DNA of 64,000 nucleotides, from assembly GCF_018363915.1 (NCBI RefSeq), contig NZ_JAGZMY010000007.1; one strand, given 5' to 3'. The notes under the pieces are model-generated. The model made no database searches. It was not told the origin of the DNA and worked only from the letters and a program-made list of their open reading frames with translations. The stretch comes from Anaerococcus vaginalis (GTDB lineage Bacteria > Bacillota > Clostridia > Tissierellales > Peptoniphilaceae). The position numbers and the translations under genes were made by a program. Each line of letters opens with the position of its first letter. Positions within the stretch are counted from its first letter, which is position 1. Shown piece after piece: positions 1 to 64,000 of the stretch.

Positions 1-266
1 TACCAAAAGGCACAATGTATGCAACAGCACCTGAAAACTTAAATCTTTCTTATGCTAATGTATCTGGTGGAGAAATTGCTAAGGCTGGATTTGGGTTTAC
101 AAGTGATAAAACAGGAATAATTGGCATTACAAGAGAAGTTGAAAAAGACAGAATGTCTGTATCTACTTACGCTATGTATGCAATTAAATTATTTGCTGAA
201 AGAACTGACGGTGTCTTTAAATTTAATATTAAAGAAGCACCAAAAGAAACAACTCCAGCAGCTTAA
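1..266 (+). CDS. phage structural protein, C-terminal fragment (gene continues upstream of window; possibly major capsid)
   Basis: The reading frame is open to the window edge with no start inside the window. It lies directly upstream of the head-tail connector genes. Confidence 0.35.
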   Translation, partial: PKGTMYATAPENLNLSYANVSGGEIAKAGFGFTSDKTGIIGITREVEKDRMSVSTYAMYAIKLFAERTDGVFKFNIKEAPKETTPAA

Positions 267-275
267 ACAAGATAG

Positions 276-617
276 GTGGTAAGTATGGATAATTTTAAGA
301 TGTATGAAAATTTAATAGGAGATATTGATAAGGACTTGATACAGTCAATCGAAGATTTGCAAAAAGCAAAAATGATTGATGTAATGAGTTCTTTTTTAGT
401 CCTTAAAGAAATACCTGATGAGCTTAATTATATTCTTGTGGAACTTACCATCTATAGATTTAACAAAATAGGCTCTGAGGGAATGACTTCTGAATCCAAA
501 ACAGCAGGAACTGAATCCTATGATCCAAATTATGAAGATAAACTACTAAATAAGTGCCTTGACTATGCAAAAAATTCTAGTGGACTACAAGCCAAATGGG
601 GAGTGAAGCTCTTATGA
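276..617 (+). CDS. phage head-tail connector protein (gp6-like / DNA-packaging type)
   Basis: 113-aa acidic protein in the position immediately after the capsid gene. Its sequence style matches gp6-like head-tail connectors of siphoviruses. Confidence 0.4.
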   Translation: MVSMDNFKMYENLIGDIDKDLIQSIEDLQKAKMIDVMSSFLVLKEIPDELNYILVELTIYRFNKIGSEGMTSESKTAGTESYDPNYEDKLLNKCLDYAKNSSGLQAKWGVKLL

Positions 618-907
618 GATTTGATACAAAAGTTATTTTTATAAAAAAGGGCGAAGAAAAATATAACCCTCAAATTGGTGGAATGGAAGCTACAGAAACA
701 AGGAATATTAAATTTTGTTCTTATAGGTCTGTAAGCCTTAAAGAGCAAAACGAGTTATTCTCTAAAGTTGATGTTGGTGCTATTAGTTTAGTAGTTAAGG
801 GAAAAAGTCCTGACTATGATTATGTGATTTTAAAGGATAAAAAATACAAGGTTTTAGCCAAAGAAACTTTTAGACAAAAGACAGGATATGTGGTGGGGGA
901 AATATGA
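614..907 (+). CDS. phage head closure / head-tail adaptor protein
   Basis: About 98 aa, starting MRFDTKV at the ATG at 614. Its 4-bp overlap with the upstream gene is typical of head-completion operons. Confidence 0.4.
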   Translation: MRFDTKVIFIKKGEEKYNPQIGGMEATETRNIKFCSYRSVSLKEQNELFSKVDVGAISLVVKGKSPDYDYVILKDKKYKVLAKETFRQKTGYVVGEI

Positions 908-1260
908 AAATATCTATAAAAGGTACTGATTTATTGACCAAGCACTTATCAAAAATAAAAGACCTTGAATTTGCGAGAAAAACTGTTAAAAAGCATGGGG
1001 CAAAGTTGCAAAAGACTATGAAAGATAATGCTACACCGAAAAAAATCTTTGTTAAAGGATATTCAACTGGAGAAACAAAGAGGTCAATTTCTTTAGAAAC
1101 TATTGATAATGGACTTACTGTTGTTGTTGCACCTAATACTGAATATGCAGCTTATGTTGAATATGGGACAAGATTTATGGAGGCAGAACCTTTTGTTAAG
1201 CCTTCTTTAGACAGCGTAGAAAGTGGATTTATTGAAGACTTAGAAAAGATGGATAAGTGA
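904..1260 (+). CDS. HK97 gp10-like tail-component protein
   Basis: 118 aa at the position and size typical of the gp10 family in siphovirus neck modules. Its start overlaps the upstream stop. Confidence 0.4.
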   Translation: MKISIKGTDLLTKHLSKIKDLEFARKTVKKHGAKLQKTMKDNATPKKIFVKGYSTGETKRSISLETIDNGLTVVVAPNTEYAAYVEYGTRFMEAEPFVKPSLDSVESGFIEDLEKMDK

Positions 1261-1625
1261 TGAACCAAGAAATATATGATTTAATTTTTAAAAGAATACA
1301 AGAACTAGGGTATGAGTGTTACCCCTTTTTGCCAAAGGAGGGAACTACATACCCTTTTGTTGTATTAGGAGAGGTCGACCTTAAACCAAAAGCTACTAAG
1401 TCTTTTTCTTTAGGTCAAGCCTCTATTTTTATACACGTATGGACAAAAAAAGAATCGAGAAAAGAATGCGAAACAATGTGCCAAAAAATCAGCCTTGCTT
1501 GCCACAAGTTTACAAGTCCTCATATATGGATTTTGCTTGATGGTTCTACAAGAGTTTTAGCTGATAATTCAACAAACGAAACCCTTTGGCATGGAGTTTT
1601 GAATTTAACTTATAAATTTTATTAA
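1257..1625 (+). CDS. tail completion / tail terminator-like protein
   Basis: 122 aa located between the gp10-like gene and the major tail protein. The assignment rests on gene order. Confidence 0.35.
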   Translation: MMNQEIYDLIFKRIQELGYECYPFLPKEGTTYPFVVLGEVDLKPKATKSFSLGQASIFIHVWTKKESRKECETMCQKISLACHKFTSPHIWILLDGSTRVLADNSTNETLWHGVLNLTYKFY

Positions 1626-1628
1626 GGA

Positions 1629-2162
1629 GTGAAAAAGATGATAAAAGCAATTTATGGAAAAGATAAAATCTTGATGTTTAGACTTTTAGAAAATGCTACA
1701 AAAGAAAAAGCTACTAAATTAGCTTTGCAAACTGAACATACTTTATCATACGAAAACAACGTTGATACTACTCAAACAAAAGACGGTGCTATTACATCAA
1801 ATGGTGGAATTGAAGTGTCTTTGGAAATAAACGCTATTGCAAGCCATGATGAAGTAAATGAAATGCTAAAGAAATCTGTAATTGAGCAAAAAGTATTGGA
1901 ATGTTGGGAAATAGATTTGGCAGGAGAAGCACAAGAAGGTAAATATCCTGCAAAATATATGCAAGGAAAACTTGAATCTTGGGAAATGCCAGCAAATGTT
2001 GAAGATTTAGCTGAGATTTCTACAACAATGAAAATAGATGGAATACCACAAGATGGTTACGCAACTATAAGCAAAGACCAAGAAAAAGCAATTCTTTATG
2101 CTTTTAGAGATGTAACTATCTTTGATGACAAGGCAGAAACAACAGGAACAGAGGGACACTAA
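1629..2162 (+). CDS. phage major tail protein
   Basis: 177 aa immediately upstream of the chaperone pair and the tape measure. RBS GGAGTG sits before the ATG. Confidence 0.5.
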   Translation: MKKMIKAIYGKDKILMFRLLENATKEKATKLALQTEHTLSYENNVDTTQTKDGAITSNGGIEVSLEINAIASHDEVNEMLKKSVIEQKVLECWEIDLAGEAQEGKYPAKYMQGKLESWEMPANVEDLAEISTTMKIDGIPQDGYATISKDQEKAILYAFRDVTIFDDKAETTGTEGH

Positions 2163-2202
2163 AATAGTGTCCTTTTTATTTTATAAATTTTAAGGAGAAT
2201 AT

Positions 2203-2592
2203 ATGAATTTAACAATAAATGGTAATGATTATGAATTAAATTTTGGTCTTAAATTTTGTAGGGAAATTTCCAAAGGTAGGTCAAAAAACGCTAATGGTAT
2301 TGATATCAGATTAGGAATTGAAAATGCTACAACTGCTTTATATACGGGCGATGTTTTAATCTTGCCAGAGCTTATAAAGGCAGCAACTGCAACTTTAGAT
2401 AAAAAACCAAGCGATAAGGATATTGAAGAATATTTGGATAATCACGAAGATTTAGGAAAGTTGTGTGATGATTTTTTAGAGCAATTGAAAACTCAATCAG
2501 CGACCAAGAAGAAAGCCTTGCAAGTATGGGAGAGCATGAAGAAAGCAGAAAAAGAAGAGAAAGAAAAAGAGAGAGTAAAAAAGAACAAATAG
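2203..2592 (+). CDS. tail assembly chaperone (gpG-like)
   Basis: 129 aa directly upstream of the tape measure. It ends in a Lys/Glu-rich tail that contains the slippery heptamer. Confidence 0.6.
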   Translation: MNLTINGNDYELNFGLKFCREISKGRSKNANGIDIRLGIENATTALYTGDVLILPELIKAATATLDKKPSDKDIEEYLDNHEDLGKLCDDFLEQLKTQSATKKKALQVWESMKKAEKEEKEKERVKKNK

Positions 2593-2951
2593 AGTCTTTA
2601 CTCTATAAGGACTTAATTATCAATGGGTTAAGATATTTTTCCGACAGTATAAAAGAGCTTGAAAGAATGACTTTAGTTGCATTTTACATGATGTTTACAG
2701 CTTTTAGATTAAAAGAAATTGATAAGAAAAGAGATTTTATCGAGAATGAACTTTTAAAAAGAAAGCTAGAAGAAACTGAAACTAAGGGCAAAAAGACTTA
2801 TTACGTTGTTAAAGATATTAAAGATATTTTTGATTATGAAAAGGCTGAGAAAAAGGTTCTTGGAGAAAAAACGGAAGATGACAATACCTTTGATAGATTA
2901 AGAAATATCGCTAAAAATGTAAGAAATTACGAAAAGAAAGGTGGTGAATAA
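2203..2951 (+). CDS. tail assembly chaperone G-T fusion made by -1 programmed frameshift at 2577-2583
   Basis: The downstream ORF (frame 0, 2526..2951) overlaps the G ORF (frame 1) by 67 nt and has no start codon with an RBS. The heptamer A_AAA_AAG lies at 2577-2583 in the G frame. Confidence 0.5.
2577..2583 (+). promoter_or_regulatory. -1 programmed ribosomal frameshift slippery heptamer A_AAA_AAG
   Basis: The heptamer is in the G-ORF frame (codons A AAA AAG), 8 nt before the G stop. A -1 shift reads KKEQIESLL into the 2526..2951 ORF. Confidence 0.55.
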
Positions 2952-2952
2952 T

Positions 2953-5900
2953 ATGAGTTATAGAGTTGAAGCCATTCTTTCGGCGGTTGATTCTGGATTT
3001 ACCTCTAAATTTAATCAGGCTACAAAATCGGTTGAGAAATTACAAAATCAAGCTAATAAAGTAAGTGGAGTTGCTTCTAAGATTGGAAATGCTACTGAAA
3101 GTATTGGTAGGAGTTTAACTACAAAACTAACTTTGCCATTAGGGGTCGCTTTTACTTATGCTGGTAAACAATTTTCCGATTTTGAAACTGGACTTGTTGG
3201 CGTTGGTAAAACAACTAATATGGCTGGTAAGGATTTAAAGGGTTTTGGAGATGATATTGCAAAAATGTCTTCTGTTATTCCTGTATCTACAAATGATCTT
3301 TTAGGCTTGGCAGAAACTGCAGGTCAATTAGGTATTCATGGTAAAAAAGACTTATTGGAATTTACAAGAGTTATGGCTGAGATGGGTTCGGCGACTAACC
3401 TTGCAGGCGAAGAAGGTGCAAAACAAATGGCAAGATTTGCCAATGTAATGGGTCTTGATGTAGGTAAAAGCATAAGACAGGTGGGAAACTCCGTTGTTAG
3501 GCTTGGTAATAATTTTGCTACAAGTGAAGCTGAAATAATGGATATGTCCTCAAGGCTTGCAGCTTCATCTAGGCTTGTAGGAATTACAACTCCAAATGTA
3601 TTAGGACTTGCAACTGCAATGTCTTCTGTTGGAATTGAAGCAGAAGCAGGTGGAACTGCTATGTCTACAGTTATGACAAAAGTTGATAAGGCTGTAGCTA
3701 GTGGTGGAGCAAAATTACAAAACTTTGCAAAGGTTGCAGGAATGAGTGCAGAAGATTTTGCTGCTAAATGGAAATCAAAACCTACAGAAGCTTTAGAAGA
3801 TTTGATGAAAGGTCTTGACAAAGCTTCAAAATCTGGTGGAAATATGAACCAAATTTTGGATATGTTAGGGATTAAAGGTGTAAGGGAATCTAATGCAGTT
3901 AAATCTCTAGCTCAAAATCACGAATTATTATCAGAGGCTATAAAACAGTCAAATAATGCCTATAATCATGGAAATGATTTGGCAAAAGAAGCGGCGGAAG
4001 CTTGGAAAACTTTACACGCTAAATTAACGACCTTTAAAAATACTCTTGGAAACATAGCTAAAGATATATTTTCAATTGTTGCTCCTGCTCTTAAAGATAT
4101 GGTTGATAAGGTCAATGAACTCGCTTCAAAATGGTTTGATTTATCAGATTCTTCAAAAAAAGCTATAGGAGAGATGGTATTAAAAATTGGTGGTCTTTTG
4201 GCTGCTATTGGACCAGTTTTATTGATAGGTGGAAAGATAACAAAAACTTTATCGCCTGTTATTGGGGGTTTAAGTCAAGTTGGTAATGCTTTTAAGATGT
4301 TTTCTGGTAGTGCAAGTAGTGCTTTAAATAGCTTTACTGGGGGAGCTTTAAGCTCTTTAGCAAAGAAAACAGAATTATCAGTTTTAACTGCTGGTGCTAA
4401 GTTAGCAAAATTAAGTCCTATGGTTGGGAAAGCTGTGTCCTTAGCAAATATAGGTATGCAAGCATTATTTCCTGCTGCTGTAATTGGTATAGCTTTAGCT
4501 GGACTTGGACTTTTATATTCTAAATTTGGCACACAAATTGATAAATTGTTGGAAGTAGCAAAAACAAAAGGTCCTGAAATAATCACTAATTTAGGAAATG
4601 GAATTGCCAATAAAATTCCTGATCTTGTAAATCAAGGGGCAACGCTTATTAATCATTTTGCCCAAGCATTGGCGGCAAATTTGCCAGCTATTTTGACTGC
4701 TGGAACTAATATAGTTATAGCTTTAGTCCAAAGTGTAGGTAATAATGCAGGTAAGCTTATTCAATCTGCTTTATTGGTAGTTGGCTCATTTTTGCAAGGA
4801 GTTATGCAAAATTTACCTAGATTAATAGTTGCTGGTGTGACTTTAATAGGTCAATTATTAGTAGGAATTGTTCAAAATATACCAATGTTAATTGCTACTG
4901 CTGGAAGAATAATAGCAGGCTTTATTGATGGTCTAGGACAATCATTGCCTCAATTATTAGGATCTGGTATAAAAATAATCTTTGAGCTAATAAAAGGAAT
5001 TGTACAAGCTATTCCACAAATTGTTTTAGCTGGAGTTGAAATAGTTATGACTCTAGGTAAGTCAATTCTTGGAGCTTTAGGAAATATTGGAGGAAAACTT
5101 GTTTCTGGTGTTAAAGGATTTTTTAAAAATATCTTTAGTCCAGGAAAAGAAGAAGCGACAAATACAAAAACGGATGTAGAAATAGAAATGAGTGGTTTAA
5201 GTAGTACGCTTGATGATATGACTAGTAGTCTTGGACCTAAGTTCCAACAAAACGCAAATCAAGCGAAAATTGGTTTTACATCAGAAATGTCAATGATGAG
5301 CCAAGAAACTCAAACAAAACTACAAGAAATGTCTAATGCTACAGGAATGAGTATGGACGAAATTGTTAGAACAGTCCAAGAAAAAGGAGAGCTAACAAAG
5401 GGAAACTTGACAATAAAAGCTTCTGAAATGAATACTAACGTATCAGGCCAAACCGACCAAATGGCAAACAACATGATTAACTCTATCACTCGAGGAGTTG
5501 ATGGAGCAAACACACAATTTGATGGTTTAAGTGCAAAACTTCCAACTGATGCAAGTGCAACTAATCAAGCTACAGCAGGTCAATATGAAGATTTGGCAAA
5601 TAGAATTACATCATCTACCGAACAAGCAAATTCAGCTGTTACAAGTGGAATTGATACAATAAATTCTAACTTTGAGATGAGACTTGGAACATTGCCTGCA
5701 AAGACAGATACTATTTTGATGAATGTATCTAATTCTTTTACAAATGCTTTTAATGCACTAGGTAAGGGCGTTGATAGTAATTTACAAAAAATCATTTCCG
5801 CTTATTCTTCTACAATGGCAAAGATGAACAGTATTTCAAATTCTGGACTTAATAATTTATCTAGTAGATTTACATCATCTTTTAACAGGATAAGTGCAAC

Positions 5901-6711
5901 TGTAACTGCTGGAACTAACAGGATTGTTGTTAGCATTACAAATATGAATAATCGTGTTAATGCTTCATTTTCACAATTTGCAAGCAGATTTATAGCAACA
6001 AATTCTAATATGTGGAATAGGTTTAATTCTCAATCTACATCAGCCTTAAATAGAAACTATTCAGCTTTTTCTAGCAATATAAGCAAGTTGCAAAGTAAAT
6101 TTACATCTTATGCAAATAAAGTTAAATCCCTTAATAATTCTATGTGGACTGCTGTTGTAAATAAAACAAAACAAGCTGGAAGCTCTATGGCGAGTGGTTT
6201 TTCTTCTGCTTGTAATAGGATGACAAGCCTTGCAAATAGTATGAGAAGTAGACTTATAGCAATTATGAATTCTTCTGTAGGTGGAATGAGAAGTGCTGGA
6301 TATAATGCTGGAATGGGATTTTATAGTGGTCTTGCAAGCACAAGAGGTTCTATTATGGGACTTGCTTCATCGATTGCTGCTTCTGTTTCTGCAAGAATTA
6401 GATCAGCTTTAAGAATTCATTCGCCATCTAGGGTTTTAATGAATCTAGGTTCTTATGCAGGAGAAGGTCTTGCAGTAGGATTAGAAAAATCTAAAAGATA
6501 TGTTAATAATGCAGTTGATGGATTATCCAACACTATAAAAGGTGTTGATACTGGTTTAAATTCTTCTTTTAGAGACTTTAACACTAATAGTAGAACAATG
6601 CCATTAGTTATTAATTTAAGGCTTGGAAATAAAGAATTTAGGGCAATATCAAGAGATATTACACAAGAACAAGGAAAAGATTTAATATTGGAGGCAAACT
6701 TTGGTATATAA
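2953..6711 (+). CDS. phage tail tape measure protein
   Basis: About 1250 aa, Ala/Gly-rich with hydrophobic central helices and Ser/Asn-rich C-terminal repeats. It follows the G/GT pair. Start ATG at 2953 after RBS GGTGGTGA. Confidence 0.85.
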   Translation: MSYRVEAILSAVDSGFTSKFNQATKSVEKLQNQANKVSGVASKIGNATESIGRSLTTKLTLPLGVAFTYAGKQFSDFETGLVGVGKTTNMAGKDLKGFGDDIAKMSSVIPVSTNDLLGLAETAGQLGIHGKKDLLEFTRVMAEMGSATNLAGEEGAKQMARFANVMGLDVGKSIRQVGNSVVRLGNNFATSEAEIMDMSSRLAASSRLVGITTPNVLGLATAMSSVGIEAEAGGTAMSTVMTKVDKAVASGGAKLQNFAKVAGMSAEDFAAKWKSKPTEALEDLMKGLDKASKSGGNMNQILDMLGIKGVRESNAVKSLAQNHELLSEAIKQSNNAYNHGNDLAKEAAEAWKTLHAKLTTFKNTLGNIAKDIFSIVAPALKDMVDKVNELASKWFDLSDSSKKAIGEMVLKIGGLLAAIGPVLLIGGKITKTLSPVIGGLSQVGNAFKMFSGSASSALNSFTGGALSSLAKKTELSVLTAGAKLAKLSPMVGKAVSLANIGMQALFPAAVIGIALAGLGLLYSKFGTQIDKLLEVAKTKGPEIITNLGNGIANKIPDLVNQGATLINHFAQALAANLPAILTAGTNIVIALVQSVGNNAGKLIQSALLVVGSFLQGVMQNLPRLIVAGVTLIGQLLVGIVQNIPMLIATAGRIIAGFIDGLGQSLPQLLGSGIKIIFELIKGIVQAIPQIVLAGVEIVMTLGKSILGALGNIGGKLVSGVKGFFKNIFSPGKEEATNTKTDVEIEMSGLSSTLDDMTSSLGPKFQQNANQAKIGFTSEMSMMSQETQTKLQEMSNATGMSMDEIVRTVQEKGELTKGNLTIKASEMNTNVSGQTDQMANNMINSITRGVDGANTQFDGLSAKLPTDASATNQATAGQYEDLANRITSSTEQANSAVTSGIDTINSNFEMRLGTLPAKTDTILMNVSNSFTNAFNALGKGVDSNLQKIISAYSSTMAKMNSISNSGLNNLSSRFTSSFNRISATVTAGTNRIVVSITNMNNRVNASFSQFASRFIATNSNMWNRFNSQSTSALNRNYSAFSSNISKLQSKFTSYANKVKSLNNSMWTAVVNKTKQAGSSMASGFSSACNRMTSLANSMRSRLIAIMNSSVGGMRSAGYNAGMGFYSGLASTRGSIMGLASSIAASVSARIRSALRIHSPSRVLMNLGSYAGEGLAVGLEKSKRYVNNAVDGLSNTIKGVDTGLNSSFRDFNTNSRTMPLVINLRLGNKEFRAISRDITQEQGKDLILEANFGI

Positions 6712-7534
6712 GTTTATAGATACAAACGAGGCTAACCTTAAAAGTTATGCCTCTATTCAAACAATAATTAATGGATTTAATTTAGATACAGAACTAGATG
6801 GATACAGGACTTTAAATGTATCTGGTAGGTCTGTATTTGGTAGAGATATTGAAACATTAAAATTTTCTGCAAGAAGAAATGCAGGTTCAAAATCTACCAA
6901 AAGTAACTCTAATAAGGCTGGAAATAATAAGTTTTTCATCTCTGATATACAAAGCCTTGTAATAGAAGTTGAGTTTTTGTTGGAAGCTAAGACAAATGAA
7001 TTATTCAGAGAGCTTTTATCTAAATTTACAACTATATTACACCAAGAAGAAGCGAAATGGACTTGGACTGATGACCAAGCTTTTTATTACACAGGGACAA
7101 TAACAGAAGTTGGAAGTTTTAAAGAGGATAAAAATTCTGTAATTTCTACTTTTAAAATTCTTTGTGTTGATCCAATGAAAACAAGCATTGAAACTTACGT
7201 TTTAAAAGGGAATGGAAAAGAAATTGAAATGCCAGATTTCAAAGAAGATATTGATATTTTAGAAATGAAATTTAATTTAATTGCTGATACCAATAAATTT
7301 ACTTTTGAGAATATGAATGGAAATGGCAAAACTATTTTTTCTTATCTATTTAAGGCTGGAAATACTATAGAAGTCTTGTTAAAAGAGCAAAAAGCCTTGC
7401 TAAATAGTAGAAATTTAATGCCAGCTATGGATTTAATGAGTGATTTTGAGAACTTTTTTGTAAACCCTAAAGAAAAAATACTCTTATCTAATGTTTGTGA
7501 TTATGAGATTAGGTACAAATTAAGGAGCTATTAA
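6701..7534 (+). CDS. distal tail protein (Dit-like)
   Basis: 277 aa immediately after the tape measure. TTG start follows a GGAGG RBS and overlaps the tape-measure stop. Confidence 0.55.
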   Translation: MVYKFIDTNEANLKSYASIQTIINGFNLDTELDGYRTLNVSGRSVFGRDIETLKFSARRNAGSKSTKSNSNKAGNNKFFISDIQSLVIEVEFLLEAKTNELFRELLSKFTTILHQEEAKWTWTDDQAFYYTGTITEVGSFKEDKNSVISTFKILCVDPMKTSIETYVLKGNGKEIEMPDFKEDIDILEMKFNLIADTNKFTFENMNGNGKTIFSYLFKAGNTIEVLLKEQKALLNSRNLMPAMDLMSDFENFFVNPKEKILLSNVCDYEIRYKLRSY

Positions 7535-9774
7535 TGTTATATTTATTTGATAAAAACGAAAAGTTAATACATGAGCTTGTTTCATCTGAATTTGAATCTT
7601 TAATCCAACATGAAGAATTGAATAAGCTGATGACCTTGGAATTTGGAGTCTTTATTGATTCTAACGATAAGATGAAAGATATTGAATATGTCGCCCATAA
7701 GGATATGGAAGATTATCAGAAAATACAAATGTATAGGATTATATCCTCTGAATCTGACGATTACACAGTTAATTATCAGGCAGTCCATATAATTTTTGAT
7801 GAATTAAAATCTTATGGTTATATTAGGGACAAAAGACCTGATAAGGTTAAGGCGAGTGCTGCTTTAAATATCGCTCTTGCTGGTTCTAGGTGGAAAGTTG
7901 GCAGGGTAGATGATAATGATCTATTGTCTGCTAGCTTTTATGATTCTACAAGACTTGACGCCTTATCAAAAATCATTGAAACTTGGAATTTAGATTTACA
8001 TTTTTATTTAACTTTTGATGGAAATAAGATAACAGGAAGATATATAGACTTATTAAGTTTTAGGGGTGAAGATACTGGAGAAAGATTTGTCTATGGATCT
8101 AATGCCCTTGAGGTAGTAAAAGAAGTTGATGTGTCTGAGGTTTACACAAGAGTTATACCAAGGGGAAAAGGCGAAGAAAAGCTTGATGAAGAAGGTAAGC
8201 CAACTGATGGATATGGCAGAAGAATAAAAATCGACGATGTTGTTTGGGAAAAATCCAAAGGAAATCCGATAGATAAACCGAAAGGACAAGAATATCTTGA
8301 ACTTAAAGAAATGACAAATAAGTTTGGATTTTCCGATGGAGAAGCAAGAACAAGGGTACAGATTTTTAAAGATATTGAAGATCCAAAAGAATTGATAAAG
8401 GCTGGATATGATTTTTTAGTACAAGTATCACGCCCTCTTGTGCAATTTAAAACAAAAATATCCAAAAGATCCAGAACAAATGTTGGCGATGTTGTAAGAA
8501 TAATAAGAAAAGATTTAGATTTTTATTATAGGACTAGAATTTACAAGGCACATAGAAATTTGTTAAATGAAACTTTAGAAGTTGAATTTGGGGATAAATT
8601 AGTCCAAAGTCCAGCTGATAGACAAAAGATTGTAAGCGATAGCTTAAATTCTTTGGAAGAAAGAATAAAAGAAACAGAGACCGACCTTAAAAGTTCTTTT
8701 GTAGACAAGGTGAATGAGGGAATAACCCATGCCACTTTTAATCGAGACGGATATAACTATGAGCTTAAAAAAGGTAATAAGTACGGACTACCAGCAGGAT
8801 ATTACAGTTTTGATAGGGAAATAGACGACAATCCCCAAAGAGTGATATATGTAGGAGCAGGAACTCTTGCAATCGCCGATAGTAAAAAATCTAATGGCGA
8901 TTGGAACTTTAGAACCTTTGGAACAGGTAAAGGGTTTGTTGCTGATTTGTTAGTAGCAGGAACAATACTTGGTGGCAAAGTCCGTTGGAATTTGGAAGAT
9001 GGTACATTTATAATTGGTAAAAATGCCGATGATTACAGCATGTATTGGGATGGTGGAACTCTACATTTGAGAAATACTGATATTGATTTGTCTAATAACG
9101 TTGATATAGATGACATGAAAAAAAGTATATCTTTAAAGGTATCAAGTGGGGATATAATTTCCGAAATAAATCAATCGCCAGAACAAGTAAAAATAAATGC
9201 TGGCAAGATTGACTTAGAAGGTAATTCTATAAATGTTAAAGGAACATTTCAAACTTTGAATTCTGACGATGATGTTGGAATAAAAATCGATTATAACCAA
9301 ATACATTTTCAAGATAATCGTAGACAAGGATATAGATTTGGAATGATAAATGTAAATAAATTATGGTATAAAGATAGAGCATTTTCCTTAAATTTGGGTC
9401 ATTATCAAGAAGGTTTTTTGTCCGTAGGATGGTATAAAGATGACTGGAAGGAATGGGAACCATATATGGTATTTGATAGGTGGGGAAAAAGCACTTATGC
9501 CACAGAAGGCTACTCTATACGTGTATTAGATACTATAAATTTTGATAAGACGGCATTATTTAAGGGAAATGTTGTAATTAATAGATCAACAACATTTAAT
9601 GATGAGTGTAAATTTGAACGAAATATTACTTTTGGTGGAAATAGAATAAAAATAGTAAACTATTCTGATGGTTTAGGATTTGTTAATGGAAATGGAGAAG
9701 GACTGTTTATAGAAGGTAGTGGAGCAGTATATTTGATGGATACACAATATAAATACAGAGTTGCCAAAGAATAA
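7534..9774 (+). CDS. tail-associated lysin / tail tip protein (Tal-like)
   Basis: 746 aa immediately after Dit, in the canonical TMP-Dit-Tal order. Start overlaps the Dit stop (ATGA). Confidence 0.6.
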   Translation: MLYLFDKNEKLIHELVSSEFESLIQHEELNKLMTLEFGVFIDSNDKMKDIEYVAHKDMEDYQKIQMYRIISSESDDYTVNYQAVHIIFDELKSYGYIRDKRPDKVKASAALNIALAGSRWKVGRVDDNDLLSASFYDSTRLDALSKIIETWNLDLHFYLTFDGNKITGRYIDLLSFRGEDTGERFVYGSNALEVVKEVDVSEVYTRVIPRGKGEEKLDEEGKPTDGYGRRIKIDDVVWEKSKGNPIDKPKGQEYLELKEMTNKFGFSDGEARTRVQIFKDIEDPKELIKAGYDFLVQVSRPLVQFKTKISKRSRTNVGDVVRIIRKDLDFYYRTRIYKAHRNLLNETLEVEFGDKLVQSPADRQKIVSDSLNSLEERIKETETDLKSSFVDKVNEGITHATFNRDGYNYELKKGNKYGLPAGYYSFDREIDDNPQRVIYVGAGTLAIADSKKSNGDWNFRTFGTGKGFVADLLVAGTILGGKVRWNLEDGTFIIGKNADDYSMYWDGGTLHLRNTDIDLSNNVDIDDMKKSISLKVSSGDIISEINQSPEQVKINAGKIDLEGNSINVKGTFQTLNSDDDVGIKIDYNQIHFQDNRRQGYRFGMINVNKLWYKDRAFSLNLGHYQEGFLSVGWYKDDWKEWEPYMVFDRWGKSTYATEGYSIRVLDTINFDKTALFKGNVVINRSTTFNDECKFERNITFGGNRIKIVNYSDGLGFVNGNGEGLFIEGSGAVYLMDTQYKYRVAKE

Positions 9775-9785
9775 GGGGTGAATAT

Positions 9786-9947
9786 ATGGATAATTTAATA
9801 GAAATATATATAGATATGTTAGCACAAACGAACCACAATTTAGCGTTATTAAGAGCAGAAAATCAACAATTAAAAATAGAAATAAAGAAAATAAAAGCCG
9901 AAGAAAAGGGAGAAATAAAAATAAATAAGGAAATTAAGGAGGACTAA
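9786..9947 (+). CDS. small coiled-coil hypothetical protein (53 aa)
   Basis: ATG preceded by AAGGGGTG. The predicted protein MDNLIEIYIDMLAQ...LKIEIKKIKAEEK has a heptad pattern. It falls below the ORF-track size cutoff. Confidence 0.25.
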   Translation: MDNLIEIYIDMLAQTNHNLALLRAENQQLKIEIKKIKAEEKGEIKINKEIKED

Positions 9948-9950
9948 GAT

Positions 9951-11273
9951 ATGTCCTTAAATACATTAAATTTAAAACAAAAACAAGGTGGGAGAGTTAT
10001 CAAGCAAGCTGATAGGTCATCCATCTTAAAATTTGCCTTACAAGATGCTAATGGTGCTTTAATTAATCTTAATGGACAAGAAGCAGATATAAGCTTATTT
10101 AATCCAAACATTAAAAAATATTGGTCTACTAAGGCAAAAGTTAAAGATAGTGAGGTAGAATTTAAGCTGCCGGGAAACGTAGAAGAAAACGACTATATTT
10201 TGGAAATTACAGCTGGTGGATATGTTTTTCCGAGCGACAACGACTTTATAATAGAGATTATTAAAGGTTTTAAAGACCTACCAGATATGGAAACGGGTTT
10301 AAGATATAAGCAGACCATAGAGGAAATAACAGAAGATTATATAAAAAGGTCTGATAATAAGTTAAAAGAAAATCTTGATGGAATAACAGATGAACGAGTA
10401 AAAATTGACAAAGCAAATGCTGAAATATTAAAAAACATTAATGATACAGGAAGTAAGTACATTAATGATATTAATACTAATTATGCAAATGTAAAATTAG
10501 AATTTGATAAAAACGCCCAAAAACGAAAAGAAGAATTTACAACAATTGCTGATAATAATTTAAATACATTTACAACAACTAGCGACGAAGCCTTAAAAAA
10601 TTTGAAGAAAACAGGGGATAGTTATATTAATAATTTAGTAATAAATTATAACAGTGCAAAAACAGAATTTGGAAAAAATGCTAGTCAAAAAAATGAAGAG
10701 TTAAAAAATAATTATGATACCTATTTATCAAATATGGGGCAAAAAGAAGAATCATTTAATGCAAATTATCAGACGAATCTTGCTAATATTAATCAAAAAG
10801 CAGATGATGTAGTAGCTCTTATAGGTAGAAAAAAAGAAGAATTATTACAAGAAGTAGATGGACAAGTAAAAGCCTCTACTGATAAGTATTTAGGTGATTA
10901 TAGTAAAAAGTTAGAAGATAAAGTAAGTAAAGTGGCTGGTAAAGAATTATCTGACAACAATTACACTAATCAAGATTTAAATAAAGTTAAGAAATTAGAT
11001 AATTTACCATTAGATAATTATAAAAATGGAGCTTTAAATGTGGACTTTATAGAATCTGGTGGTAATGCAAACGCAGTAATAAAAGAGTGGGTTTTAATTA
11101 AAGGAAGTAATTTGCCTACTGCAGATTATTGGTATTTACACACAATTAATTATGGAATAGGAACACAAAGATTACAAATAGCATACCCATATTTTGACGG
11201 ACAAACACAAACCGTGTACTTTAGAACACAATATCAAGGTAAATTTTCAACATGGAAAAAAATCGGAAGTTAA
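9951..11273 (+). CDS. baseplate upper protein-like / receptor-binding protein with internal tandem repeats
   Basis: The N-terminus resembles BppU_N of Lactococcus and Streptococcus phages. The central part has two ~55-aa tandem repeats (..YIN.(I/L).(T/I)NY...K.EF.KNA.QK.EE..). The C-terminal domain is beta-rich. Confidence 0.5.
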   Translation: MSLNTLNLKQKQGGRVIKQADRSSILKFALQDANGALINLNGQEADISLFNPNIKKYWSTKAKVKDSEVEFKLPGNVEENDYILEITAGGYVFPSDNDFIIEIIKGFKDLPDMETGLRYKQTIEEITEDYIKRSDNKLKENLDGITDERVKIDKANAEILKNINDTGSKYINDINTNYANVKLEFDKNAQKRKEEFTTIADNNLNTFTTTSDEALKNLKKTGDSYINNLVINYNSAKTEFGKNASQKNEELKNNYDTYLSNMGQKEESFNANYQTNLANINQKADDVVALIGRKKEELLQEVDGQVKASTDKYLGDYSKKLEDKVSKVAGKELSDNNYTNQDLNKVKKLDNLPLDNYKNGALNVDFIESGGNANAVIKEWVLIKGSNLPTADYWYLHTINYGIGTQRLQIAYPYFDGQTQTVYFRTQYQGKFSTWKKIGS

Positions 11274-11284
11274 AGGAGTAAAAT

Positions 11285-11926
11285 ATGTACGAATTAAAAG
11301 CGAAAGAATATTTTGAAGGTAAAAACGAAACACAAGTAAGAATCCAACAAGAGAATCCTTGGAGGGATTTTATTATATTTTTAAAGGGGGACAAGAGAAA
11401 TGAGAGCGACAGTTTATTAATTGAGCTTGGACTTGCTGAAATAGCAAAAGAAGCTAATCCGAATATTGCTATTTATAGATTAGATAATATTGTAGCAGAA
11501 CTTAAAAAAGAAATAAAGACAGCCTTTGAAACATTGATTTTGGCAAAAGATTTAAGCAAGGAACAAAAAGAAAATATCTTAAACCAATATAAGCCTTATC
11601 AAGTTGGAAAAAACTATGAAGAAAACGAAAAATTTACCTACAAAGACAAGGTCTACGAAGTAATCCAAGCACATACAAGTCAAATAACATGGCTACCAGA
11701 AGCGACACCAGCTTTATATAAAGAATATCTAAATGTTAAAATCCAAAATCAAGACGGAAGCACAACAGAAGTAGTAAAAGAGTTTAAGCAACCAACAGGA
11801 GCACATGACGCTTATAAAAAAGGCGATAAAGTTTTGTTTAATGGTAAAATCTATCAATCTAAGATAGATTCAAATACATTTAGTCCAGAACAATACGCTG
11901 ATGGCTGGGAAGAAGTAACAGAATAA
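11285..11926 (+). CDS. tail fibre accessory protein with two CBM5/12-like carbohydrate-binding motifs
   Basis: The segments YKDKVYEVIQAHTSQITWLPEATPALY and YKKGDKVLFNGKIYQSKIDSNTFSPEQYADGW match the W/Y..G..V.YNGK.Y.....W...P pattern of chitin-binding type modules. Confidence 0.35.
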   Translation: MYELKAKEYFEGKNETQVRIQQENPWRDFIIFLKGDKRNESDSLLIELGLAEIAKEANPNIAIYRLDNIVAELKKEIKTAFETLILAKDLSKEQKENILNQYKPYQVGKNYEENEKFTYKDKVYEVIQAHTSQITWLPEATPALYKEYLNVKIQNQDGSTTEVVKEFKQPTGAHDAYKKGDKVLFNGKIYQSKIDSNTFSPEQYADGWEEVTE

Positions 11927-11980
11927 TCAAGGGAGTGTAAGCTCTCTTTTTTATATAGTAGAAAGGAAGTAGGTAATAAT

Positions 11981-12343
11981 ATGGAATGGACTATGATAGC
12001 AAGTGCTTTAATAAAAAATGGTCCTCTGGTAGTAATAGCGGCGATTTTTTTGAAAGTATATATGGAAGATACTAGCATAAAAAGAAGCGAAAGAGCAGAG
12101 GACAGAAAGCTACAGAAAGAAAATAACGATAAAATTTTAAAACTTACAGAAAAAGTAACCCAATCGATAGAAACCAACAAAGGCGAAGTAAGATGCTTGG
12201 GAGAAAAATTAGAGGTACACAATTCTTCTTCCGGGGCAACCCTTGCTGAGATTAAGCAAGGGGTAAACCAAATACAAAAAGACGTTACGATATTAAATAG
12301 TAAAATTGACGATATAGCAGACGATATGGATAAAAGTGCTTAG
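11981..12343 (+). CDS. holin-like protein (single N-terminal TM followed by coiled coil, BhlA/UviB-like)
   Basis: An N-terminal hydrophobic helix (IASALIKNGPLVVIAAIFLKVY) is followed by a charged coiled coil. The gene sits directly upstream of the endolysin. Confidence 0.4.
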   Translation: MEWTMIASALIKNGPLVVIAAIFLKVYMEDTSIKRSERAEDRKLQKENNDKILKLTEKVTQSIETNKGEVRCLGEKLEVHNSSSGATLAEIKQGVNQIQKDVTILNSKIDDIADDMDKSA

Positions 12344-12369
12344 GACTAGGTAAAATCTAGTCCTTTTTT
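12342..12369 (+). terminator. terminator-like hairpin between holin-like gene and endolysin
   Basis: AGGACTAG-gtaaaat-CTAGTCCT followed by TTTTT, beginning within the holin stop codon. Confidence 0.35.
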
Positions 12370-12386
12370 AGTACAAGGAGGTATAA

Positions 12387-13334
12387 ATGAGTAATAGTAG
12401 TTTAGTTGATTTAGTTAGTTACAGTCCAAACCATAGTGGAAGAAGAACACATCCTATAACCAAGATAGCTATACACCATACAGCAGGAGTTTTAACTGCA
12501 GCTGGTATTGGTAATGTATTTAAATCTAGGAGTAGGCAAGCTTCTTGTAATTATGGGATTGGAAATGATAACAAGATAGTTCTAGTAGTAGATGAAGCAA
12601 ATAGGGCATGGACAACATCAAATGCATGGTGTGATAATAGGGCAGTAACAATCGAAGTTTCAAACTGTCAATACGGTGGTAATTGGCTTGTTTCAGATAG
12701 GGTTTTGAATACTTTAATAGATTTAGTTGCGGATATATGCAGAAGAAACGGGATAAAAAACTGCACTTATACGGGCGGAACAGACGGGGTTTTACAAATG
12801 CATAAGTGGTATGCACAGACTTCTTGTCCTGGACCTTATCTTGCTAGTAAATTTACTTATATTGCCCAAGAAGTAAATAAGAGATTAAGAGGAGAAAAAA
12901 ATACAAGCTCATCTAATAATCTTTATAGGGTTAGAAAATCTTGGGGAGATAGTAAAAGTCAAAAGGGTGCTTTTAAAAATCTTAATAATGCAATAGATTT
13001 GGCAAAGAAACATAAATATAAGGTTTTTGATAGTAATGGTAAACAAGTTTACCCAGAAGTAAAAAAAGCAAGTACAAGCTCTAACGGAGGCGTATTTATT
13101 AAGAACGAAAAATGGACAGGTATAACTCTAGATGTTTGTAATGTTAGGAGTGCTCCTAATACTAATGCTCCTATTGTTGCACAATATCAAAAAAATGAAC
13201 CAATACATTACGACCAAGTCTGGGAGGGTGATGGTTATAGATGGATTTCCTACATTGGAGCAAATTCTGGACAAAGAAGATATGTTGCTTGCAGGAGATT
13301 AAGTGGGGATACGACACCTTGGATTAGATTTTAA
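12387..13334 (+). CDS. endolysin: N-acetylmuramoyl-L-alanine amidase (Amidase_2/PGRP) with C-terminal SH3b
   Basis: The IAIHHTAG zinc-amidase motif is present. The C-terminal stretch NVRSAPNT..GDGYRWISY is a bacterial SH3 fold signature. RBS AAGGAGG. Confidence 0.85.
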   Translation: MSNSSLVDLVSYSPNHSGRRTHPITKIAIHHTAGVLTAAGIGNVFKSRSRQASCNYGIGNDNKIVLVVDEANRAWTTSNAWCDNRAVTIEVSNCQYGGNWLVSDRVLNTLIDLVADICRRNGIKNCTYTGGTDGVLQMHKWYAQTSCPGPYLASKFTYIAQEVNKRLRGEKNTSSSNNLYRVRKSWGDSKSQKGAFKNLNNAIDLAKKHKYKVFDSNGKQVYPEVKKASTSSNGGVFIKNEKWTGITLDVCNVRSAPNTNAPIVAQYQKNEPIHYDQVWEGDGYRWISYIGANSGQRRYVACRRLSGDTTPWIRF

Positions 13335-13343
13335 TAAAAACAA

Positions 13344-13372
13344 TTGACTAATAGTATTATATATAGTACTAT
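13344..13372 (+). promoter_or_regulatory. hicAB promoter (TTGACT-17-TACTAT) with overlapping 18-bp near-palindrome AGTATTATATATAGTACT (13353-13370)
   Basis: Sequence inspection. The palindrome sits in the spacer/-10 region, as expected for an autorepressed toxin-antitoxin operon. Confidence 0.45.
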
Positions 13373-13399
13373 AATATTACAAGGGGGGATGTAAAGTAT

Positions 13400-13639
13400 T
13401 TGACTAAAAAAGATAAGCTTATCAAGAAAATGAAAACAAGCCCTAGAAATATTAGTCCGGATGAAATAGAAAAAATGCTAGGGTGGTTAAATTTTGATAA
13501 AAGAAAAAACAATGCGGGTAGTCATCAAACTTTTAAAAGAAAATCTGATGGAAAAGTTTTTAACTTGGTTTTAACAAATAACCCAGTTAAAAAATATCAA
13601 GTCGATGATATACTTAAAATAATTGAAGAAGGGGAATAA
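13400..13639 (+). CDS. hicA: type II toxin HicA (mRNA interferase)
   Basis: 79 aa carrying the GSH motif (NAGSHQTFKRK) of HicA/YcfA-like toxins. TTG start lies 11 nt after AAGGGGGG. Confidence 0.75.
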   Translation: MTKKDKLIKKMKTSPRNISPDEIEKMLGWLNFDKRKNNAGSHQTFKRKSDGKVFNLVLTNNPVKKYQVDDILKIIEEGE

Positions 13640-13648
13640 CTTCCCCTT
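13629..13648 (+). promoter_or_regulatory. hairpin AAGGGGAA-UAAC-TTCCCCTT enclosing the hicA stop codon and abutting the hicB TTG start
   Basis: 8-bp perfect stem with a tetraloop that contains TAA. Likely a translational-coupling element. Confidence 0.4.
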
Positions 13649-14016
13649 TGGAAGTCAAATACTTTAAAAAAATGAAAGATTTAAAATATTATTTATCTTT
13701 ACCATGGAATTTTAAAGTTAAAAAGGTAAGTGATGAAAGCGGAAATTATTATCTAGGCTGTATTCAAGAAATTCCAGAAGTAAGAGGTCATGGAGATACT
13801 TTAGATGAATGTTATGATCTTGTGATGGAAATATTAGAAACAAATTTAGAATTAATGATTGAAGACGGAGAAAAAATACCAGAACCAGTTGATAAAAATT
13901 ATTCTGGAAAATTTAATGTAAGAATACCTAAATCTCTTCATAAAAAATTATCAGAGGAAGCAGAAGATGAAGGTATATCATTAAATCAATTAGCAGTTTA
14001 TAAATTAAGTATATAA
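13648..14016 (+). CDS. hicB: type II antitoxin HicB (HicB fold plus C-terminal RHH)
   Basis: N-terminal HicB-like region (YYLGCIQEIPEVRGHGDTLDEC). C-terminal RHH (KFNVRIPKSLHKKLSEEAEDEGISLNQLAVYKL). The start is either TTG 13648 or ATG 13672. Confidence 0.75.
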   Translation: MEVKYFKKMKDLKYYLSLPWNFKVKKVSDESGNYYLGCIQEIPEVRGHGDTLDECYDLVMEILETNLELMIEDGEKIPEPVDKNYSGKFNVRIPKSLHKKLSEEAEDEGISLNQLAVYKLSI

Positions 14017-14021
14017 GTTTT

Positions 14022-14050
14022 AAGCGATTACATAAGTAGTCGCTTTTTTA
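14022..14050 (+). terminator. rho-independent terminator after hicB
   Basis: AAGCGA-12 nt loop-TCGCTT followed by TTTTTT. Confidence 0.4.
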
Positions 14051-14072
14051 GTTGATAAAAAGGAGATATTAA

Positions 14073-14441
14073 ATGGATAATTTAAAAATATTTGTAATCG
14101 GATTATTTGCTGTTGTTGCTGTATATTTTATAATTAGGGGATTAAAGCTAACTAAAGAATTCGAAAAAAATTTGAAGAGTGAAGAAGCTAAATTTGCTTT
14201 AGAACGATTAAATAAGATTCTTGAAAGAGCTGTAGGAGCAGCAAACCAAGTTATAGTTAATAATGCAAAAGAAGATGGGACTTTCACACCATCTTATGGT
14301 AAAAAAGTAAAAGATGAGGTTTTTGGAACAGTTTTAAAAGTCCTTGGAGATGAGGGAAAAAATCTTTTAAATGAAGCCTTGGGAGATTTAGATGAATATA
14401 TCTCAAACGGTATAGAAGATGAAGTTGATAAACGAAAATAG
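14073..14441 (+). CDS. small membrane protein (N-terminal TM then helical domain); holin-like or superinfection-exclusion candidate
   Basis: RBS AAAAGGAG. N-terminal TM segment (IFVIGLFAVVAVYFII). Followed by two strong terminators. Confidence 0.35.
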   Translation: MDNLKIFVIGLFAVVAVYFIIRGLKLTKEFEKNLKSEEAKFALERLNKILERAVGAANQVIVNNAKEDGTFTPSYGKKVKDEVFGTVLKVLGDEGKNLLNEALGDLDEYISNGIEDEVDKRK

Positions 14442-14492
14442 TATAATGTAAATGATAGGTAGACAATATATAGTGTTACCGAATTTCTACAC

Positions 14493-14527
14493 AGACCACT
14501 GGCTTTTGGCTGGTGGTCTTTTTTTAT
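14493..14527 (+). terminator. rho-independent terminator T1
   Basis: AGACCAC...GTGGTCT stem followed by TTTTTTTATTT. Confidence 0.55.
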
Positions 14528-14561
14528 TTGCGGTATAATAATTATAAAGGCAATACCATTA

Positions 14562-14595
14562 AGCTACCTAATAACTAGGTGGCTTTTTTTATTTT
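14562..14595 (+). terminator. rho-independent terminator T2
   Basis: AGCTACCTA-ATAAC-TAGGTGGCT (9-bp stem with one G-U pair) followed by TTTTTTTATTTT. Confidence 0.6.
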
Positions 14596-14705
14596 AAAAC
14601 TTAAAGTTATTTTTAAAGGAATACCATTGGTATACTTAATCATTTAATTAGCTTATAGGCTAAAATATAAATGATTGGCTTGTTTACAAGCCTTTAAACT
14701 AAACT

Positions 14706-14734
14706 ATATAAAAAAGGACTGAATCAACAGTCCC
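14706..14734 (-). terminator. terminator of the minus-strand cargo operon (downstream of gene A)
   Basis: On the minus strand GGGACTG-TTGATT-CAGTCC is followed by TTTTTTATATAG. Confidence 0.5.
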
Positions 14735-14760
14735 TTTATTGTATAATTTTTATGTTGTAA

Positions 14761-15192
14761 TTATTTCAAATTGTTTTCCAAAGCTCCCACGACAATATCT
14801 TTCATACTTTCGCCTGTTTTTTCACTTTTATCTTTTAATTTATTATATAAATTTTCTGGTATCAATAAACTAAAGGCAATATTTCCTTCTTCTTCGATTT
14901 CAAATATTTTTTCATAATCGTCGGCATCAAGATTTTCTTCCGCCCATTTCTTTGCCTCATTTATTGTTATAGGTGTTATTTTCTCACTACCAGACCAACT
15001 ACTGCTTCCAGTTTGGACTGCATAGCTTGACGCTGGTCCACCTCCTCCATACATAAAAAACTCTCCCGTTTTCTTTTTATAAAGTTCCTCACATTCGTAT
15101 TGCAAATCGGCTGAATTATATATATTCTCCCATTTTCCAATAAATTCTGCTGTGTCTGTGTCGTATCTTTTACCATTAATTATTTTTTTCAT
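14761..15192 (-). CDS. hypothetical protein with C-terminal ribbon-helix-helix-like DNA-binding segment (cassette gene A)
   Basis: RBS AAGGAGAA. C-terminal IAFSLLIPENLYNKLKDKSEKTGESMKDIVVGALENNL follows a beta-strand/helix/helix pattern. It is the last gene of the minus-strand cargo operon and is followed by a minus-strand terminator. Confidence 0.4.
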   Translation of the reverse strand: MKKIINGKRYDTDTAEFIGKWENIYNSADLQYECEELYKKKTGEFFMYGGGGPASSYAVQTGSSSWSGSEKITPITINEAKKWAEENLDADDYEKIFEIEEEGNIAFSLLIPENLYNKLKDKSEKTGESMKDIVVGALENNLK

Positions 15193-15312
15193 TGTTTTCT
15201 CCTTTTAATATTTTTTTATTTATGCTATAATTTAATTAAGCAATAGCTCAACAAGGTGAAAAGCCTTGCGGATTGAAATATGTTTTTATTTGTGTTACAA
15301 ATACAGGCATAG

Positions 15313-15346
15313 GAGGGGATATTTATTATCCCCTCATTTTTATATT
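15313..15346 (+). terminator. hairpin GAGGGGAT-atttatt-ATCCCCTC with T-run on the plus strand (between cassette genes B and A)
   Basis: 8-bp GC-rich stem. The U-tract is on the plus strand, so it may act as an antisense terminator or as an intra-operon attenuator. Confidence 0.3.
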
Positions 15347-15654
15347 GTTTTTAGATTTTCTTCTAGTAATCTTTTTAAATCTTCATCTTCTTCGTATTTT
15401 GTTTTCATAATTAATTCATCTTTTTTTAAATCTATGTAAGCATTGCTCACTTTATCTTTCATTTTTCTTGCTTTTTTATTGGATACTGATACTCCATTTA
15501 TAAAGGCTTCTTCTATCGAACCTGTGTGTCGATATTTGCAATAGATATTGGCTAATTTTATACCTGCCTTATTTAGATATAATCTATCCATATCTAACAT
15601 AGTCCACCTTTTAGCTCCCATTTTTATTAATTTTTCTATTTTTTCTTGATTCAT
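15340..15654 (-). CDS. hypothetical protein (cassette gene B)
   Basis: 104-aa ORF 20 nt after gene C. There is no obvious SD before the annotated ATG, so the true start may be an internal Met. Confidence 0.3.
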   Translation of the reverse strand: MNQEKIEKLIKMGAKRWTMLDMDRLYLNKAGIKLANIYCKYRHTGSIEEAFINGVSVSNKKARKMKDKVSNAYIDLKKDELIMKTKYEEDEDLKRLLEENLKTI

Positions 15655-15674
15655 AAGATTTTTATTTTTATATT

Positions 15675-15857
15675 TTAACCATATATATCAAATTCATCAT
15701 CTTCGCCATAAACTGTATACCAAGTTAAATTATAATGTTGTCCACTATTTCCGTTGTTTTCAACTTCTCTTACATATTCATTTTCTTCTATTTCTTCAAA
15801 TTCTTTTTGTGTAACTTCTTTACCTTCGTATCTGTTTTTTAATTCTTCAAATGTCAT
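15675..15857 (-). CDS. very acidic 60-aa protein (cassette gene C), DNA-mimic-like
   Basis: RBS AAGGAGA. About 17 Asp/Glu against 6 Lys/Arg. It is the first gene downstream of promoter-operator copy P1. Confidence 0.4.
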   Translation of the reverse strand: MTFEELKNRYEGKEVTQKEFEEIEENEYVREVENNGNSGQHYNLTWYTVYGEDDEFDIYG

Positions 15858-15905
15858 TTTTAATCTCCTTTTTATTTTTTTATTGTGTATCTCTTTGTTA
15901 ATGTT

Positions 15906-15957
15906 ATAATACTACCTTATTTATACGCTGTCAATATATATAGTGTAAATATTTACA
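15906..15957 (-). promoter_or_regulatory. promoter-operator copy P1: TTGACA(15934-15929)-17-TATTAT(15911-15906) with upstream palindrome TGTAAATATTTACA (15944-15957)
   Basis: Consensus -35, 17-nt spacer and near-consensus -10 read on the minus strand, preceded by a perfect 14-bp palindrome. Confidence 0.55.
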
Positions 15958-15993
15958 ATAATTTGTTAATGAGGGGTAGGATTTTTCCTACCC

Positions 15994-16314
15994 TTATATT
16001 AATTCTAAATCTACAAATCCGTAAAAGTTATCATCAAAGTAGTCTGTAATTACATCGCTTTTATCATAATTGTAAGAATCTAATAGATCAGTTATATTCT
16101 TTTTTATTTCTTGATTTCGCTTGTTATATTCTTTAACTTTTATTTTAATAAAAATTGCATTATATTCACTTTTTACACTTATTTTTATGCCTTTATATAA
16201 TTTTCTTGCTTGTTTTTTTACTTCTCTTGCTATCTCTTTTGTTGTTAGGTTTGGATTGTAATTGTTTCCTATAATGTTGTTGTAGTTGTATGTTGTTTCT
16301 ATCATTTTCCCCAC
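15994..16314 (-). CDS. hypothetical protein with basic N-terminus and acidic C-terminus (cassette gene D)
   Basis: Begins 3 nt after the gene E stop. The start is GTG at 16314 or, more likely, ATG at 16305 after GGGTGGGG. Confidence 0.4.
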   Translation of the reverse strand: MGKMIETTYNYNNIIGNNYNPNLTTKEIAREVKKQARKLYKGIKISVKSEYNAIFIKIKVKEYNKRNQEIKKNITDLLDSYNYDKSDVITDYFDDNFYGFVDLELI

Positions 16315-16317
16315 CCT

Positions 16318-16581
16318 TTATTTATAAATTTTAATATTGTTTACTTCTATTTTGTTTATTTGGTTTATTGTAAATTCTATTCCTGTCAAACTTTCTTGTT
16401 TTTCTGTACATTCTTCAAAAAAATCTTTTATATTTTCATCTTCGTTTTCGTTAAAATTTCCTAAGTCGTCTAAAATCCAGCTAAAGTTTTCTTCTGCTTT
16501 TTCGTTCCAATTTTTTATTAATTCTTCTTCTGTTTTTCCGTTTGCGTATGTGTAATCATTGTAATTATCGTAAATTTTCAT
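16318..16581 (-). CDS. very acidic 87-aa protein (cassette gene E), DNA-mimic-like
   Basis: RBS AAGGAG. About 23 Asp/Glu against 9 Lys and no Arg. It is the first gene downstream of promoter-operator copy P2. Confidence 0.4.
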   Translation of the reverse strand: MKIYDNYNDYTYANGKTEEELIKNWNEKAEENFSWILDDLGNFNENEDENIKDFFEECTEKQESLTGIEFTINQINKIEVNNIKIYK

Positions 16582-16702
16582 TTCCTACTCCTTATAATTG
16601 TTTTTTGTTATATAAAGTAGTAAGATACTAAATAAGGGTATTTTAAAAGAGTTAATTTTTTAATACTCCTATAAAGTGGCGGTCAAACTACTTTATTTGT
16701 TA

Positions 16703-16740
16703 GATAGTCGGTATTGGTAGTACTGGCTATCTTTTTTATT
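16703..16740 (+). terminator. orphan plus-strand terminator in presumed attR region
   Basis: GATAGTCGGTA-ttggtag-TACTGGCTATC (11-bp stem with two G-U pairs) followed by TTTTTTATTT. Confidence 0.5.
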
Positions 16741-16756
16741 TCCTTTTGTTAATTAT

Positions 16757-16808
16757 ATAATACCATGATATATTTACATTGTCAATATAAACGATGTAAA
16801 TATTTATA
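16757..16808 (-). promoter_or_regulatory. promoter-operator copy P2: TTGACA(16785-16780)-17-TATTAT(16762-16757) with upstream TGTAAATATTTATA (16795-16808)
   Basis: About 50-bp block nearly identical to P1 (TGTCAATATA..A..TGTAAATATTTAnAATAA), placed upstream of gene E. Confidence 0.55.
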
Positions 16809-16881
16809 ATAAGTCAATTTATATAAAAATTTAAATAAACCTAAAATCTAAAATATAAAAAATATTACATTAAATTTTAAT

Positions 16882-16903
16882 GTGGGTAACGTGTGGGCAA
16901 CGT
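16882..16903 (+). repeat. tandem 11-mer GTGGGTAACGT GTGGGCAACGT, with additional AACGTTGC/GTTGC copies downstream to about 16960
   Basis: Direct reading of the sequence. The repeat is GC-rich relative to the surrounding AT-rich intergenic DNA. Confidence 0.4.
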
Positions 16904-17024
16904 ATATATCATTTTATCTTTTTTTGCGGTCGTAAACGTTGCTATTTAAGGCGTTGCTGTAATTATTAATATTGCTTACTTCCCACCACCAGCACCATTA
17001 ATTTTTTTATTTTTTTCATATTTA

Positions 17025-17053
17025 AGCTATGCAAAATTGCATAGCTTTTTTTG
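17025..17053 (+). terminator. orphan plus-strand terminator upstream of polA
   Basis: AGCTATGCA-AAAT-TGCATAGCT (9-bp perfect stem) followed by TTTTTTT. Confidence 0.6.
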
Positions 17054-17171
17054 ATGCCTTTTTAAAAAATTTTTTTTAAAATTTTAATTTTCAAATTTTT
17101 AATTAGCAAATTTTTCTACTTATTTTTTTGTGAAAATTAAAATGTGTTATACTTATAGAAAGGAGAAATAT

Positions 17172-19811
17172 ATGAGTAAAAAAGTAATGCTGATTGACGG
17201 ATCTAGTTTGATTTTTAGAGCCTTTTTTGCCCTTCCTAATCTTACAAATGCTGATGGTGTTATGACAAACGGTGTTTATGGATTTTTGACCATGTATTTT
17301 AGGGCTGTTGAAGAATATAAGCCAGATTATATTTTGGTTGCTTTTGATAAGAAAACAAAAACTTTTAGGCACAAAGAATTTGAAGATTATAAAGCAAATA
17401 GGGATAAGGCGCCAAACGAATTGAATTATCAATTTGGAATTTTAAAAGACATTCTTGATTCATTAAATGTAAAGTATTTGGATATAGATGGTTATGAGGC
17501 TGATGATATTGTTGGGACTTTTTCTACAATTGCAAAGGAAGAAGGTCTTGAAACTGTAATAATTACAGGGGATAAAGATTATTTTCAACTTGTAAATGAT
17601 AAGGTTGTGGTTTTCCTTACAAGAAAAGGAATTTCTCAGATGGAAGAAATCACTGTAAAATCTATTGAAGATGATTATGGTCTTAGTCCAAAACAATTAA
17701 TTGATGTTAAGGGTTTAATGGGAGATAAGTCTGATAATATTCCTGGTGTTGATGGAATTGGCGAAAAAACTGCCATTAAATTTATAAAAAAATATGATTC
17801 TATGGAAGGCTTATATGAAAATTTGGATGATATTAAGGGCAAAAAAACCAAGGAAAATCTAGAAAATTTAAAGCAAATTGCCTTTTTGTCCAAAAAAATT
17901 GGAACAATTGTTACAAATGCTCCAGTTGGGATGAAAATTTCAGAATTAAAGGTAAAAGAACCAGACTTGGATTCTTTGAGAGAAAAATTTTCAAAATATA
18001 ATTTCAATAAATTTATGGAAAAATTTGAAGATACTAGCGAAGAAAGAAAAGATGAAATAGAATTTTCTTATTCATTTTCTGATGATTTTTCTATAATAGA
18101 TGATATTGAAAAAGATGGGGTATTTTATTTTAAAAGCATTTTTGAGGGGGATAATTATATTCACTCTAATGCCTATAAAATAGCAATAAAAACACCTTCA
18201 TCAAAAACTTACATTTATAATCCCGATGAAAAATTTGTAGAAAAATTCAAAAAATATTTTGAGGCTGATAATATTAAAAAAGTTTCTTTTGATATTAAAG
18301 AGGATATTGTCTTGTTCGATAAGCTTGGGATAAATATTTCCTTGCCTTATGATGATACTATGCTTATGCACTATCTAATTGATCCTTCAAGGTCATCCTA
18401 TGATTTAAAAACTTTTAGCCAAGCATTTTTGAAATATGAAGTAGAAAATGAAGAAGATTTGCTTGGTAAGGGAAAAAGTAAAAAATCTTATGAGGATTTG
18501 GATACTGAAAGACTTGGTAAATATTTGGCATCTATTGTAAATGCAATTGAAGATAGTCTGGATATTTTAACCCAAAAATTAAAAGAGCTTTCTATGTATG
18601 ATCTTTATAAGGATTGTGAAATAAAATTATCCAAAGTTCTTGCGGATATGGAAATAACTGGATTTGTTTGTGATAAAAATGAGCTTGAAAAGATTAAAGA
18701 TGAAGTTTCTCTTGAACTTGAAGATTTAGAAAAAATAATCTATGAACTTGCTGGAAGTGAATTTAATATAAATTCACCAAAGCAGCTTTCAAAAATTTTA
18801 TTTGAAGATTTGAAACTTCCTATAATTAAAAAAACAAAAACTGGCTATTCAACAAATGCTCAAGTTTTAGAAAAATTAAGAAAAAAACACCCTATAATCG
18901 AAAAAATTGAAAGATATAGGGAAATGTATAAATTAAAATCAACCTATCTTGAAAGTCTTGAAGAATGTATTGATGAAGATGGAAGAATCAGGTCAACATT
19001 TAAGCAAAATGTTACAGCAACAGGCAGACTTTCTTCAACAGAACCAAATTTACAAAATCTTCCAATAAGAACCGAAGAGGGTAGAAAAATCAGAAAAGCT
19101 TTCAAAGCTGATGATGAGAAAGTGTTAATTGATGCAGATTATTCACAAATTGAATTAAGAGTTTTGGCACATCTTGCAAATGACAAAAAAATGCAAGAGG
19201 CTTTTTCAAAAGATATTGATATACACACAAAGACTGCATCAGAAGTTTTTTCTACACCAATTGATGAGGTTACAAAATTACAAAGAAGTGAGGCTAAAGC
19301 TGTAAATTTTGGAATAATCTATGGTATAAGTGATTATGGACTTAGCCAAAATTTAAATATACCAAGAAAAATAGCTAAGGAATATATAGAAAATTACCTA
19401 GACACCTATCCAGAAATTAAAAAATATATGAAAGATATTGTAAAAAAAGCCAAAGAAGATGGATATGTAAATACAATATTTAATAGAAGAAGATATGTTC
19501 CAGAAATAAATTCAAAAAATTTCAATGTGAGAAGTTTTGGAGAAAGGGTTGCTTTAAATACTCCAATTCAAGGAACAGCAGCGGACATTATAAAATTTGC
19601 CATGATAAATTCATACCAAAATTTACAAAAAGCAAAAATAGATGCAAAAATAGTATTGCAAATCCACGATGAAATAATCATAGAAGCAAGCAAAAAAGAT
19701 TTAGAAAAAGCAAAAGAGATTCTTAAATCATCTATGCAGGATGCCGTAAATTTAAACGTTCCACTTTTGGTTGACATAGATAGCGGAGAAAGTATGTATG
19801 AGTCAAAATAA
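17172..19811 (+). CDS. polA: DNA polymerase I
   Basis: The N-terminal 5'-3' exonuclease region (MLIDGSSLIFRAFFAL) and the C-terminal PolA motifs are present. The start is taken at ATG 17172 after GAAAGGAGA rather than the longer track ORF. Confidence 0.9.
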   Translation: MSKKVMLIDGSSLIFRAFFALPNLTNADGVMTNGVYGFLTMYFRAVEEYKPDYILVAFDKKTKTFRHKEFEDYKANRDKAPNELNYQFGILKDILDSLNVKYLDIDGYEADDIVGTFSTIAKEEGLETVIITGDKDYFQLVNDKVVVFLTRKGISQMEEITVKSIEDDYGLSPKQLIDVKGLMGDKSDNIPGVDGIGEKTAIKFIKKYDSMEGLYENLDDIKGKKTKENLENLKQIAFLSKKIGTIVTNAPVGMKISELKVKEPDLDSLREKFSKYNFNKFMEKFEDTSEERKDEIEFSYSFSDDFSIIDDIEKDGVFYFKSIFEGDNYIHSNAYKIAIKTPSSKTYIYNPDEKFVEKFKKYFEADNIKKVSFDIKEDIVLFDKLGINISLPYDDTMLMHYLIDPSRSSYDLKTFSQAFLKYEVENEEDLLGKGKSKKSYEDLDTERLGKYLASIVNAIEDSLDILTQKLKELSMYDLYKDCEIKLSKVLADMEITGFVCDKNELEKIKDEVSLELEDLEKIIYELAGSEFNINSPKQLSKILFEDLKLPIIKKTKTGYSTNAQVLEKLRKKHPIIEKIERYREMYKLKSTYLESLEECIDEDGRIRSTFKQNVTATGRLSSTEPNLQNLPIRTEEGRKIRKAFKADDEKVLIDADYSQIELRVLAHLANDKKMQEAFSKDIDIHTKTASEVFSTPIDEVTKLQRSEAKAVNFGIIYGISDYGLSQNLNIPRKIAKEYIENYLDTYPEIKKYMKDIVKKAKEDGYVNTIFNRRRYVPEINSKNFNVRSFGERVALNTPIQGTAADIIKFAMINSYQNLQKAKIDAKIVLQIHDEIIIEASKKDLEKAKEILKSSMQDAVNLNVPLLVDIDSGESMYESK

Positions 19812-20388
19812 AATTGTTATAACTGGAACAATTGCAAGTGGTAAATCTTCTTTATCAGAAATTTTGAGAAAAAAAGGCTATAAAGTTATAGATAGCGATG
19901 AAATAAATAAGAAATTACTAGAAAAAGACCAAATAAATTACAAGGAAATTTTATCATCAAAAGCTTTTGACGAGGCTTTTGATGGAGAAAATTTAGATAA
20001 GAAAATCTTAGCAAAAATAATTTTTAATAATTCACAAAAAAGAGAATTGATAAATGAAATTACCCATAAAAATATCATCGTTTATATAAATAATTTGATA
20101 AAAGAAAGTAATGAGAAAAATATTTTTGTAGAAATTCCCTTGTACTTTCAAATGAAAGAAAAATTTCCTTGTGATTATGTATGGCTAGTTACCGCTGATA
20201 GAGAAATTCAAATAGAAAGATTAATGCAAAGAGATAAGATAGGAAGAGATTTTGCATTAAAAAAAATTAACAGTCAAGATTTTTTAGAAATGCAAAAAAA
20301 ATCAGATGTGATTTTTGATAATAGCACATCCTTAGAAAATTTAGAAAAAAAAGTAGAAATAGCTTTAAAAAATTTGGAGAATATATGA
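19798..20388 (+). CDS. coaE: dephospho-CoA kinase
   Basis: P-loop ITGTIASGKSS is present. Size and position after polA match the conserved arrangement. Confidence 0.85.
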   Translation: MSQNKIVITGTIASGKSSLSEILRKKGYKVIDSDEINKKLLEKDQINYKEILSSKAFDEAFDGENLDKKILAKIIFNNSQKRELINEITHKNIIVYINNLIKESNEKNIFVEIPLYFQMKEKFPCDYVWLVTADREIQIERLMQRDKIGRDFALKKINSQDFLEMQKKSDVIFDNSTSLENLEKKVEIALKNLENI

Positions 20389-21041
20389 AAGCTTTAAAAA
20401 ATATTTTTAAAATAATAGGAATAATAATATTAGCGTTTGTGATGGTTGTTATAATAAGTTTTTCAATAGTAGCCTATCAAACATCAAGACAAAAAATTGC
20501 CTACCAAGAAGAAATAGAAAAATATTCACAGAAATATAATGTAGATCCACTTTTGATTGCATCAATTATAAAAGTAGAAAGTGATTTTGACACAGAAGCT
20601 CACTCAAGTCAAAACGCCATGGGACTTATGCAATTATTAGATTCATCTGCAAAACATAGTGCAGAAATAATTGGAGAAGAATATTATCCAGACAAATTAA
20701 AAGAAGTAGATTATAATTTAAATCTTGGCGTGGGGTATTTCAAATATTTGAACGAATATTATAATAATGTCGACTTAGCTCTTGCAGCTTATAATGGGGG
20801 AATAGGAAATATAGACAAACTAATTGCAGACAAAAAAATAGACAAGCACGACCCAGACCCAACAAAAATTCCTACAAAAGAAACTAGACAATATGTAATA
20901 AAAATAAATTCAAATTATGATTTGATGAAAGTATTTTACGATGATGGACTTCCAAGCAAGGAAGAATTAAAAGATAGAAAATCATTATCTATAAAAAATT
21001 ATAAGAAATTTGTTAAAAAAATATTATTTGATGTATTATAA
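20385..21041 (+). CDS. lytic transglycosylase (SLT domain) with N-terminal membrane anchor
   Basis: SLT motif ESDFDTEAHSSQNAMGLMQL and the AYNGG segment are present. Confidence 0.75.
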   Translation: MKALKNIFKIIGIIILAFVMVVIISFSIVAYQTSRQKIAYQEEIEKYSQKYNVDPLLIASIIKVESDFDTEAHSSQNAMGLMQLLDSSAKHSAEIIGEEYYPDKLKEVDYNLNLGVGYFKYLNEYYNNVDLALAAYNGGIGNIDKLIADKKIDKHDPDPTKIPTKETRQYVIKINSNYDLMKVFYDDGLPSKEELKDRKSLSIKNYKKFVKKILFDVL

Positions 21042-21105
21042 TCATTGAATAATATTTTTAAATAAATTATAATGCTAGTATACGGATTAAATGAAAGGAG
21101 AGATT

Positions 21106-22422
21106 ATGGCTCTAGAAAATTTAACATTTGCTAATGGAGTAAAAATTCCAGAGTATAAGGAATTAAGCGAAAAAAAAGACTTAATTGTTGCAAAAATTCC
21201 AAAAACTGTAACAATTCCACTTACTCAACACATTGGAGCTCCAAGTAAATGTTTAGTTAAGAAAAACGATGAAGTGAAAATTGGACAGCTTATCGGCGAA
21301 GCTGTAGGAAATTTTTCTTGTAATATTCACTCATCAGTTAATGGTAAAGTTTCAAGTGTAATCGATATCCAAACAGCATCTGGTAAAAACAGCAAAGCTG
21401 TTGTTATTGACACAGAAGGCTATGACCAAGAGATTAACTACGAAAGAAAAGACGTTACAAACTTAACTAAAGAAAAAATAGTTGAGGCGATGAAAGAAAA
21501 TGGTCTTGTAGGTATGGGAGGAGCATCATTCCCAGCACATATTAAATATTCACCAAACAAACCAATTGATACTGTTATTATAAATGGTGCTGAGTGTGAA
21601 CCTTACGTTACTTGCGATGATTTTATTTTGAAAACAAAACCTGAAGTAATAGTAGATGCTTTGGAATTACTTGTTAAAGCAGTAGATGCAAAAAAAGGTA
21701 TTATTGCAATCGAAGATAACAAAGCAGAAGCAATCGAAAATGTCAAAAAGGCACTGACAAATAAAAATTCATCAAAACTTGAAGTGGCAACCATGGTTAC
21801 CAAATATCCACAAGGAGATGAAAAAAGAATTATTAATGCCGTATTACATAGAGAAGTTCCTTCAGGTGGTCTTCCAATGGATGTTGGAGTAATTGTTTCA
21901 AACGTTTCAAGTGCAAACGCAGTTTATGAAGCAGTTTATTACGGAAAACCACTAATAGAAAGATATATGACAGTAACAGGTCATGGAATAAAAAATCCTT
22001 CAAATTTCCTAGTAAGAATTGGAACAAGTTTTGATCATATGATAGAAGAAGCTGGCGGACTTACAGAAGATGCTGGAAAAGTTATAAATGGTGGACCAAT
22101 GATGGGAATTGCCCAACCAAATATAAATCAACCAGTAGAAAAAGCTAGTAACTGTATCTTAGTTTTAAACAAAGAAGAATCAAAAGCACCAATTACAAAT
22201 CCTTGTATAAGATGTGCTAAGTGTGTAAATGTTTGTCCAGTTGGACTTATGCCATTATTAATTCATAAATTTTCATTAAAAGAAAAATTTGATAAGGCAC
22301 AAGATCTTCACATACTTGATTGTATAGAATGTGGATCATGTTCATATATTTGTCCATCAAAAAGACCTTTGGTTGAAGCTATTAGGTTTGGAAAAAGACA
22401 AATTCGTCAAGCAGGAAAGTAG
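21106..22422 (+). CDS. rnfC: Rnf electron transport complex subunit C
   Basis: Two C-terminal 4Fe-4S motifs (CIRCAKCVNVCP, CIECGSCSYICP). ATG at 21106 after AAAGGAGAG. Confidence 0.85.
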   Translation: MALENLTFANGVKIPEYKELSEKKDLIVAKIPKTVTIPLTQHIGAPSKCLVKKNDEVKIGQLIGEAVGNFSCNIHSSVNGKVSSVIDIQTASGKNSKAVVIDTEGYDQEINYERKDVTNLTKEKIVEAMKENGLVGMGGASFPAHIKYSPNKPIDTVIINGAECEPYVTCDDFILKTKPEVIVDALELLVKAVDAKKGIIAIEDNKAEAIENVKKALTNKNSSKLEVATMVTKYPQGDEKRIINAVLHREVPSGGLPMDVGVIVSNVSSANAVYEAVYYGKPLIERYMTVTGHGIKNPSNFLVRIGTSFDHMIEEAGGLTEDAGKVINGGPMMGIAQPNINQPVEKASNCILVLNKEESKAPITNPCIRCAKCVNVCPVGLMPLLIHKFSLKEKFDKAQDLHILDCIECGSCSYICPSKRPLVEAIRFGKRQIRQAGK

Positions 22423-22433
22423 AGGAGAAACAA

Positions 22434-23372
22434 ATGGAAGCAAAAAAATTATTAGTATCATCCTCTCCTCATATGAGAAGCGAGAGAACTGTTACTAAAG
22501 AAATGTTAGATGTAATAATTGCTCTTATTCCAACAGGACTTGTAGGAATATATTTCTTTGGAATGAAGGCACTTATTTTAATGATTGCATCAGTAGCAAG
22601 TTGTGTTATTGCAGAATTTATATCTAACAAAGTAATGAAAAGACAATCATCAATAAATGATTTATCAGCTATAGTTACAGGTTTACTTTTAGCCTATAAT
22701 ATCCCAGTTACAATGCCAGTTTGGCAAACAGTAATAGGCGCAGCTTTTGCTATAGTTATTTGTAAGCAATTTTTTGGTGGAATAGGACAAAATATTGTAA
22801 ACCCAGCTTTAGGAGCAAGAGCATTCTTACTTGCATCTTGGTCAAAAAATATGTCAAATTATGTTGCACCAGGAAAAGTTTCAGCAGTATCAGCTGCAAC
22901 AGTTTTATCAGGTGGACAAAAACCAGCTTTATTAGATATGTTTATAGGAAATATGGGTGGATGTATTGGAGAAGTTTCAACTATCGCTATATTAATTGGA
23001 GCAGCATATCTTGTAATTAGAAAAGTTATTTCACTAAGAATACCTGCAGTATACATATTAACAACAGCAATCCTATTGATGGTATTTAATAAATCTGTTG
23101 ATGGAATAATCGAACAATTATTATCAGGTGGTCTAATGCTTGGAGCATTTTTCATGGCAACAGACTATACAACAAGTCCTGTAACAAAAAAAGGAGAAAT
23201 AATATTTGCTTTTGGTTGCGGACTTATCACTTCACTAATAAGAGTTTTCGGTGGATACCCAGAAGGTGTTTCATATTCAATTTTATTAATGAACTTATTA
23301 GTTCCTCTTATAGATAGTAAGACAATGCCTAAGGTATTTGGTGTAGCTAGTAAAGGGGCAAAAGATGAATAA
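22434..23372 (+). CDS. rnfD: Rnf complex subunit D
   Basis: Polytopic membrane protein of the NqrB/RnfD type, in the rnfCDGEAB gene order. Confidence 0.85.
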   Translation: MEAKKLLVSSSPHMRSERTVTKEMLDVIIALIPTGLVGIYFFGMKALILMIASVASCVIAEFISNKVMKRQSSINDLSAIVTGLLLAYNIPVTMPVWQTVIGAAFAIVICKQFFGGIGQNIVNPALGARAFLLASWSKNMSNYVAPGKVSAVSAATVLSGGQKPALLDMFIGNMGGCIGEVSTIAILIGAAYLVIRKVISLRIPAVYILTTAILLMVFNKSVDGIIEQLLSGGLMLGAFFMATDYTTSPVTKKGEIIFAFGCGLITSLIRVFGGYPEGVSYSILLMNLLVPLIDSKTMPKVFGVASKGAKDE

Positions 23373-23904
23373 AGCATTAAAATTAGGAATTAAATTATTA
23401 ATAATTACAGCTGTATCAGCTTTAGTATTGGCCTTTACAAATTCAGTTACAGAACCAATTATAAAAAAAGCTGAACAAGAAAAATTAAATGAATCATTAA
23501 AAATTGCCTTTCCAGAAGGAAAAGACTTTGAAGAAGTTAAGGGAAAATTTCCTGAAGCTGTAAAAGGAGTTTATAAAGCTGATGGAGGCAAAGGATATGT
23601 GTTTGATGTAAATTCTAAAGGTGGATACGGTGGAGACATCGAATTTATCGTTGGAGTTGATAGTGAAAATAAATTAACAGGTTTCAGTCCTTTAAAACAT
23701 TCAGAATCTGCAGGATTTGGTCTACAAATGGAAGAAGATTGGTTTAAAGAAGGAGTTAAAGGCGTAAGCGTTGACAAGAAAGTCGGTGCATCAGAAGCCG
23801 GATCTGAAAACGAAATTGTAGGAATTTCAGGAGCTACATATTCAACTAATGCTATCCTTAATGGTATAAATACTGCTCGTGAAGTATTGAAAGATCTTAA
23901 GTAG
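23365..23904 (+). CDS. rnfG: Rnf complex subunit G (FMN-binding)
   Basis: N-terminal TM segment plus the FMN-attachment motif GISGATYS. Confidence 0.8.
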   Translation: MNKALKLGIKLLIITAVSALVLAFTNSVTEPIIKKAEQEKLNESLKIAFPEGKDFEEVKGKFPEAVKGVYKADGGKGYVFDVNSKGGYGGDIEFIVGVDSENKLTGFSPLKHSESAGFGLQMEEDWFKEGVKGVSVDKKVGASEAGSENEIVGISGATYSTNAILNGINTAREVLKDLK

Positions 23905-23915
23905 GAGGTAAAGAT

Positions 23916-24581
23916 ATGGAAAGACAAACTGGAAAACCTATAGATGTTCAAAAAGAAAAAGAAAAAAGAAAGAAAAAATCTGTAAATTTGGGAAAAGTTT
24001 TTAAAGACGGAATATTTTCAAATAACCCAGTATTTGTACAAATGGTAGGAATGTGTTCTGTACTTGCTATTTCATCTTCACTTTCTAATGCGATTGGAAT
24101 GGGAGCTGCAGTAATTTTTGTACTTACACTTTCAAACTTGGTAATTTCTGTTTTGAGAAATTTTATTCCAGATGAAGTAAGAATTCCAGCATTTATAGTT
24201 GTAATAGCAAGTTTCGTAACTATGGTTCAAATGATTATAAAAGCATACTTGCCAGCACTTGATCAATCACTTGGAATTTTTATTCCACTTATAGTTGTAA
24301 ACTGTATAATTCTTGCAAGAGCAGAAGGATTTGCTTCACAACAAGGTCCTATAGCATCAATTGTTGATGGTATTGGTCAAGGTTTAGGTTATACAATAGC
24401 AATTTCTATTCTTGCAGCTATTAGAGAATTATTTGGAAATGGTACATTACTAGATAATAGAATAATTCCTGAAGATTATACAATTGGATTTTTAATTCAA
24501 CCAGCATCTTCATTTATTATCCTAGGAATCATGTTTGCAGTAGCAGCAGCTATTTCAAACAAGAAGAAAAATAATAAGTAG
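23916..24581 (+). CDS. rnfE: Rnf complex subunit E
   Basis: Assigned from the RnfE/NqrD family membrane topology and its position in the operon. Confidence 0.85.
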   Translation: MERQTGKPIDVQKEKEKRKKKSVNLGKVFKDGIFSNNPVFVQMVGMCSVLAISSSLSNAIGMGAAVIFVLTLSNLVISVLRNFIPDEVRIPAFIVVIASFVTMVQMIIKAYLPALDQSLGIFIPLIVVNCIILARAEGFASQQGPIASIVDGIGQGLGYTIAISILAAIRELFGNGTLLDNRIIPEDYTIGFLIQPASSFIILGIMFAVAAAISNKKKNNK

Positions 24582-24589
24582 GAGGAATT

Positions 24590-25165
24590 ATGTCAGAATT
24601 ATTTTCAATAATTATTGCATCAATATTTGTAAATAATTATGTTTTGGGACAATTTTTAGGAATTTGTCCAACACTTGGTGTAACAAGTAAAGTTGAAACT
24701 GCAAAAGGAATGGGAGCTGCAGTAATTTTCGTAGTAACCTTATCTTCAATTATTACTTGGGTTATCCAATATTATATATTAGATCCATTAAAAATTGGAT
24801 ATTTACAAACAGTTGTATTTATTTTAGTAATCGCTTCATTAGTGCAAACAGTAGAGATGATTATGAAAAAATCAATGCCAAATCTTTATGAGGCTCTTGG
24901 TGTTTATCTACCATTAATTACAACTAACTGTATAGTACTTGGTGTGGCTATTAAAAATATAAATGAAAGCTATAATTTATTAGAAACAACAATAAATGCA
25001 GCAGCTGCTGCAGTAGGTTTCTTAATTGCTTTAGTAATACTTGCTTCTATAAGAGAAAAAATCGAAGATAACGACTTGCCAGAAGCTTTCAAGGGTGGAC
25101 CTATTACTTTGATTACTCTAGGTCTAATGTCAATTGCCTTTATGGGCTTTGCAGGATTAGCATAG
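24590..25165 (+). CDS. rnfA: Rnf complex subunit A
   Basis: Assigned from the RnfA/NqrE family membrane topology and its position in the operon. Confidence 0.85.
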   Translation: MSELFSIIIASIFVNNYVLGQFLGICPTLGVTSKVETAKGMGAAVIFVVTLSSIITWVIQYYILDPLKIGYLQTVVFILVIASLVQTVEMIMKKSMPNLYEALGVYLPLITTNCIVLGVAIKNINESYNLLETTINAAAAAVGFLIALVILASIREKIEDNDLPEAFKGGPITLITLGLMSIAFMGFAGLA

Positions 25166-25177
25166 AGGAGAAATGTG

Positions 25178-25975
25178 ATGAATAATATATTAATTCCAAC
25201 ACTTGTATTAGCCATATTAGGATTTGTACTAGCTGGCTTATTAGGTGTTATTAGTAAAAAATTTGAGGTCGAAACAGACCCAATTGTTGAAAGAGTAAGA
25301 GATGCACTTCCTGGAGCAAACTGTGGAGCTTGCGGTTATCCTGGTTGTGATGGTTGTGCAAATGCAATTGCAAAGGGAGAAGCTCCTGTTTCTGCTTGTG
25401 TAATTGGTGGACAATCTGTAACAGATGCAGTTGCAAGTGCTATGGGCGTTGAGTCAGCTGGAGCTGGGGACAAACAAGTTGCAGTTGTAAAATGTAATGG
25501 AACTTGCGAAAATGCAAAAGATTTATACGAATATGCAGGTCTTGAAGATTGTAGAGCACAAATTGCTTTATTTGGCGGAAAAAAAGCTTGTAATTATGGT
25601 TGCCTTGGTTGCGGCTCATGTGTTAAAGCTTGTGAATTTGATGCTATACATATGGTGGATGGAGTAAGTGTTGTAGATAAGGAAAAATGCGTAGCTTGTG
25701 GAGCTTGTGTTAAAACTTGTCCAAAAAATATTATTGAGCTTGTTCCTTATTCACAAAAAGCAATTGTAAAATGTTCTTCACACGATAAAGGAAAAGATGT
25801 TAGAGGAAATTGTAAAGTTGGATGTATTGGTTGTTCAATTTGTGCAAGAACTTATCCAGAAGGATTTACAATGGATAATTTCTTATCAAAAGAAACAATA
25901 TCTGATAATTTAGATCTAAATCTTTTAAAAGAAGCTGCAGAAAAATGTCCTGCAAAATGTATTGATGTTGAATAA
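25178..25975 (+). CDS. rnfB: Rnf complex subunit B (polyferredoxin)
   Basis: N-terminal TM segment plus multiple CxxCxxC clusters. ATG at 25178 lies 7 nt after GAGGAG. Confidence 0.8.
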   Translation: MNNILIPTLVLAILGFVLAGLLGVISKKFEVETDPIVERVRDALPGANCGACGYPGCDGCANAIAKGEAPVSACVIGGQSVTDAVASAMGVESAGAGDKQVAVVKCNGTCENAKDLYEYAGLEDCRAQIALFGGKKACNYGCLGCGSCVKACEFDAIHMVDGVSVVDKEKCVACGACVKTCPKNIIELVPYSQKAIVKCSSHDKGKDVRGNCKVGCIGCSICARTYPEGFTMDNFLSKETISDNLDLNLLKEAAEKCPAKCIDVE

Positions 25976-26086
25976 ATAATAAGATAATGATTTGACCATC
26001 GAAATAAATCGGTGGTCTTTTTTTATTTGAATTTTTTAAATTGACATCAATCTATTTTAAATGATAAACTCTTATAAGAGGTAGAT

Positions 26087-26476
26087 ATGAAATTAAAAAA
26101 AAGAGATATTTTTGTTATTTTATTACTTTTATTATTAAGCTTGAGTATGGCTTTTTTTGTGCAAAAAATTAAGTCGGGAGAAGATGGAAATTATTTGAGA
26201 GTTGAGCTTAATGGGAAAGAATATGGTAAATATCCACTTAATAAAGATAAAAAATTTAAAATTAAAATTGACGATGATGAATTTAATATTGTTGAGATAA
26301 AAAATGGGCAAGTTAGTATGAAGGAAGCTAATTGTAGAGATTTGCTTTGTACTCACATGCCTAGTATAAAAAAAGTTGGAGAAACTATAGTTTGCCTTCC
26401 TCATAGATTAATTTTAGAAATTGTTTCTGAAAAAGAGGATAGCAATGAGGAAGAAATTGATAAGGTGGTTGGATGA
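26087..26476 (+). CDS. NusG domain II-containing membrane protein
   Basis: Signal/TM segment followed by the Cys pattern C..C...C typical of DUF1312. It is paired with the downstream Gx transporter. Confidence 0.5.
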   Translation: MKLKKRDIFVILLLLLLSLSMAFFVQKIKSGEDGNYLRVELNGKEYGKYPLNKDKKFKIKIDDDEFNIVEIKNGQVSMKEANCRDLLCTHMPSIKKVGETIVCLPHRLILEIVSEKEDSNEEEIDKVVG

Positions 26477-26991
26477 ATAATAAAACTTTAAAAGTATATG
26501 TAAATTTATCGCTTTTTGTCGCTTTATCTCTTGCTATTTCTTTGATTGAATCTATGGTTCCAATGCCTGTTCCAATTCCTGGTGCTAGGCTTGGTTTTTC
26601 GAATATAATAATATTAGTTGCTATTTATATTTATGATTATAAAAAGGCTTTGGCTGTAAGTATATTGAAATCTTTTTTGTTGGTTTTGATTACTGGATCA
26701 GTAATGAGTTTTTTCTATTCTTTTGTTGGAGCTATTTTTTCTACAACTGCTATGTATTTTTCACTTAAAAAGGTAGATGATGATTTTTCACTCATTGGAG
26801 TAAGTGAAATTGGTGCTTTTTTCCATAATTTAGGTCAAATTATTGTTGCAATATTTTTTATGCAAAATATAAAGATGTTTTATTATTTTCCAGTTTTAGT
26901 TTTTATAGGAATTTTTACTGGATTTTTTGTTGGTTTGAGTTCTAATTTTATAATTGAGCATTTAAAGAAACTTGGTGTTATAAATGAATAA
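26473..26991 (+). CDS. Gx transporter family protein (ECF S-component-like)
   Basis: Small polytopic membrane protein, classically adjacent to a NusG_II protein. Confidence 0.5.
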   Translation: MNNKTLKVYVNLSLFVALSLAISLIESMVPMPVPIPGARLGFSNIIILVAIYIYDYKKALAVSILKSFLLVLITGSVMSFFYSFVGAIFSTTAMYFSLKKVDDDFSLIGVSEIGAFFHNLGQIIVAIFFMQNIKMFYYFPVLVFIGIFTGFFVGLSSNFIIEHLKKLGVINE

Positions 26992-27664
26992 AAAAATCAA
27001 AGATTTGGACCTTAGTCAAAGACCAAGGGAGAAGTTGAAAAATGAGGGATACGCAAGTTTGAGTGATGAGGAATTGTTAGCAATTCTTATCGAAACTGGC
27101 TCTAAGAAGAAAAATGCTATTGAACTTGCTAGGGAAATTTTAAATACTTTTTCTAGCGAGGAGCTTTTGTCTATAAGTATTGAGCAATTAAATGGAATTG
27201 ATGGGATAAAAATTGCCAAGGCTAGTAAAATTATTGCCGCTATCCAGCTTGGTAAAAGACTTACTGAAAAAATAATTAATAAAGAAATCACAAGTATTAA
27301 TTCTTGTGAAGATGTTTTTAATTTGATGAAAAATAAATTTATAGACACAAAAAAAGAACATTTCTATGCTATATTATTAGATACAAAAAATGTGATTATT
27401 AGCAAGGAGTTGATTTCTACTGGAGATCTTAACTCTTCTATTGTTAATCCTAGGGAATGTTTTATTTCGGCTGTAAAAAAGAGTGCAAATTCTGTGATTT
27501 TTGTACATAACCACCCAAGTGGAAATCCAAATCCTTCTTGTAATGATAAAGAGATTACTCAAAGATTGGTTAAAGCAGGAGAAATTTTGGATATAAAAGT
27601 ATTAGATCATATTATTATTGGCAATAATAAATATTTTAGTTTTAGACAAGAAAATATTATATAG
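26984..27664 (+). CDS. radC: RadC-like JAB domain protein
   Basis: JAMM motif HNHPSGNPNPS is present. The N-terminus is helix-hairpin-helix-like. Confidence 0.8.
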   Translation: MNKKIKDLDLSQRPREKLKNEGYASLSDEELLAILIETGSKKKNAIELAREILNTFSSEELLSISIEQLNGIDGIKIAKASKIIAAIQLGKRLTEKIINKEITSINSCEDVFNLMKNKFIDTKKEHFYAILLDTKNVIISKELISTGDLNSSIVNPRECFISAVKKSANSVIFVHNHPSGNPNPSCNDKEITQRLVKAGEILDIKVLDHIIIGNNKYFSFRQENII

Positions 27665-27673
27665 GAGAATAAA

Positions 27674-28687
27674 ATGAATTTTAGAATTATGGCAGAAGAC
27701 CTAGCAATTGATTTGGGTACTAGCTGTATTAAAGTTTTTAAGAAAAATGAAGGGGTTGTAATTTCTGAACCATCTGTTTTGGTTCTTGACCACCAAAATA
27801 AGGAAATAAAAGCTATTGGTCAACAAGCTAAGGAAATGCTTGGAAAAACTCCTGATGAAATTATAGTACAAAGACCTATTGAAAAGGGTGTTATATCTGA
27901 TTTTAATTTAACTGAGGCAATGTTAAATTATTTTTTCCAAAAAATAAATCCGGGTTTTTCGGTTGTTCAACCAAGGGTTGTTGTTTGTGTTCCTAGCGGT
28001 ATTACTGACATTGAACAAAGAGCTGTCGAAGATGCTTCTTTGCATGCTGGAAGTAGGGATGTAATAATGGTTGATGAATCATTAGCGGCTTGTTTTGGAG
28101 TTGGACTTACTCCAGAAGATCCAAGAGGTATTTTGACTTTAAATCTTGGGGCTGGAACAAGTGAGATTTGTGTAATAAGCCTTAATGGAATTGTAGCTAG
28201 CAAAACTTTAAAGATGGGCGGAGATGACATCGATAAAAATATCCAAAATTTTTTGAGAGAAAAGAAAAAAATCGAAGTAGGTATAAATACAGCAGAGCTT
28301 ATTAAAAAGGAATTGCTATCACTTAGACTTAAAGATAAGGATATAGGAATGGAAGTTGAAGGTAGAGATGTAAAAGATGCTCAACCTAAAAGAATAAAAG
28401 TTACAAGTGAAGAAATAGCACCTTGCATAAGCGAATTTGCTGATAGCCTAATAGAGATGATTTATTTGGTAATGGAAAAAACACCGCCAGAATTATCCAG
28501 TGATATTAAAAATGATGGATTTTTAATGACTGGAGGTATGGCAAATGTTAGAGGTCTTCGTGAATATATTGAAAAAATAATAAATTTAAAGGCGAAAATA
28601 TCTGACAAACCAGAATTAGATGCTATAAAAGGTGCAGGCTTAATTATGGAAAATCCAGATAGATTTTTAAAATATCAAAGTAGGTAA
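27674..28687 (+). CDS. mreB: rod shape-determining protein MreB
   Basis: Actin-fold motifs (IDLGTS, GGG..D) are present, and mreC and mreD follow. Confidence 0.85.
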   Translation: MNFRIMAEDLAIDLGTSCIKVFKKNEGVVISEPSVLVLDHQNKEIKAIGQQAKEMLGKTPDEIIVQRPIEKGVISDFNLTEAMLNYFFQKINPGFSVVQPRVVVCVPSGITDIEQRAVEDASLHAGSRDVIMVDESLAACFGVGLTPEDPRGILTLNLGAGTSEICVISLNGIVASKTLKMGGDDIDKNIQNFLREKKKIEVGINTAELIKKELLSLRLKDKDIGMEVEGRDVKDAQPKRIKVTSEEIAPCISEFADSLIEMIYLVMEKTPPELSSDIKNDGFLMTGGMANVRGLREYIEKIINLKAKISDKPELDAIKGAGLIMENPDRFLKYQSR

Positions 28688-28689
28688 GT

Positions 28690-29520
28690 ATGGCTTATAG
28701 AAGAAAGAAAAAAAACAATAAACATTTTTTTATAACGGTTATTTTGTTAGTATTGTTGATATTTACATCAAGCCTTACTGATGATTTGGTAGAGGCTGGT
28801 AATAATATAACAAATACCATATTTAAACCTGTAAACAAAGCTTCTTATTCAATAACTTCAGAAATAATTAAAGCTATAGAAGATACAATTGGTTCAAAGC
28901 AAACAAGAGCCGAAGTTGAAAAATTAAAGATAGAAAATCAAAATCTTTTAAAAGAAAATGCTAACTTAATGGAAGTTATTAATAGAAAAGATTTTTTGAA
29001 AGCTGAAAATGATGCTATAAAAAATCAAAAATATGAATACGTCAAAGCTCAAGTTATTAATTCTGATGTAAAAAGCATGCAAGAATCATTTTTTATAGAC
29101 AAGGGTAAAAAAGACGGAATAAAAGTTAATGATGTAATTTTGCAAGCTATAGGAAATAGCGAATATTCATCTGCTGTTATAGGAAAAGTTGTTAAGGTAA
29201 ATTCAACAACAAGTAAGGTTGAAACAATTAAAAATTCATCAAATGACGTTTCGTTTATTAATTCTAGAAGTGGAGATTATGGGGTTATTGATGATTATAA
29301 AAACAAAAAAATTAGTGGATATATGCTAGAAGTGTCTAGTGATGTTAAAAATTCTGATACATTAATTACAAGTGGAATAGGTGGAGTTTATCCTAAGGGT
29401 TTATATTTGGGAGAAATTTCTAATGTAATTATGAGCAAAGATTCACTAAGAAAAAATGTAACAATTGATTCTCCAGCAGATTTTACCCATCTGTATAGGG
29501 TTTTGGTTCTTAGAAAGTAA
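28690..29520 (+). CDS. mreC: rod shape-determining protein MreC
   Basis: N-terminal TM segment, then a coiled coil, then a beta-rich domain. Position after mreB. Confidence 0.7.
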   Translation: MAYRRKKKNNKHFFITVILLVLLIFTSSLTDDLVEAGNNITNTIFKPVNKASYSITSEIIKAIEDTIGSKQTRAEVEKLKIENQNLLKENANLMEVINRKDFLKAENDAIKNQKYEYVKAQVINSDVKSMQESFFIDKGKKDGIKVNDVILQAIGNSEYSSAVIGKVVKVNSTTSKVETIKNSSNDVSFINSRSGDYGVIDDYKNKKISGYMLEVSSDVKNSDTLITSGIGGVYPKGLYLGEISNVIMSKDSLRKNVTIDSPADFTHLYRVLVLRK

Positions 29521-29529
29521 GGTGGATAT

Positions 29530-30021
29530 ATGAATAAATTTAAAACATTTTTAATAGCTTTTATTTCTTTTATCCTACAAGTTAGCGTCTTTTCTAAGGT
29601 GGATATATTTGGAGCAAATATCAATATTATAGTTGCATTTGTAATATGTTTATCCTTAACGCTTGGTTCTAAAAGTGCTTCTTATACGGGTCTTGTTATT
29701 GGTTTGTTGGAAGATCTTATGTTTTCAAAAATAATTGGTGTAAGAGCTTTATCATATTTTTTGATAGGTCATGTAGTTGGAGATGAAAAGTTTAGATTTA
29801 GTAGCGATAAAAAAACAGGTTTGATTTTAACTTTTGTTTTTACTATTTTAAACTTTTTATTTGTAAGTTTAATAACATATATTTTTAATGGGGATATAGT
29901 TGTTATTAAAAATTATTTATTTGTACCAATTTTGGTAGAAGCTTTATTGAATACTTTAATGTATTTAATCTATCATATAATAATAAAAAAACTAATGTAT
30001 ATTCCAACATATAGGATATAG
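29530..30021 (+). CDS. mreD: rod shape-determining protein MreD
   Basis: Small polytopic membrane protein positioned after mreC. Confidence 0.6.
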   Translation: MNKFKTFLIAFISFILQVSVFSKVDIFGANINIIVAFVICLSLTLGSKSASYTGLVIGLLEDLMFSKIIGVRALSYFLIGHVVGDEKFRFSSDKKTGLILTFVFTILNFLFVSLITYIFNGDIVVIKNYLFVPILVEALLNTLMYLIYHIIIKKLMYIPTYRI

Positions 30022-30032
30022 GGGTGTAAGTT

Positions 30033-33000
30033 TTGAGAAAACAAAAAGAAAATAGAATAACTATTTTGCAAATAGTTTTTGGTCTAATGTTTTTTGCAAT
30101 TTTTGTGAAATTATTTATCCTTATGATAAATCAAGGAGAACATTACAGAGACTTATCAGATAATAGAAAAGTTCAAGAAGTTGATGAAATTGCAAGTAGA
30201 GGAGATATTTTAGACAGAAATGGAAATGTTCTTGCTACAACAGTTCCATCTTTTGCTGTGCAATTATATAAAGATAAACTTACAAGCTTGGATGATGAAG
30301 ATAGGATAAAGGCTGTAAATTCTTTGGTAAATATTTTGGAAGAAGCAGGTGTAAATTACCAAAATGATTTTGATATTAGACTAAATTCATTCCAATACAA
30401 AAGTGAGGATGATTATTTCAAAGAAGAAAAATCACCAGAAGATAAGATTGTTGATATAATAGTTGAAAAAAAATTAACAAGAGAAATAGTAGGATCTTTT
30501 AGCAACAAAGATGGGATAAAGTATGAAACAATAAAAACTGCCCTTCTTGCCTTGAAAAAAAGAGGAATAGACATTCCTATATTAGTTAAGCAAAAAAATA
30601 ATAAACTTAATTTAGTATATAAGGAAAATGCAAAAGAAAAATTAAAGGCATTAGGTCATAGCACAAAAGATGATCCTCTTGATGTTGTCGTTAGTGCAAT
30701 TGGTGGCGATAAGTCTGTTATAAAAAATATATTAGAAAATAACCAAGCAAGATTATTAACTTATAATATTTTGAAAGAAAAAAACTTAGAATCTAATGTA
30801 GTATTAAAAGATTATAGTCTGATAGCAGATGAAAAGCTCATACAAAAAAAAGCAAGCCTAAATGATGGCTATCCAGAAATAAAATTAGATACAAAAGCTA
30901 GTGATGATTTTTATGAAATTGTAAAAAAATCTTCAATCAAAGAATTTTTAAAATCAGCAAGCTTAAATGAAGAAGATGGTTCTTACTTAATTCCGGCAAA
31001 TATTTTGATAGAAAAATTGGAAAACAAAGGTGTATATGCAAACTTTACAACAGAAGTAAAAACCGAAACAAAAGATAAAAAAAACATATATTCTGTTGAT
31101 ATAAAATTTAAAAATTTCCAAGCTGGAGATCCTGCAGAAGAATTGGCAAATCTTGCTGACAAACATAAATTATTGAAGGGCGTAATCTTAGATAAAGATT
31201 TAAAATATTTGGCACAAAATGCTAATGCTATAAATAACGTCTATCCATCAATCGATATTTCAGAAGATAAGCCTAGCAAATGGGATTATACTTTCAATGT
31301 TGCCAAAAAAGATTTCTTTGAATACTATGCAAGCAGAGATAAAAATGAAAGTCGAGATAAGGTTGTAAAAAAACTAAATAAAGCAAAAAGCGCAAAAGAA
31401 GTTCTTGATTATATAAAATCAGTGTCAGATATAAAAAATGACAATGACTATGAGGCTTGTGGAATTTTGACAATCGATAGCATTATTAATAGGCAAGGCT
31501 CATTTGGTTTTAGACCAATTAATTTAGTTTATAATTTAGATGATTCGACTGTTCTAAGAATTGAAGAAAATATTGACAAATCAAAGGGAATTAGTGTGGC
31601 AACAATTCCTATAAGATCTTATCCAAATAGAAATTTGGCAAGCCATGTTTTAGGCTACATGGGACCAATAGCAACCGATGAAGAAGTGGAAAAATATGTA
31701 AAAAAAGATTCATATTTAAGAGATGAAATTGTCGGCAAAACTGGTATTGAAGAATCTTATCAAGATACGCTAAGGGGAAAAAATGGAAAAAGTATAGTTA
31801 CAGTTGATTCGTCAGGAAATAGAATTGAAACTCTATCAAAAACTCCATCTGAACCAGGAAATGATGTTTATTTGACAATAGATGCAAATTTGCAAAAAGA
31901 CGCTAAAGATTCTCTTTCTAGAATGCTTGAATCTGTAAGAACAGGAAGAACTTATGAATCTAAATATGGAAATTATACACCGGCAAAAATAGCTAGTCAT
32001 GCTTTAAGTGGATCAGTAGTTGTAAGTAATGTAAAAACAGGAGAAGTATTGGCAATGGTATCTTATCCTGATTATGACCCGAATTTATTTTCTACTGGAA
32101 TATCAGAAACTGATTGGGAGAGTTTACAAGCTCCAGAAAATGCAAGTGTACTTGCTCCAAGACCAATGTTAAATATGGCAAGTCAAGCATCGGTTATGCC
32201 AGGTTCTACATTTAAATTAGTTACATCACTTGCAGCATTAGAAAAAGGATTGGATCCGAAAAGATTAAACTATTGTAATGGTTTTTTGGAAATAGGTAAT
32301 AGAAGATTTTCTTGTTTGGCTTGGTCAGAATATGGGATAAAACACGGTGAAGAGACTTTATATGATGCTTTGAAGGTTTCATGTAACTATTACTTTTTCA
32401 CTCTAGCTTTGGGAGAAAATCCATCAAATGGGAAAAGTGTTGGTGTAAAGTTAGAACTTAATGATATTCGAAAAGCAGCAGAATTGTTAGGGCTTGATAG
32501 GACTACAGGAATTGAAATAAATACTCCTAGTGAATCTAGTGGAAATATTCCATCTACTGAGAAAAAATTAGACGTTACTAAAACTTTATTAAGAAAATAT
32601 CTTGAAGAAAATCTCGATAAATATTTGAAAAACAAAACAAAAAAATCAAAAACAGATTTTAATAAAGATATAGAAAAAATTGTTAAATTAGCAGATAGAC
32701 CTAAATCTGTTGGTAGAAAAGACCTAATTGAAATGCTAGATAAAATGGGATATAAGCCTGAAGAAATTCTTGAAGGAGAGAGAGCTGGCCTTTCTGATAA
32801 TATTAAATATACATTTTTAAACCAAGCTGAATGGGATATTACAGATATGTTAAATATAGTAATAGGTCAAGGGCAAAATTCTTACACCCCGCTTCAAATG
32901 AATAGGGTTATTTCTACAATTTCAAATGGTGGCTATCTAAATAAATATACCCTAATTGACAAGGTTACAAATCATAATTCTAAAGATATTTTATTTAAAA

Positions 33001-33395
33001 ATCAAGTTGATCGTACAAAAATAAAAATTAAAGATGAAAAATATTTAGAAGATATAAAGTATGGTACTTTACAATCAGCTAAAGATGTAAGGGATTTTAA
33101 TAATATGCCTATAGAAATTGGTATGAAATCTGGTACTGCTGAGGTTGAAGGTAAAAATCCAGATGGAAGTAATTATGATTCATATGCTTGGATGATAGCT
33201 TTCGCTCCATATAATGATCCAGAAATCGCGGTAAGTGTTTTTATGGTTCAAGGAGATACATCTGTAAATTGTGGTCCTGTTGTAAGAGATGTAATTAGTA
33301 AATATTTTGATATAAAAATAAATCCAGAAGATCAAAATTTAGAAACTAACACAAATACAGAAAATAATAATCAAGAAAATGCAGGGGGAGAGTAA
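30033..33395 (+). CDS. mrdA: penicillin-binding protein 2 (class B transpeptidase) with a large N-terminal insertion
   Basis: Transpeptidase motifs STFK (STFKLVT), SCN (KVSCNYY) and KSGT (MKSGTAEV) are present. It is 1120 aa, with about 440 extra residues between the TM/head region and the conserved pedestal. Confidence 0.8.
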   Translation: MRKQKENRITILQIVFGLMFFAIFVKLFILMINQGEHYRDLSDNRKVQEVDEIASRGDILDRNGNVLATTVPSFAVQLYKDKLTSLDDEDRIKAVNSLVNILEEAGVNYQNDFDIRLNSFQYKSEDDYFKEEKSPEDKIVDIIVEKKLTREIVGSFSNKDGIKYETIKTALLALKKRGIDIPILVKQKNNKLNLVYKENAKEKLKALGHSTKDDPLDVVVSAIGGDKSVIKNILENNQARLLTYNILKEKNLESNVVLKDYSLIADEKLIQKKASLNDGYPEIKLDTKASDDFYEIVKKSSIKEFLKSASLNEEDGSYLIPANILIEKLENKGVYANFTTEVKTETKDKKNIYSVDIKFKNFQAGDPAEELANLADKHKLLKGVILDKDLKYLAQNANAINNVYPSIDISEDKPSKWDYTFNVAKKDFFEYYASRDKNESRDKVVKKLNKAKSAKEVLDYIKSVSDIKNDNDYEACGILTIDSIINRQGSFGFRPINLVYNLDDSTVLRIEENIDKSKGISVATIPIRSYPNRNLASHVLGYMGPIATDEEVEKYVKKDSYLRDEIVGKTGIEESYQDTLRGKNGKSIVTVDSSGNRIETLSKTPSEPGNDVYLTIDANLQKDAKDSLSRMLESVRTGRTYESKYGNYTPAKIASHALSGSVVVSNVKTGEVLAMVSYPDYDPNLFSTGISETDWESLQAPENASVLAPRPMLNMASQASVMPGSTFKLVTSLAALEKGLDPKRLNYCNGFLEIGNRRFSCLAWSEYGIKHGEETLYDALKVSCNYYFFTLALGENPSNGKSVGVKLELNDIRKAAELLGLDRTTGIEINTPSESSGNIPSTEKKLDVTKTLLRKYLEENLDKYLKNKTKKSKTDFNKDIEKIVKLADRPKSVGRKDLIEMLDKMGYKPEEILEGERAGLSDNIKYTFLNQAEWDITDMLNIVIGQGQNSYTPLQMNRVISTISNGGYLNKYTLIDKVTNHNSKDILFKNQVDRTKIKIKDEKYLEDIKYGTLQSAKDVRDFNNMPIEIGMKSGTAEVEGKNPDGSNYDSYAWMIAFAPYNDPEIAVSVFMVQGDTSVNCGPVVRDVISKYFDIKINPEDQNLETNTNTENNNQENAGGE

Positions 33396-33396
33396 A

Positions 33397-34023
33397 ATGG
33401 AAGTATTTTTAATAAATTCAAATATTGAGAGTGATTTAGATTTTATAAAAGAATTTTCAAAAAAACTGTCAGAAAATAAATCCGTTTTGCTACTTTCTTT
33501 TACTAGAAAAGAAAATAAAAATATAGAAGATTTATATGATATGGGAGGAATGATTACATATGACATATGTGATTATTTCTTTGGCCTTATTGATCTTGAT
33601 AAAATTATAGTAAGAGCTTGCCAAAATATAGATTTTGCAATCCCACCTCTTCTTAATTCAAAATTTGATATAAAAAAAGATCATATTTCTAAATTATTAG
33701 AAAAATTAAATACTTACGACTATTTAATTATTGATGGCCTTGATGAATCTTTAATTGATAGTAAAAAAGAAATTCAAATTATTAATGAAAATCAAATAAA
33801 AGAAGAAATAAAAGCTGATTTTTTCTTTATTAATTCTAATGACAAATATTTTGATATAAGGGATTATAGAGATGAAATTTTGGGAAAATCTTCTAAATTT
33901 GTAGGTTTAAAAGAAAAAGATTCTTTCTATGATAAGATTATTTCAAATATTTTAGATGATAAAAGTGAAGAAATTCAAAAAATTGGATTTTTTGAAAAAT
34001 TAAAGAAGAAATTAGCCCAATGA
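33397..34023 (+). CDS. hypothetical protein
   Basis: ATG after GGGGGAG. It sits where minC and minD are usually found and has no recognisable motif. Confidence 0.3.
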   Translation: MEVFLINSNIESDLDFIKEFSKKLSENKSVLLLSFTRKENKNIEDLYDMGGMITYDICDYFFGLIDLDKIIVRACQNIDFAIPPLLNSKFDIKKDHISKLLEKLNTYDYLIIDGLDESLIDSKKEIQIINENQIKEEIKADFFFINSNDKYFDIRDYRDEILGKSSKFVGLKEKDSFYDKIISNILDDKSEEIQKIGFFEKLKKKLAQ

Positions 34024-34946
34024 GATCATTTATATTTGTAGACAAAAAAGAAAAAGCCTTTGGAAAAATTATCGACGATAAGCTTTTTGAATTAAAATTT
34101 TATTCTCCATATTTGTTCAATATTTATAGGGCAAAAGTAGTAAATAAAATTGATTCTATTAATGCTTATTTTTTGTTGTATGATGATGGCAAAAAGGCTT
34201 TTTTAAAATCAAATAAAAAATTTAAAATTGGAGATAGTGTAATTTGCCAAATTATTAAAGAAGAATTTGACGATAAATTAGCAACCATGAGTGCAAATTT
34301 TAGAATCGAAAATGAAGATTATTATTTATATAGGTTCAAAAATAAGGGATTTCCAAAATTGAAAAAAGGTAGAAAGAAAAATTTTGAAAATTATAATAAA
34401 TTACTTGAACTTAAAGAAAAATTAATAAATGAAGAAAATTTCACGCCTTCTCCAAAACTCTTGAAAACTTACAATGAATTTGACTTATATTGTGAAAAAA
34501 ATAAAGATTTGGAACTTGTTGAACTAGATATAAAAAATAATAAAATAATTTCAGATTCAATAAAAAATATTAAGGAAAAAAAGATTTACAAAGACGATTT
34601 ATCAATAATAATCAATGATCTTGAAACTCTTTGCTTTATTGATGTGAATTCATCAAAGAAAAAATCAACTATGGATAAAGATGATTTTTATTATAAGGTT
34701 AATGAAGATTTAATAGATTTTATTTTTTACAATTTAAATCTTAGAAATATTGGCGGAATGGTCGTTATAGATTTTTTAAAATCTAGTAAAAATGATCAAT
34801 TGATTGATAAAATAAATGAAAATATAAAAAAATATTTCAAGATTTATGAAATATATGGCTTTACAAATATGGGACTATTTGAATTGTCAATAAAAAGAAG
34901 AGGAGAAAGCCTCTATAAAAAATTAAAAGAAAAAGAGCTTATCTAA
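34020..34946 (+). CDS. short RNase E/G-family protein
   Basis: N-terminal S1-like segment (NIYRAKVVNKIDSINAYFLLYDDGKKAFL) and DNase I-like segment (IDVNSS...NLRNIGGMVVIDFL) resemble Rne/Rng proteins. It is only 308 aa. Confidence 0.45.
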   Translation: MRSFIFVDKKEKAFGKIIDDKLFELKFYSPYLFNIYRAKVVNKIDSINAYFLLYDDGKKAFLKSNKKFKIGDSVICQIIKEEFDDKLATMSANFRIENEDYYLYRFKNKGFPKLKKGRKKNFENYNKLLELKEKLINEENFTPSPKLLKTYNEFDLYCEKNKDLELVELDIKNNKIISDSIKNIKEKKIYKDDLSIIINDLETLCFIDVNSSKKKSTMDKDDFYYKVNEDLIDFIFYNLNLRNIGGMVVIDFLKSSKNDQLIDKINENIKKYFKIYEIYGFTNMGLFELSIKRRGESLYKKLKEKELI

Positions 34947-35218
34947 TCGATAAGCTCTAATTTTTTTCTATCAAAATTATTTACAATATTTTCTTTGAAT
35001 TTTTTGTTTAATCTTTTTATTCTATATTCAATTTTCATAGCCTTACTTTTATCAGAAACTTCTTTATAAAAAACTAGTTTACAAGGTCTTCTTGCTCTTG
35101 TATATTTTGCACCAATTCCCTTGTTGTGTTTTTCCAATCTATTTTGTAAATTATTTGTCCAACCAGTGTAGAGACTTCCATCAGAACATCTTAAAATATA
35201 AACAAAAGCATTTTTCAT
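34943..35218 (-). CDS. GIY-YIG nuclease family protein
   Basis: GIY-YIG signature (VYILRCSDGSLYTGWTNNLQNRLEKHN). Confidence 0.7.
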   Translation of the reverse strand: MKNAFVYILRCSDGSLYTGWTNNLQNRLEKHNKGIGAKYTRARRPCKLVFYKEVSDKSKAMKIEYRIKRLNKKFKENIVNNFDRKKLELID

Positions 35219-35811
35219 TTAAACAAATCACCCAACACATCACTTATAATATCATAAGAAAATCCCCTAGAAGCAAGAAACCTATATACCTTATTTTTAT
35301 CATTTACACTTTCTTTTTTATTAAGACCTGCATTATAAGCTTTTTCATACTCTTCATCATAGGAAATTTCATCCAAATAAGTATCAATTAAACTATCATC
35401 AATAAATTTGGCCTTTAATTTATATCTAATTTTACCCTTGGACCAATTATTTATCCTTGATTTATCATTTATATAAGATTTCACATAAGCTTTATCATCA
35501 ATTAAATTATATTCAGTCAAAAAATCAATAACCCTAGAAATCGAATCATTATTGAATTTTTTCTCCTTCAATTTTTTTTTCAAATCAAAAGAAGTCTTTG
35601 CGCCGTAAGATAATTGTTTTAAAGCTTCATTTTTACATCTATTAAAGTCATTTTCCCTTAGAATATCCTTATACAAATCAAAATCAATAACCGCTCCAAC
35701 AGATAAAGCTAAATCATTAAAAAAATCATAAGAAATATAAAAAAATTCATTTGAAATGGTAATTTTTACCAAATTATATTTATCAGAATATTCAATATTT
35801 TCAACAATCAT
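35215..35811 (-). CDS. recX: regulatory protein RecX
   Basis: Three-repeat helical protein of RecX size and composition. Confidence 0.55.
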   Translation of the reverse strand: MIVENIEYSDKYNLVKITISNEFFYISYDFFNDLALSVGAVIDFDLYKDILRENDFNRCKNEALKQLSYGAKTSFDLKKKLKEKKFNNDSISRVIDFLTEYNLIDDKAYVKSYINDKSRINNWSKGKIRYKLKAKFIDDSLIDTYLDEISYDEEYEKAYNAGLNKKESVNDKNKVYRFLASRGFSYDIISDVLGDLFK

Positions 35812-35912
35812 AATGATTCAACAGCATTCATAATAATAGGAATAACCATAGATAAAACAATTACAACAGCAAAAATTTTTAAAATCATTTTGCTATTAGA
35901 TTTTTTCTTCAT
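35808..35912 (-). CDS. 34-aa membrane peptide, translationally coupled to recX
   Basis: ATG lies 5 nt after GAGGTGAT. The peptide MKKKSNSKMILKIFAVVIVLSMVIPIIMNAVESL has a single TM segment. Its stop overlaps the recX start (ATGA). Confidence 0.3.
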   Translation of the reverse strand: MKKKSNSKMILKIFAVVIVLSMVIPIIMNAVESL

Positions 35913-36087
35913 AAAATCACCTCTAAATCTATCTTTCTTAACAGTATTTTACTATAAGTGAAATTTTTTGTAAAACTTAAAAATAAAAATAAATTTGCAT
36001 TAATTTTTTATTAGTGGTATTATATATAAGTCGAAAGAGAAAGGCCCTTGTAAAATGTAAAAATATTTTGAATATTTTACACTTTGC

Positions 36088-36116
36088 TTGACAAGTGATT
36101 TGATTGGATGTATACT
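36088..36116 (+). promoter_or_regulatory. tRNA-His/Leu promoter TTGACA-17-TATACT
   Basis: Consensus -35, 17-nt spacer and near-consensus -10. The -10 ends about 22 nt upstream of the tRNA-His 5' end. Confidence 0.5.
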
Positions 36117-36137
36117 TGTATAGTAAGTTATTTATTT

Positions 36138-36215
36138 GGTGGGTATGGTCCAGTTGGTTAAGACACCTGGTTGTGGCCCAGGAGATCGAGAGTTCGAATC
36201 TCTCTACTCACCCCA
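36138..36215 (+). tRNA. tRNA-His (GTG) with G-1, CCA encoded
   Basis: Manual fold: acceptor GTGGGTA/TACTCAC, anticodon loop TTGTGGC, T-arm GAGAG-TTCGAAT-CTCTC. The extra 5' G pairs with discriminator C. Confidence 0.85.
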
Positions 36216-36218
36216 TAC

Positions 36219-36304
36219 GCGGGATTGGCGGAATTGGCAGACGCGCTAGACTTAGGATCTAGTGAGATTTTCTCGTGAAGGTTCAACTCCTTTATCCCGC
36301 ACCA
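36219..36304 (+). tRNA. tRNA-Leu (TAG), class II long variable arm, CCA encoded
   Basis: Manual fold: acceptor GCGGGAT/ATCCCGC, anticodon stem-loop CTAGA-CTTAGGA-TCTAG, long variable arm, T-arm GAAGG-TTCAACT-CCTTT. Confidence 0.85.
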
Positions 36305-36313
36305 GAAATTTTT

Positions 36314-36340
36314 AGACGTTAGTAATAACGTCTTTTTTTA
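36314..36340 (+). terminator. terminator after tRNA-Leu
   Basis: AGACGTTA-GTAA-TAACGTCT followed by TTTTTTT. Confidence 0.65.
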
Positions 36341-36422
36341 TGCTAATTTTTACAATATTTTTACATTTTTATAATATCTTTACTCATTCTTATATGCTAA
36401 AATGAATAAAAGGAGAAAAATT

Positions 36423-37361
36423 ATGGTTAATAAAGTTATTGAAGTTAGGTCTTTGGTTAAAAAATATAAAGATTTTATTGCTGTTGATAATTTGGATTTG
36501 GATTTATATGAAGGAGAAATTTTGGGGCTTTTGGGACCTAATGGTTCTGGAAAATCTACTAGCATTTCTTGCATTCTTTCTTTATTAAAAAATGATGGAG
36601 GATCTATTAAAATTTTTGGCGAAGAAATGACTGCTGATTCATTTAATATTAAGAAAAAAATTGGTGTAGTTTTTCAAGATGTTGGTGTTTATGATGAGCT
36701 TAATGTTTATGAAAATATAGATTATTTTTGCGGTCTATACATAAAAGATAAAAATAAAAGAAAAATTCTCGTGAAAAATACAATAGATCTTGTTGGTCTT
36801 GGTGATTTTGTTAAATTTAAACCTAAGCAATTATCTGGTGGACTTCTAAGAAGGTTAAATATTGCTTGTGGAATAGCTCACAAGCCTGACTTAATTATTT
36901 TTGATGAACCTACTGTTGCAGTTGATCCTCAATCTAGAAATAATATTTTGGAAGGGATAAAAAAGTTAAATGAAGATGGAGCAAGCATTATTTACACTTC
37001 TCATTATATGGATGAGGTTGAAAGCCTTTGTGATTACATTGTTATTCTTGATAAGGGAAAAATAATTGCGAAAGGCGATGCTGAAAGCTTAAAGGATACC
37101 ATAAATTTAAAGGAAAAAATTTCTTTTGAATCTGATAATTTATCAAATGATTTGATAGAAAAAATAAAAGCTATGGATTCTTTGATTGATTTTTCTATAA
37201 AGGGAAGAAATTGTAAATTAAGTTTTTCTAAAGATTCAAATATTTTAAATCTTGTTGATATATTAAATTCATTTGAAACAAAATATGACCATCTAAGCTC
37301 AAGTAGACCTAGTTTAAATGATGTATTTCTTGAATTGACTGGAAAAGAATTGAGGGATTAG
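36423..37361 (+). CDS. ABC transporter ATP-binding protein
   Basis: Walker A GPNGSGKST, signature LSGGLLRR and Walker B IIFDEPT. ATG after AAAAGGAGAAAA. Confidence 0.8.
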   Translation: MVNKVIEVRSLVKKYKDFIAVDNLDLDLYEGEILGLLGPNGSGKSTSISCILSLLKNDGGSIKIFGEEMTADSFNIKKKIGVVFQDVGVYDELNVYENIDYFCGLYIKDKNKRKILVKNTIDLVGLGDFVKFKPKQLSGGLLRRLNIACGIAHKPDLIIFDEPTVAVDPQSRNNILEGIKKLNEDGASIIYTSHYMDEVESLCDYIVILDKGKIIAKGDAESLKDTINLKEKISFESDNLSNDLIEKIKAMDSLIDFSIKGRNCKLSFSKDSNILNLVDILNSFETKYDHLSSSRPSLNDVFLELTGKELRD

Positions 37362-37362
37362 T

Positions 37363-38448
37363 ATGTTCGTTCACAGTTTTAAAAATACTTTTAAAGTTTT
37401 AATTAGGGATAAAAGTCTTATTTTTTGGTCTTTAATCTTTCCTTTAATCTTGGGATTTTTCTTTAATATTGCTCTTGGTAATATAAAAAATTCAATGAAA
37501 TTTGATCCTATTAATGTTGTTGTAAAAGATGGTTTGAGAGATGATAAATATTTTGATGATTTTTTGAAAACATTAGAAAAAGAAAAAATATTTAAAATTT
37601 GTGATAAAAAAAAGATGAATGATGAAAAAATCACTGCCTACATAAAAGATTATGACAAAGTAGAGTTTAAAAAATCAGGTCTATATGAATCTATTGTTGA
37701 AAGTATTTTGAATGCTTATATTAGAAAAGGGATGATGGCAAAGAAAATTTTTAGAAAAAATCCTAGTTTTAATCCCAAGATATTAACTGAAAGTTCAAAC
37801 CATATAAAGAATATTTCAAATAAAAATATAAATATTGTTAATACATTTTTCTATGCTCTTATTGGCATGCAGGCATTGTATGGATTTAGTTTTGGACTTT
37901 TGGTTATTTATAACTATGAAGCAAACCTATCCAGTCTTGCAAAAAGAAATGCAATGGCTCCTATAAAAAAATCAATAAGCCTTTCAGCATCAATTTTGGC
38001 AGGATTTATAATAAACTTTTCCATAGTCTTATTTACAATTTTATTTTTTAATAAAATTTATAAAATAGATTTTTCTAATAAGCTTATTCCATTGATTTTT
38101 CTTATTGGACTTGCAAGTTTATTTGGTGTTTTATTTGGCTCTTTAATTGCTTTAACAAATAAGGCAAGCATAGAAATTAAAAGTGGAATAGGAATAGCTA
38201 TAAGTATGATTTTTTCATATTTAGCTGGAATGATGAATTCGGACGTGAAAATAATAATTCAAGAAAATTACCCAATAATAAACAAACTTAATCCAGCATC
38301 TTTAATTAATGATGGAATTTATAGCCTTTACTATTATGATACTTTGGATAGGTATTGGGAAAATATTGGATATTTATTGTTTTTGACTTTGCTATTTGGA
38401 TTGATTTCTTATTTACTAACAAGGGGTAGGCAATATGATAGTATTTAA
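37363..38448 (+). CDS. ABC-2 family transporter permease
   Basis: Polytopic membrane protein coupled to the upstream ATPase. Confidence 0.6.
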   Translation: MFVHSFKNTFKVLIRDKSLIFWSLIFPLILGFFFNIALGNIKNSMKFDPINVVVKDGLRDDKYFDDFLKTLEKEKIFKICDKKKMNDEKITAYIKDYDKVEFKKSGLYESIVESILNAYIRKGMMAKKIFRKNPSFNPKILTESSNHIKNISNKNINIVNTFFYALIGMQALYGFSFGLLVIYNYEANLSSLAKRNAMAPIKKSISLSASILAGFIINFSIVLFTILFFNKIYKIDFSNKLIPLIFLIGLASLFGVLFGSLIALTNKASIEIKSGIGIAISMIFSYLAGMMNSDVKIIIQENYPIINKLNPASLINDGIYSLYYYDTLDRYWENIGYLLFLTLLFGLISYLLTRGRQYDSI

Positions 38449-39556
38449 AAATTATTTTAAAATAATAAGAGGCCATACTAAGGCTATAGCCTTATATACA
38501 ATAATTTTTATGTCCTTACTTATATTTTCTAATTCTACTAATACCAATGCCAATGTTTATAAAAAAGAAAAGGCAAAAATATATGTAGAAGACTTAGCAC
38601 AAAGTGATTTATCAAAATCTTTTATTACATATATGGAAAAAGAAAATAAAATTGTTGATCTTAAAGGAAAAAATATTGACGATAATTTATTTTATGGAAT
38701 AGTGACAGCTTATATAAAAATTCCAGAAAATTTTGATAAAGAAAGAAAAGTTGGAATAAAAAAGAGCCAAAGTGCTAAATATTATCAATATGTAAAAGAA
38801 TCAGTAAATTTATATTTAGACCAAATTTCAGCCTATGAAAAGTCAGGTTTTACGACTAAAGATGCAATAAAAAACACTAAAAAAGATTTTAAAAAGAATG
38901 TAGAAGTTTCCTTGAAAAAAGATAAGAGTCCAATTATAGAAGAAAAAATTTTATTTTTCTTTAACTTTTTATCTTATGTATTTTTAAGTCAAATAATTTT
39001 GGTAGTTTCCTTAGTTAGTTTGAGCTATAAAAATAAAAATATTAAACAAAGAAATTTAATTTCTCCTTTGAGTAGTTTTAATAGGAATTTACAAATTCTT
39101 TTTGGAAATATTTCTTTTGCAATTATTTCTTGGGTTTTATATATGCTTGTATTTTTCATTTTAAATGGAAAGGAAAATCTAACAAGTAGAGTGGTTTATA
39201 TGATGATAAATTCATTGGTTTTCGCTTTATCTACAGTGAGCCTCGCACTTTTTATTTCTAAATTAATAAATAATAGCAATATTATGATGGCTGTAATGAA
39301 TATTTTTTCTCTAGGTTCATCATTTTTAACAGGTGTTTTTGTGCCTCAAGAAATTTTAAGTAAAAATGCTCTTTTAATAGGTAAAATTTTCCCAAGCTTT
39401 TATTATGTGGCAAATAATAATATGATAGCAAATGATTTTTCTAAAAAAATATTTTTAAATAATATTTTTATTATCTTAGGCTTTGCTATGATTTTTGCTT
39501 TTATAAGTTTGGTAATAGATAAATTTTTGTTATTTAATAAAAATCCCAAAAAATAA
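38435..39556 (+). CDS. ABC-2 family transporter permease
   Basis: Second polytopic permease in the same operon. Confidence 0.55.
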   Translation: MIVFKNYFKIIRGHTKAIALYTIIFMSLLIFSNSTNTNANVYKKEKAKIYVEDLAQSDLSKSFITYMEKENKIVDLKGKNIDDNLFYGIVTAYIKIPENFDKERKVGIKKSQSAKYYQYVKESVNLYLDQISAYEKSGFTTKDAIKNTKKDFKKNVEVSLKKDKSPIIEEKILFFFNFLSYVFLSQIILVVSLVSLSYKNKNIKQRNLISPLSSFNRNLQILFGNISFAIISWVLYMLVFFILNGKENLTSRVVYMMINSLVFALSTVSLALFISKLINNSNIMMAVMNIFSLGSSFLTGVFVPQEILSKNALLIGKIFPSFYYVANNNMIANDFSKKIFLNNIFIILGFAMIFAFISLVIDKFLLFNKNPKK

Positions 39557-39859
39557 GAAATTTTTAAAATTTTCCTATTTCGTAGACAAATCCTCAAGCA
39601 CGAATATTTGACTTCAAAAATTGTTGATTTCTAAATTTGAAATCAAATCAATTTTTTCCGTATGATATTCTTAGCATGAGGATTTATATGCTTTTTCAAA
39701 AGTATGCGAAAAATTTAAAATTTTCCATTTTTGATATAGATAGAATTTTTTTATTATGGGTATCTATATTTATAGTAAACTATTTAATAAATTTTTATTA
39801 GCTATAACTTTATCAATATAAAAAAATAGTATATAATTTTACTAATAGGAGGAAAAGTT

Positions 39860-40582
39860 TTGCGAGATATAAAAAGAGTAGTTTTAAAATTAAGTGGAGA
39901 AGCACTTGCAAAAGATAAGGGATTTGGTTTTGATGATGATACCATTGATCTTATTTGCGAAAATATAAAAAAAGCTAGAGATAAGGGACTTGAAATTGCC
40001 ATAGTTGTTGGCGGTGGAAATTTCTGGAGAGGTAGAAGCGGTCAACATATTGAACGTGCAACAAGTGATACGATTGGTATGCTTGGAACTGTTATGAATG
40101 GTCTTAGAGTTCAAGATACTCTTGAAAAAATGGGACTTGAAACAAGACTAATGACTGCAATAAATATGCAAGAAGTTGCTGAGCCTTACATAAGAAGAAG
40201 GGCTGTAAGACATCTTGAAAAGGGAAGGATTGTAATTTTTGCAGCAGGCACTGGTCTACCATATTTCTCAACTGACACAACAGCATCTCTTAGGGCTTTA
40301 GAAATTAATGCTGATATGATTTTATTAGGCAAAAAAGGAACTGATGGAATTTATGACAAAGATCCTAATAAATTTGATGATGCAGTTAAGTATGAAAAAT
40401 TAACCTATAGTGAAATTTTACAAAAAAGATTGAAGATTATGGATTCTACAGCAACAAGTTTGTGTATGGATAATGATATGCCAATCCTTGCTTTTGGAAT
40501 TGATAATCCAGAAAATTTAGTTAAAATAGTTGAAGGAAAAGAAATTGGTACAATTGTAAAGGAGAATTTTGATGTACGATAA
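39860..40582 (+). CDS. pyrH: UMP kinase
   Basis: The KLSGEAL segment and GGGN motifs are present. TTG start after TAGGAGGAAAAG. Confidence 0.85.
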
Positions 40583-41129
40583 GATTATTAAAGATACTGA
40601 AGCTTCGATGAAAAAAGCTTGTGAATCATTCGAAATTAGAATATCAAAAATTAGAGCAGGTAGGGCTAATGATTCTATATTGGATGGAATTACATTTTCA
40701 TATTATGGAAGTCAAACACCAATTAACCAAGCTGCAACCATATCTACACCAGAGCCAAGACTTTTAGTTATTAAACCTTGGGATAAATCTAATATTAAAG
40801 AAATTGAAAAGGCTATTAATAAATCTGATTTAGGAATAAATCCACAAAATGATGGAGAAGTAATTAGACTTCCATTCCCAGCTTTGACTGAGGAAAGAAG
40901 AAAAGAACTTACAAAACAAGTTTCTGAATATTCTGAAGATAGCAAAATTCAAATTAGAAATATAAGAAGAGATTCAATGGATATAGCAAAAAAAGCTGAA
41001 AAATCCGCAGACTTAACAGAAGATGATTTGTTTTCAATAGAAGAAGATATACAAAAAATTACAAAAAAATATATTGATAAAATTGAAAAAACTGTTGAAA
41101 GCAAAAATAAAGAATTACTTGAAGTTTAA
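40569..41129 (+). CDS. frr: ribosome recycling factor
   Basis: Full-length RRF with the typical N- and C-terminal segments, in the canonical position after pyrH. Confidence 0.85.
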
Positions 41130-42227
41130 TTGAATAAAATAAAATTTGATAAGCTGAAGGCTTTTTTAAACAAGGATATAGGAAAAGCTAGGATAAATTC
41201 CAATATTTTATCCTTATTTTTAAAGCAATTAAGTTTACTTATTGACTCATCGGTATCCTTATACGATAGTTTAATGATAATAATTGACCAAAGACTTGAC
41301 AAGAAATTGAACAAGGCTTTGGTCAATGTATCATTAGCCCTAAAAAAGGGAGACGAAGCCTATGTGGCTTTTAAAAAAGAAGAAAAAGCCTTTGGACCTA
41401 TTGTTACAGCTTTTGTGAAAAGTGGAGATGCAAGTGGAAATCTTTCAAAGATTCTTGATGAGTTATCTACATATATGACCGAAGAAAGTAAAAACAAAAA
41501 TCAAATAAGTGAAGCTTTGATTTATCCTATAATTTTATTAATTGTTACTATAGGAGTTGTTATAACGATTTTAACAAAAGTTATGCCTACTTTTATAGAA
41601 GTTTTTGAAGAAAATGCAAGAAACTTACCAATAGCTACAAAAATTCTTTTAAATATTTCAGATTTTTTTAATAAAAATGGCTTTTTTATTTTATTAATAA
41701 TTTTTATTTTTGTTTTTACAATAATTTTACTAAGACGTAAAGATAAATACAGAAATAAAATTGATGAAAGTTTATTTAAAAGTATGTTTTTTAAAAAATT
41801 TAGACTTTTAAATATAGAATACCAAATTTCTTCGCTTTTATATATCCTAAAAAAGGGCGATGTAGATATTATTGAAAGCATTGATATAATAAAAAATTCT
41901 TTCAAAAATCAATATTTAAAACAAATTCTAACAAATGTAGAGGAGAGCCTAAAACTAGGAAATAATTTATCAAGCTCTTTAGATAAGGAAAATGTTTTTA
42001 CGAAATTATTTATAGCTATGATAAAGGTAGGCGAAGATAGTGGAGATATGACAAAATCTCTCAAAAAATCCTCCAATTATTATGCTAATGAATATATTTA
42101 TAGACTAAAAAGAATATCAAGATTAGCTGAACCTTTTTTGATACTTTTTATGGCTTTAGTAGTTGGATTTGTAGTTTTTTCTATTGCCATACCAATGTTT
42201 GATTCGGTTAATGCCATTAATTTTTAA
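41130..42227 (+). CDS. type II secretion / competence pseudopilus platform protein (GspF/ComGB-like)
   Basis: Two T2SSF-type repeats and three TM segments. TTG start immediately after the frr stop. Confidence 0.6.
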
Positions 42228-42238
42228 GGAGAAGTTAA

Positions 42239-42621
42239 TGTTTAAAAAATTTAAAAATAAAAAAAGAGGATTTACTCTTATTGAATTAATTATTGTAATT
42301 GCAATTATAGCCATACTTGCAGCAATAGCTATACCAAAATATCAAAAATCAAAAAAACAAGCGGCAATAACTGCTCATAATGCGAATGTGTCAATGTTAA
42401 AAACTGCAGCTAGCGTAAAATTAAATGAATTAAATGCAAATGATGACGAAGTAACTTGGACAAAAGAAAGTGAAGATTCACTTCAATATGTAGAAAAATG
42501 GCCTGAGATTCCAAAAGGAATTGGACTAGATGCAAGTGGATATAAGGTAAGAATTAATCCTAAAAATTCAACAATTACAATTGAGCCAGATACAATTGAT
42601 CTAAAAGAGAAAAATAAATGA
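42239..42621 (+). CDS. major pseudopilin (ComGC-like) with prepilin N-terminal methylation motif
   Basis: [22 protein letters not shown] is a class III signal peptide. RBS GGAGAAG. Confidence 0.65.
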
Positions 42622-43313
42622 TTAATATAATTTATTTTTTCTTGGGAGCAATATTCGGTTCGTTTGCACATTTATTGTGTGATAGAACTCTTAGAGGAGA
42701 AAATATTGCTTATCCACCAAGTCACTGCTCATTTTGTAACAACAAAATATTAAAAAGAGATCTTATACCTATTTTTTCTTACATAAATTTAAAAGCAAGG
42801 TGTAGATTTTGCCAAAAAAAGATCCCATTTTCATATGTTTTTTATGAAATAATAGGGGGTCTTTTATTTATATTTGCTATGAAAGAAAAAACTTTTATGG
42901 AAGGAAGTTTGATTTTTTTATCTCTAATTTTTTCTTTTGTAATAGCTATGATTGATTTAAAAAGCATGGAAATATATATGGGATATGTTTATATTTTAGT
43001 CTTTATTGGATTAATATATAGAATTTTTTATTTGGGATTTGATTTTGAATTTTTTAAAATTATTTTAATTTTTACTTTCCTATATTTTTTAATTTATTTT
43101 ATATCTAAGAAAAATATAGGAGATGGAGATTATTTTTTCTATTTAGCCTTATTTTTATTTTTAAAAAATGAAAGAATTTTATATTTAATTTTAGGCTCTA
43201 TTTGGATTGGAGCGATTTTTGCAATTATAATAGCTATCAAGAAAAAATCAATGAAAATAATGATTCCATTATGTATTTATATATTTATTGCTTATATTAT
43301 AAGTCTTTTGTGA
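42618..43313 (+). CDS. prepilin peptidase (A24 family)
   Basis: N-terminal zinc-binding CxxC...CxxC pair (CSFCNNK, CRFCQKK) and a polytopic membrane core with GDGD. Confidence 0.7.
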
Positions 43314-43314
43314 G

Positions 43315-43728
43315 GTGTTTATGAAAAAAAGAGCCTTTACCTTAATTGAATTAATAGTTACACTTGCTATAATTTCTTTGATTTCAAGTGTGATTTTAAT
43401 AAAATCGGGTTTGATACCAAAACTTCAAGAAAGAAAAGAAATTGAAAACTTGCAAGCTGATATAAATTATTGCAGAGAAAAATCTCTAGTTACAGGTTAT
43501 AAATATAAAATAAACATAGATAGTAATAATTACGCAATAAAAAGAGCTGATGATAATGAAATGGTAAAAGAAGTTTATTTTAAATATATAAAATCAAACA
43601 CAAAAAATACTTTTGTATTTAGACCAACAGGAAGTGTAGAGGGAGCAAGTACAATTTATTTTTCTTCTTTTAACAAAAAATATTCTATTATAGTATCGCC
43701 GATTGCTGGAAGGATAAGATATGAATAA
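43315..43728 (+). CDS. minor pseudopilin (ComGD-like)
   Basis: Prepilin motif KRAFTLIELIVTLAIISL. Confidence 0.55.
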   Translation: MFMKKRAFTLIELIVTLAIISLISSVILIKSGLIPKLQERKEIENLQADINYCREKSLVTGYKYKINIDSNNYAIKRADDNEMVKEVYFKYIKSNTKNTFVFRPTGSVEGASTIYFSSFNKKYSIIVSPIAGRIRYE

Positions 43729-44035
43729 AAATAAAAAAGGATTTACCTTGATTGAAATACTTATTGCTCTAGCTCTTATAAGTATAATAAGCATTTACCT
43801 GCTTCCATCACTTTTTTCAATTTATGAAAATTCCAGAAAAATAAAAGACGATTCTAAAATTTTATTTACAATGCAGAAAGTTTTAGAAAAATCAAAAAAT
43901 AGAGATGAAGGAGAATATGAAGACTTAGAAAATGGCTTTAAAATTAATACAAGTATTGAATCATACAATGAAAATTTGAAATATATAGAAGTAAGATATG
44001 ATAAATATAATTTGGAAGTGGTGGTAAAAAAATGA
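43721..44035 (+). CDS. minor pseudopilin (ComGE-like)
   Basis: Prepilin motif KKGFTLIEILIALALI. Confidence 0.5.
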   Translation: MNKNKKGFTLIEILIALALISIISIYLLPSLFSIYENSRKIKDDSKILFTMQKVLEKSKNRDEGEYEDLENGFKINTSIESYNENLKYIEVRYDKYNLEVVVKK

Positions 44036-44502
44036 GAAAAAAAGGCTTTACCCTCTTAGAATTAATTTGTGCCATAGCCATTGGATCAATCCTTATAGTT
44101 TTAATAAATAATATTGTAAAGACAAATCTTTCAATTAGTAAAAAAGCCTATGAGGATGAAATTGACTATAAAAATTCAACAAATTGTATTTTGTATATAG
44201 AAAATGTTATAAGAAAATCAGATAAAATAATTGACTTTAAAAATGAAAATAATTTCAAATTATTAATTAGTGAAGGCAAAAATAAGTCTACATATAGATT
44301 TGAACAAAATGGAAAAAAATTATACGTCTATATTAATAATTTAAATTCAAATAGCCAAAGAGAAATAAAAATCCCAATAGGATATTGTAGTGATTCGAAA
44401 ATATCTTATGATAAAGATGATGATTCATTTTCAATAGATATTGATTTTTATGAAAAAGAAGGAAATTCAAATTACAAAACTTATATAAGGAGGCTTGAAT
44501 GA
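44032..44502 (+). CDS. minor pseudopilin (ComGF-like)
   Basis: Prepilin motif KKGFTLLELICAIAIGS. Confidence 0.5.
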   Translation: MRKKGFTLLELICAIAIGSILIVLINNIVKTNLSISKKAYEDEIDYKNSTNCILYIENVIRKSDKIIDFKNENNFKLLISEGKNKSTYRFEQNGKKLYVYINNLNSNSQREIKIPIGYCSDSKISYDKDDDSFSIDIDFYEKEGNSNYKTYIRRLE

Positions 44503-45413
44503 AAAAAAGAGGTTTTTTATCCATTTATGTTCTGATAATTTTACTTCTTTTATCAATAAGCCTAACCTTTATATACGAGCAGGCAATAAATAACAATGAT
44601 TCAAATAAGGACTTGTACGATAGGAAAAAAGCAATCTACGAATTAGAATCACTTTATTCCATAATTGTAGATGATAAAAAAACTTTGTTGGAAGATGTTG
44701 AGATAGTAAATAAAAATGATGACAATTTGTGGTATCCATTTTATTTTTATTATTTTGATGAAAAAGAAGAAGTAAAAATTCAAAAACAAAATAAAAAAGA
44801 ATTTGTATTAAGAAGTGTAAAAAAAATTGGAAATTCAAAGGCTATATTAGAAATGGTTTTGGATTTAAGAAATAAGTATGAGCTAAGAGAAAATAAAAAA
44901 ATAATACTTGATGAAAATTTCGACGAATTTTACAAAAATTTGAATTTTAAACAAAATAAATTTGAAGAATTTGAAAATTTCACATTAGAAAATGATTTAG
45001 AAAATCGATTTTTAAAAATTGGTGGACAATTAATTGTAAAAAGAGAGAAAGAAAAGATTACATCAAGCGAAATTTCAAATTATGATAATTTAGAAAAAAA
45101 TCAGAGCAATTTATCAAATGAAGAAAAAAATTTTTCCAATAAAACTAAGACACCAAGACGAATTAGTGGTATAGTAATTATTGGTAAAGATTTGATTTTG
45201 GAAAATGATTTAGTTTTGGATGGTTTGCTTATAATAAAAGGCGATATTATTTCAAAAAATAATAGCAAACTTATTATAGATGGGCAATTAATATCAAAAA
45301 ATGATTACACTAATATAGTTGATTATTCATACAATGAAGAAAAATCACTAGATTATATTGATGATATAGAAAATCCAAAATTTATTGAAATTAAATCAAA
45401 AAAAGTATTTTAA
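44499..45413 (+). CDS. pseudopilus-associated protein (ComGG-like), N-terminal TM
   Basis: N-terminal hydrophobic segment. It is the last gene of the pseudopilin operon. Confidence 0.35.
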   Translation: MKKRGFLSIYVLIILLLLSISLTFIYEQAINNNDSNKDLYDRKKAIYELESLYSIIVDDKKTLLEDVEIVNKNDDNLWYPFYFYYFDEKEEVKIQKQNKKEFVLRSVKKIGNSKAILEMVLDLRNKYELRENKKIILDENFDEFYKNLNFKQNKFEEFENFTLENDLENRFLKIGGQLIVKREKEKITSSEISNYDNLEKNQSNLSNEEKNFSNKTKTPRRISGIVIIGKDLILENDLVLDGLLIIKGDIISKNNSKLIIDGQLISKNDYTNIVDYSYNEEKSLDYIDDIENPKFIEIKSKKVF

Positions 45414-45424
45414 TGGAGGAATAA

Positions 45425-46612
45425 ATGAAAATATTAGTTATCAACTGTGGCTCTTCATCTTTAAAATATCAATTATTTGATATGGACAATGAAGAAGTTT
45501 TAGTAAAAGGTCTTGTAGAAAGAATTGGAATAGATGGCTCAAGACTTAAACAAGAAAAAGGCGACGACGAATATATAATTGAAGAAGATATGAAAGACCA
45601 TACTGAAGCAGTTAAACACGTATTTGATGCTATAACTGATAAAGAAAATGGTGTGATTTCAGATTTATCTGAAATTGATGCAGTTGGCCATAGATTTGTT
45701 CATGGTGGAGAAAAAATTACAAAATCTGTTGTAATTGATGACGAAGTTAAAGAAGCTGTAAAAGAATATTCAAAATTTGCACCATTACACAATCCAGCAA
45801 ATATGATGGGACTTGAAGCTTGTGAAAAACTTCTACCAAATGTAAAAAATGTTGCAGTATTTGATACAGCATTCCACCAATCAATGCCAGAAGAAAATTT
45901 CCTTTATGGAATTGATTATAAATACTACGAAGACCAAGCTGTTAGAAAATATGGCTTCCATGGAACAAGCCATGATTTCATCACACAAAAAACAGCAAAA
46001 GTTTTAGAAAAAGATCAAAAAGATTTAAATATGATTTCATGCCATTTGGGAAATGGATCTTCAATATGTGCAGTTAAAGAAGGAAAATCATTTGATACAA
46101 CAATGGGACTTACACCACTTGAAGGACTTGTAATGGGAACAAGAAGTGGAGATTTAGATCCAACAGTTGTAACATTTTTGATGAATGAATATGGATATGA
46201 TACAAAAAAAATGGACAATGTCCTAAATAAAGAATCAGGAGTTCTTGGAGTTTCTGGAGTATCATCAGACTTTAGAGATCTTGAAAATGCTGCAAATGAT
46301 GGAAATAAAAGAGCAGATATTGCTTTAAAAATGTTTGCTAACAGAGCAAAAAGATATGTAGCAGGATATATGGCAGAAATCGGAAAAACTGATGCGATTG
46401 TATTTACTGGTGGAATCGGAGAAAATTCAGCAACAATGAGAGCTGACATAATGAAAGGCTTTGAACAATTTGGAATTAAAATTGATCCAGAAAAAAATAG
46501 TGTTCGTGGCGGTTGTCATTTAATCTCAACTGACGATTCAAAAGTAAAAGTTTTTGTAATAGCAACAAACGAAGAATTAATGATTGCAAGAGACACTAAA
46601 AAACTAGTATAG
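45425..46612 (+). CDS. ackA: acetate kinase
   Basis: The start MKILVINCGSSSLKYQ and the remaining acetate/propionate kinase signatures are present. Confidence 0.9.
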   Translation: MKILVINCGSSSLKYQLFDMDNEEVLVKGLVERIGIDGSRLKQEKGDDEYIIEEDMKDHTEAVKHVFDAITDKENGVISDLSEIDAVGHRFVHGGEKITKSVVIDDEVKEAVKEYSKFAPLHNPANMMGLEACEKLLPNVKNVAVFDTAFHQSMPEENFLYGIDYKYYEDQAVRKYGFHGTSHDFITQKTAKVLEKDQKDLNMISCHLGNGSSICAVKEGKSFDTTMGLTPLEGLVMGTRSGDLDPTVVTFLMNEYGYDTKKMDNVLNKESGVLGVSGVSSDFRDLENAANDGNKRADIALKMFANRAKRYVAGYMAEIGKTDAIVFTGGIGENSATMRADIMKGFEQFGIKIDPEKNSVRGGCHLISTDDSKVKVFVIATNEELMIARDTKKLV

Positions 46613-46613
46613 C

Positions 46614-46642
46614 TTGACAATTTTAACATTTACTTATATAAT
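46614..46642 (+). promoter_or_regulatory. rpmF-plsX operon promoter TTGACA-17-TATAAT
   Basis: Perfect consensus hexamers with a 17-nt spacer, located between the ackA stop and the rpmF RBS. Confidence 0.6.
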
Positions 46643-46681
46643 GTTTAAGATTGCTAAAACTCATAACTAGGAGGTGTTAGA

Positions 46682-46861
46682 ATGGCAGTACCTAAGAGAA
46701 GAACATCAAAAACAAGAAAAAATAAAAGAAGAGCTTCAGCTTACAGATTAAATAAATCAACTTATGTAGAGTGTCCAAATTGTCATGAACCAATGTTACC
46801 ACATAGAGTTTGTCCAAGCTGTGGTTATCATAAAGGCAAAGAAGTTCTTGAGTTAAATTAA
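46682..46861 (+). CDS. rpmF: 50S ribosomal protein L32
   Basis: [17 protein letters not shown]...CPNCHE...CPSCG. RBS AGGAGGTG. It is 59 aa, below the ORF-track threshold. Confidence 0.85.
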
Positions 46862-46909
46862 GATAGTGGTAACACTATCTTTTTTTAATATCAAAAATAA
46901 GGGGAAATT

Positions 46910-47884
46910 ATGAAGATAATTATAGATACTTATGGAGTAGATGACGGAATAAAAATTCCAATAGAAGGTGCAATTAGTGCTTTAAAAGAAAAAGATTTTG
47001 TGCCAGTTTTTTCTGGAGATAAAGAAAAAATAGAAAAAATTATTGATGGAAGAATAAAATCCTACGAAATAATAGATGCTAAAGACAAAATTGAAAATAA
47101 TGAAGATCCAGTAAAGGCCATTAGAAGAAAAAAAGATTCTACAATGGTTAAAGCTTTCGAAAAATTAAATGAAGATGGTTACGATGGATTAGTTTCTGCA
47201 GGCTCAACAGGAGCAATTCTTGCAAGCGGATTATTTATTTCTGGAAGAATTAAAGGAATAAAAAGAGCTTGCATTGCAACAAGCCTACCAACTTATGAAA
47301 ATACAACTTTATTATTGGATACTGGGGCAAATATGGATTGCAAAGCAGAATTTTTAAAAGAATTTGCAATAATGGGAAGTGTTTTTGCAAAAAATGTACT
47401 TCATATAGAAAATCCTACAGTTTCACTTTTAAATGTTGGAATCGAAGAACATAAGGGCAACAAATTAGCAAAAGAAACTTACAAATTATTGGAAGAATCT
47501 TCAATAAATTTCAAAGGAAATATTGAAGCAAGAGATTTATTTACTGGCAAGACTAATATAGTAATAGCAGATGGATTTGACGGAAATATTGCTATAAAAA
47601 CTGCAGAAGGTGTAATTAGTCTTTTCAGTAAGGAAATTAAAGATGCAATTTACAAATCATTTTCAACAAAAATTGGGGGAGCCTTGATAAAAAATTCTTT
47701 AAAAGAAAATTTATCAAAATATAACTCAGATTCTATAGGAGGAGCTCCACTTTTGGGAGTAAACCAATATGTTTACAAGGCTCACGGCAATTCTAATGAA
47801 AAAGCATTTAGCTCAGCGATTTTAGGCTTAATAGATTATGTAAATACAAATACAATAGAAAAAATAAAAGGAGAATTAGAATGA
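46910..47884 (+). CDS. plsX: phosphate acyltransferase PlsX
   Basis: PlsX family protein in the rpmF-plsX-acpP context. Confidence 0.85.
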   Translation: MKIIIDTYGVDDGIKIPIEGAISALKEKDFVPVFSGDKEKIEKIIDGRIKSYEIIDAKDKIENNEDPVKAIRRKKDSTMVKAFEKLNEDGYDGLVSAGSTGAILASGLFISGRIKGIKRACIATSLPTYENTTLLLDTGANMDCKAEFLKEFAIMGSVFAKNVLHIENPTVSLLNVGIEEHKGNKLAKETYKLLEESSINFKGNIEARDLFTGKTNIVIADGFDGNIAIKTAEGVISLFSKEIKDAIYKSFSTKIGGALIKNSLKENLSKYNSDSIGGAPLLGVNQYVYKAHGNSNEKAFSSAILGLIDYVNTNTIEKIKGELE

Positions 47885-48105
47885 TAAGAGAAGAATTAAT
47901 TGAATTAGTAAAAGAAAATTTAGATATTAATGAAGATGAAATTGATTTTGAAAAAGAAATCACAGAATATGACATAGATTCAATCGATATGCTTGATTTT
48001 ATTATGGCAATTGAAGATAAGTATGACATAGAATTTTCTGATGACGAATTAGATGAAATCGAAAAATTTTCAGATGTAATATCTTTAATAGAAAGCAAAA
48101 ATTAA
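47881..48105 (+). CDS. acpP: acyl carrier protein
   Basis: 74 aa and acidic. The DSIDMLDF segment carries the phosphopantetheine-attachment Ser. Confidence 0.7.
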   Translation: MIREELIELVKENLDINEDEIDFEKEITEYDIDSIDMLDFIMAIEDKYDIEFSDDELDEIEKFSDVISLIESKN

Positions 48106-48821
48106 TGAAATTAAGTAAAGAAAGATTAGAAAAAATTGAAAAACTTGAAGAGAGTATAGGCTACACTTTTAAAAATAAAAATCTTATTGATGTAGCCCTT
48201 ACTCACTCTTCTTATATTAATGAGAGCAAGGATGAAAATAAATCATCAAACGAAAGATTGGAATTTTTGGGAGATAGCATTCTTGATTTAATTGTAAGCG
48301 AAGAACTTTACAAAAATCACAAAACATATCCAGAAGGAAAATTGACAAAAATAAGATCAAGGATAGTTTGTACTTCATCTTTTTCAAAAGCAAGCGAAAA
48401 ATTTAATTTATCTTCATATTTGTTGTTTGGAAAAGGAGAAGAAAGTCATAACGGTAGAGAAAAAAAATCTGTAAAAGCAGATACTTTTGAGGCTTTTTGT
48501 GCTGCAATTTATCTTGATGCAGGATATGATTTTCTAAAAGATTTTTTAATGAAAAATTATTATGAAATTGTAAAAGAACTTCTAGAAAATGACTTGCTTT
48601 TTATTGATTACAAAACAAAATTACAAGAATATTTTAACAAGACAAACAGAATAATTTTAAAATATAAACTTGTAAAAGAAGAAGGACCAGAGCATAATAA
48701 AACATTTTATATGGAAGTTTCAGCCAAAAATAAAAAACTTAGCACTGGCAAGGGAAAAAATAAAAAGGAAGCTGAACAAATGGCAGCAAGAATCGCTTAT
48801 AAGAAGTTGACAAATGAGTAA
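48105..48821 (+). CDS. rnc: ribonuclease III
   Basis: RNase III signature ERLEFLGDS is present, with a C-terminal dsRBD. Confidence 0.85.
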   Translation: MKLSKERLEKIEKLEESIGYTFKNKNLIDVALTHSSYINESKDENKSSNERLEFLGDSILDLIVSEELYKNHKTYPEGKLTKIRSRIVCTSSFSKASEKFNLSSYLLFGKGEESHNGREKKSVKADTFEAFCAAIYLDAGYDFLKDFLMKNYYEIVKELLENDLLFIDYKTKLQEYFNKTNRIILKYKLVKEEGPEHNKTFYMEVSAKNKKLSTGKGKNKKEAEQMAARIAYKKLTNE

Positions 48822-49890
48822 AAAAGAATATATAATACCAATTTTTATACCATTTTTGGGTTGTCCCCACGATTGTGCTTTTTGCAATCAAGTCAAAATT
48901 ACGAATTATAAGGACAATATAAATAAAGAAAATACTATAAGGCAAATTAATCAATACTTATCATATTTTCCAAAAAATGAAAATCTTAAAGAAATTGCAT
49001 TTTTTGGTGGCTCATTTACAGGTCTTGATGAAAAAGTAATGATTTCTTATCTTGAAATTGCACTTAATTATAAAAAGAAGGGAATTATTGATAGAATCAG
49101 ATTATCCACAAGACCTGATTATATAAATAATTCTATTCTTGATATATTAAAAAAATATGAGGTTGATGTAATTGAACTTGGAATACAATCACTTGATAAT
49201 GAAATATTAAATGCAAATGAGAGAGGTCATAGTAAAGAAGATTCAATTAGGGCAAGCAAATTAATAAAAGATTATGGTTTTAAATTAGGTCATCAAATCA
49301 TGCCTGGTCTTTATAAGGATTCTTTTGATAAAGCTATCAAAACAGGATTAGAGTCTATAAAAATGAATCCTGATATGGTAAGAATATATCCGACTTTGGT
49401 TATAAAAGATACAAAACTTGAAAAATTATATAAAGAAGGTTTATATAAGCCTCTTAGTTTGGATGAAGCTATTGAAATATCTAGTAGGCTTTATATGATT
49501 TATTCATACAAAAAAATTCCAGTAATAAGAATAGGACTTCAACCAACAGAAAATATAAATGAAAAAAAAGATGTTGTTGCAGGGCCTTTTCATCCTTCAA
49601 TTAGACAATTGGTTGAAACAAATATTCACAAAATTTATTTGGAAGAATTAATAAATAAGTATGGGCTAAAAAATAAGATAAAAATTCATATATCAAACAG
49701 AGAAATTTCAATAATAGCTGGAAATAAAAAAGCAAACAAAAATTATTTTTACAAAAAATATGGCTTGGTTATAAACTTTGAAAATGACGAAAATAATTTT
49801 ATAGAGTATGAGGATAAAAAAATATCCTATGATATTGAAGATTTTATGAGAGAATTTGTAGAAAAAACTTACGGTGGTGATTTATATTAG
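48814..49890 (+). CDS. radical SAM protein (rnc-smc linked family)
   Basis: CPHDCAFC (CxxxCxxC) lies near the N-terminus. Confidence 0.7.
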   Translation: MSKKEYIIPIFIPFLGCPHDCAFCNQVKITNYKDNINKENTIRQINQYLSYFPKNENLKEIAFFGGSFTGLDEKVMISYLEIALNYKKKGIIDRIRLSTRPDYINNSILDILKKYEVDVIELGIQSLDNEILNANERGHSKEDSIRASKLIKDYGFKLGHQIMPGLYKDSFDKAIKTGLESIKMNPDMVRIYPTLVIKDTKLEKLYKEGLYKPLSLDEAIEISSRLYMIYSYKKIPVIRIGLQPTENINEKKDVVAGPFHPSIRQLVETNIHKIYLEELINKYGLKNKIKIHISNREISIIAGNKKANKNYFYKKYGLVINFENDENNFIEYEDKKISYDIEDFMREFVEKTYGGDLY

Positions 49891-52800
49891 ATTAGAAAGT
49901 GTTGAACTTAAAGGATTTAAGTCCTTTGCTAATAGGACAAAAATAAAATTTGATAATCAAATAACTGCTGTAGTTGGTCCAAATGGTTCTGGGAAATCAA
50001 ATATAGCAGATGCCATAAAATGGGTTTTAGGTGAACAATCAGTAAAATCTTTGAGAGGAAAGAAGATGGATGATGTAATCTTTCAAGGAGCTGATGACAA
50101 AAAACCTATGAATATGGCGGAAGTAAATCTTTCATTTAATAATAAAGATAGGGCTTTGTCTAGTGACTATGATCTTGTAAAAATTTCTAGAAGAATTTTT
50201 AGAAATGGCGACAATGAATATAGGTTAAATGGAAAAAGAGTAAGACTTAAAGATATAAAAGAATTATTTTTGGATACAGGTATTGGGAAAGAAGGATATT
50301 CTGTAATAGGTCAAGGAAGAATTGATGAAATTTTAAATTCATCAAATCAAGAAAGAAGAAATATTTTTGAAGAAGCAAGTGGTATTGCAACTCACAAATA
50401 TAGAAGAGAAGAATCCCTAAAAAAACTATCTAAGGTTGATGAAGATCTTGAGATAATTCAAAGAGAGTGGGACTACAAAAATAAGGATAAAAATAAGCTT
50501 GAAATTGAAGCGAAAAATTTTGATAAATATATTGAAATTGAAAGCTTGCTTAATGAAAAAGCATATTTATTTTATGCAAATAAATCAAAGTCTTTAAACG
50601 AAAAAAATAAAGATTTAATTGAACAAATTAAAATTTTAAAAAATAATCAAGAAGAAAAAACTAGAGAATTTGATAAAATAAATGAATCATTATTGCCAAT
50701 AGCAGAAAATATCAGAGATTTAGAAAATAAATATAAAAATCTTAACCAAAGTATTTTAGATAATGAAAAAAATATTGATAAGTACACTAATAAGATAAAT
50801 CTTGACAGGCAAAAACTTCTTTATAACAAAAAAGATTTAGAAAGAAATAACAGTGATTTTAAATCTTATGATGAGAAATTTAAAAATTATGAGCTTTCTC
50901 TAAAAAATCAAAAAGATAAGCTTGAAAATACAAAAAATATAATAAAGAATTTAGAAGAAAAAAATAGAAAATTATCAGAGAAAAAAGGTGAAAGTATTGC
51001 ATTATTATCTTCAATACAAAAAGAAATTGAAAGATTAAAAAAAGAAGGCGAAGATTTAAATAAATTAATATATGACTATGATATAGATCAAAAAACAAGA
51101 ACAATTCTTGAAAAACAAAGATTTGAAAATAACAAGATAATCAATGAAAAAATTCAAGAATTAAATTCTGATTTGTCAAATATTAGCAAAGATTTAAATG
51201 AATTGGAAAATGAAAAAGAAAATCTTTCAAAAGATATTGAAGAAAAAAATACAAATCTTGAAAAGATAAAAGAAAAAATTTTAAATGAAATAAATAAAAA
51301 AGATGATTTAGAAAAAGCAATCAACCAAAACAAACTTTCTTGCAAAGAAGAAATATCAAATTATAAGATACAAAAGTCTTTGATGGAAAGAAATGAAGGG
51401 TATTTTTATTCTGTTTCAGATTTTTTGAAAAAAACCAAAAATACAGAGATTGAAAAATTATATATAAATACCCTAGCAAATCTTATAACTGTAAAATCAG
51501 GTTATGAAGAGATAATTGAAAATCTTATAGGTCAAGGGCTTCAAAATATTGTAACATGGTCAAAAAAAGATACTAGGGAGATAATTAATTTTGTAAATAA
51601 AAATAAGCTTGGCAGAATTACATTTTTACCTTTGGATTCAATAAAACAAAATAAAAAAGCTAGAGTTGAAGAAAAAGAAGTTATAGCAATGGCTTATGAT
51701 TTGGTTAGTTTTGATTCGAAACTTGAAAATATTATTAATCATTTTCTTTCAAATACGGTTGTTGTAAAAAATATAGACGATGCTGTAAGCTTATCAAACA
51801 AAATTAAGGGATATAGGATAATTTCTTTAAATCTTGATTTAATTAATACTTGGGGTTCAATGGTTGCCGGAGTTAATAAGGCTAGAAAATCAAATATTAA
51901 TATCCTAAATAGAAATAAAAAAATAAATGAAATTAAGTCTAGGATAAATAAATTAAGAAATGAAAGAAATGACTTATTAGAAAATTATAATTCTTTAAAT
52001 ATAAAATTAGAAGAAAATCAAAGATTAAGGCAAACAAAAGAAGATGAATTAGTAAAAGCTAATGAAAATTTAATAGATATAAGGTCTATTTTTGACAAAA
52101 AAAATTATCAAAAGCAAAGTCTAATTCAAAGAATTGACGAGTTAAAAGAATCTTTGAATGAATTAAAAGAAGAAGAAAATTTCAAAGATATAGAAAAAAT
52201 CAAATTAAAACTTTCAAATGTAAAAAAAGAAGATGAGATTTTAAAGGAAAAATCTATTGAAAATAGCAAACTAATAAATGATTTATCCAACGAAATATTT
52301 AAAAACAAAAATAGTATTGAAATAAATACAAGAGATTTAAATATTTTAGAAAATAGGATAAGTGAAGATGAAAATAGTCTTTTGAATTTGAAACAAAATA
52401 TAGAATTCAATCAAAAGATGAAAAAATCCTTAGAAGAAAGTTTGATAAATTTAGAAAAAGAAATAAGTGCTTGTGAAAATAAAGTTGTAGACACAAAAGA
52501 AAGAGTAAAAGAAGACGAGAAAAATAAAATAAAGATTTCTATGGAAATTGATGAGAAGAAAAACTCTAATCATAAGTTATTATCTCTATCTAAAAATATA
52601 GAAAATGAATTAAATGAATATTCTATGAAAATAGTGAAGTTTAATTACAAACTTGAAGCTATAAGCAAGGATTTGAAAAATTTAGAAGATGAAATTAGAC
52701 CATTTATTTCAAAATCGCTAGAAGATTTAAAAGAAAATAATTACGCAAATTCTTCAAAGCAAATTAAAAAGGAAGAATTATTTAATCTTCAAAAAAAATT

Positions 52801-53407
52801 GACTCAAGTCGGATTTTTTGATGAAAATTCAAAAGAAGATTTTGAAAAAGCCTACAAAGAATTTGAATTTTTAGATAAGCAAAAAATTGACCTTGAAAAG
52901 TCCAAAAAAGATATTGAAAAAATGATAAAAAAACTTGAAGAAGATATGAAAGATGAATTTATCAAAAATTTCAATATAATTGATGAAAAATTCCAAAGGA
53001 TATTTAAGGAATTGTTTATGGGAGGAAAGGCAAAGCTAAGCCTTGATTCAAATGATTTATTAGATGCGGGAATTGATATATCCGCTTGCCCTCCAGGTAA
53101 AAGTACAAAAAATATAAGCTTATTATCTGGTGGGGAAAAATCACTAACGGCTGTGGCTTTATTATTTGCAATATTTGAAACAAATCCTGCTCCATTTTCT
53201 TTATTAGATGAGATTGATGCGGCTATGGACGAATCAAATATAAAAAGATATATAGATTATTTAAAATCCTTATCTGACAAAACTCAATTTATAATGATAA
53301 CTCACAGACAAACTACCATGCAATTGGCAGAAAAAATTCATGGAGTTACAATTGGCGATGGTGGAATTTCAAAAATTTATTCGATAGACTTTGATGATGA
53401 AAAATAG
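49874..53407 (+). CDS. smc: chromosome segregation protein SMC
   Basis: N-terminal Walker A VGPNGSGKSN, long coiled coils, C-terminal LSGGEKSL and Walker B LLDEIDAA. GTG start overlaps the upstream gene. Confidence 0.9.
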   Translation: MVIYIRLESVELKGFKSFANRTKIKFDNQITAVVGPNGSGKSNIADAIKWVLGEQSVKSLRGKKMDDVIFQGADDKKPMNMAEVNLSFNNKDRALSSDYDLVKISRRIFRNGDNEYRLNGKRVRLKDIKELFLDTGIGKEGYSVIGQGRIDEILNSSNQERRNIFEEASGIATHKYRREESLKKLSKVDEDLEIIQREWDYKNKDKNKLEIEAKNFDKYIEIESLLNEKAYLFYANKSKSLNEKNKDLIEQIKILKNNQEEKTREFDKINESLLPIAENIRDLENKYKNLNQSILDNEKNIDKYTNKINLDRQKLLYNKKDLERNNSDFKSYDEKFKNYELSLKNQKDKLENTKNIIKNLEEKNRKLSEKKGESIALLSSIQKEIERLKKEGEDLNKLIYDYDIDQKTRTILEKQRFENNKIINEKIQELNSDLSNISKDLNELENEKENLSKDIEEKNTNLEKIKEKILNEINKKDDLEKAINQNKLSCKEEISNYKIQKSLMERNEGYFYSVSDFLKKTKNTEIEKLYINTLANLITVKSGYEEIIENLIGQGLQNIVTWSKKDTREIINFVNKNKLGRITFLPLDSIKQNKKARVEEKEVIAMAYDLVSFDSKLENIINHFLSNTVVVKNIDDAVSLSNKIKGYRIISLNLDLINTWGSMVAGVNKARKSNINILNRNKKINEIKSRINKLRNERNDLLENYNSLNIKLEENQRLRQTKEDELVKANENLIDIRSIFDKKNYQKQSLIQRIDELKESLNELKEEENFKDIEKIKLKLSNVKKEDEILKEKSIENSKLINDLSNEIFKNKNSIEINTRDLNILENRISEDENSLLNLKQNIEFNQKMKKSLEESLINLEKEISACENKVVDTKERVKEDEKNKIKISMEIDEKKNSNHKLLSLSKNIENELNEYSMKIVKFNYKLEAISKDLKNLEDEIRPFISKSLEDLKENNYANSSKQIKKEELFNLQKKLTQVGFFDENSKEDFEKAYKEFEFLDKQKIDLEKSKKDIEKMIKKLEEDMKDEFIKNFNIIDEKFQRIFKELFMGGKAKLSLDSNDLLDAGIDISACPPGKSTKNISLLSGGEKSLTAVALLFAIFETNPAPFSLLDEIDAAMDESNIKRYIDYLKSLSDKTQFIMITHRQTTMQLAEKIHGVTIGDGGISKIYSIDFDDEK

Positions 53408-53418
53408 AAGGAGAAAAA

Positions 53419-53883
53419 ATGGCAATTAGAAATATAAGACAAGTTGGAGATCCTATTTTAAGAAAAACTTCAAAAGAAGTAAAAGAAGTTAATGATAGAA
53501 TTAAAATTTTATTAGATGATATGGCAGAAACAATGTATAAGGCTGATGGAGTTGGACTTGCAGCACCACAAGTAGGACTTTTAAAAAGAGTTATAGTTGT
53601 GGATGTTAGAGATGAAGACGGTTTGATTAAACTTGTAAATCCAGAAATTATTGAAAAAGATGGAGAACAAGTTGGAGTTGAAGGATGTCTTTCGGTTCCA
53701 AATTTCAATGCAAATGTAAAAAGACCTGCCCATGTTGTTGTAAAATATTTAGACGAAAATGGAGATGAGAAAAAAATAGAAGCTGAAGGCCTAAAAGCTG
53801 TAGCTCTTTGCCATGAAATTGATCATTTAAATGGGATTTTATTTATAGATAATTATGAAGAGGAAGTTAAATTTGACGAATAA
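53419..53883 (+). CDS. def: peptide deformylase
   Basis: Motifs GVGLAAPQ, EGCLS and HEIDH are present. Confidence 0.9.
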   Translation: MAIRNIRQVGDPILRKTSKEVKEVNDRIKILLDDMAETMYKADGVGLAAPQVGLLKRVIVVDVRDEDGLIKLVNPEIIEKDGEQVGVEGCLSVPNFNANVKRPAHVVVKYLDENGDEKKIEAEGLKAVALCHEIDHLNGILFIDNYEEEVKFDE

Positions 53884-54814
53884 AATAAATATATGTTTTA
53901 TGGGAAGTCCAAAGTTTTCGCTAGAAACTTTGGATATTCTTAATAAAAACGAAAATATAAACCTAAGTTTAGTAGTAAGTGGAAAAGATAAAAAAAGAAA
54001 TAGAAATAAATTTAAGCCAACAGTGGTTAAGCAATATGCTTTGGATAATAATATTGAAGTTGTTACTCCAGATAGTGTAAACACAGATGAGTTTATAAAT
54101 TTATTAAAAGAAAAAAATATTGATTATATAGTAGTAGTTGCTTTTGGTCAGTTGATAAAAGAAAAATTATTAGAAGAATATAAAAATAAAATAATCAACT
54201 TGCATCCATCATCTTTACCAAAATACAGAGGCTCTAGTCCAGTACAATTTAGCCTATTAAATGGTGACAAAAAAACTCATGCATCAGCCATGCTTATAGA
54301 AAAAGGAATGGATTCTGGAGATATTATAAATCAAAAAGAAGTTGAAATAAAGGCTGAAGATGATTTTACATCTTTAAGTGAAAAACTATCAAAAATTGGA
54401 AGTGAAGTTATACTTGAGTCTGTATTAAATTATGATGAGTTTATGAAAAATAGAATAAAGCAAGATAATGACAGGGCAACTTTTACAAAAAAAATTACAA
54501 AAGAAATGGGAAAGATTGATTTTAATCAATCAAAAGAAGAAATAATAAATAAAATTAGAGCTTTTGTAGAATTTCCAAAGGCATATTTTTCATATAAAAA
54601 CGAAAATGTAAAAATTTTAAAAGCAAGCCCAGTTGAAATTGAAAATCCAAAAATATCTTTTGTATATAAGGCTAACAAAAGTGATAAAATTATTATTGGC
54701 TGTAAAAATGGCGGGATAAGAATTGAAAAAATTCAATTTCCAGGCAAAAAAGCTATGGATACAAAATCTTTTTTACTTGGAAATGATTTTGAAGAAGGAA
54801 TTTATTTAGGATAA
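53873..54814 (+). CDS. fmt: methionyl-tRNA formyltransferase
   Basis: N-terminal ICFMGSP and the formyltransferase core are present. TTG at 53873 lies 6 nt after GAGGAAG, which I prefer over ATG 53855, which has no RBS. Confidence 0.85.
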   Translation: MTNKINICFMGSPKFSLETLDILNKNENINLSLVVSGKDKKRNRNKFKPTVVKQYALDNNIEVVTPDSVNTDEFINLLKEKNIDYIVVVAFGQLIKEKLLEEYKNKIINLHPSSLPKYRGSSPVQFSLLNGDKKTHASAMLIEKGMDSGDIINQKEVEIKAEDDFTSLSEKLSKIGSEVILESVLNYDEFMKNRIKQDNDRATFTKKITKEMGKIDFNQSKEEIINKIRAFVEFPKAYFSYKNENVKILKASPVEIENPKISFVYKANKSDKIIIGCKNGGIRIEKIQFPGKKAMDTKSFLLGNDFEEGIYLG

Positions 54815-54815
54815 T

Positions 54816-56096
54816 ATGGAAGATTTTAAATTAATATTAGATGGACTTTATAGAATTTCCTACAAAAATGAAAAATCTACAGATATTATTAATGAAATAG
54901 CAAAAAAAGTAGAAGACATTTCCTATATAACAAAAAACATATATGGAGTTTTGGAAAATAAGTTATATCTTGAGTATATTTTGGCAAAATTGTCAAAAAT
55001 AAAAGTAAAAAAATTGGACAAAAAAGTAAAACTTATTTTGTTAATTGGAGTTTATAATATTCATTTTTTAGATAGAAAAAATTATGCAATAGTAAATGAA
55101 TTAGTAAATCTTACCAAAAAAGTTTCTTTTAAATCAAAATCTTTTGTAAATGCTATTTTAAGATCATATATAAGAGATGAAAAAAATTTATCAAAAATAA
55201 ATATAGAAAATGATGAAGAATTTAATTCGATAAAATATTCCATGCCTTTGTGGATTATAAAATATTTAAATGATTCATACGGGAAAGATTATACTCAAAA
55301 ATTTTTAGATTCTTTGAATAAGGAAAGAAAATTATCTATAAGGATAAATAAAACAAAAATCACAAGAGAAAAATTAAAAAATCTTTTGGAAGATAAGGGA
55401 TATATTGTAGAAGACTCTTTGATTTCGACTTTAAGCCTTGTAATTAAAAATCCTAAGTCTTTAGCAAGCACAGAAGAATTTAAAAAAGGATTTTTTACAA
55501 TCCAATCAGAAGCTTCTATAAAAGTTTGTGAGATTCTTAATCCTAAAAAAAATTCAAATATTTTAGATATATGTGCAGCTCCAGGAACAAAGACATCTTT
55601 ATTAGCTGAACTTTGCAACAATTCATCAAAAATAATTGCAAATGATATTTCTTTTAATAAATTATCAAAAATAAATGAAAATATTAAAAGATTAGGACTA
55701 AAAAATATAGAAATTACAAATTTTGATGCTAGTATTTTAAAGGAAGAATACAAAGAAAAATTTGATTATATTTTATGCGATTTGCCATGTTCTGGTCTTG
55801 GGGTTATGGATAGAAAACCAGAGATAAGATATAATAGGACTATGGAAGATGTTATTAGTCTTTCAAAACTTCAAAAAAATATTTTGGATAAGGCTTTTTT
55901 ATATTTAAAAACAGGTGGGATTTTGGTATTTTCTACTTGTACAATTGGAAATATTGAAAATAAAGATAATTTCAATTATTTATCCAAGAAAAAAAGGCTT
56001 AAAAATATAAAAATTAACGGAAAAGATTACTTGGAATTTAATAGTTTTGAAGATAAAACTGATGGATTTTTCTTAACAAAATTTGAAAAGATATGA
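54816..56096 (+). CDS. rsmB: 16S rRNA (cytosine967-C5)-methyltransferase RsmB
   Basis: NusB-like N-terminus plus SAM-MTase motifs (DICAAPGTKT, CDLPCSG). Confidence 0.8.
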   Translation: MEDFKLILDGLYRISYKNEKSTDIINEIAKKVEDISYITKNIYGVLENKLYLEYILAKLSKIKVKKLDKKVKLILLIGVYNIHFLDRKNYAIVNELVNLTKKVSFKSKSFVNAILRSYIRDEKNLSKINIENDEEFNSIKYSMPLWIIKYLNDSYGKDYTQKFLDSLNKERKLSIRINKTKITREKLKNLLEDKGYIVEDSLISTLSLVIKNPKSLASTEEFKKGFFTIQSEASIKVCEILNPKKNSNILDICAAPGTKTSLLAELCNNSSKIIANDISFNKLSKINENIKRLGLKNIEITNFDASILKEEYKEKFDYILCDLPCSGLGVMDRKPEIRYNRTMEDVISLSKLQKNILDKAFLYLKTGGILVFSTCTIGNIENKDNFNYLSKKKRLKNIKINGKDYLEFNSFEDKTDGFFLTKFEKI

Positions 56097-57124
56097 TTAT
56101 GAAACAAACAATAAATGACAAAACTATCAAAGAATTAGAAGAAATTTTTAAAAATTTAGGATTTCAAAAATTTAGGGCAAAACAAGTTTTTAGGCAAATT
56201 CATGTAAATAAAATAAATGATTTTTCTAAAATGACTGATTTGTCAAAAGATATGAGGGAAAAACTAGATCAAATTTTCTATTTTCCAAAGATTAAAATTT
56301 TAAAAGAATTTAAATCTAATTTGGACAAAACAAAAAAATATTTATTTGAACTTGATGATGGAAATATTATTGAAGCTGTTTTTATGGAATACAATAATAG
56401 AAATACAATTTGTATTTCGTCACAAGTAGGATGCAAAATGGGATGCAAATTTTGTGCATCTACTAAAAATGGGCTTGAAAGATCTTTATTAGCATCTGAA
56501 ATAATAGAAGAAATTTATCTTTTAGAAAGAGAAAATTCAGATATTAATAATATTGTTGTCATGGGGATAGGAGAGCCTCTAGACAATTTTTCAAATATAG
56601 AAAAATTTATTAAAATAATTACAGATGACAATGGAAGAAATTTATCTCACAGAGCAATAACAATTTCTACTGTAGGACTTGTTGATAAAATTTATAAGCT
56701 TGCAGATTTGGGATATGATATTAATTTGGCTGTTTCCCTACATTATGCTTTTGATAAAAAAAGAATGGAATATATGCCAAGTGCAAAAAAATATAAAATA
56801 AAAGATATTGTTAAAGCTTGTGATTATTATTTTGAAAAAACAAAAAGAAGAATTTCTTATGAATATGTTGTCATAGATGGGGTAAATAATTTAAAAGAAG
56901 ACATTGATAAATTGGAGAAACTTTTTAAAGGTAAAAATATTCATATAAATCTTATTCCTTTAAATCCAATAGAAGAATTTAAATATTCAAAAACTAAGTC
57001 TAATGTAATGGATCAATTTCAAAAAAAATTATCAACTAAGGGTTTAAATGCAACTATAAGAAGATCAATGGGCTCAGATATTGATGCATCATGTGGACAA
57101 CTTAGAAATAACTATGCGAGGTAG
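56093..57124 (+). CDS. rlmN: 23S rRNA (adenine2503-C2)-methyltransferase RlmN
   Basis: Radical SAM CKMGCKFCAS plus the conserved C-terminal Cys. Confidence 0.85.
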   Translation: MIMKQTINDKTIKELEEIFKNLGFQKFRAKQVFRQIHVNKINDFSKMTDLSKDMREKLDQIFYFPKIKILKEFKSNLDKTKKYLFELDDGNIIEAVFMEYNNRNTICISSQVGCKMGCKFCASTKNGLERSLLASEIIEEIYLLERENSDINNIVVMGIGEPLDNFSNIEKFIKIITDDNGRNLSHRAITISTVGLVDKIYKLADLGYDINLAVSLHYAFDKKRMEYMPSAKKYKIKDIVKACDYYFEKTKRRISYEYVVIDGVNNLKEDIDKLEKLFKGKNIHINLIPLNPIEEFKYSKTKSNVMDQFQKKLSTKGLNATIRRSMGSDIDASCGQLRNNYAR

Positions 57125-57126
57125 AA

Positions 57127-57855
57127 ATGAAATTTAGTACTATTTCAAATATCGGCAAAGTAAGAAGCGAAAATCAGGATTATTATGGAAATCTTGATTT
57201 GGAAAATTATAGTTTTTTTATTGTAGCCGATGGTATGGGTGGATATAATGGAGGAGAAATTGCTTCAAAACTTGCAGCAAAATATTATTTAGAATATATA
57301 AAAAATTCTAATATTAAAGATTTTTCTTCTATTATTGACTTGCAAGAAGGAGCTTTACAAAGTGCAAATGATAAAATTTTTTCTTTATCAAAATCATACG
57401 AAGAATATGCAAATATGGGAACAACTGTAGTTTGTGTTTGCATAGATTATGAAAAAAAATCTTATCATATAACACACATTGGTGATTCTCGATGCTACAT
57501 ATATTCAGATAAAAAATTACAACTTATAACTAGAGATCATTCTTTGGTAAATGATCTTATAGATTCAGGCTCTCTTACAGAAGATGAAGCAGAAAATTTT
57601 GCTAATAAGTCTACTATAACAAGAGCAGTTGGAGTAGGAAGTAAAATCAGACCAGATTCTAGGTCTTTGGATATGAAAGATAGTGATATAATGCTTATGG
57701 TTACTGACGGTTTGACAAATGAAGTTAGTGATGTAGAAATAGAAGCTATTATTGCCAATAATTCTACTGCTGATAAAATTTCATCAAGCCTAGTTGATTT
57801 GGCGATAAAAAATGGTGGACATGATAATATCACTGTAACTACAATTTTGATTTGA
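57127..57855 (+). CDS. PP2C-family Ser/Thr phosphatase
   Basis: PP2C motifs (FIVADGMGG, TDGL) are present. It is paired with the downstream kinase. Confidence 0.8.
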   Translation: MKFSTISNIGKVRSENQDYYGNLDLENYSFFIVADGMGGYNGGEIASKLAAKYYLEYIKNSNIKDFSSIIDLQEGALQSANDKIFSLSKSYEEYANMGTTVVCVCIDYEKKSYHITHIGDSRCYIYSDKKLQLITRDHSLVNDLIDSGSLTEDEAENFANKSTITRAVGVGSKIRPDSRSLDMKDSDIMLMVTDGLTNEVSDVEIEAIIANNSTADKISSSLVDLAIKNGGHDNITVTTILI

Positions 57856-57862
57856 GGTAAGT

Positions 57863-59866
57863 ATGGACAATATTATTTTAGGTAATAGGTATAAATTGCA
57901 AGATCTTATTGGTGTAGGAGGAATGGCAAAAGTTTATAAGGCAACTGATAGACTTCTACAAAGAGATGTAGCAATAAAAATTTTAAAAGATCAATATGCT
58001 GAAGATGAAGAATTTGTAAAGAAATTTTCTAATGAAGCTTTATCAGCAGCAAGACTTACACATGTAAATATTGTAAGTGTTTATGATATAGGCGAAGATT
58101 TAATTGAAGGCAAAAAAATTCATTATATAGTAATGGAATATGTTGAAGGAGAAACGCTAAAAGATAAAATTGATAGGGAAAAAAATCTATCTAATCATGA
58201 TATAGTAGATTATTCAATTCAAATTGCCCAAGCACTTAATCAAGCTCATTCATCAAATATTATTCACAGAGATATAAAACCACAAAATATTTTGATGGAT
58301 AAATATGGCTTATTAAAAGTTACAGATTTTGGGATAGCTAGAGTTTCTACAAATGCAACTATCACTTACACATCATCAATTTTGGGTACAGTTCATTATA
58401 TTTCTCCAGAACAAGCCAAGGGTAAATTTGTTGATGAAAAATCAGATTTATATTCTCTTGGAGTTGTTATGTATGAAATGGCAACTGGTAAAGTACCATT
58501 TGATGCGGATAATTCAGTTGGAATTGCAGTTATGCATATCCAAGATGAACCAGAAAGCCCAATCAAATTAAATGAAAATTTATCTCCAAGATTAAATGAC
58601 ATAATAATGAAACTTCTTCAAAAAGATCCACAAGAAAGATTTAAAAGTGCTAAAGAATTAATTAGGGCATTAGAAGATAATTCTTATGATATAGGATATT
58701 TCAAAAAAGAAGATACAGCAAAAATTCAAAAACCAAAAGATGAAATAGAAGAGACATCTTTTATTCCTGTAGTTGAAAATAAAAAGAAAAAACAAAAACC
58801 TAAAAAAGAAGAAAATGAAGCTGTATATGTAACACCTACTGATGATTCGGATAAAAAATCTGAAAAAAAATCAAAAAAAAGAAAGATTTTGCCATTTGTT
58901 TTGATGCTACTTGCAGTTATTGTGGCTGGATATTTTTATGCAAAATCAAAAGATTCAGACATGGTACAAGTGCCTACAGTTATAAATTTAAGAGAAGAAG
59001 AAGCTGTAGAAATTTTGGAAGAAAAAAATCTAAAGGCAAATGTATCTCGCTATGCAAATAGTTCTAATTACGAAAAAGGCAAGGTAATGGAACAAGATCC
59101 TAGTCCAAAAACAAAAGTTAAGAAAAACACAACTATAAATCTTGTTATAAGCCAAGGAAAAGAAGTTAAAGTTCCAAATCTTTCTGGCTTAACCTTAGAT
59201 CAAGCTGAAGAAAAATTAAAAGAACATGATCTAGAATTGGGAAAAACAAATACAGAATATAGCGATAAGGTTGAAAAAGATAAAATTATTGAGCAAGATC
59301 CTGAAAAAAATGAAAAAGTTCAAGCAGGTAGTGAAGTTGATGTTACAATAAGTTTGGGAAAAGAAGAACCTGAAGTTAAAAATGTAAAAGTTCCTTATTT
59401 TATAGGTTCTTACGAAAAAGACGCGATCAATGTTGCAAAAGATGCAAATCTTACAGTTGAAAATATTTCTTATGAATATTCAGACGATTATAAAAAAGGA
59501 ATTGTAATTGAACAATCTATTTCTGCTGGCACTCAAGTTGCTGAAGGCTCTAAAATTGATTTTGTTGTTTCAAATGGAAAAGATCCAAATAAAGATGACA
59601 GCAATGAAGAAAATCAAAATAAGCAAAAGCAAGTAAATGTAAAATTTACAATAAAAGGACCTCAAGATAAAGATAGTTTTAATGTGAAAGTTTATAAAAT
59701 ATCTGATAGTAACCAAAGAACAGATCTTTTATATAACGAAAATCATAGTTCATCAGAGCTTGATTCCAGTGGAAATATTAATTTAGATTTTAAATCTGTT
59801 GTAGGCACTAAAGTTGAGATTTTAGTAGATGATAAGTCTCAAGGAGTTTATGAAGTAAACAGATGA
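57863..59866 (+). CDS. pknB: Ser/Thr protein kinase with PASTA repeats (PknB/PrkC-like)
   Basis: Kinase motifs (HRDIKPQN, DFGIA), a TM segment, and three PASTA-like repeats plus a C-terminal beta domain. Confidence 0.85.
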   Translation: MDNIILGNRYKLQDLIGVGGMAKVYKATDRLLQRDVAIKILKDQYAEDEEFVKKFSNEALSAARLTHVNIVSVYDIGEDLIEGKKIHYIVMEYVEGETLKDKIDREKNLSNHDIVDYSIQIAQALNQAHSSNIIHRDIKPQNILMDKYGLLKVTDFGIARVSTNATITYTSSILGTVHYISPEQAKGKFVDEKSDLYSLGVVMYEMATGKVPFDADNSVGIAVMHIQDEPESPIKLNENLSPRLNDIIMKLLQKDPQERFKSAKELIRALEDNSYDIGYFKKEDTAKIQKPKDEIEETSFIPVVENKKKKQKPKKEENEAVYVTPTDDSDKKSEKKSKKRKILPFVLMLLAVIVAGYFYAKSKDSDMVQVPTVINLREEEAVEILEEKNLKANVSRYANSSNYEKGKVMEQDPSPKTKVKKNTTINLVISQGKEVKVPNLSGLTLDQAEEKLKEHDLELGKTNTEYSDKVEKDKIIEQDPEKNEKVQAGSEVDVTISLGKEEPEVKNVKVPYFIGSYEKDAINVAKDANLTVENISYEYSDDYKKGIVIEQSISAGTQVAEGSKIDFVVSNGKDPNKDDSNEENQNKQKQVNVKFTIKGPQDKDSFNVKVYKISDSNQRTDLLYNENHSSSELDSSGNINLDFKSVVGTKVEILVDDKSQGVYEVNR

Positions 59867-60726
59867 TTGGTAAAATAATAAAATCACAAAAAGAAATATA
59901 TTATGTTCTAACTGAATTTGATACTTTTATGTGCAAGGCTAGGGGAGTTTTTAGAAAAAAAAATATAAAACCTCTGGTTGGAGATAATGTAGAATTTGAT
60001 GTCACAGAAAATTCTAAAGGCTATATTACAAAAATTTTAGATAGAAAAAATGAAATTAAAAGACCAAATATAGCAAATATTGACCAAATTTTATATTTTA
60101 TTACTATAAAAAATCCTAGCCTAAATCTTTTTAATATTGATAAGTACCTAGCTATGTGTGAACATATAAATATTGATGTAGTAATAATAGTTTCCAAAAA
60201 AGATTTGGCAGATGATAAAGATTTAGAATTTATAAAAATGTATGAGAAAATAGGTTATAAATTGGTTTTTATTGACAATTATAATGATTTTCCTAAAAAT
60301 GAAATTTTAAAAATTTTGGATGGAAAAACTTCTGCTGTTTCTGGATCATCTGGTGTCGGCAAATCTACTTTTTTAAATAATCTTGTAGAAGATGAAATAG
60401 AAATTGGCACGATTTCAGAAAAATCTAAGAGAGGAAAAAATACAACTAGACATATTGAGATTTTTAATTTAGGAAAAAATACAAATATTTTTGATACACC
60501 TGGCTTTGATAGTTTTGATATTGATTTTATTGATGATGAAAAAGATTTAAAATATTGTTTTAAAGAATTTGATAATAATTCTTGTAAATTTAATAATTGT
60601 AATCATATCAATGAACCAAAATGTAAAGTTAAAGATGATCTTTTAAAAGGCTTTGTTGAAAAAACTAGGTATGAAAATTATTTGTTGTTGTTTGAAGAAA
60701 TAAAAAAAAGGAGACAAATATGGTAG
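59863..60726 (+). CDS. rsgA: ribosome small-subunit-dependent GTPase A
   Basis: Circularly permuted GTPase (GSSGVGKST) plus a C-terminal zinc knuckle (C..C.H..C). Confidence 0.8.
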   Translation: MIGKIIKSQKEIYYVLTEFDTFMCKARGVFRKKNIKPLVGDNVEFDVTENSKGYITKILDRKNEIKRPNIANIDQILYFITIKNPSLNLFNIDKYLAMCEHINIDVVIIVSKKDLADDKDLEFIKMYEKIGYKLVFIDNYNDFPKNEILKILDGKTSAVSGSSGVGKSTFLNNLVEDEIEIGTISEKSKRGKNTTRHIEIFNLGKNTNIFDTPGFDSFDIDFIDDEKDLKYCFKEFDNNSCKFNNCNHINEPKCKVKDDLLKGFVEKTRYENYLLLFEEIKKRRQIW

Positions 60727-61382
60727 AAATAGCCCCATCACTTTTATCAGCAAATTTTTCTAATTTGCAAAAAGATTTAGACGAATTGAAAAAATCTAAT
60801 ATTAAATACCTTCATATTGATGTAATGGATGGGAAATTTGTTCCAAATATTTCTTTTGGCTTTCCTATAATAAAAGCGATTAGAAAAGATAATGATTTTG
60901 TTTTTGATACTCATTTGATGATTGAAGAGCCTATAAGATATATTGAAAATTTTAAAAAATGTGGATCTGATATAGTTACAATTCATTATGAAGCTTGCTC
61001 TAATTTGGATGAAACTATTGAAAAAATCAAATCTTTTGGTATGAAAGTTGGTCTTAGTTTTAAACCAAAAACTGATATAAATAAAATCATTCCATATTTA
61101 GAAAAAATTGATTTGTGTCTTATTATGAGCGTTGAGCCAGGTTTTGGCGGTCAATCTTTTATGGAAGATTCTTTGGAAAAAATTAAAAAAATCAGAGCAC
61201 TTATCGATGAAAAAAATTTATCTTGCCTTATTGAAGTCGATGGGGGAATTAAAGATTTTAATTTGAAAAAAGTAATTGATGCAGGTGTTGATTTGGTTGT
61301 AAGTGGTTCTGATATTTTTTCTAATAATGAAAATTCAATTTCTAGACAAGTTGAAAAATATAAAAAAATAATAAATGAATAA
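60720..61382 (+). CDS. rpe: ribulose-phosphate 3-epimerase
   Basis: The IAPSLLSA and HLDVMDG segments and the TIM-barrel size fit Rpe. Confidence 0.85.
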   Translation: MVEIAPSLLSANFSNLQKDLDELKKSNIKYLHIDVMDGKFVPNISFGFPIIKAIRKDNDFVFDTHLMIEEPIRYIENFKKCGSDIVTIHYEACSNLDETIEKIKSFGMKVGLSFKPKTDINKIIPYLEKIDLCLIMSVEPGFGGQSFMEDSLEKIKKIRALIDEKNLSCLIEVDGGIKDFNLKKVIDAGVDLVVSGSDIFSNNENSISRQVEKYKKIINE

Positions 61383-61397
61383 AAAAATAAAAATAAA

Positions 61398-61446
61398 AAA
61401 TCTCTTTTGAAATTATTATTCTATAATTTCGAAAGAGATTTTTTTA
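61398..61446. terminator. bidirectional terminator between rpe and rpmB
   Basis: 17-bp stem AAATCTCTTTTGAAATT / AATTTCGAAAGAGATTT with a 10-nt loop. It is flanked by an A-run upstream and a T-run downstream. Confidence 0.55.
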
Positions 61447-61483
61447 ATGAAAAAATAGTGCTTATAGCACTATAAAATTCTTA

Positions 61484-61672
61484 TTAAGCTTTTTCTACTT
61501 TTCCGCTTTTTATACATTTAGTACAAACGTTGATTGTTTTTACGCTTCCATTAACTTTAGCTCTTAATTTATGAACGTTTGGTTTAAAGTTTCTATTTAG
61601 TCTTCTATGTGAGAAAGTAACTTTGTTACCAAATTTTGTACCTTTTCCACAGATATCACATTCTCTTGCCAT
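61484..61672 (-). CDS. rpmB: 50S ribosomal protein L28
   Basis: MARECDICGKG...FSHRR.NR.FKPN pattern. RBS GGAGGTG. Confidence 0.85.
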   Translation of the reverse strand: MARECDICGKGTKFGNKVTFSHRRLNRNFKPNVHKLRAKVNGSVKTINVCTKCIKSGKVEKA

Positions 61673-61836
61673 ACTTTACACCTCCAATGTCTTAGAAATA
61701 TCTTAGTTATTATATCAAATTTATATCAAATTTTCAAATATAATCGCTACTTGCTATTATATAGAAAAACAGACAAAAAATCAAATAAGAGTATAATAAA
61801 AATAGATTTTAGTAAGTAGCTAGACAAGGAGGCTTT

Positions 61837-62739
61837 ATGGATTATAAGTCATTGTATGAAAATAAAGATTTTGGAATTATTAAATTTGATGAACAATTAA
61901 AAAATTATACAAATTTTGGCATTGGTGGCAAAGCAGATGTCTTGGTGGAAGTAAAAGAAGAATACCAACTTGTGGATTTGATTAAATTTAATCAAAAAAA
62001 TAATATAGAAACAACAATCATTGGAAATGGGACAAATATTTTGGTTACTGATAAAGGAATTAGGGGTTGTGTTATAATTATTTCTAAAAATTATGACAAA
62101 ATTTCTCTTGATGGAAATTTGTTAAGAGTAAGTGCGGGATGTCTTTTATCAAAAGCTAGCAAATTTTCTTTTGAGAATTCTCTAACTGGCATGGAAGAAG
62201 TTTCTGGAATCCCTGGAAGCCTTGGTGGAGCTGTTGCTATGAATGCAGGAGCTTATGGCGTTGAGATGAAAGATATAATTAAAAGTGTAAGATTGGTTTC
62301 TAAAACTGGGGAAATTTTAGAAGTTTCTAATGAGGATATGGATTTTTCTTATAGACATTCTAAGGTTTTTGAGGATGATTTGGTTGTTTCTGAGGCGATT
62401 TTTGAATTAAAAAAAGATAATAAAGAAAAAATCTATGAAAAATATGAGGATTTTACAAATAGAAGGGTTACAAAACAACCTCTTGATAAAAAATCTGCAG
62501 GTTCTACTTTCAAAAGACCAGTTGGCTCTTTCGCATCAAAATTAATTGATGAATGTGGTTTAAGGGGCTATAGAAAAGGCGATTGCCAAGTTAGCGAAAA
62601 ACATTGTGGATTTTTAATTAATAATGGCAATGCAAGTTATGAGGAAATGATTAATTTTATTGAGGAAGTTGCAAGTATTGTTTTTGAAAAAACTGGTTTT
62701 AAACTTGAAAGGGAAGTTAAAGTCATAGGAGAAAAATAG
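61837..62739 (+). CDS. murB: UDP-N-acetylenolpyruvoylglucosamine reductase
   Basis: FAD-binding GIGG, GNGTN and the C-terminal MurB domain are present. Confidence 0.85.
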   Translation: MDYKSLYENKDFGIIKFDEQLKNYTNFGIGGKADVLVEVKEEYQLVDLIKFNQKNNIETTIIGNGTNILVTDKGIRGCVIIISKNYDKISLDGNLLRVSAGCLLSKASKFSFENSLTGMEEVSGIPGSLGGAVAMNAGAYGVEMKDIIKSVRLVSKTGEILEVSNEDMDFSYRHSKVFEDDLVVSEAIFELKKDNKEKIYEKYEDFTNRRVTKQPLDKKSAGSTFKRPVGSFASKLIDECGLRGYRKGDCQVSEKHCGFLINNGNASYEEMINFIEEVASIVFEKTGFKLEREVKVIGEK

Positions 62740-63593
62740 TGAAGGTAAAAATAATAACAGGACTTAGTGGCTCTGGAAAATCGACAGCTCTTAGAATTTT
62801 TGAAGATCTTGATTATTATGCTATGGATAATGTTCCTGCAAGACTTTTAGAAAGTTTTATAAAATTAAATAAACAGCAGGAAAAACCAATAGACAAGCTT
62901 GCTTGTGTTGTTGATTTTAGGTCTATAAAAGTTGATAAAAATTTGGTAGAAAATCTGGAAAATCTCAAAAAAATAAACGAAGATACTAAAATAATTTATC
63001 TTACAAGTCAAGATGAAACAATTTTAAAAAGATATAATGAATTAAGACGTCCTCATCCTTTGGGTTCTTTTGGAGATGTAAAAGATGGACTTATAAAGGA
63101 AAAAAGAGAATTGAAAAAAATCAAGGAAATGGCAGATATTATAATTGATACAAGCTCTTATAATAACAAGGATTTAAAAAAAGTTCTCCTTAATTTTTCT
63201 AAAAATAAAGAAAATTTCATTATAAATTTATTTTCTTTTGGATATAAAAATGGTCTAAGCCTTGATGTTGATGTAGTATTTGATTTGAGATTTTTACCTA
63301 ATCCTTTTTATATAAAAGATTTAAAGCACCTAAATGGAACTGACGAAAAACTACAAGAATATCTTGATGGCTTTGAAATTGCAAATGACTTTAAAAATTT
63401 GGTGTATGATAATTTGTTAAAGCTTATTCCCTATTTTATTAAGGAGGGCAAAAACTCAATTTCTATTGGATTTGGTTGCACAGGTGGTCAACACAGGTCG
63501 GTTTATATGTGTGAGAAAATTTATGAAAAACTCAAGGATAGCGATTATATAGTTGTGAGAAAACACAGGGATAGGGAAAAATGGAAAAAATAA
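62739..63593 (+). CDS. rapZ: RNase adapter protein RapZ (YvcJ)
   Basis: P-loop GLSGSGKST is present, and the gene follows murB. Confidence 0.8.
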   Translation: MKVKIITGLSGSGKSTALRIFEDLDYYAMDNVPARLLESFIKLNKQQEKPIDKLACVVDFRSIKVDKNLVENLENLKKINEDTKIIYLTSQDETILKRYNELRRPHPLGSFGDVKDGLIKEKRELKKIKEMADIIIDTSSYNNKDLKKVLLNFSKNKENFIINLFSFGYKNGLSLDVDVVFDLRFLPNPFYIKDLKHLNGTDEKLQEYLDGFEIANDFKNLVYDNLLKLIPYFIKEGKNSISIGFGCTGGQHRSVYMCEKIYEKLKDSDYIVVRKHRDREKWKK

Positions 63594-64000
63594 AATATTT
63601 AAAAATTTTACCCTTTGAAAATATAAAAAATGCTAGAAACTTGGGAGGTTATCCAACCATTGATGGGGAATTTACTTCTTGGAAATCTTTTATTAGAAGT
63701 GCAAATCTTGATTCTTGCACAAAAAAAGATTTGGATTTATTGAAAGATTTAAATGTATCAACAATAATTGATTTAAGACGTGATGACGAAATCAAATATC
63801 ATTATGAAAAAATCAAAATTTTAAAAGAAAAATTTTCTCATTACAATGTATCGCTTTCTCCAAGGCCAATGCGCCAAGAAGAAATCCAAAGATTAATTGA
63901 AAAAAAGGATACAATAGGAAAATCTTATATTACATTAATTGATAATTTTCCTGCTATAAAAAAGATTTTTGAGATAATGGCAAATGCTGATGGGAGTGTA
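63581..64000 (+). CDS. tyrosine-protein phosphatase-like protein (Y_phosphatase3-like), partial
   Basis: ATG after AGGGAAAA. The motif NARNLGG...IDLRRDDE is typical of the NxRDLGG tyrosine phosphatase family. The gene runs off the window. Confidence 0.4.
   Translation, partial: MEKIKYLKILPFENIKNARNLGGYPTIDGEFTSWKSFIRSANLDSCTKKDLDLLKDLNVSTIIDLRRDDEIKYHYEKIKILKEKFSHYNVSLSPRPMRQEEIQRLIEKKDTIGKSYITLIDNFPAIKKIFEIMANADGSV

What the first reader, a model, noticed from the sequence alone, without database searches (positions are those of the whole stretch)
14706..16810. Prophage cargo cassette of five small proteins (two extremely acidic) ending in an RHH-like gene: candidate anti-defence (Acr/Aca-like) or lysogenic-conversion module
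Five small ORFs (60-143 aa) lie between the lysis/hicAB genes and the presumed attR, in the classic moron slot, and are transcribed opposite to the phage late genes. Genes E (87 aa) and C (60 aa) are roughly net -14 and -11 with almost no Arg, which is the composition of DNA-mimic anti-restriction and anti-CRISPR proteins. Each is followed by a partner ORF (D, B) with a basic N-terminal half and an acidic C-terminus. The terminal gene A ends in IAFSLLIPENLYNKLKDKSEKTGESMKDIVVGALENNL, which has the strand-helix-helix pattern of CopG/Arc-type repressors. Two copies of a consensus sigmaA promoter, each carrying a TGTAAATATTTACA palindrome, drive E-D and C-B-A. I do not recognise any of the five proteins as a named family.
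Basis: partly seen in the sequence, partly recalled or inferred. Interest (0 to 1): 0.8.

Follow-up and report, generated by a model that had tools for sequence, protein, structure and literature searches.

The report
Anaerococcus prophage anti-defence-type gene cassette
An Anaerococcus prophage carries five small genes between its lysis genes and the host junction, under two look-alike promoters probably self-repressed by the last gene, in the layout of the known anti-CRISPR locus of Listeria phages; they are good but unproven candidates for new inhibitors of bacterial immunity.

Summary
Five conserved minus-strand genes (E, D, C, B, A) lie between the prophage lysis/hicAB genes and host polA. 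They form two operons behind a duplicated near-consensus sigma-A promoter.

Across distant relatives, A-containing operons start at promoters with a 10-12 nt operator present twice. One copy abuts the -35 hexamer and the other lies 27-33 bp upstream. The operator sequence changes between lineages, which argues that A is the autorepressor.

The cargo upstream of A is hypervariable, small and mostly acidic. In 12 of 62 loci A is followed, or in one case preceded, by a CapR+AP2 ("CasPR"-type) gene. Its homologue follows AcrIIA1 in the Listeria phage A006 acr locus, which has the same position and orientation.

Gene D is an LPD29 domain protein. C, D and E were found only in Anaerococcus.

No cargo protein matches a known anti-defence, defence or toxin family, so the function is inferred by association. 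DNA mimicry of C and E was not tested.

Verdict: an Acr/Aca-like locus is the best reading (about 0.5), as a new variant of a known kind.

The parts
16757..16785 (-). Promoter P1 of the E-D operon: -35 TTGACA at 16780-16785, a 17-nt spacer, a TG-extended -10 TATTAT at 16757-16762
   Evidence: Promoter scan, 11 of 12 with TG. Coordinates checked. Part of a 79-nt direct repeat with P2.
16795..16808 (.). P1 operator site 1, TATAAATATTTACA (one mismatch to the palindrome), upstream of the -35
   Evidence: The same element is present in every Anaerococcus A-type promoter.
16770..16779 (-). P1 operator site 2, ATGTAAATAT in the -35/-10 spacer. It is the inverted copy of ATATTTACAT in site 1.
   Evidence: Read from the sequence. 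A spacer site abutting the -35 is the conserved position in distant A-operons.
16582..16750 (-). Conserved ~170-nt 5' leader of the E-D operon. It has a 5' hairpin at 16702-16732, a second hairpin, a terminator-like hairpin, and a helix that can sequester the ribosome-binding site.
   Evidence: Nine sequence variants upstream of LPD29 operons. Hairpin 1 has 5 pairs with compensatory changes. Fold z = -2.8. No Rfam match.
16318..16581 (-). Gene E, 87 aa, net charge -12, no Arg. An orphan family found only in Anaerococcus.
   Evidence: Homologues in L007, L016, L024 and L108 sit in different gene orders.
15994..16305 (-). Gene D, 103 aa from the ATG at 16305: a stand-alone LPD29 domain protein
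   Evidence: Pfam PF18847, E = 1.1e-5, 26.4 bits against a cutoff of 27. A 100% identical Anaerococcus vaginalis protein is named LPD29 domain-containing, and 12 homologues carry PF18847.
15972..15995 (.). G+C-rich hairpin between the E-D operon and P2. It has a T-run only on the plus strand.
15906..15934 (-). Promoter P2 of the C-B-A operon: -35 TTGACA at 15929-15934, -10 TATTAT at 15906-15911
   Evidence: (11 of 12).
15944..15957 (.). P2 operator site 1, the exact palindrome TGTAAATATTTACA
15918..15926 (-). P2 operator site 2, GTATAAATA in the promoter spacer (an imperfect copy)
15675..15857 (-). Gene C, 60 aa, net charge -12. It is found only in Anaerococcus. Its C-terminal motif is fused to an E-like N-terminus in a 145-aa relative.
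15340..15654 (-). Gene B, 104 aa, pI 9.4. It belongs to a widespread phage-associated alpha/beta domain family (GAxRWT..DRLYLN..TGNISSA..ISNS..YID) of unknown function.
   Evidence: 222 representatives. Alignment A3. AF2 pLDDT 96. No significant PDB fold match. Only uncharacterised viral matches. The same domain lies two genes upstream of the A homologue in Lactobacillus phage LFP01.
15193..15339 (-). Conserved B-A intergenic region with a hairpin at 15313-15335. It probably attenuates read-through into A.
   Evidence: The same region precedes A in L003 and L007 behind different upstream genes. Hairpin.
14761..15192 (-). Gene A, 143 aa, with two domains. Residues 1-97 form a six-strand sheet plus two helices, a conserved domain with no Pfam model. 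A ribbon-helix-helix occupies about residues 105-142. A is the inferred autorepressor of P1 and P2.
   Evidence: It is the constant member of every related cassette.
14716..14733 (-). Intrinsic terminator after gene A (GGACTG-loop-CAGTCC followed by a T-run)
   Evidence: Read from the sequence. Hairpin listed. Coordinates checked.

Best explanation
This is the accessory (anti-defence-type) locus of a temperate Anaerococcus phage. It is the positional and architectural counterpart of the anti-CRISPR locus of Listeria phages.

Two copies of one near-consensus sigma-A promoter module fire without phage activators. P1 transcribes a structured leader and then E-D. P2 transcribes C-B and, past an attenuating hairpin, A.

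Inferred: A dimerises through its C-terminal ribbon-helix-helix. It binds two operator sites per promoter, one abutting the -35 in the spacer and one about 27 bp upstream, and so represses both operons. Expression is therefore a burst on entry followed by a low steady level in the lysogen, which is Aca-like logic.

Inferred by association only: the cargo E, D (LPD29), C and B, and possibly the N-terminal domain of A itself, act on host or competitor immunity. The targets are unknown.

Shown here: the genes, their conservation and shuffling, the RHH fold prediction, the promoter duplication, and the operator pattern that varies with lineage.

Not shown: DNA binding, transcription, and any anti-defence activity.
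For: 1. Position. Related prophages and viral contigs carry A-containing cassettes in the same slot: int-attP-cassette, convergent with lysis. Lactobacillus phages LFP01 and JNU_P7 have an A homologue as the last gene between endolysin and integrase.

2. A is constant and the cargo is shuffled. Observed orders are E-D|C-B-A, E-C-B-A, E-D-A, C-A, C-177-A, B-A-129 and A-129.

4. Operator. The promoter module with its site precedes every Anaerococcus A-operon. In distant lineages a 10-12 nt element occurs twice, and site 2 always starts at base 6 of the -35. The element differs between lineages: TTAGCGCTAA, TTTCTAGAAA, TTTGTACAAA, TTTGTGGCAA, TTTATATAAA. The RHH strand sequence differs too.

5. 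Cargo character. Of 82 same-strand neighbours within 250 nt of A, 61 are singletons. No toxin family was found among the 50 plausible neighbours scanned. Of 27 tightly linked upstream partners, 12 are strongly acidic and 1 is basic.

6. Association with validated anti-CRISPR genes. In 12 of 62 loci a CxCxCG-18-CGC (CapR) + AP2 protein lies next to A. This includes the Anaerococcus loci L003 and L025. These are the defining features of CasPRs (preprint 10.64898/2026.02.23.707548). The Anaerococcus 233-aa protein is homologous to Listeria A006 gp22 (E = 6e-15). gp22 follows AcrIIA1 in a locus of identical layout.

7. LPD29 genes occur in aca4 operons, and an RHH Aca (Aca14) represses two operons through shared inverted repeats (preprint 10.64898/2026.07.27.740549).
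Against: No protein of the window's cassette is homologous to a known Acr, anti-restriction or other anti-defence protein, and none has a known fold.

The window itself has no CasPR-type gene. The association comes from sister loci.

A is not homologous to AcrIIA1. Its relation to Aca14 could not be tested.

The N-domain of A is conserved from Firmicutes to Proteobacteria and archaeal elements. That breadth is unusual for a CRISPR-specific inhibitor.

One A-family member sits directly upstream of a MazF toxin gene.

Operator site 1 is centred near -50, which is also an activator position.

There are no expression data.
Confidence: 0.5

Rival explanations
1. It is a toxin-antitoxin, abortive-infection or superinfection-exclusion module serving the lysogen. 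A would be a two-domain antitoxin built like HicB, with a neutralising N-domain plus an RHH autorepressor. One of its variable partners (B, the 177-aa, or the 129-aa protein) would be a toxin or effector.
For: A has the HicB-like domain order of a globular N-domain followed by a C-terminal RHH. A genuine family member on a Methylobacterium plasmid (hhalign 99%, E = 2.5e-18) lies 8 nt upstream of a PemK/MazF toxin gene. Many upstream partners are translationally coupled to A. A conserved neutraliser with many unrelated partners is a pattern known for promiscuous antitoxins (own knowledge: the PanA/Panacea systems). Prophage ends also host defence genes.
Against: No toxin family was found among the 50 neighbours of A that were scanned. 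There is no PADLOC hit. Tightly linked upstream partners are mostly acidic, not basic. A occurs with no constant partner, and N-domain-only forms exist without an RHH. The recurrent partner is a CasPR-type DNA-binding protein, not a toxin. B has no enzyme-like fold match.
Confidence: 0.15
2. It is an ordinary moron or early-gene cluster with a function unrelated to immunity, such as host takeover, control of the lysogeny decision, or modulation of DNA metabolism. A would be simply its local regulator.
For: All five proteins lack any functional annotation. The lysis-att slot holds many kinds of morons. The N-domain of A is broadly conserved across phyla, which suggests a general target or ligand.
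Against: The locus is syntenic with a validated acr locus and is associated with CasPR-type genes. LPD29 is linked to polyvalent early-entry proteins and to aca operons. The cargo turns over very fast at genus level, which is typical of arms-race genes.
Confidence: 0.25
3. C and E specifically are DNA-mimic inhibitors, like Ocr, ArdA or AcrIIA4.
For: Net charge is -12 in 60 aa and in 87 aa. They are the 2nd and 3rd most acidic of 72 ORFs in the window. Related cassettes carry further small acidic proteins.
Against: The argument rests on composition only. There is no homology to known mimics. No structure was predicted for C or E, because both structure-prediction jobs went to A and B. Acidic small proteins also act as antitoxins, chaperones or protein-binding inhibitors.
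Confidence: 0.2

Closest known systems
Listeria temperate-phage anti-CRISPR locus (phage A006: gp25-gp24-AcrIIA1(gp23)-gp22 CapR/AP2 gene)
   Same: It has the same place and orientation: between integrase/attP and the lysis genes, convergent with them. It has small variable genes first, then a ~145-aa two-domain protein that carries the DNA-binding autoregulatory domain, then a CapR+AP2 gene. The Anaerococcus relatives show C/E-like - X - A - 233 aa. The 233-aa protein is homologous to gp22.
   Different: A is not homologous to AcrIIA1. A uses a C-terminal RHH rather than an N-terminal HTH. None of the cargo is related to known AcrIIA or AcrIB proteins. The window's own cassette lacks the CapR/AP2 gene.
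Aca14, the ribbon-helix-helix anti-CRISPR-associated regulator (preprint 10.64898/2026.07.27.740549)
   Same: It is an RHH regulator encoded last in an anti-defence operon. Inverted repeats lie in the promoter of its own operon and of a neighbouring operon, giving co-repression of two operons.
   Different: Aca14 was described from Pasteurella and other Proteobacteria as a small RHH protein with a helical extension. A has an additional ~100-aa N-terminal domain. Sequence relatedness could not be tested, because no Aca14 sequence was at hand. The Aca14 repeat overlaps the -10, whereas here site 2 abuts the -35.
CasPR (CapR + AP2) transcription-silencing anti-CRISPRs of Bacillota phages (preprint 10.64898/2026.02.23.707548)
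   Same: Proteins with the CxCxC...CxC cysteine spacing and an AP2 domain lie next to A-family genes in 12 of 62 loci, downstream in 11 of them.
   Different: None is present in this window. Activity of the Anaerococcus homologue is untested. Pfam detects AP2 in three relatives of its BLAST cluster but not in the Anaerococcus protein itself.
LPD29 domain of polyvalent proteins (Iyer et al. 2017, PMC5512222)
   Same: Gene D matches PF18847, and its database twin is named LPD29 domain-containing. The family is proposed to act early in invasion, including in solo forms.
   Different: D is a solo 103-aa protein, not part of a polyvalent protein. No function is known for LPD29.
HicB- and MazE/ParD-type RHH antitoxins
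   Same: The RHH fold matches. The domain order of a globular N-domain followed by an RHH is as in HicB. One family member is paired with MazF.

Membership tests
Aca (anti-CRISPR-associated autoregulator) | Small protein with a sequence-specific DNA-binding domain (HTH, or RHH as in Aca14) | tested here: met
   RHH predicted at about residues 105-142. RHH Pfam hits in homologues. A also carries an extra 100-aa domain.
Aca (anti-CRISPR-associated autoregulator) | Encoded in one operon with a validated acr gene | tested here: inconclusive
   No validated acr is in the window's operons. In 12 of 62 loci, including Anaerococcus ones, A lies next to a CasPR-type gene. Its homologue lies in the A006 acr locus.
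Aca (anti-CRISPR-associated autoregulator) | Binds inverted repeats in the acr promoter and represses it | not testable with these tools
   Only comparative support exists: a two-copy operator that changes with lineage, with a fixed position at the -35.
AcrIIA1 family | Sequence homology to AcrIIA1 (N-terminal HTH plus C-terminal domain) | tested here: not met
LPD29 (PF18847), gene D | Match to the Pfam model at or above the gathering score | tested here: inconclusive
   26.4 bits against a cutoff of 27, E = 1.1e-5. Homologues at 68-74% identity carry PF18847, and NCBI/UniRef name the identical protein LPD29 domain-containing. The conserved C-terminal D...GF motif that I recall for this family is present (DDNFYGF). 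That motif is from my own knowledge and was not checked against the Pfam text.
Type II toxin-antitoxin system | Adjacent gene encoding a recognisable toxin that the RHH protein neutralises | tested here: not met
   B, C, D and E give no toxin family hit, and none appears among the 50 neighbours of A that were scanned. The single exception is a MazF neighbour on a Methylobacterium plasmid. Toxicity itself is not testable here.
DNA-mimic anti-restriction / anti-CRISPR proteins (Ocr, ArdA, AcrIIA4) | Surface array of carboxylates that imitates the DNA backbone; strongly negative charge | tested here: inconclusive
   The charge criterion is met for C and E. Structures were not predicted and there is no homology.
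Known anti-phage defence systems (PADLOC) | Match to a defence-system protein model | tested here: not met
   No hit for any of the five proteins at E <= 1.

The most novel reading that the evidence does not exclude
The A family (an uncharacterised beta-rich N-domain, with or without an RHH) may be a widespread, bifunctional anchor of anti-defence loci in Bacillota prophages, analogous to AcrIIA1 but unrelated to it. Its N-domain would itself be a broad-range immune inhibitor or signal binder, found from Firmicutes to Proteobacteria and archaeal elements. B, C, E and the solo LPD29 protein D would be four new anti-defence families. The LPD29 operon would in addition be controlled by a new structured 5' leader RNA.
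Probability: 0.25. Interest if true: 0.8.

Novelty: new variant of a known kind. Interest (0 to 1): 0.62.

Why it matters
If the reading is right, gene A is a new marker for finding anti-defence genes by guilt by association. It would apply to Clostridia, Peptoniphilaceae and lactobacilli, where very few anti-CRISPR or anti-restriction proteins are known. The family is large: 991 protein clusters, and homologues in at least 150 of the scanned genome contigs.

The cassette offers four or five untested candidates. It would also be a second, independent case of an RHH-based regulator of such loci, with a clear and testable two-site operator. Finally, it would give the first functional context for a solo LPD29 protein.

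If the reading is wrong and this is a TA module or a plain moron, the conserved promoter-operator-regulator unit is still a compact, portable regulatory module.

Tried and rejected
- DNA-level searches of the cassette against phage and plasmid collections found nothing.
- NCBIfam and PADLOC gave nothing useful for any of the five proteins, and PHROGs only a match of D to a family of unknown function and weak Arc-like repressor matches for A's C-terminus. PDB sequence searches with A and with the A and B profiles gave only weak RHH, MatP and Hdf matches.
- The afdb50 library was unavailable.
- Rfam has no family for the leader or the intergenic regions.
- A scan of viral contigs for the leader motif found nothing. 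The one metagenome scan, made with D, gave a single distant locus.
- The weak sequence match of the B profile to phage P1 Hdf (E = 0.07) was not borne out by the fold search, so I dropped it.
- A is not related to AcrIIA1, to A006 gp24, or to the 99-aa gene upstream of the AP2 gene in C. difficile phage CD1801.
- I rejected spurious ORFs, because all five are conserved as proteins in many contigs.
- I consider lysogenic conversion by a secreted or surface factor unlikely. By eye the five proteins show no signal peptide or membrane segment. This was read from the sequences, and no predictor was run.
Full report
**1. What is there**

The window begins inside a prophage. Tail, endolysin (12387-13334), HicA, HicB and a holin-like gene run on the plus strand up to 14441. 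Host polA starts at 17130.

Between them, five ORFs lie on the minus strand:
- E, 16318-16581
- D, 15994-16305 from its ATG
- C, 15675-15857
- B, 15340-15654
- A, 14761-15192

All five are conserved as proteins elsewhere:
- A has 991 homologues, best identity 91%.
- B has 222 cluster representatives at the 50% level.
- D has 31 homologues, one of them 100% identical from Anaerococcus vaginalis.
- E has 30 homologues, all from Anaerococcus.

The host is therefore an Anaerococcus, probably A. vaginalis.

C and E each have a net charge of -12. They are the second and third most acidic of 72 ORFs in the window.

The two best sigma-70-type promoters in the region stand in front of E and in front of C. 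Each is TTGACA, 17 nt, TATTAT, matching 11 of 12 positions. Both lie inside a 79-nt direct repeat of 75% identity. The 14-nt palindrome is exact at P2 and one base off at P1. That gives 2 matches against 0.15 expected by chance.

**2. The cassette is a shuffled accessory locus with one constant gene**

Related prophages and viral contigs carry cassettes in the same slot. In contigs that include the integrase, the order is int - attP region - cassette, followed by the lysis genes in convergent orientation.

The gene content is reshuffled between relatives:

| Loci | Gene order |
|---|---|
| Window, L109 | E-D, then C-B-A |
| L016, L024 | E-C-B-A |
| L108 | E-D-A |
| L017, L025 | C-A-233aa |
| L001 | C-177aa-A |
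| L003 | 145aa-177aa-A-233aa (the 145-aa protein is an E-like/C-like fusion) |
| L007 | B-A-129aa |
| L010 | A-129aa |

The prophages sit at different host sites, so the cassette travels with the phage.

C, D and E were not found outside Anaerococcus. A and B are widespread. In Limosilactobacillus phage LFP01, a protein with the B domain, a 55-aa acidic protein and an A homologue are the last three genes between endolysin and integrase. They follow a promoter of the same style.

**3. Gene A**

With a 41-sequence alignment, AlphaFold gives a confident model (pLDDT 89.5). It has a six-stranded sheet plus two helices (residues 1-97), a floppy linker, and two C-terminal helices preceded by the segment IAFSLLI.

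The N-domain is the better-conserved part. Invariant positions include Y10, T12, the KKTGEFF motif, W83 and E85. It also exists without an RHH, as ~101-aa forms. It occurs in Lactobacillus and Paracoccus phages, in a Methanomicrobiales virus, and on Lactococcus, Roseovarius and Halorubrum plasmids.

**4. Operator evidence**

Every Anaerococcus A-containing operon starts with the same ~90-bp module. In it, ATATTTAC(A/G)T lies upstream of the -35, and its inverted copy, ATGTA(A/T)A(A/T)AT, lies in the spacer. In the window this module also drives E-D, which has no regulator of its own.

In 62 genome loci from other Clostridia, Actinobacteria and other groups, half have a near-consensus promoter within 2.5 kb upstream of A. 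In many of these, a 10-12 nt element occurs twice: once starting at base 6 of the -35 hexamer, and once 27-33 bp upstream. The element differs from lineage to lineage:

| Locus | Element |
|---|---|
| L065 | TTAGCGCTAATT |
| L072 | TTTCTAGAAACT |
| L084 | TTTGTACAAAGT |
| L099 | TTTGTGGCAACT |
| L038, L075 | TTTATATAAA |

The RHH strand of A differs between the same lineages.

A repeat that keeps its position while changing its sequence together in both copies is what a co-evolving repressor-operator pair looks like. A is the only gene these loci share by construction. This is the main support for A as autorepressor. It remains an inference.

**5. What kind of cargo**

None of B, C, D or E hits a toxin, defence or anti-defence model.

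B folds with pLDDT 96 into an alpha/beta domain. It has no significant PDB neighbour and only uncharacterised viral neighbours.

D is a solo LPD29 domain. That family was defined in polyvalent proteins of phages and conjugative elements, which are thought to act early in invasion. LPD29 genes were recently noted in aca4 operons.

Across the A family:
- Of 82 same-strand neighbours within 250 nt, 61 are singletons.
- Tightly linked upstream partners are small and mostly acidic: 12 of 27 are strongly acidic and 1 is basic.
- No toxin family appears among the 50 plausible neighbours that were scanned.

**6. Link to validated anti-CRISPR loci**

The one recurrent partner of A is a 210-280-aa protein, usually immediately downstream and often overlapping A's stop codon. 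It has the cysteine pattern CxCxCG-18-CGC and an AP2 domain. It is present in 12 of 62 loci, including Anaerococcus L003 and L025.

CapR plus AP2, with conserved cysteines at 33/35/37/56/58, defines the CasPR anti-CRISPRs of Bacillota phages (preprint 10.64898/2026.02.23.707548). The cysteine spacing is identical.

The Anaerococcus 233-aa protein is homologous to gp22 of Listeria phage A006 (E = 6e-15) and to AP2 proteins of C. difficile phages.

In A006 the order is integrase - attP - gp25 - gp24 - AcrIIA1 (gp23) - gp22, followed by ply and hol in convergent orientation. That is the layout of the Anaerococcus cassettes, with A in the place of AcrIIA1. A is not homologous to AcrIIA1, so this is analogy of position and architecture, not family membership.

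A second 2026 preprint shows that an RHH protein (Aca14) represses its own and a neighbouring anti-defence operon through shared inverted repeats. The window has the same logic.

**7. Rivals**

*TA-like reading.* This is kept alive by A's HicB-like domain order, by tight coupling to its partners, and by one clear family member 8 nt upstream of a MazF gene on a Methylobacterium plasmid. Against it stand the absence of toxins among the scanned neighbours, the acidity of the partners, and the lack of any obligate partner.

*A non-immune moron function* cannot be excluded.

*DNA mimicry of C and E* is untested beyond composition.

**8. Verdict**

- The regulatory architecture is well supported by comparison (about 0.75).
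- The anti-defence function of the cargo is supported only by association (about 0.5).
- The locus is best called a new variant of a known kind. It is an acr/aca-type locus whose anchor is an uncharacterised two-domain RHH protein, carrying four orphan or near-orphan cargo genes.

Noticed in passing
window 16582-16750 (minus strand); also L007 5560-5750, L010 5505-5700, L024, L039, L105, L107, L108: A conserved ~170-nt 5' leader precedes LPD29 operons whatever the first gene is (E, a 79-aa or a 97-aa gene) and whatever the promoter. Hairpin 1 keeps its pairing through 5 compensatory changes. The segments AUAAAGUAGU and ACUACUUUAU are invariant, and the latter can alternatively pair with the ribosome-binding site. 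There is no Rfam match. It may be a new regulatory RNA, but the nine variants are too similar to test the rest of the structure.
   Followed up: partly
window 14493-14519, 14561-14585, 15313-15335, 15972-15995, 16702-16732, 17024-17047: Six terminator-like hairpins have their T-run on the plus strand. The scan found 8 terminator-like sites in all against 0.9 expected. Three of these six lie inside the minus-strand cassette at module boundaries. They might block antisense read-through from the late operon, or act as stabilising or attenuating hairpins in the minus-strand transcripts.
   Followed up: no
window 15193-15339; L003 5804-6000; L007 8823-8969: The ~147-nt spacer in front of gene A (a hairpin plus ATTTCAATCCGCAAGGCTTTTCACCTTG...) is conserved even where the upstream gene differs. 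Where present, it belongs to A rather than to its neighbour, though in L001 A follows the 177-aa gene after only 14 nt. No convincing promoter was found in it.
   Followed up: partly
L007 4300-5750 and L010 4600-5700: Larger sister islands carry a second promoter type with a different palindrome (TTGACTTATGCACTTGCATAATGTATAAT). They also carry two further small RHH-like ORFs (GRPxK...RLT.EEK motif), one of them not called as a gene. Several regulator-operator pairs therefore coexist in these islands.
   Followed up: no
L021 3001-3863 (Methylobacterium fujisawaense plasmid NZ_CP155001.1): A genuine A-family protein (annotated as a HicB family antitoxin) lies 8 nt upstream of a PemK/MazF toxin gene. 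This may be a case of the A architecture used as an antitoxin.
   Followed up: partly
L088 4001-5399 (Faecalimonas MAG): A 102-aa A homologue with the N-domain only is followed by a 326-aa protein whose C-terminal half matches the Cas5d Pfam model (27.7 bits against a cutoff of 23). No obvious CRISPR-Cas operon surrounds it. It may be a co-opted Cas component.
   Followed up: no
L003 4814-5251: A 145-aa protein joins an E-like N-terminus (MRIY..NY.NTYA.G.TE) to a C-like C-terminus (...W[FY]T.Y...DEF..YG). The two acidic families therefore recombine as modules.
   Followed up: partly
window 13400-14441: The hicA/hicB pair sits inside the lysis module, between the endolysin and a second holin-like gene (PHROG holin, E = 9e-14). 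Several related prophages have the same arrangement.
   Followed up: no
window 47881-48105: A 74-aa ORF with net charge -22 is the most acidic ORF in the window. From its size and charge I guess it is the host acyl carrier protein. It served only as a reference point for the charge comparison.
   Followed up: no

What the first reader, a model, noticed from the sequence alone, without database searches (positions are those of the whole stretch)
15906..16808. Duplicated 50-bp promoter-operator block (TTGACA-17-TATTAT plus TGTAAATATTTACA palindrome) 850 bp apart
Positions 15921-15960 and 16770-16810 share the block TGTCAATATA..A..TGTAAATATTTA.AATAA. Read on the minus strand, each gives a consensus -35, an exact 17-nt spacer and a TATTAT -10. 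Each copy also carries a 14-bp palindrome (perfect in P1, one mismatch in P2) 9-10 bp upstream of the -35. The -10 regions also match over TATAATAC.A. This looks like one dimeric regulator controlling two paralogous two-gene units, E-D and C-B.
Basis: seen in the sequence. Interest (0 to 1): 0.6.

Follow-up and report, generated by a model that had tools for sequence, protein, structure and literature searches.

The report
Duplicated prophage cargo-operon promoter
The two repeated blocks are two diverged copies of the strong promoter that heads the accessory-gene operon at the end of an Anaerococcus prophage.

Summary
Window 15883-15961 and 16734-16812 are a 79-nt direct repeat (75% identity). 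On the minus strand both read TTGACA-17-TATTAT, and each has the 14-bp palindrome 9 bp upstream of the -35 (perfect in P1, 13/14 in P2).

The blocks belong to a conserved promoter family with at least 18 distinct copies. The family heads the post-lysis cargo operon of Anaerococcus and related Firmicutes prophages. Where the full operon is visible, it ends in gene A (14761-15192), a protein with a C-terminal ribbon-helix-helix (RHH) domain.

The window prophage ends near 17030, just before polA. The same two-promoter arrangement is 99.7-100% identical in five other assemblies.

The two gene pairs are not paralogous. The 14-bp palindrome is not conserved as a palindrome: 54% of cells are symmetric, below the shuffled mean. 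The phage's CI-type operators are GTAC-N5-GTAC, a different sequence.

What is conserved is a near-palindrome spanning the -35, TATATTGACA-A-TGTAAATATA, with compensatory changes in two lineages.

My best reading is a strong sigma-A promoter repressed at the -35 by an RHH protein, probably A itself. That step is inferred, not shown. The element is a new member of a known kind and of modest interest.

The parts
16734..16812 (-). P2 promoter block. The -35 TTGACA is at 16785-16780, the spacer is 17 nt, and the -10 TATTAT at 16762-16757 is preceded by TGn. The predicted transcription start is near 16750, giving a leader of about 170 nt before gene E.
   Evidence: Homologous promoters are listed.
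15883..15961 (-). P1 promoter block. The -35 TTGACA is at 15934-15929, the spacer is 17 nt, and the -10 TATTAT is at 15911-15906. The predicted start is near 15899, giving a leader of about 42 nt before gene C. It is the spacer variant GTATAAATA, also seen in L053, L146 and L161.
16769..16789 (-). 21-bp near-palindrome TATATTGACA-A-TGTAAATATA spanning the -35 box and the first part of the spacer of P2. This is the candidate primary operator; 9 of the 11 pairs tested are symmetric in P2.
   Evidence: Compensatory variants occur in L163 and L165.
15918..15938 (-). The same position in P1: TATATTGACA-G-CGTATAAATAA. The right half is degenerate, and about 6 of 11 positions are symmetric by my own count from the sequence.
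   Evidence: plus direct reading of the sequence.
15944..15957 (.). Its promoter-proximal half, ATATTTAC, is the conserved third half-site. Its distal half, TGTAAATAT, is a direct copy of the spacer box 32 nt downstream.
16795..16808 (.). It has the same composite nature; the upstream box TATAAATAT lies 30 nt from the spacer box TGTAAATAT.
16318..16581 (-). Gene E: 87 aa, acidic, no family assignment. It is the first gene after P2.
15994..16305 (-). Gene D: 103 aa from the ATG, as called in other assemblies. It has a weak LPD29 match (E = 1.1e-5, just under the Pfam cut-off). It is absent from all other relatives retrieved.
15972..15995 (.). GC-rich hairpin after D. Its T-run is on the plus strand only, so termination of the P2 transcript here is uncertain.
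15675..15857 (-). Gene C: 60 aa, acidic. It is the first gene after P1, and it also directly follows a P1-type promoter in L053 and L146.
15340..15654 (-). Gene B: 104 aa, no family assignment.
14761..15192 (-). Gene A: 143 aa, with an N-terminal beta-rich domain of unknown function and a C-terminal RHH domain. It is the last gene of the operon in every related locus that shows it, and it is the candidate autoregulator.
14716..14733 (-). Hairpin GGACTG...CAGTCC followed by TTTTTTAT on the minus strand. This is the terminator of the cargo operon.
16881..17030 (.). Phage attachment-site arm and attR junction. Tandem arm-type repeats TGTGGGYAACG lie at 16881-16902. Identity to the circular or attP form (L148) ends near 17030, inside the hairpin before polA.

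Best explanation
**What it is.** P1 and P2 are two diverged alleles (75% identical) of one conserved sigma-A (sigma-70-type) promoter. This promoter heads the accessory (cargo or moron) operon lying between the lysis genes and attR in a family of Anaerococcus temperate phages.

**Transcription.** Both promoters fire leftward. P2 drives E-D, and possibly reads through. P1 drives C-B-A. Transcription ends at the terminator after A.

**Origin of the duplication.** It is not a local tandem duplication. It reflects modular assembly: a P2-headed unit (E-D) sits upstream of a complete P1-C-B-A unit of a type that exists on its own in other phages.

**Regulation (inferred, not shown).** A ribbon-helix-helix repressor, most likely protein A encoded by the operon itself, binds the near-palindrome TATATTGACA-A-TGTAAATATA, which contains the -35 hexamer. 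Binding would be helped by a further half-site, ATATTTAC, 15 bp upstream. That would occlude sigma binding and give negative autoregulation, as in Arc, Mnt or CopG.
For: **Promoter.**
- Both copies match the consensus at 11/12 with an exact 17-nt spacer.
- 18 distinct homologous copies were found in Anaerococcus vaginalis, A. rubeinfantis, A. mediterraneensis, A. hydrogenalis, Aerococcus christensenii and metagenomes. TTGACA, positions 1-3 and 6 of the -10 hexamer, and GTA in the spacer are invariant.
- Each copy lies upstream of a cargo set that ends in an A homologue wherever the contig allows.

**Modular origin.**
- L004 has E-C-B-A without D or P1.
- L053 has P1-type-C-A, and L146 has P1-type-C.
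- Many relatives have the promoter directly in front of A.
- The window arrangement is 99.7-100% identical in 5 assemblies.

**Operator.**
- The 11-pair palindrome across the -35 is symmetric in 73% of cells, against 68% in shuffles (0/500 reach it) and 25-51% when the partner is slid.
- Four pairs change on both sides (11/500 shuffles reach that).
- L163 reads AACTATTGACAATGTAAATAGTT, with both flanks changed in step.
- Half-sites WATATTKAC occur 13 times in 64 kb, and 6 of these are in the two blocks.

**Regulator.**
- RHH families are hit by many A-family members: RHH_3 in 10/33, RHH_1 in 8/33 (best 6e-6), CopG_antitoxin best 1.8e-6.
- A profile of the family weakly matches MatP, CopG and EndoAI.
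- The AlphaFold model (pLDDT 90) ends in a helix pair preceded by an unstructured segment, which fits beta-alpha-alpha.
- One homologue carries HTH_3 (1.7e-13) in place of the RHH, a swap of DNA-binding domain.

**Established knowledge.** From my own knowledge, the Arc operator lies between the -35 and -10 of Pant, and the CopG operator overlaps the -35 of Pcr.
Against: - No transcription or binding data exist for these elements.
- The covariation rests on two independent lineages (L163/L164 and L165). The tool's own note says related sequences can beat shuffles without any constraint.
- The window's P1 has a degenerate right half, about 6/11 symmetric.
- L163 and L165 keep the ATGTAAA box although their predicted RHH beta-strands differ from the Anaerococcus group. 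That weakens the link between box and protein A.
- The beta-strand NIAFSLLIP has few of the polar residues typical of base-contacting RHH strands.
- The Peptococcus niger homologue's promoter lacks the box.
- The AT-rich flanks are partly self-complementary by composition alone.
- Fold search found no significant structural match for A.
Confidence: 0.5

Rival explanations
1. First reader's model. The 14-bp palindrome TGTAAATATTTACA at -58 to -45 is the operator of one dimeric regulator (gene A or the phage repressor), which co-controls two paralogous two-gene units.
For: - The palindrome is perfect in P1 and 13/14 in P2, and these are the only two such sites in 64 kb.
- A related inverted repeat, GTAAA-ATA-TTTAC, lies in the cI-cro intergenic region of the same phage (L148 1776-1788).
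- In the window, L001, L145, L147 and L146, the distal half is a good direct copy of the spacer box about 30 nt away. Roughly 10 of 25 distant cargo promoters show the same layout.
Against: - The symmetry is not conserved: 54% of cells, below the shuffled mean, and 487/500 shuffles reach it.
- The distal half differs in most relatives.
- The gene units are not paralogous.
- The CI-type operators are GTAC-N5-GTAC and are absent from P1 and P2.
- The immunity-region repeat has a different spacing.
- The site does not overlap the core promoter.
Confidence: 0.12
2. Unregulated moron promoters. Both blocks are simply strong constitutive promoters with an AT-rich UP-like element at -40 to -60. The conserved flanking bases reflect promoter strength and shared ancestry, and no dedicated regulator exists.
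For: - The hexamers and spacing are near consensus.
- The -58 to -45 stretch, AAATATTTA, resembles the distal UP subsite (AWWWWWTTTTT, from my own knowledge).
- Distant family members carry plain A-tracts at the same place.
- Other strong promoters of the same phages share GTATTATATAATTAACAAA but lack the boxes (L100, L103, L130), so part of the block is a generic promoter context.
- Morons are typically expressed from their own promoter in the lysogen (my own knowledge).
Against: - ATGTAAA directly after the -35 is retained where protein A has diverged to 47-58% identity and the other non-coding positions have changed.
- Paired changes keep the dyad.
- An RHH or HTH DNA-binding protein is always encoded in the operon.
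Confidence: 0.3
3. The repeat matters mainly as a recombination junction. It would be a conserved sequence at which cargo modules are exchanged between phages by homologous recombination, and the second copy is the scar of such an exchange. This concerns how the duplication arose and is compatible with either regulatory model.
For: - The same block precedes different gene sets: A alone; C-A; C-B-A; E-...; and 145 aa-177 aa-A.
- The cargo module occurs in both orientations relative to the lysis genes.
- Homology of P1 to the family stops abruptly near -62, at the D hairpin.
Against: - It does not explain the base-level conservation pattern or the dyad.
- No recombinase or target-site features are seen.
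- The two copies are only 75% identical, which is poor for recent homologous exchange.
Confidence: 0.08

Closest known systems
Arc/Mnt (phage P22 Pant) and CopG (plasmid pMV158 Pcr) ribbon-helix-helix autorepression
   Same: A small operon encodes an RHH protein. A dyad-symmetric site of about 21 bp overlaps the -35 and spacer of a strong promoter. Extra sites on the same face of the helix would allow cooperative binding.
   Different: Here the RHH is the C-terminal domain of a 143-aa protein whose N-terminal domain is unknown. It is the last gene of the operon, not the first. Binding has not been shown. Sequence similarity to Arc or CopG is marginal (E = 0.02 to 0.2 for the window protein and the family profile).
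Prophage morons (lambdoid and HK97-type; Hendrix and colleagues' definition)
   Same: These are accessory genes near the prophage end with their own promoter and terminator. They vary in presence among close relatives and are transcribed independently of the late operon.
   Different: This is a multi-gene operon with a conserved terminal regulator-like gene and a conserved promoter allele family. The internal hairpins carry T-runs only on the antisense strand.
CI/Cro-type palindromic operators of temperate phages
   Same: A dyad-symmetric AT-rich site lies near a phage promoter.
   Different: This phage's own CI-type operators are GTAC-N5-GTAC, present four times around cI-cro. The 14-bp palindrome differs in half-site and spacing and lies upstream of the core promoter.
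UP elements of strong sigma-70 / sigma-A promoters
   Same: An AT-rich tract lies at -40 to -60, upstream of a consensus -35.
   Different: The conserved part is a specific word, ATATTTAC, that mirrors the spacer box rather than a generic A/T tract.

Membership tests
Sigma-70 / sigma-A promoter | -35 TTGACA, a 16-18 bp spacer and a TATAAT-like -10 | tested here: met
   Both copies read TTGACA-17-TATTAT (11/12). They are the top two hits in 13-18 kb and two of four such sites in 64 kb.
Sigma-70 / sigma-A promoter | Positioned upstream of a gene with a ribosome-binding site, and conserved in homologous loci | tested here: met
   AAGGAG lies before C and E. 18 distinct homologous copies sit upstream of cargo genes.
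Sigma-70 / sigma-A promoter | A mapped transcription start | not testable with these tools
   No transcriptome data were available.
   14/14 in P1 and 13/14 in P2.
   54% of cells are symmetric against 57% in shuffles, with no covariation.
   L148 has four copies of GTAC-N5-GTAC in and next to the cI-cro intergenic region and none in P1 or P2. Only one loosely similar repeat, with different spacing, was found.
RHH-autoregulated operon (Arc / Mnt / CopG type) | The operon encodes an RHH DNA-binding protein | tested here: met
   For the window protein alone the match is weak: RHH_3 E = 0.02 and PHROG Arc-like 3e-4. At family level it is clear: RHH_1 6e-6, CopG_antitoxin 1.8e-6, and an HTH_3 swap in L202.
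RHH-autoregulated operon (Arc / Mnt / CopG type) | Symmetric or repeated operator overlapping the core promoter | tested here: inconclusive
   The -35-centred palindrome is 73% symmetric, no shuffle reaches it (0/500), and paired changes occur in two lineages. P1 is degenerate and independent events are few.
RHH-autoregulated operon (Arc / Mnt / CopG type) | The protein binds the site and represses | not testable with these tools
   This needs EMSA or footprinting and reporter assays.
Moron | Own promoter and terminator | tested here: inconclusive
   Both promoters are present, and there is a strong terminator after A (14716-14733). The hairpin after D has no U-tract on the sense strand.
Moron | Present or absent among otherwise similar phages | tested here: met
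   D and P1 are absent from L004, and cargo content differs in every relative.
Paralogous gene pairs (E-D and C-B) | Detectable sequence similarity between the pairs | tested here: not met
   BLASTP gives E = 12 for E against C and 3.6 for D against B.

The most novel reading that the evidence does not exclude
Protein A may represent a large, uncharacterised family: about 990 cluster representatives were found, with an unknown N-terminal domain plus a swappable RHH or HTH DNA-binding domain. On this reading the family acts as the dedicated autoregulator of post-lysis cargo operons in many Firmicutes prophages. It would recognise a box in the promoter spacer plus a second copy about 30 nt upstream, with box sequence diverging between phage lineages. 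If so, cargo promoters and their control could be predicted from sequence across these phages.
Probability: 0.3. Interest if true: 0.5.

Novelty: new member of a known kind. Interest (0 to 1): 0.3.

Why it matters
The result shows how accessory genes at the end of Anaerococcus prophages are probably transcribed: from a conserved, portable promoter that different phages reuse for different cargo. It also corrects the proposed operator to an element that comparative data support. It points to a widespread, unstudied DNA-binding protein family always linked to these operons, a concrete target for EMSA and reporter work. The mechanism proposed is a familiar one, so the value lies in annotation and hypothesis rather than in principle.

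Tried and rejected
- **BLAST of 14400-17100.** blastn against the phage and plasmid collections found no match.
- **Structured RNA or tRNA.** Rfam at E <= 1 gave only a chance miRNA hit in 13-18 kb. ARAGORN found no tRNA or tmRNA at the ...CCACCAGCACCA sequence near 16990, which turned out to be phage attP-arm DNA.
- **Gene function.** PADLOC, NCBIfam and PHROGs gave no function for B, C or E. D has only a sub-threshold LPD29 match.
- **Structure of A.** Foldseek of the A model against PDB found nothing significant; the best hit was Pur-alpha at E = 0.57.
- **CI as the binder of the palindrome.** Rejected, because the CI-type operators are GTAC-N5-GTAC.
- **TTGGCTTAT / ATAAGCCAA repeats as integrase arm sites.** Rejected, because the true arm-type repeats are TGTGGGYAACG on both sides of the core.
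- **Simple inversion of the cargo module between phages.** Rejected, because the flanking X segment keeps its orientation and changes side.
- **ATGTAAA box across the whole A family.** It is confined to relatives at roughly 47% identity or above and is absent from most distant ones, which carry other spacer boxes.
- **Exact-protein lookup of D from the GTG start.** It failed because the true start is the ATG at 16305.
- **Literature.** Two searches found nothing on these elements.

Full report
**1. Observation**

Window 15883-15961 and 16734-16812 form a 79-nt direct repeat with 75% identity and an 851-nt offset. It is the best repeat in the region: 46/60 matches, against a mean of 37.8, sd 1.2 and maximum 42 in 100 Markov simulations.

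On the minus strand both copies read TTGACA, 17 nt, TATTAT. These are the two best promoter matches between 13 and 18 kb. They are two of only four such sites on both strands of the 64 kb. P2 also has a TGn extended -10.

The palindrome TGTAAATATTTACA lies 9 bp upstream of each -35, perfect at 15944-15957 and 13/14 at 16795-16808. No other site in the window has 1 mismatch or fewer.

**2. Genomic context**

The region is the right end of a prophage in a low-GC genome (26-34% GC). On the plus strand the order is:
- amidase endolysin (12387-13334);
- HicA and HicB;
- a holin-like gene (14073-14441);
- two terminators.

Five minus-strand genes follow: A, B, C, D and E. Then come phage attachment-arm DNA and host polA, from about 17172.

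A 39.8-kb contig carrying the identical gene E (L148) shows the circular or attP form. Its order is cro-like gene, CI-like repressor (HTH_3 + Peptidase_S24), integrase, attP, P2, E, D, C, B, A. Comparing L148 with the window puts the phage-host junction (attR) near 17030, inside the hairpin before polA. Tandem arm-type repeats TGTGGGYAACG lie at 16881-16902.

The host genus is Anaerococcus. The closest loci are in A. vaginalis and A. rubeinfantis genomes, and homologues of protein A are annotated in A. hydrogenalis, A. vaginalis and A. mediterraneensis. The 2361-nt segment from the A terminator to attR is 99.7-100% identical in five independent assemblies, so the double-promoter arrangement is a stable feature of this phage.

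**3. The blocks belong to a promoter family**

Pattern scans of viral, genome and metagenome collections, plus look-ups of A homologues, recovered 18 distinct homologous promoters. All have TTGACA-17-TAT(T/A)(A/C)T, with GTA at spacer positions 3-5.

Each sits in front of a variable set of small genes that ends, wherever the contig allows, in an A homologue:
- the promoter directly before A (L001, L027/L062, L040, L144, L145, L147, L153);
- promoter-C-A (L053);
- promoter-145 aa-177 aa-A (L003, L025);
- E-C-B-A (L004).

The module occurs in both orientations relative to the lysis genes.

P1 is a spacer variant (GTATAAATA, followed by ATTAACAAAGAGAT). The variant recurs in L053, L146 and L161, and in three of its four lineages it directly precedes gene C. 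L004 joins E directly to C and lacks D, the hairpin and P1. D was found in no other relative.

The two copies are therefore two alleles brought together by module assembly. A P2-E-D unit sits in front of a complete P1-C-B-A unit.

The gene pairs are not paralogous: BLASTP gives E = 12 and 3.6. A 145-aa protein of L003 resembles E at its N-terminus and C at its C-terminus.

**4. The proposed operator**

On the 18-promoter alignment (A3) the 14-bp palindrome keeps its symmetry in only 54% of cells. That is below the shuffled mean of 57% (487/500 shuffles reach it), and there is no covariation.

The distal half reads TGTAAAT, TATAAAT, TTTAAAT, TTGAGAT, TTATTAT or TTATAAT in different phages. The proximal ATATTTAC is conserved.

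The same phage's cI-cro region contains three GTAC-N5-GTAC dyads, with a fourth nearby (L148 1488, 1731, 1745, 1795). This is the usual layout of CI/Cro operators, and none occurs in P1 or P2. One loosely similar repeat, GTAAA-ATA-TTTAC, lies in that region (L148 1776-1788). Its spacing differs, and I could not decide whether it means anything.

**5. What is conserved instead**

The -35 hexamer is the left half of a near-palindrome: TATATTGACA-A-TGTAAATATA, at window 16769-16789 in P2.

Across the family, 73% of cells in 11 pairs are symmetric. The shuffled mean is 68% (0/500 reach the observed value), and slid controls give 25-51%. Four pairs change on both sides (11/500).

In L163/L164, where A is 48% identical, the site reads AACTATTGACAATGTAAATAGTT, with both flanks changed in step. 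L165 carries two copies of GCTTGACAATGTAAAAC 551 nt apart.

The box ATGTAAA after the -35 persists in Aerococcus christensenii and A. mediterraneensis, where A is 57-58% identical. The upstream ATATTTAC mirrors the spacer GTAAATAT (83% of cells). It also repeats the -35 half-site ATATTGAC 15 bp upstream.

Half-sites WATATTKAC number 13 in 64 kb, and six of them are in the two blocks.

In more distant A-family loci the spacer box has a different sequence. In about 10 of 25 promoters it is repeated directly 27-33 nt upstream at p <= 0.05. The window promoters show the same layout, with an offset of 30 nt in P2 and 32 nt in P1.

These tests rest on few independent lineages and on related sequences, so I treat the operator as probable, not established.

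**6. Candidate regulator**

Gene A is the one gene linked to the promoter in every locus that shows the operon end.
- The window protein alone gives weak RHH signals: RHH_3 E = 0.02 and PHROG Arc-like 3e-4.
- Family members give clear ones: RHH_1 6e-6, CopG_antitoxin 1.8e-6, and RHH_3 in 10 of 33.
- A profile of the family weakly matches MatP, CopG and EndoAI.
- The AlphaFold model (pLDDT 90) has a beta-rich N-terminal domain and a C-terminal helix pair preceded by a lower-confidence segment. This is expected for an RHH that needs a partner chain.
- A homologue in L202 has an HTH_3 domain (1.7e-13) in place of the RHH. That argues the C-terminal module's job is DNA binding.

Points against:
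- Fold search was uninformative.
- L163 and L165 keep the box with different beta-strand sequences.
- The Peptococcus niger promoter lacks the box.

**7. Mechanism and rivals**

Best-supported reading (confidence 0.5 overall):
- Two strong sigma-A promoters drive the cargo genes leftward, P2 for E-D and P1 for C-B-A, ending at the terminator after A (14716-14733). This part is well supported.
- An RHH protein, probably A, binds the -35-centred dyad plus the upstream half-site and represses, giving autoregulation like Arc, Mnt or CopG. This part is inferred.
- The hairpin after D lacks a sense-strand U-tract, so P2 transcripts may read through P1.

Rivals:
- Unregulated promoters with a UP-like AT tract (0.3).
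- A recombination-junction role, which concerns origin rather than function (0.08).

**8. Comparison, novelty and score**

The element works like an RHH-autoregulated promoter and sits in a moron-like accessory locus. Both are known kinds. Membership in the promoter class is met on every sequence criterion. Membership in the class of palindromic repressor operators fails on conservation and on match to the immunity operators.

No literature on Anaerococcus phage regulation or on this protein family was found.

I rate it a new member of a known kind, interest 0.3. The most novel reading not excluded is that the A family is a widespread dedicated regulator of prophage cargo operons (probability about 0.3, interest 0.5 if true).

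Noticed in passing
window 15232-15345 (plus strand); also L003 5826-5942, L004 786-900, L148 6238-6352: The B-A intergenic region is highly conserved. On the strand antisense to the operon it carries two hairpins, then a GC-rich hairpin with a T-run. A TGCTATAAT extended -10-like motif lies on the plus strand at about 15222-15230, read by eye from the sequence. It could be a roughly 100-nt antisense RNA or a cis element. No covariation was seen in four sequences.
   Followed up: partly
window 16575-16750 (minus strand): The roughly 170-nt leader between P2 and gene E folds more stably than shuffles (-28.4 kcal/mol, z = -3.3). It contains a 14-pair hairpin (16702-16732) whose T-run is on the plus strand. 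There is no Rfam match.
   Followed up: partly
window 15313-15335, 15972-15995, 16702-16732: All three hairpins inside the minus-strand cargo operon have their T-runs on the plus strand. They look like terminators of antisense transcription, such as read-through from the late genes, rather than of the operon itself.
   Followed up: no
window 16881-17030; L148 4490-4720: This is the prophage attR. Identity to the attP form ends near 17030, inside the terminator hairpin upstream of polA. Tandem arm-type repeats TGTGGGYAACG occur on both arms of attP.
   Followed up: yes
window 14604-14688; L001 560-700: A segment carrying repeated ATAAGCCAA / TTGGCTTAT motifs (five copies in L001) keeps its orientation but lies on opposite sides of the cargo module in different phages. 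One copy of the motif also precedes every P2-type promoter (AAATTGGYTTATTT). Its function is unknown, and it is not the integrase arm site.
   Followed up: partly
L148 1484-2441: This is the immunity region of the same phage: a CI-like repressor (HTH_3 + Peptidase_S24) divergent from a cro-like HTH gene, with four GTAC-N5-GTAC dyads.
   Followed up: yes
L165 2369-2400 and 2920-2951: A distant phage (A 47% identical) also has its cargo promoter duplicated. The two copies are nearly identical and 551 nt apart, and the first precedes a 50-aa NikA-like RHH gene.
   Followed up: no
L003 4798-5235: A 145-aa cargo protein matches E over its first 25 residues (E = 2e-4) and C over its last 60 (E = 9e-7). 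This suggests E and C are fragments or modules of a longer protein type.
   Followed up: partly
L100, L103, L130 (other promoters of related phages): Other strong promoters in these phages share GTATTATATAATTAACAAA. Each has its own short box in the spacer, repeated upstream; L103 has TTAAAACGTGT, for example.
   Followed up: no
L006 5992-7532: A shorter homologue of A's N-terminal domain (85 aa, no RHH) lies directly upstream of a 422-aa ORF that I judged reverse-transcriptase-like from its sequence motifs alone, without a family search. The surrounding genes resemble the leading region of a conjugative element, again judged by eye.
   Followed up: no
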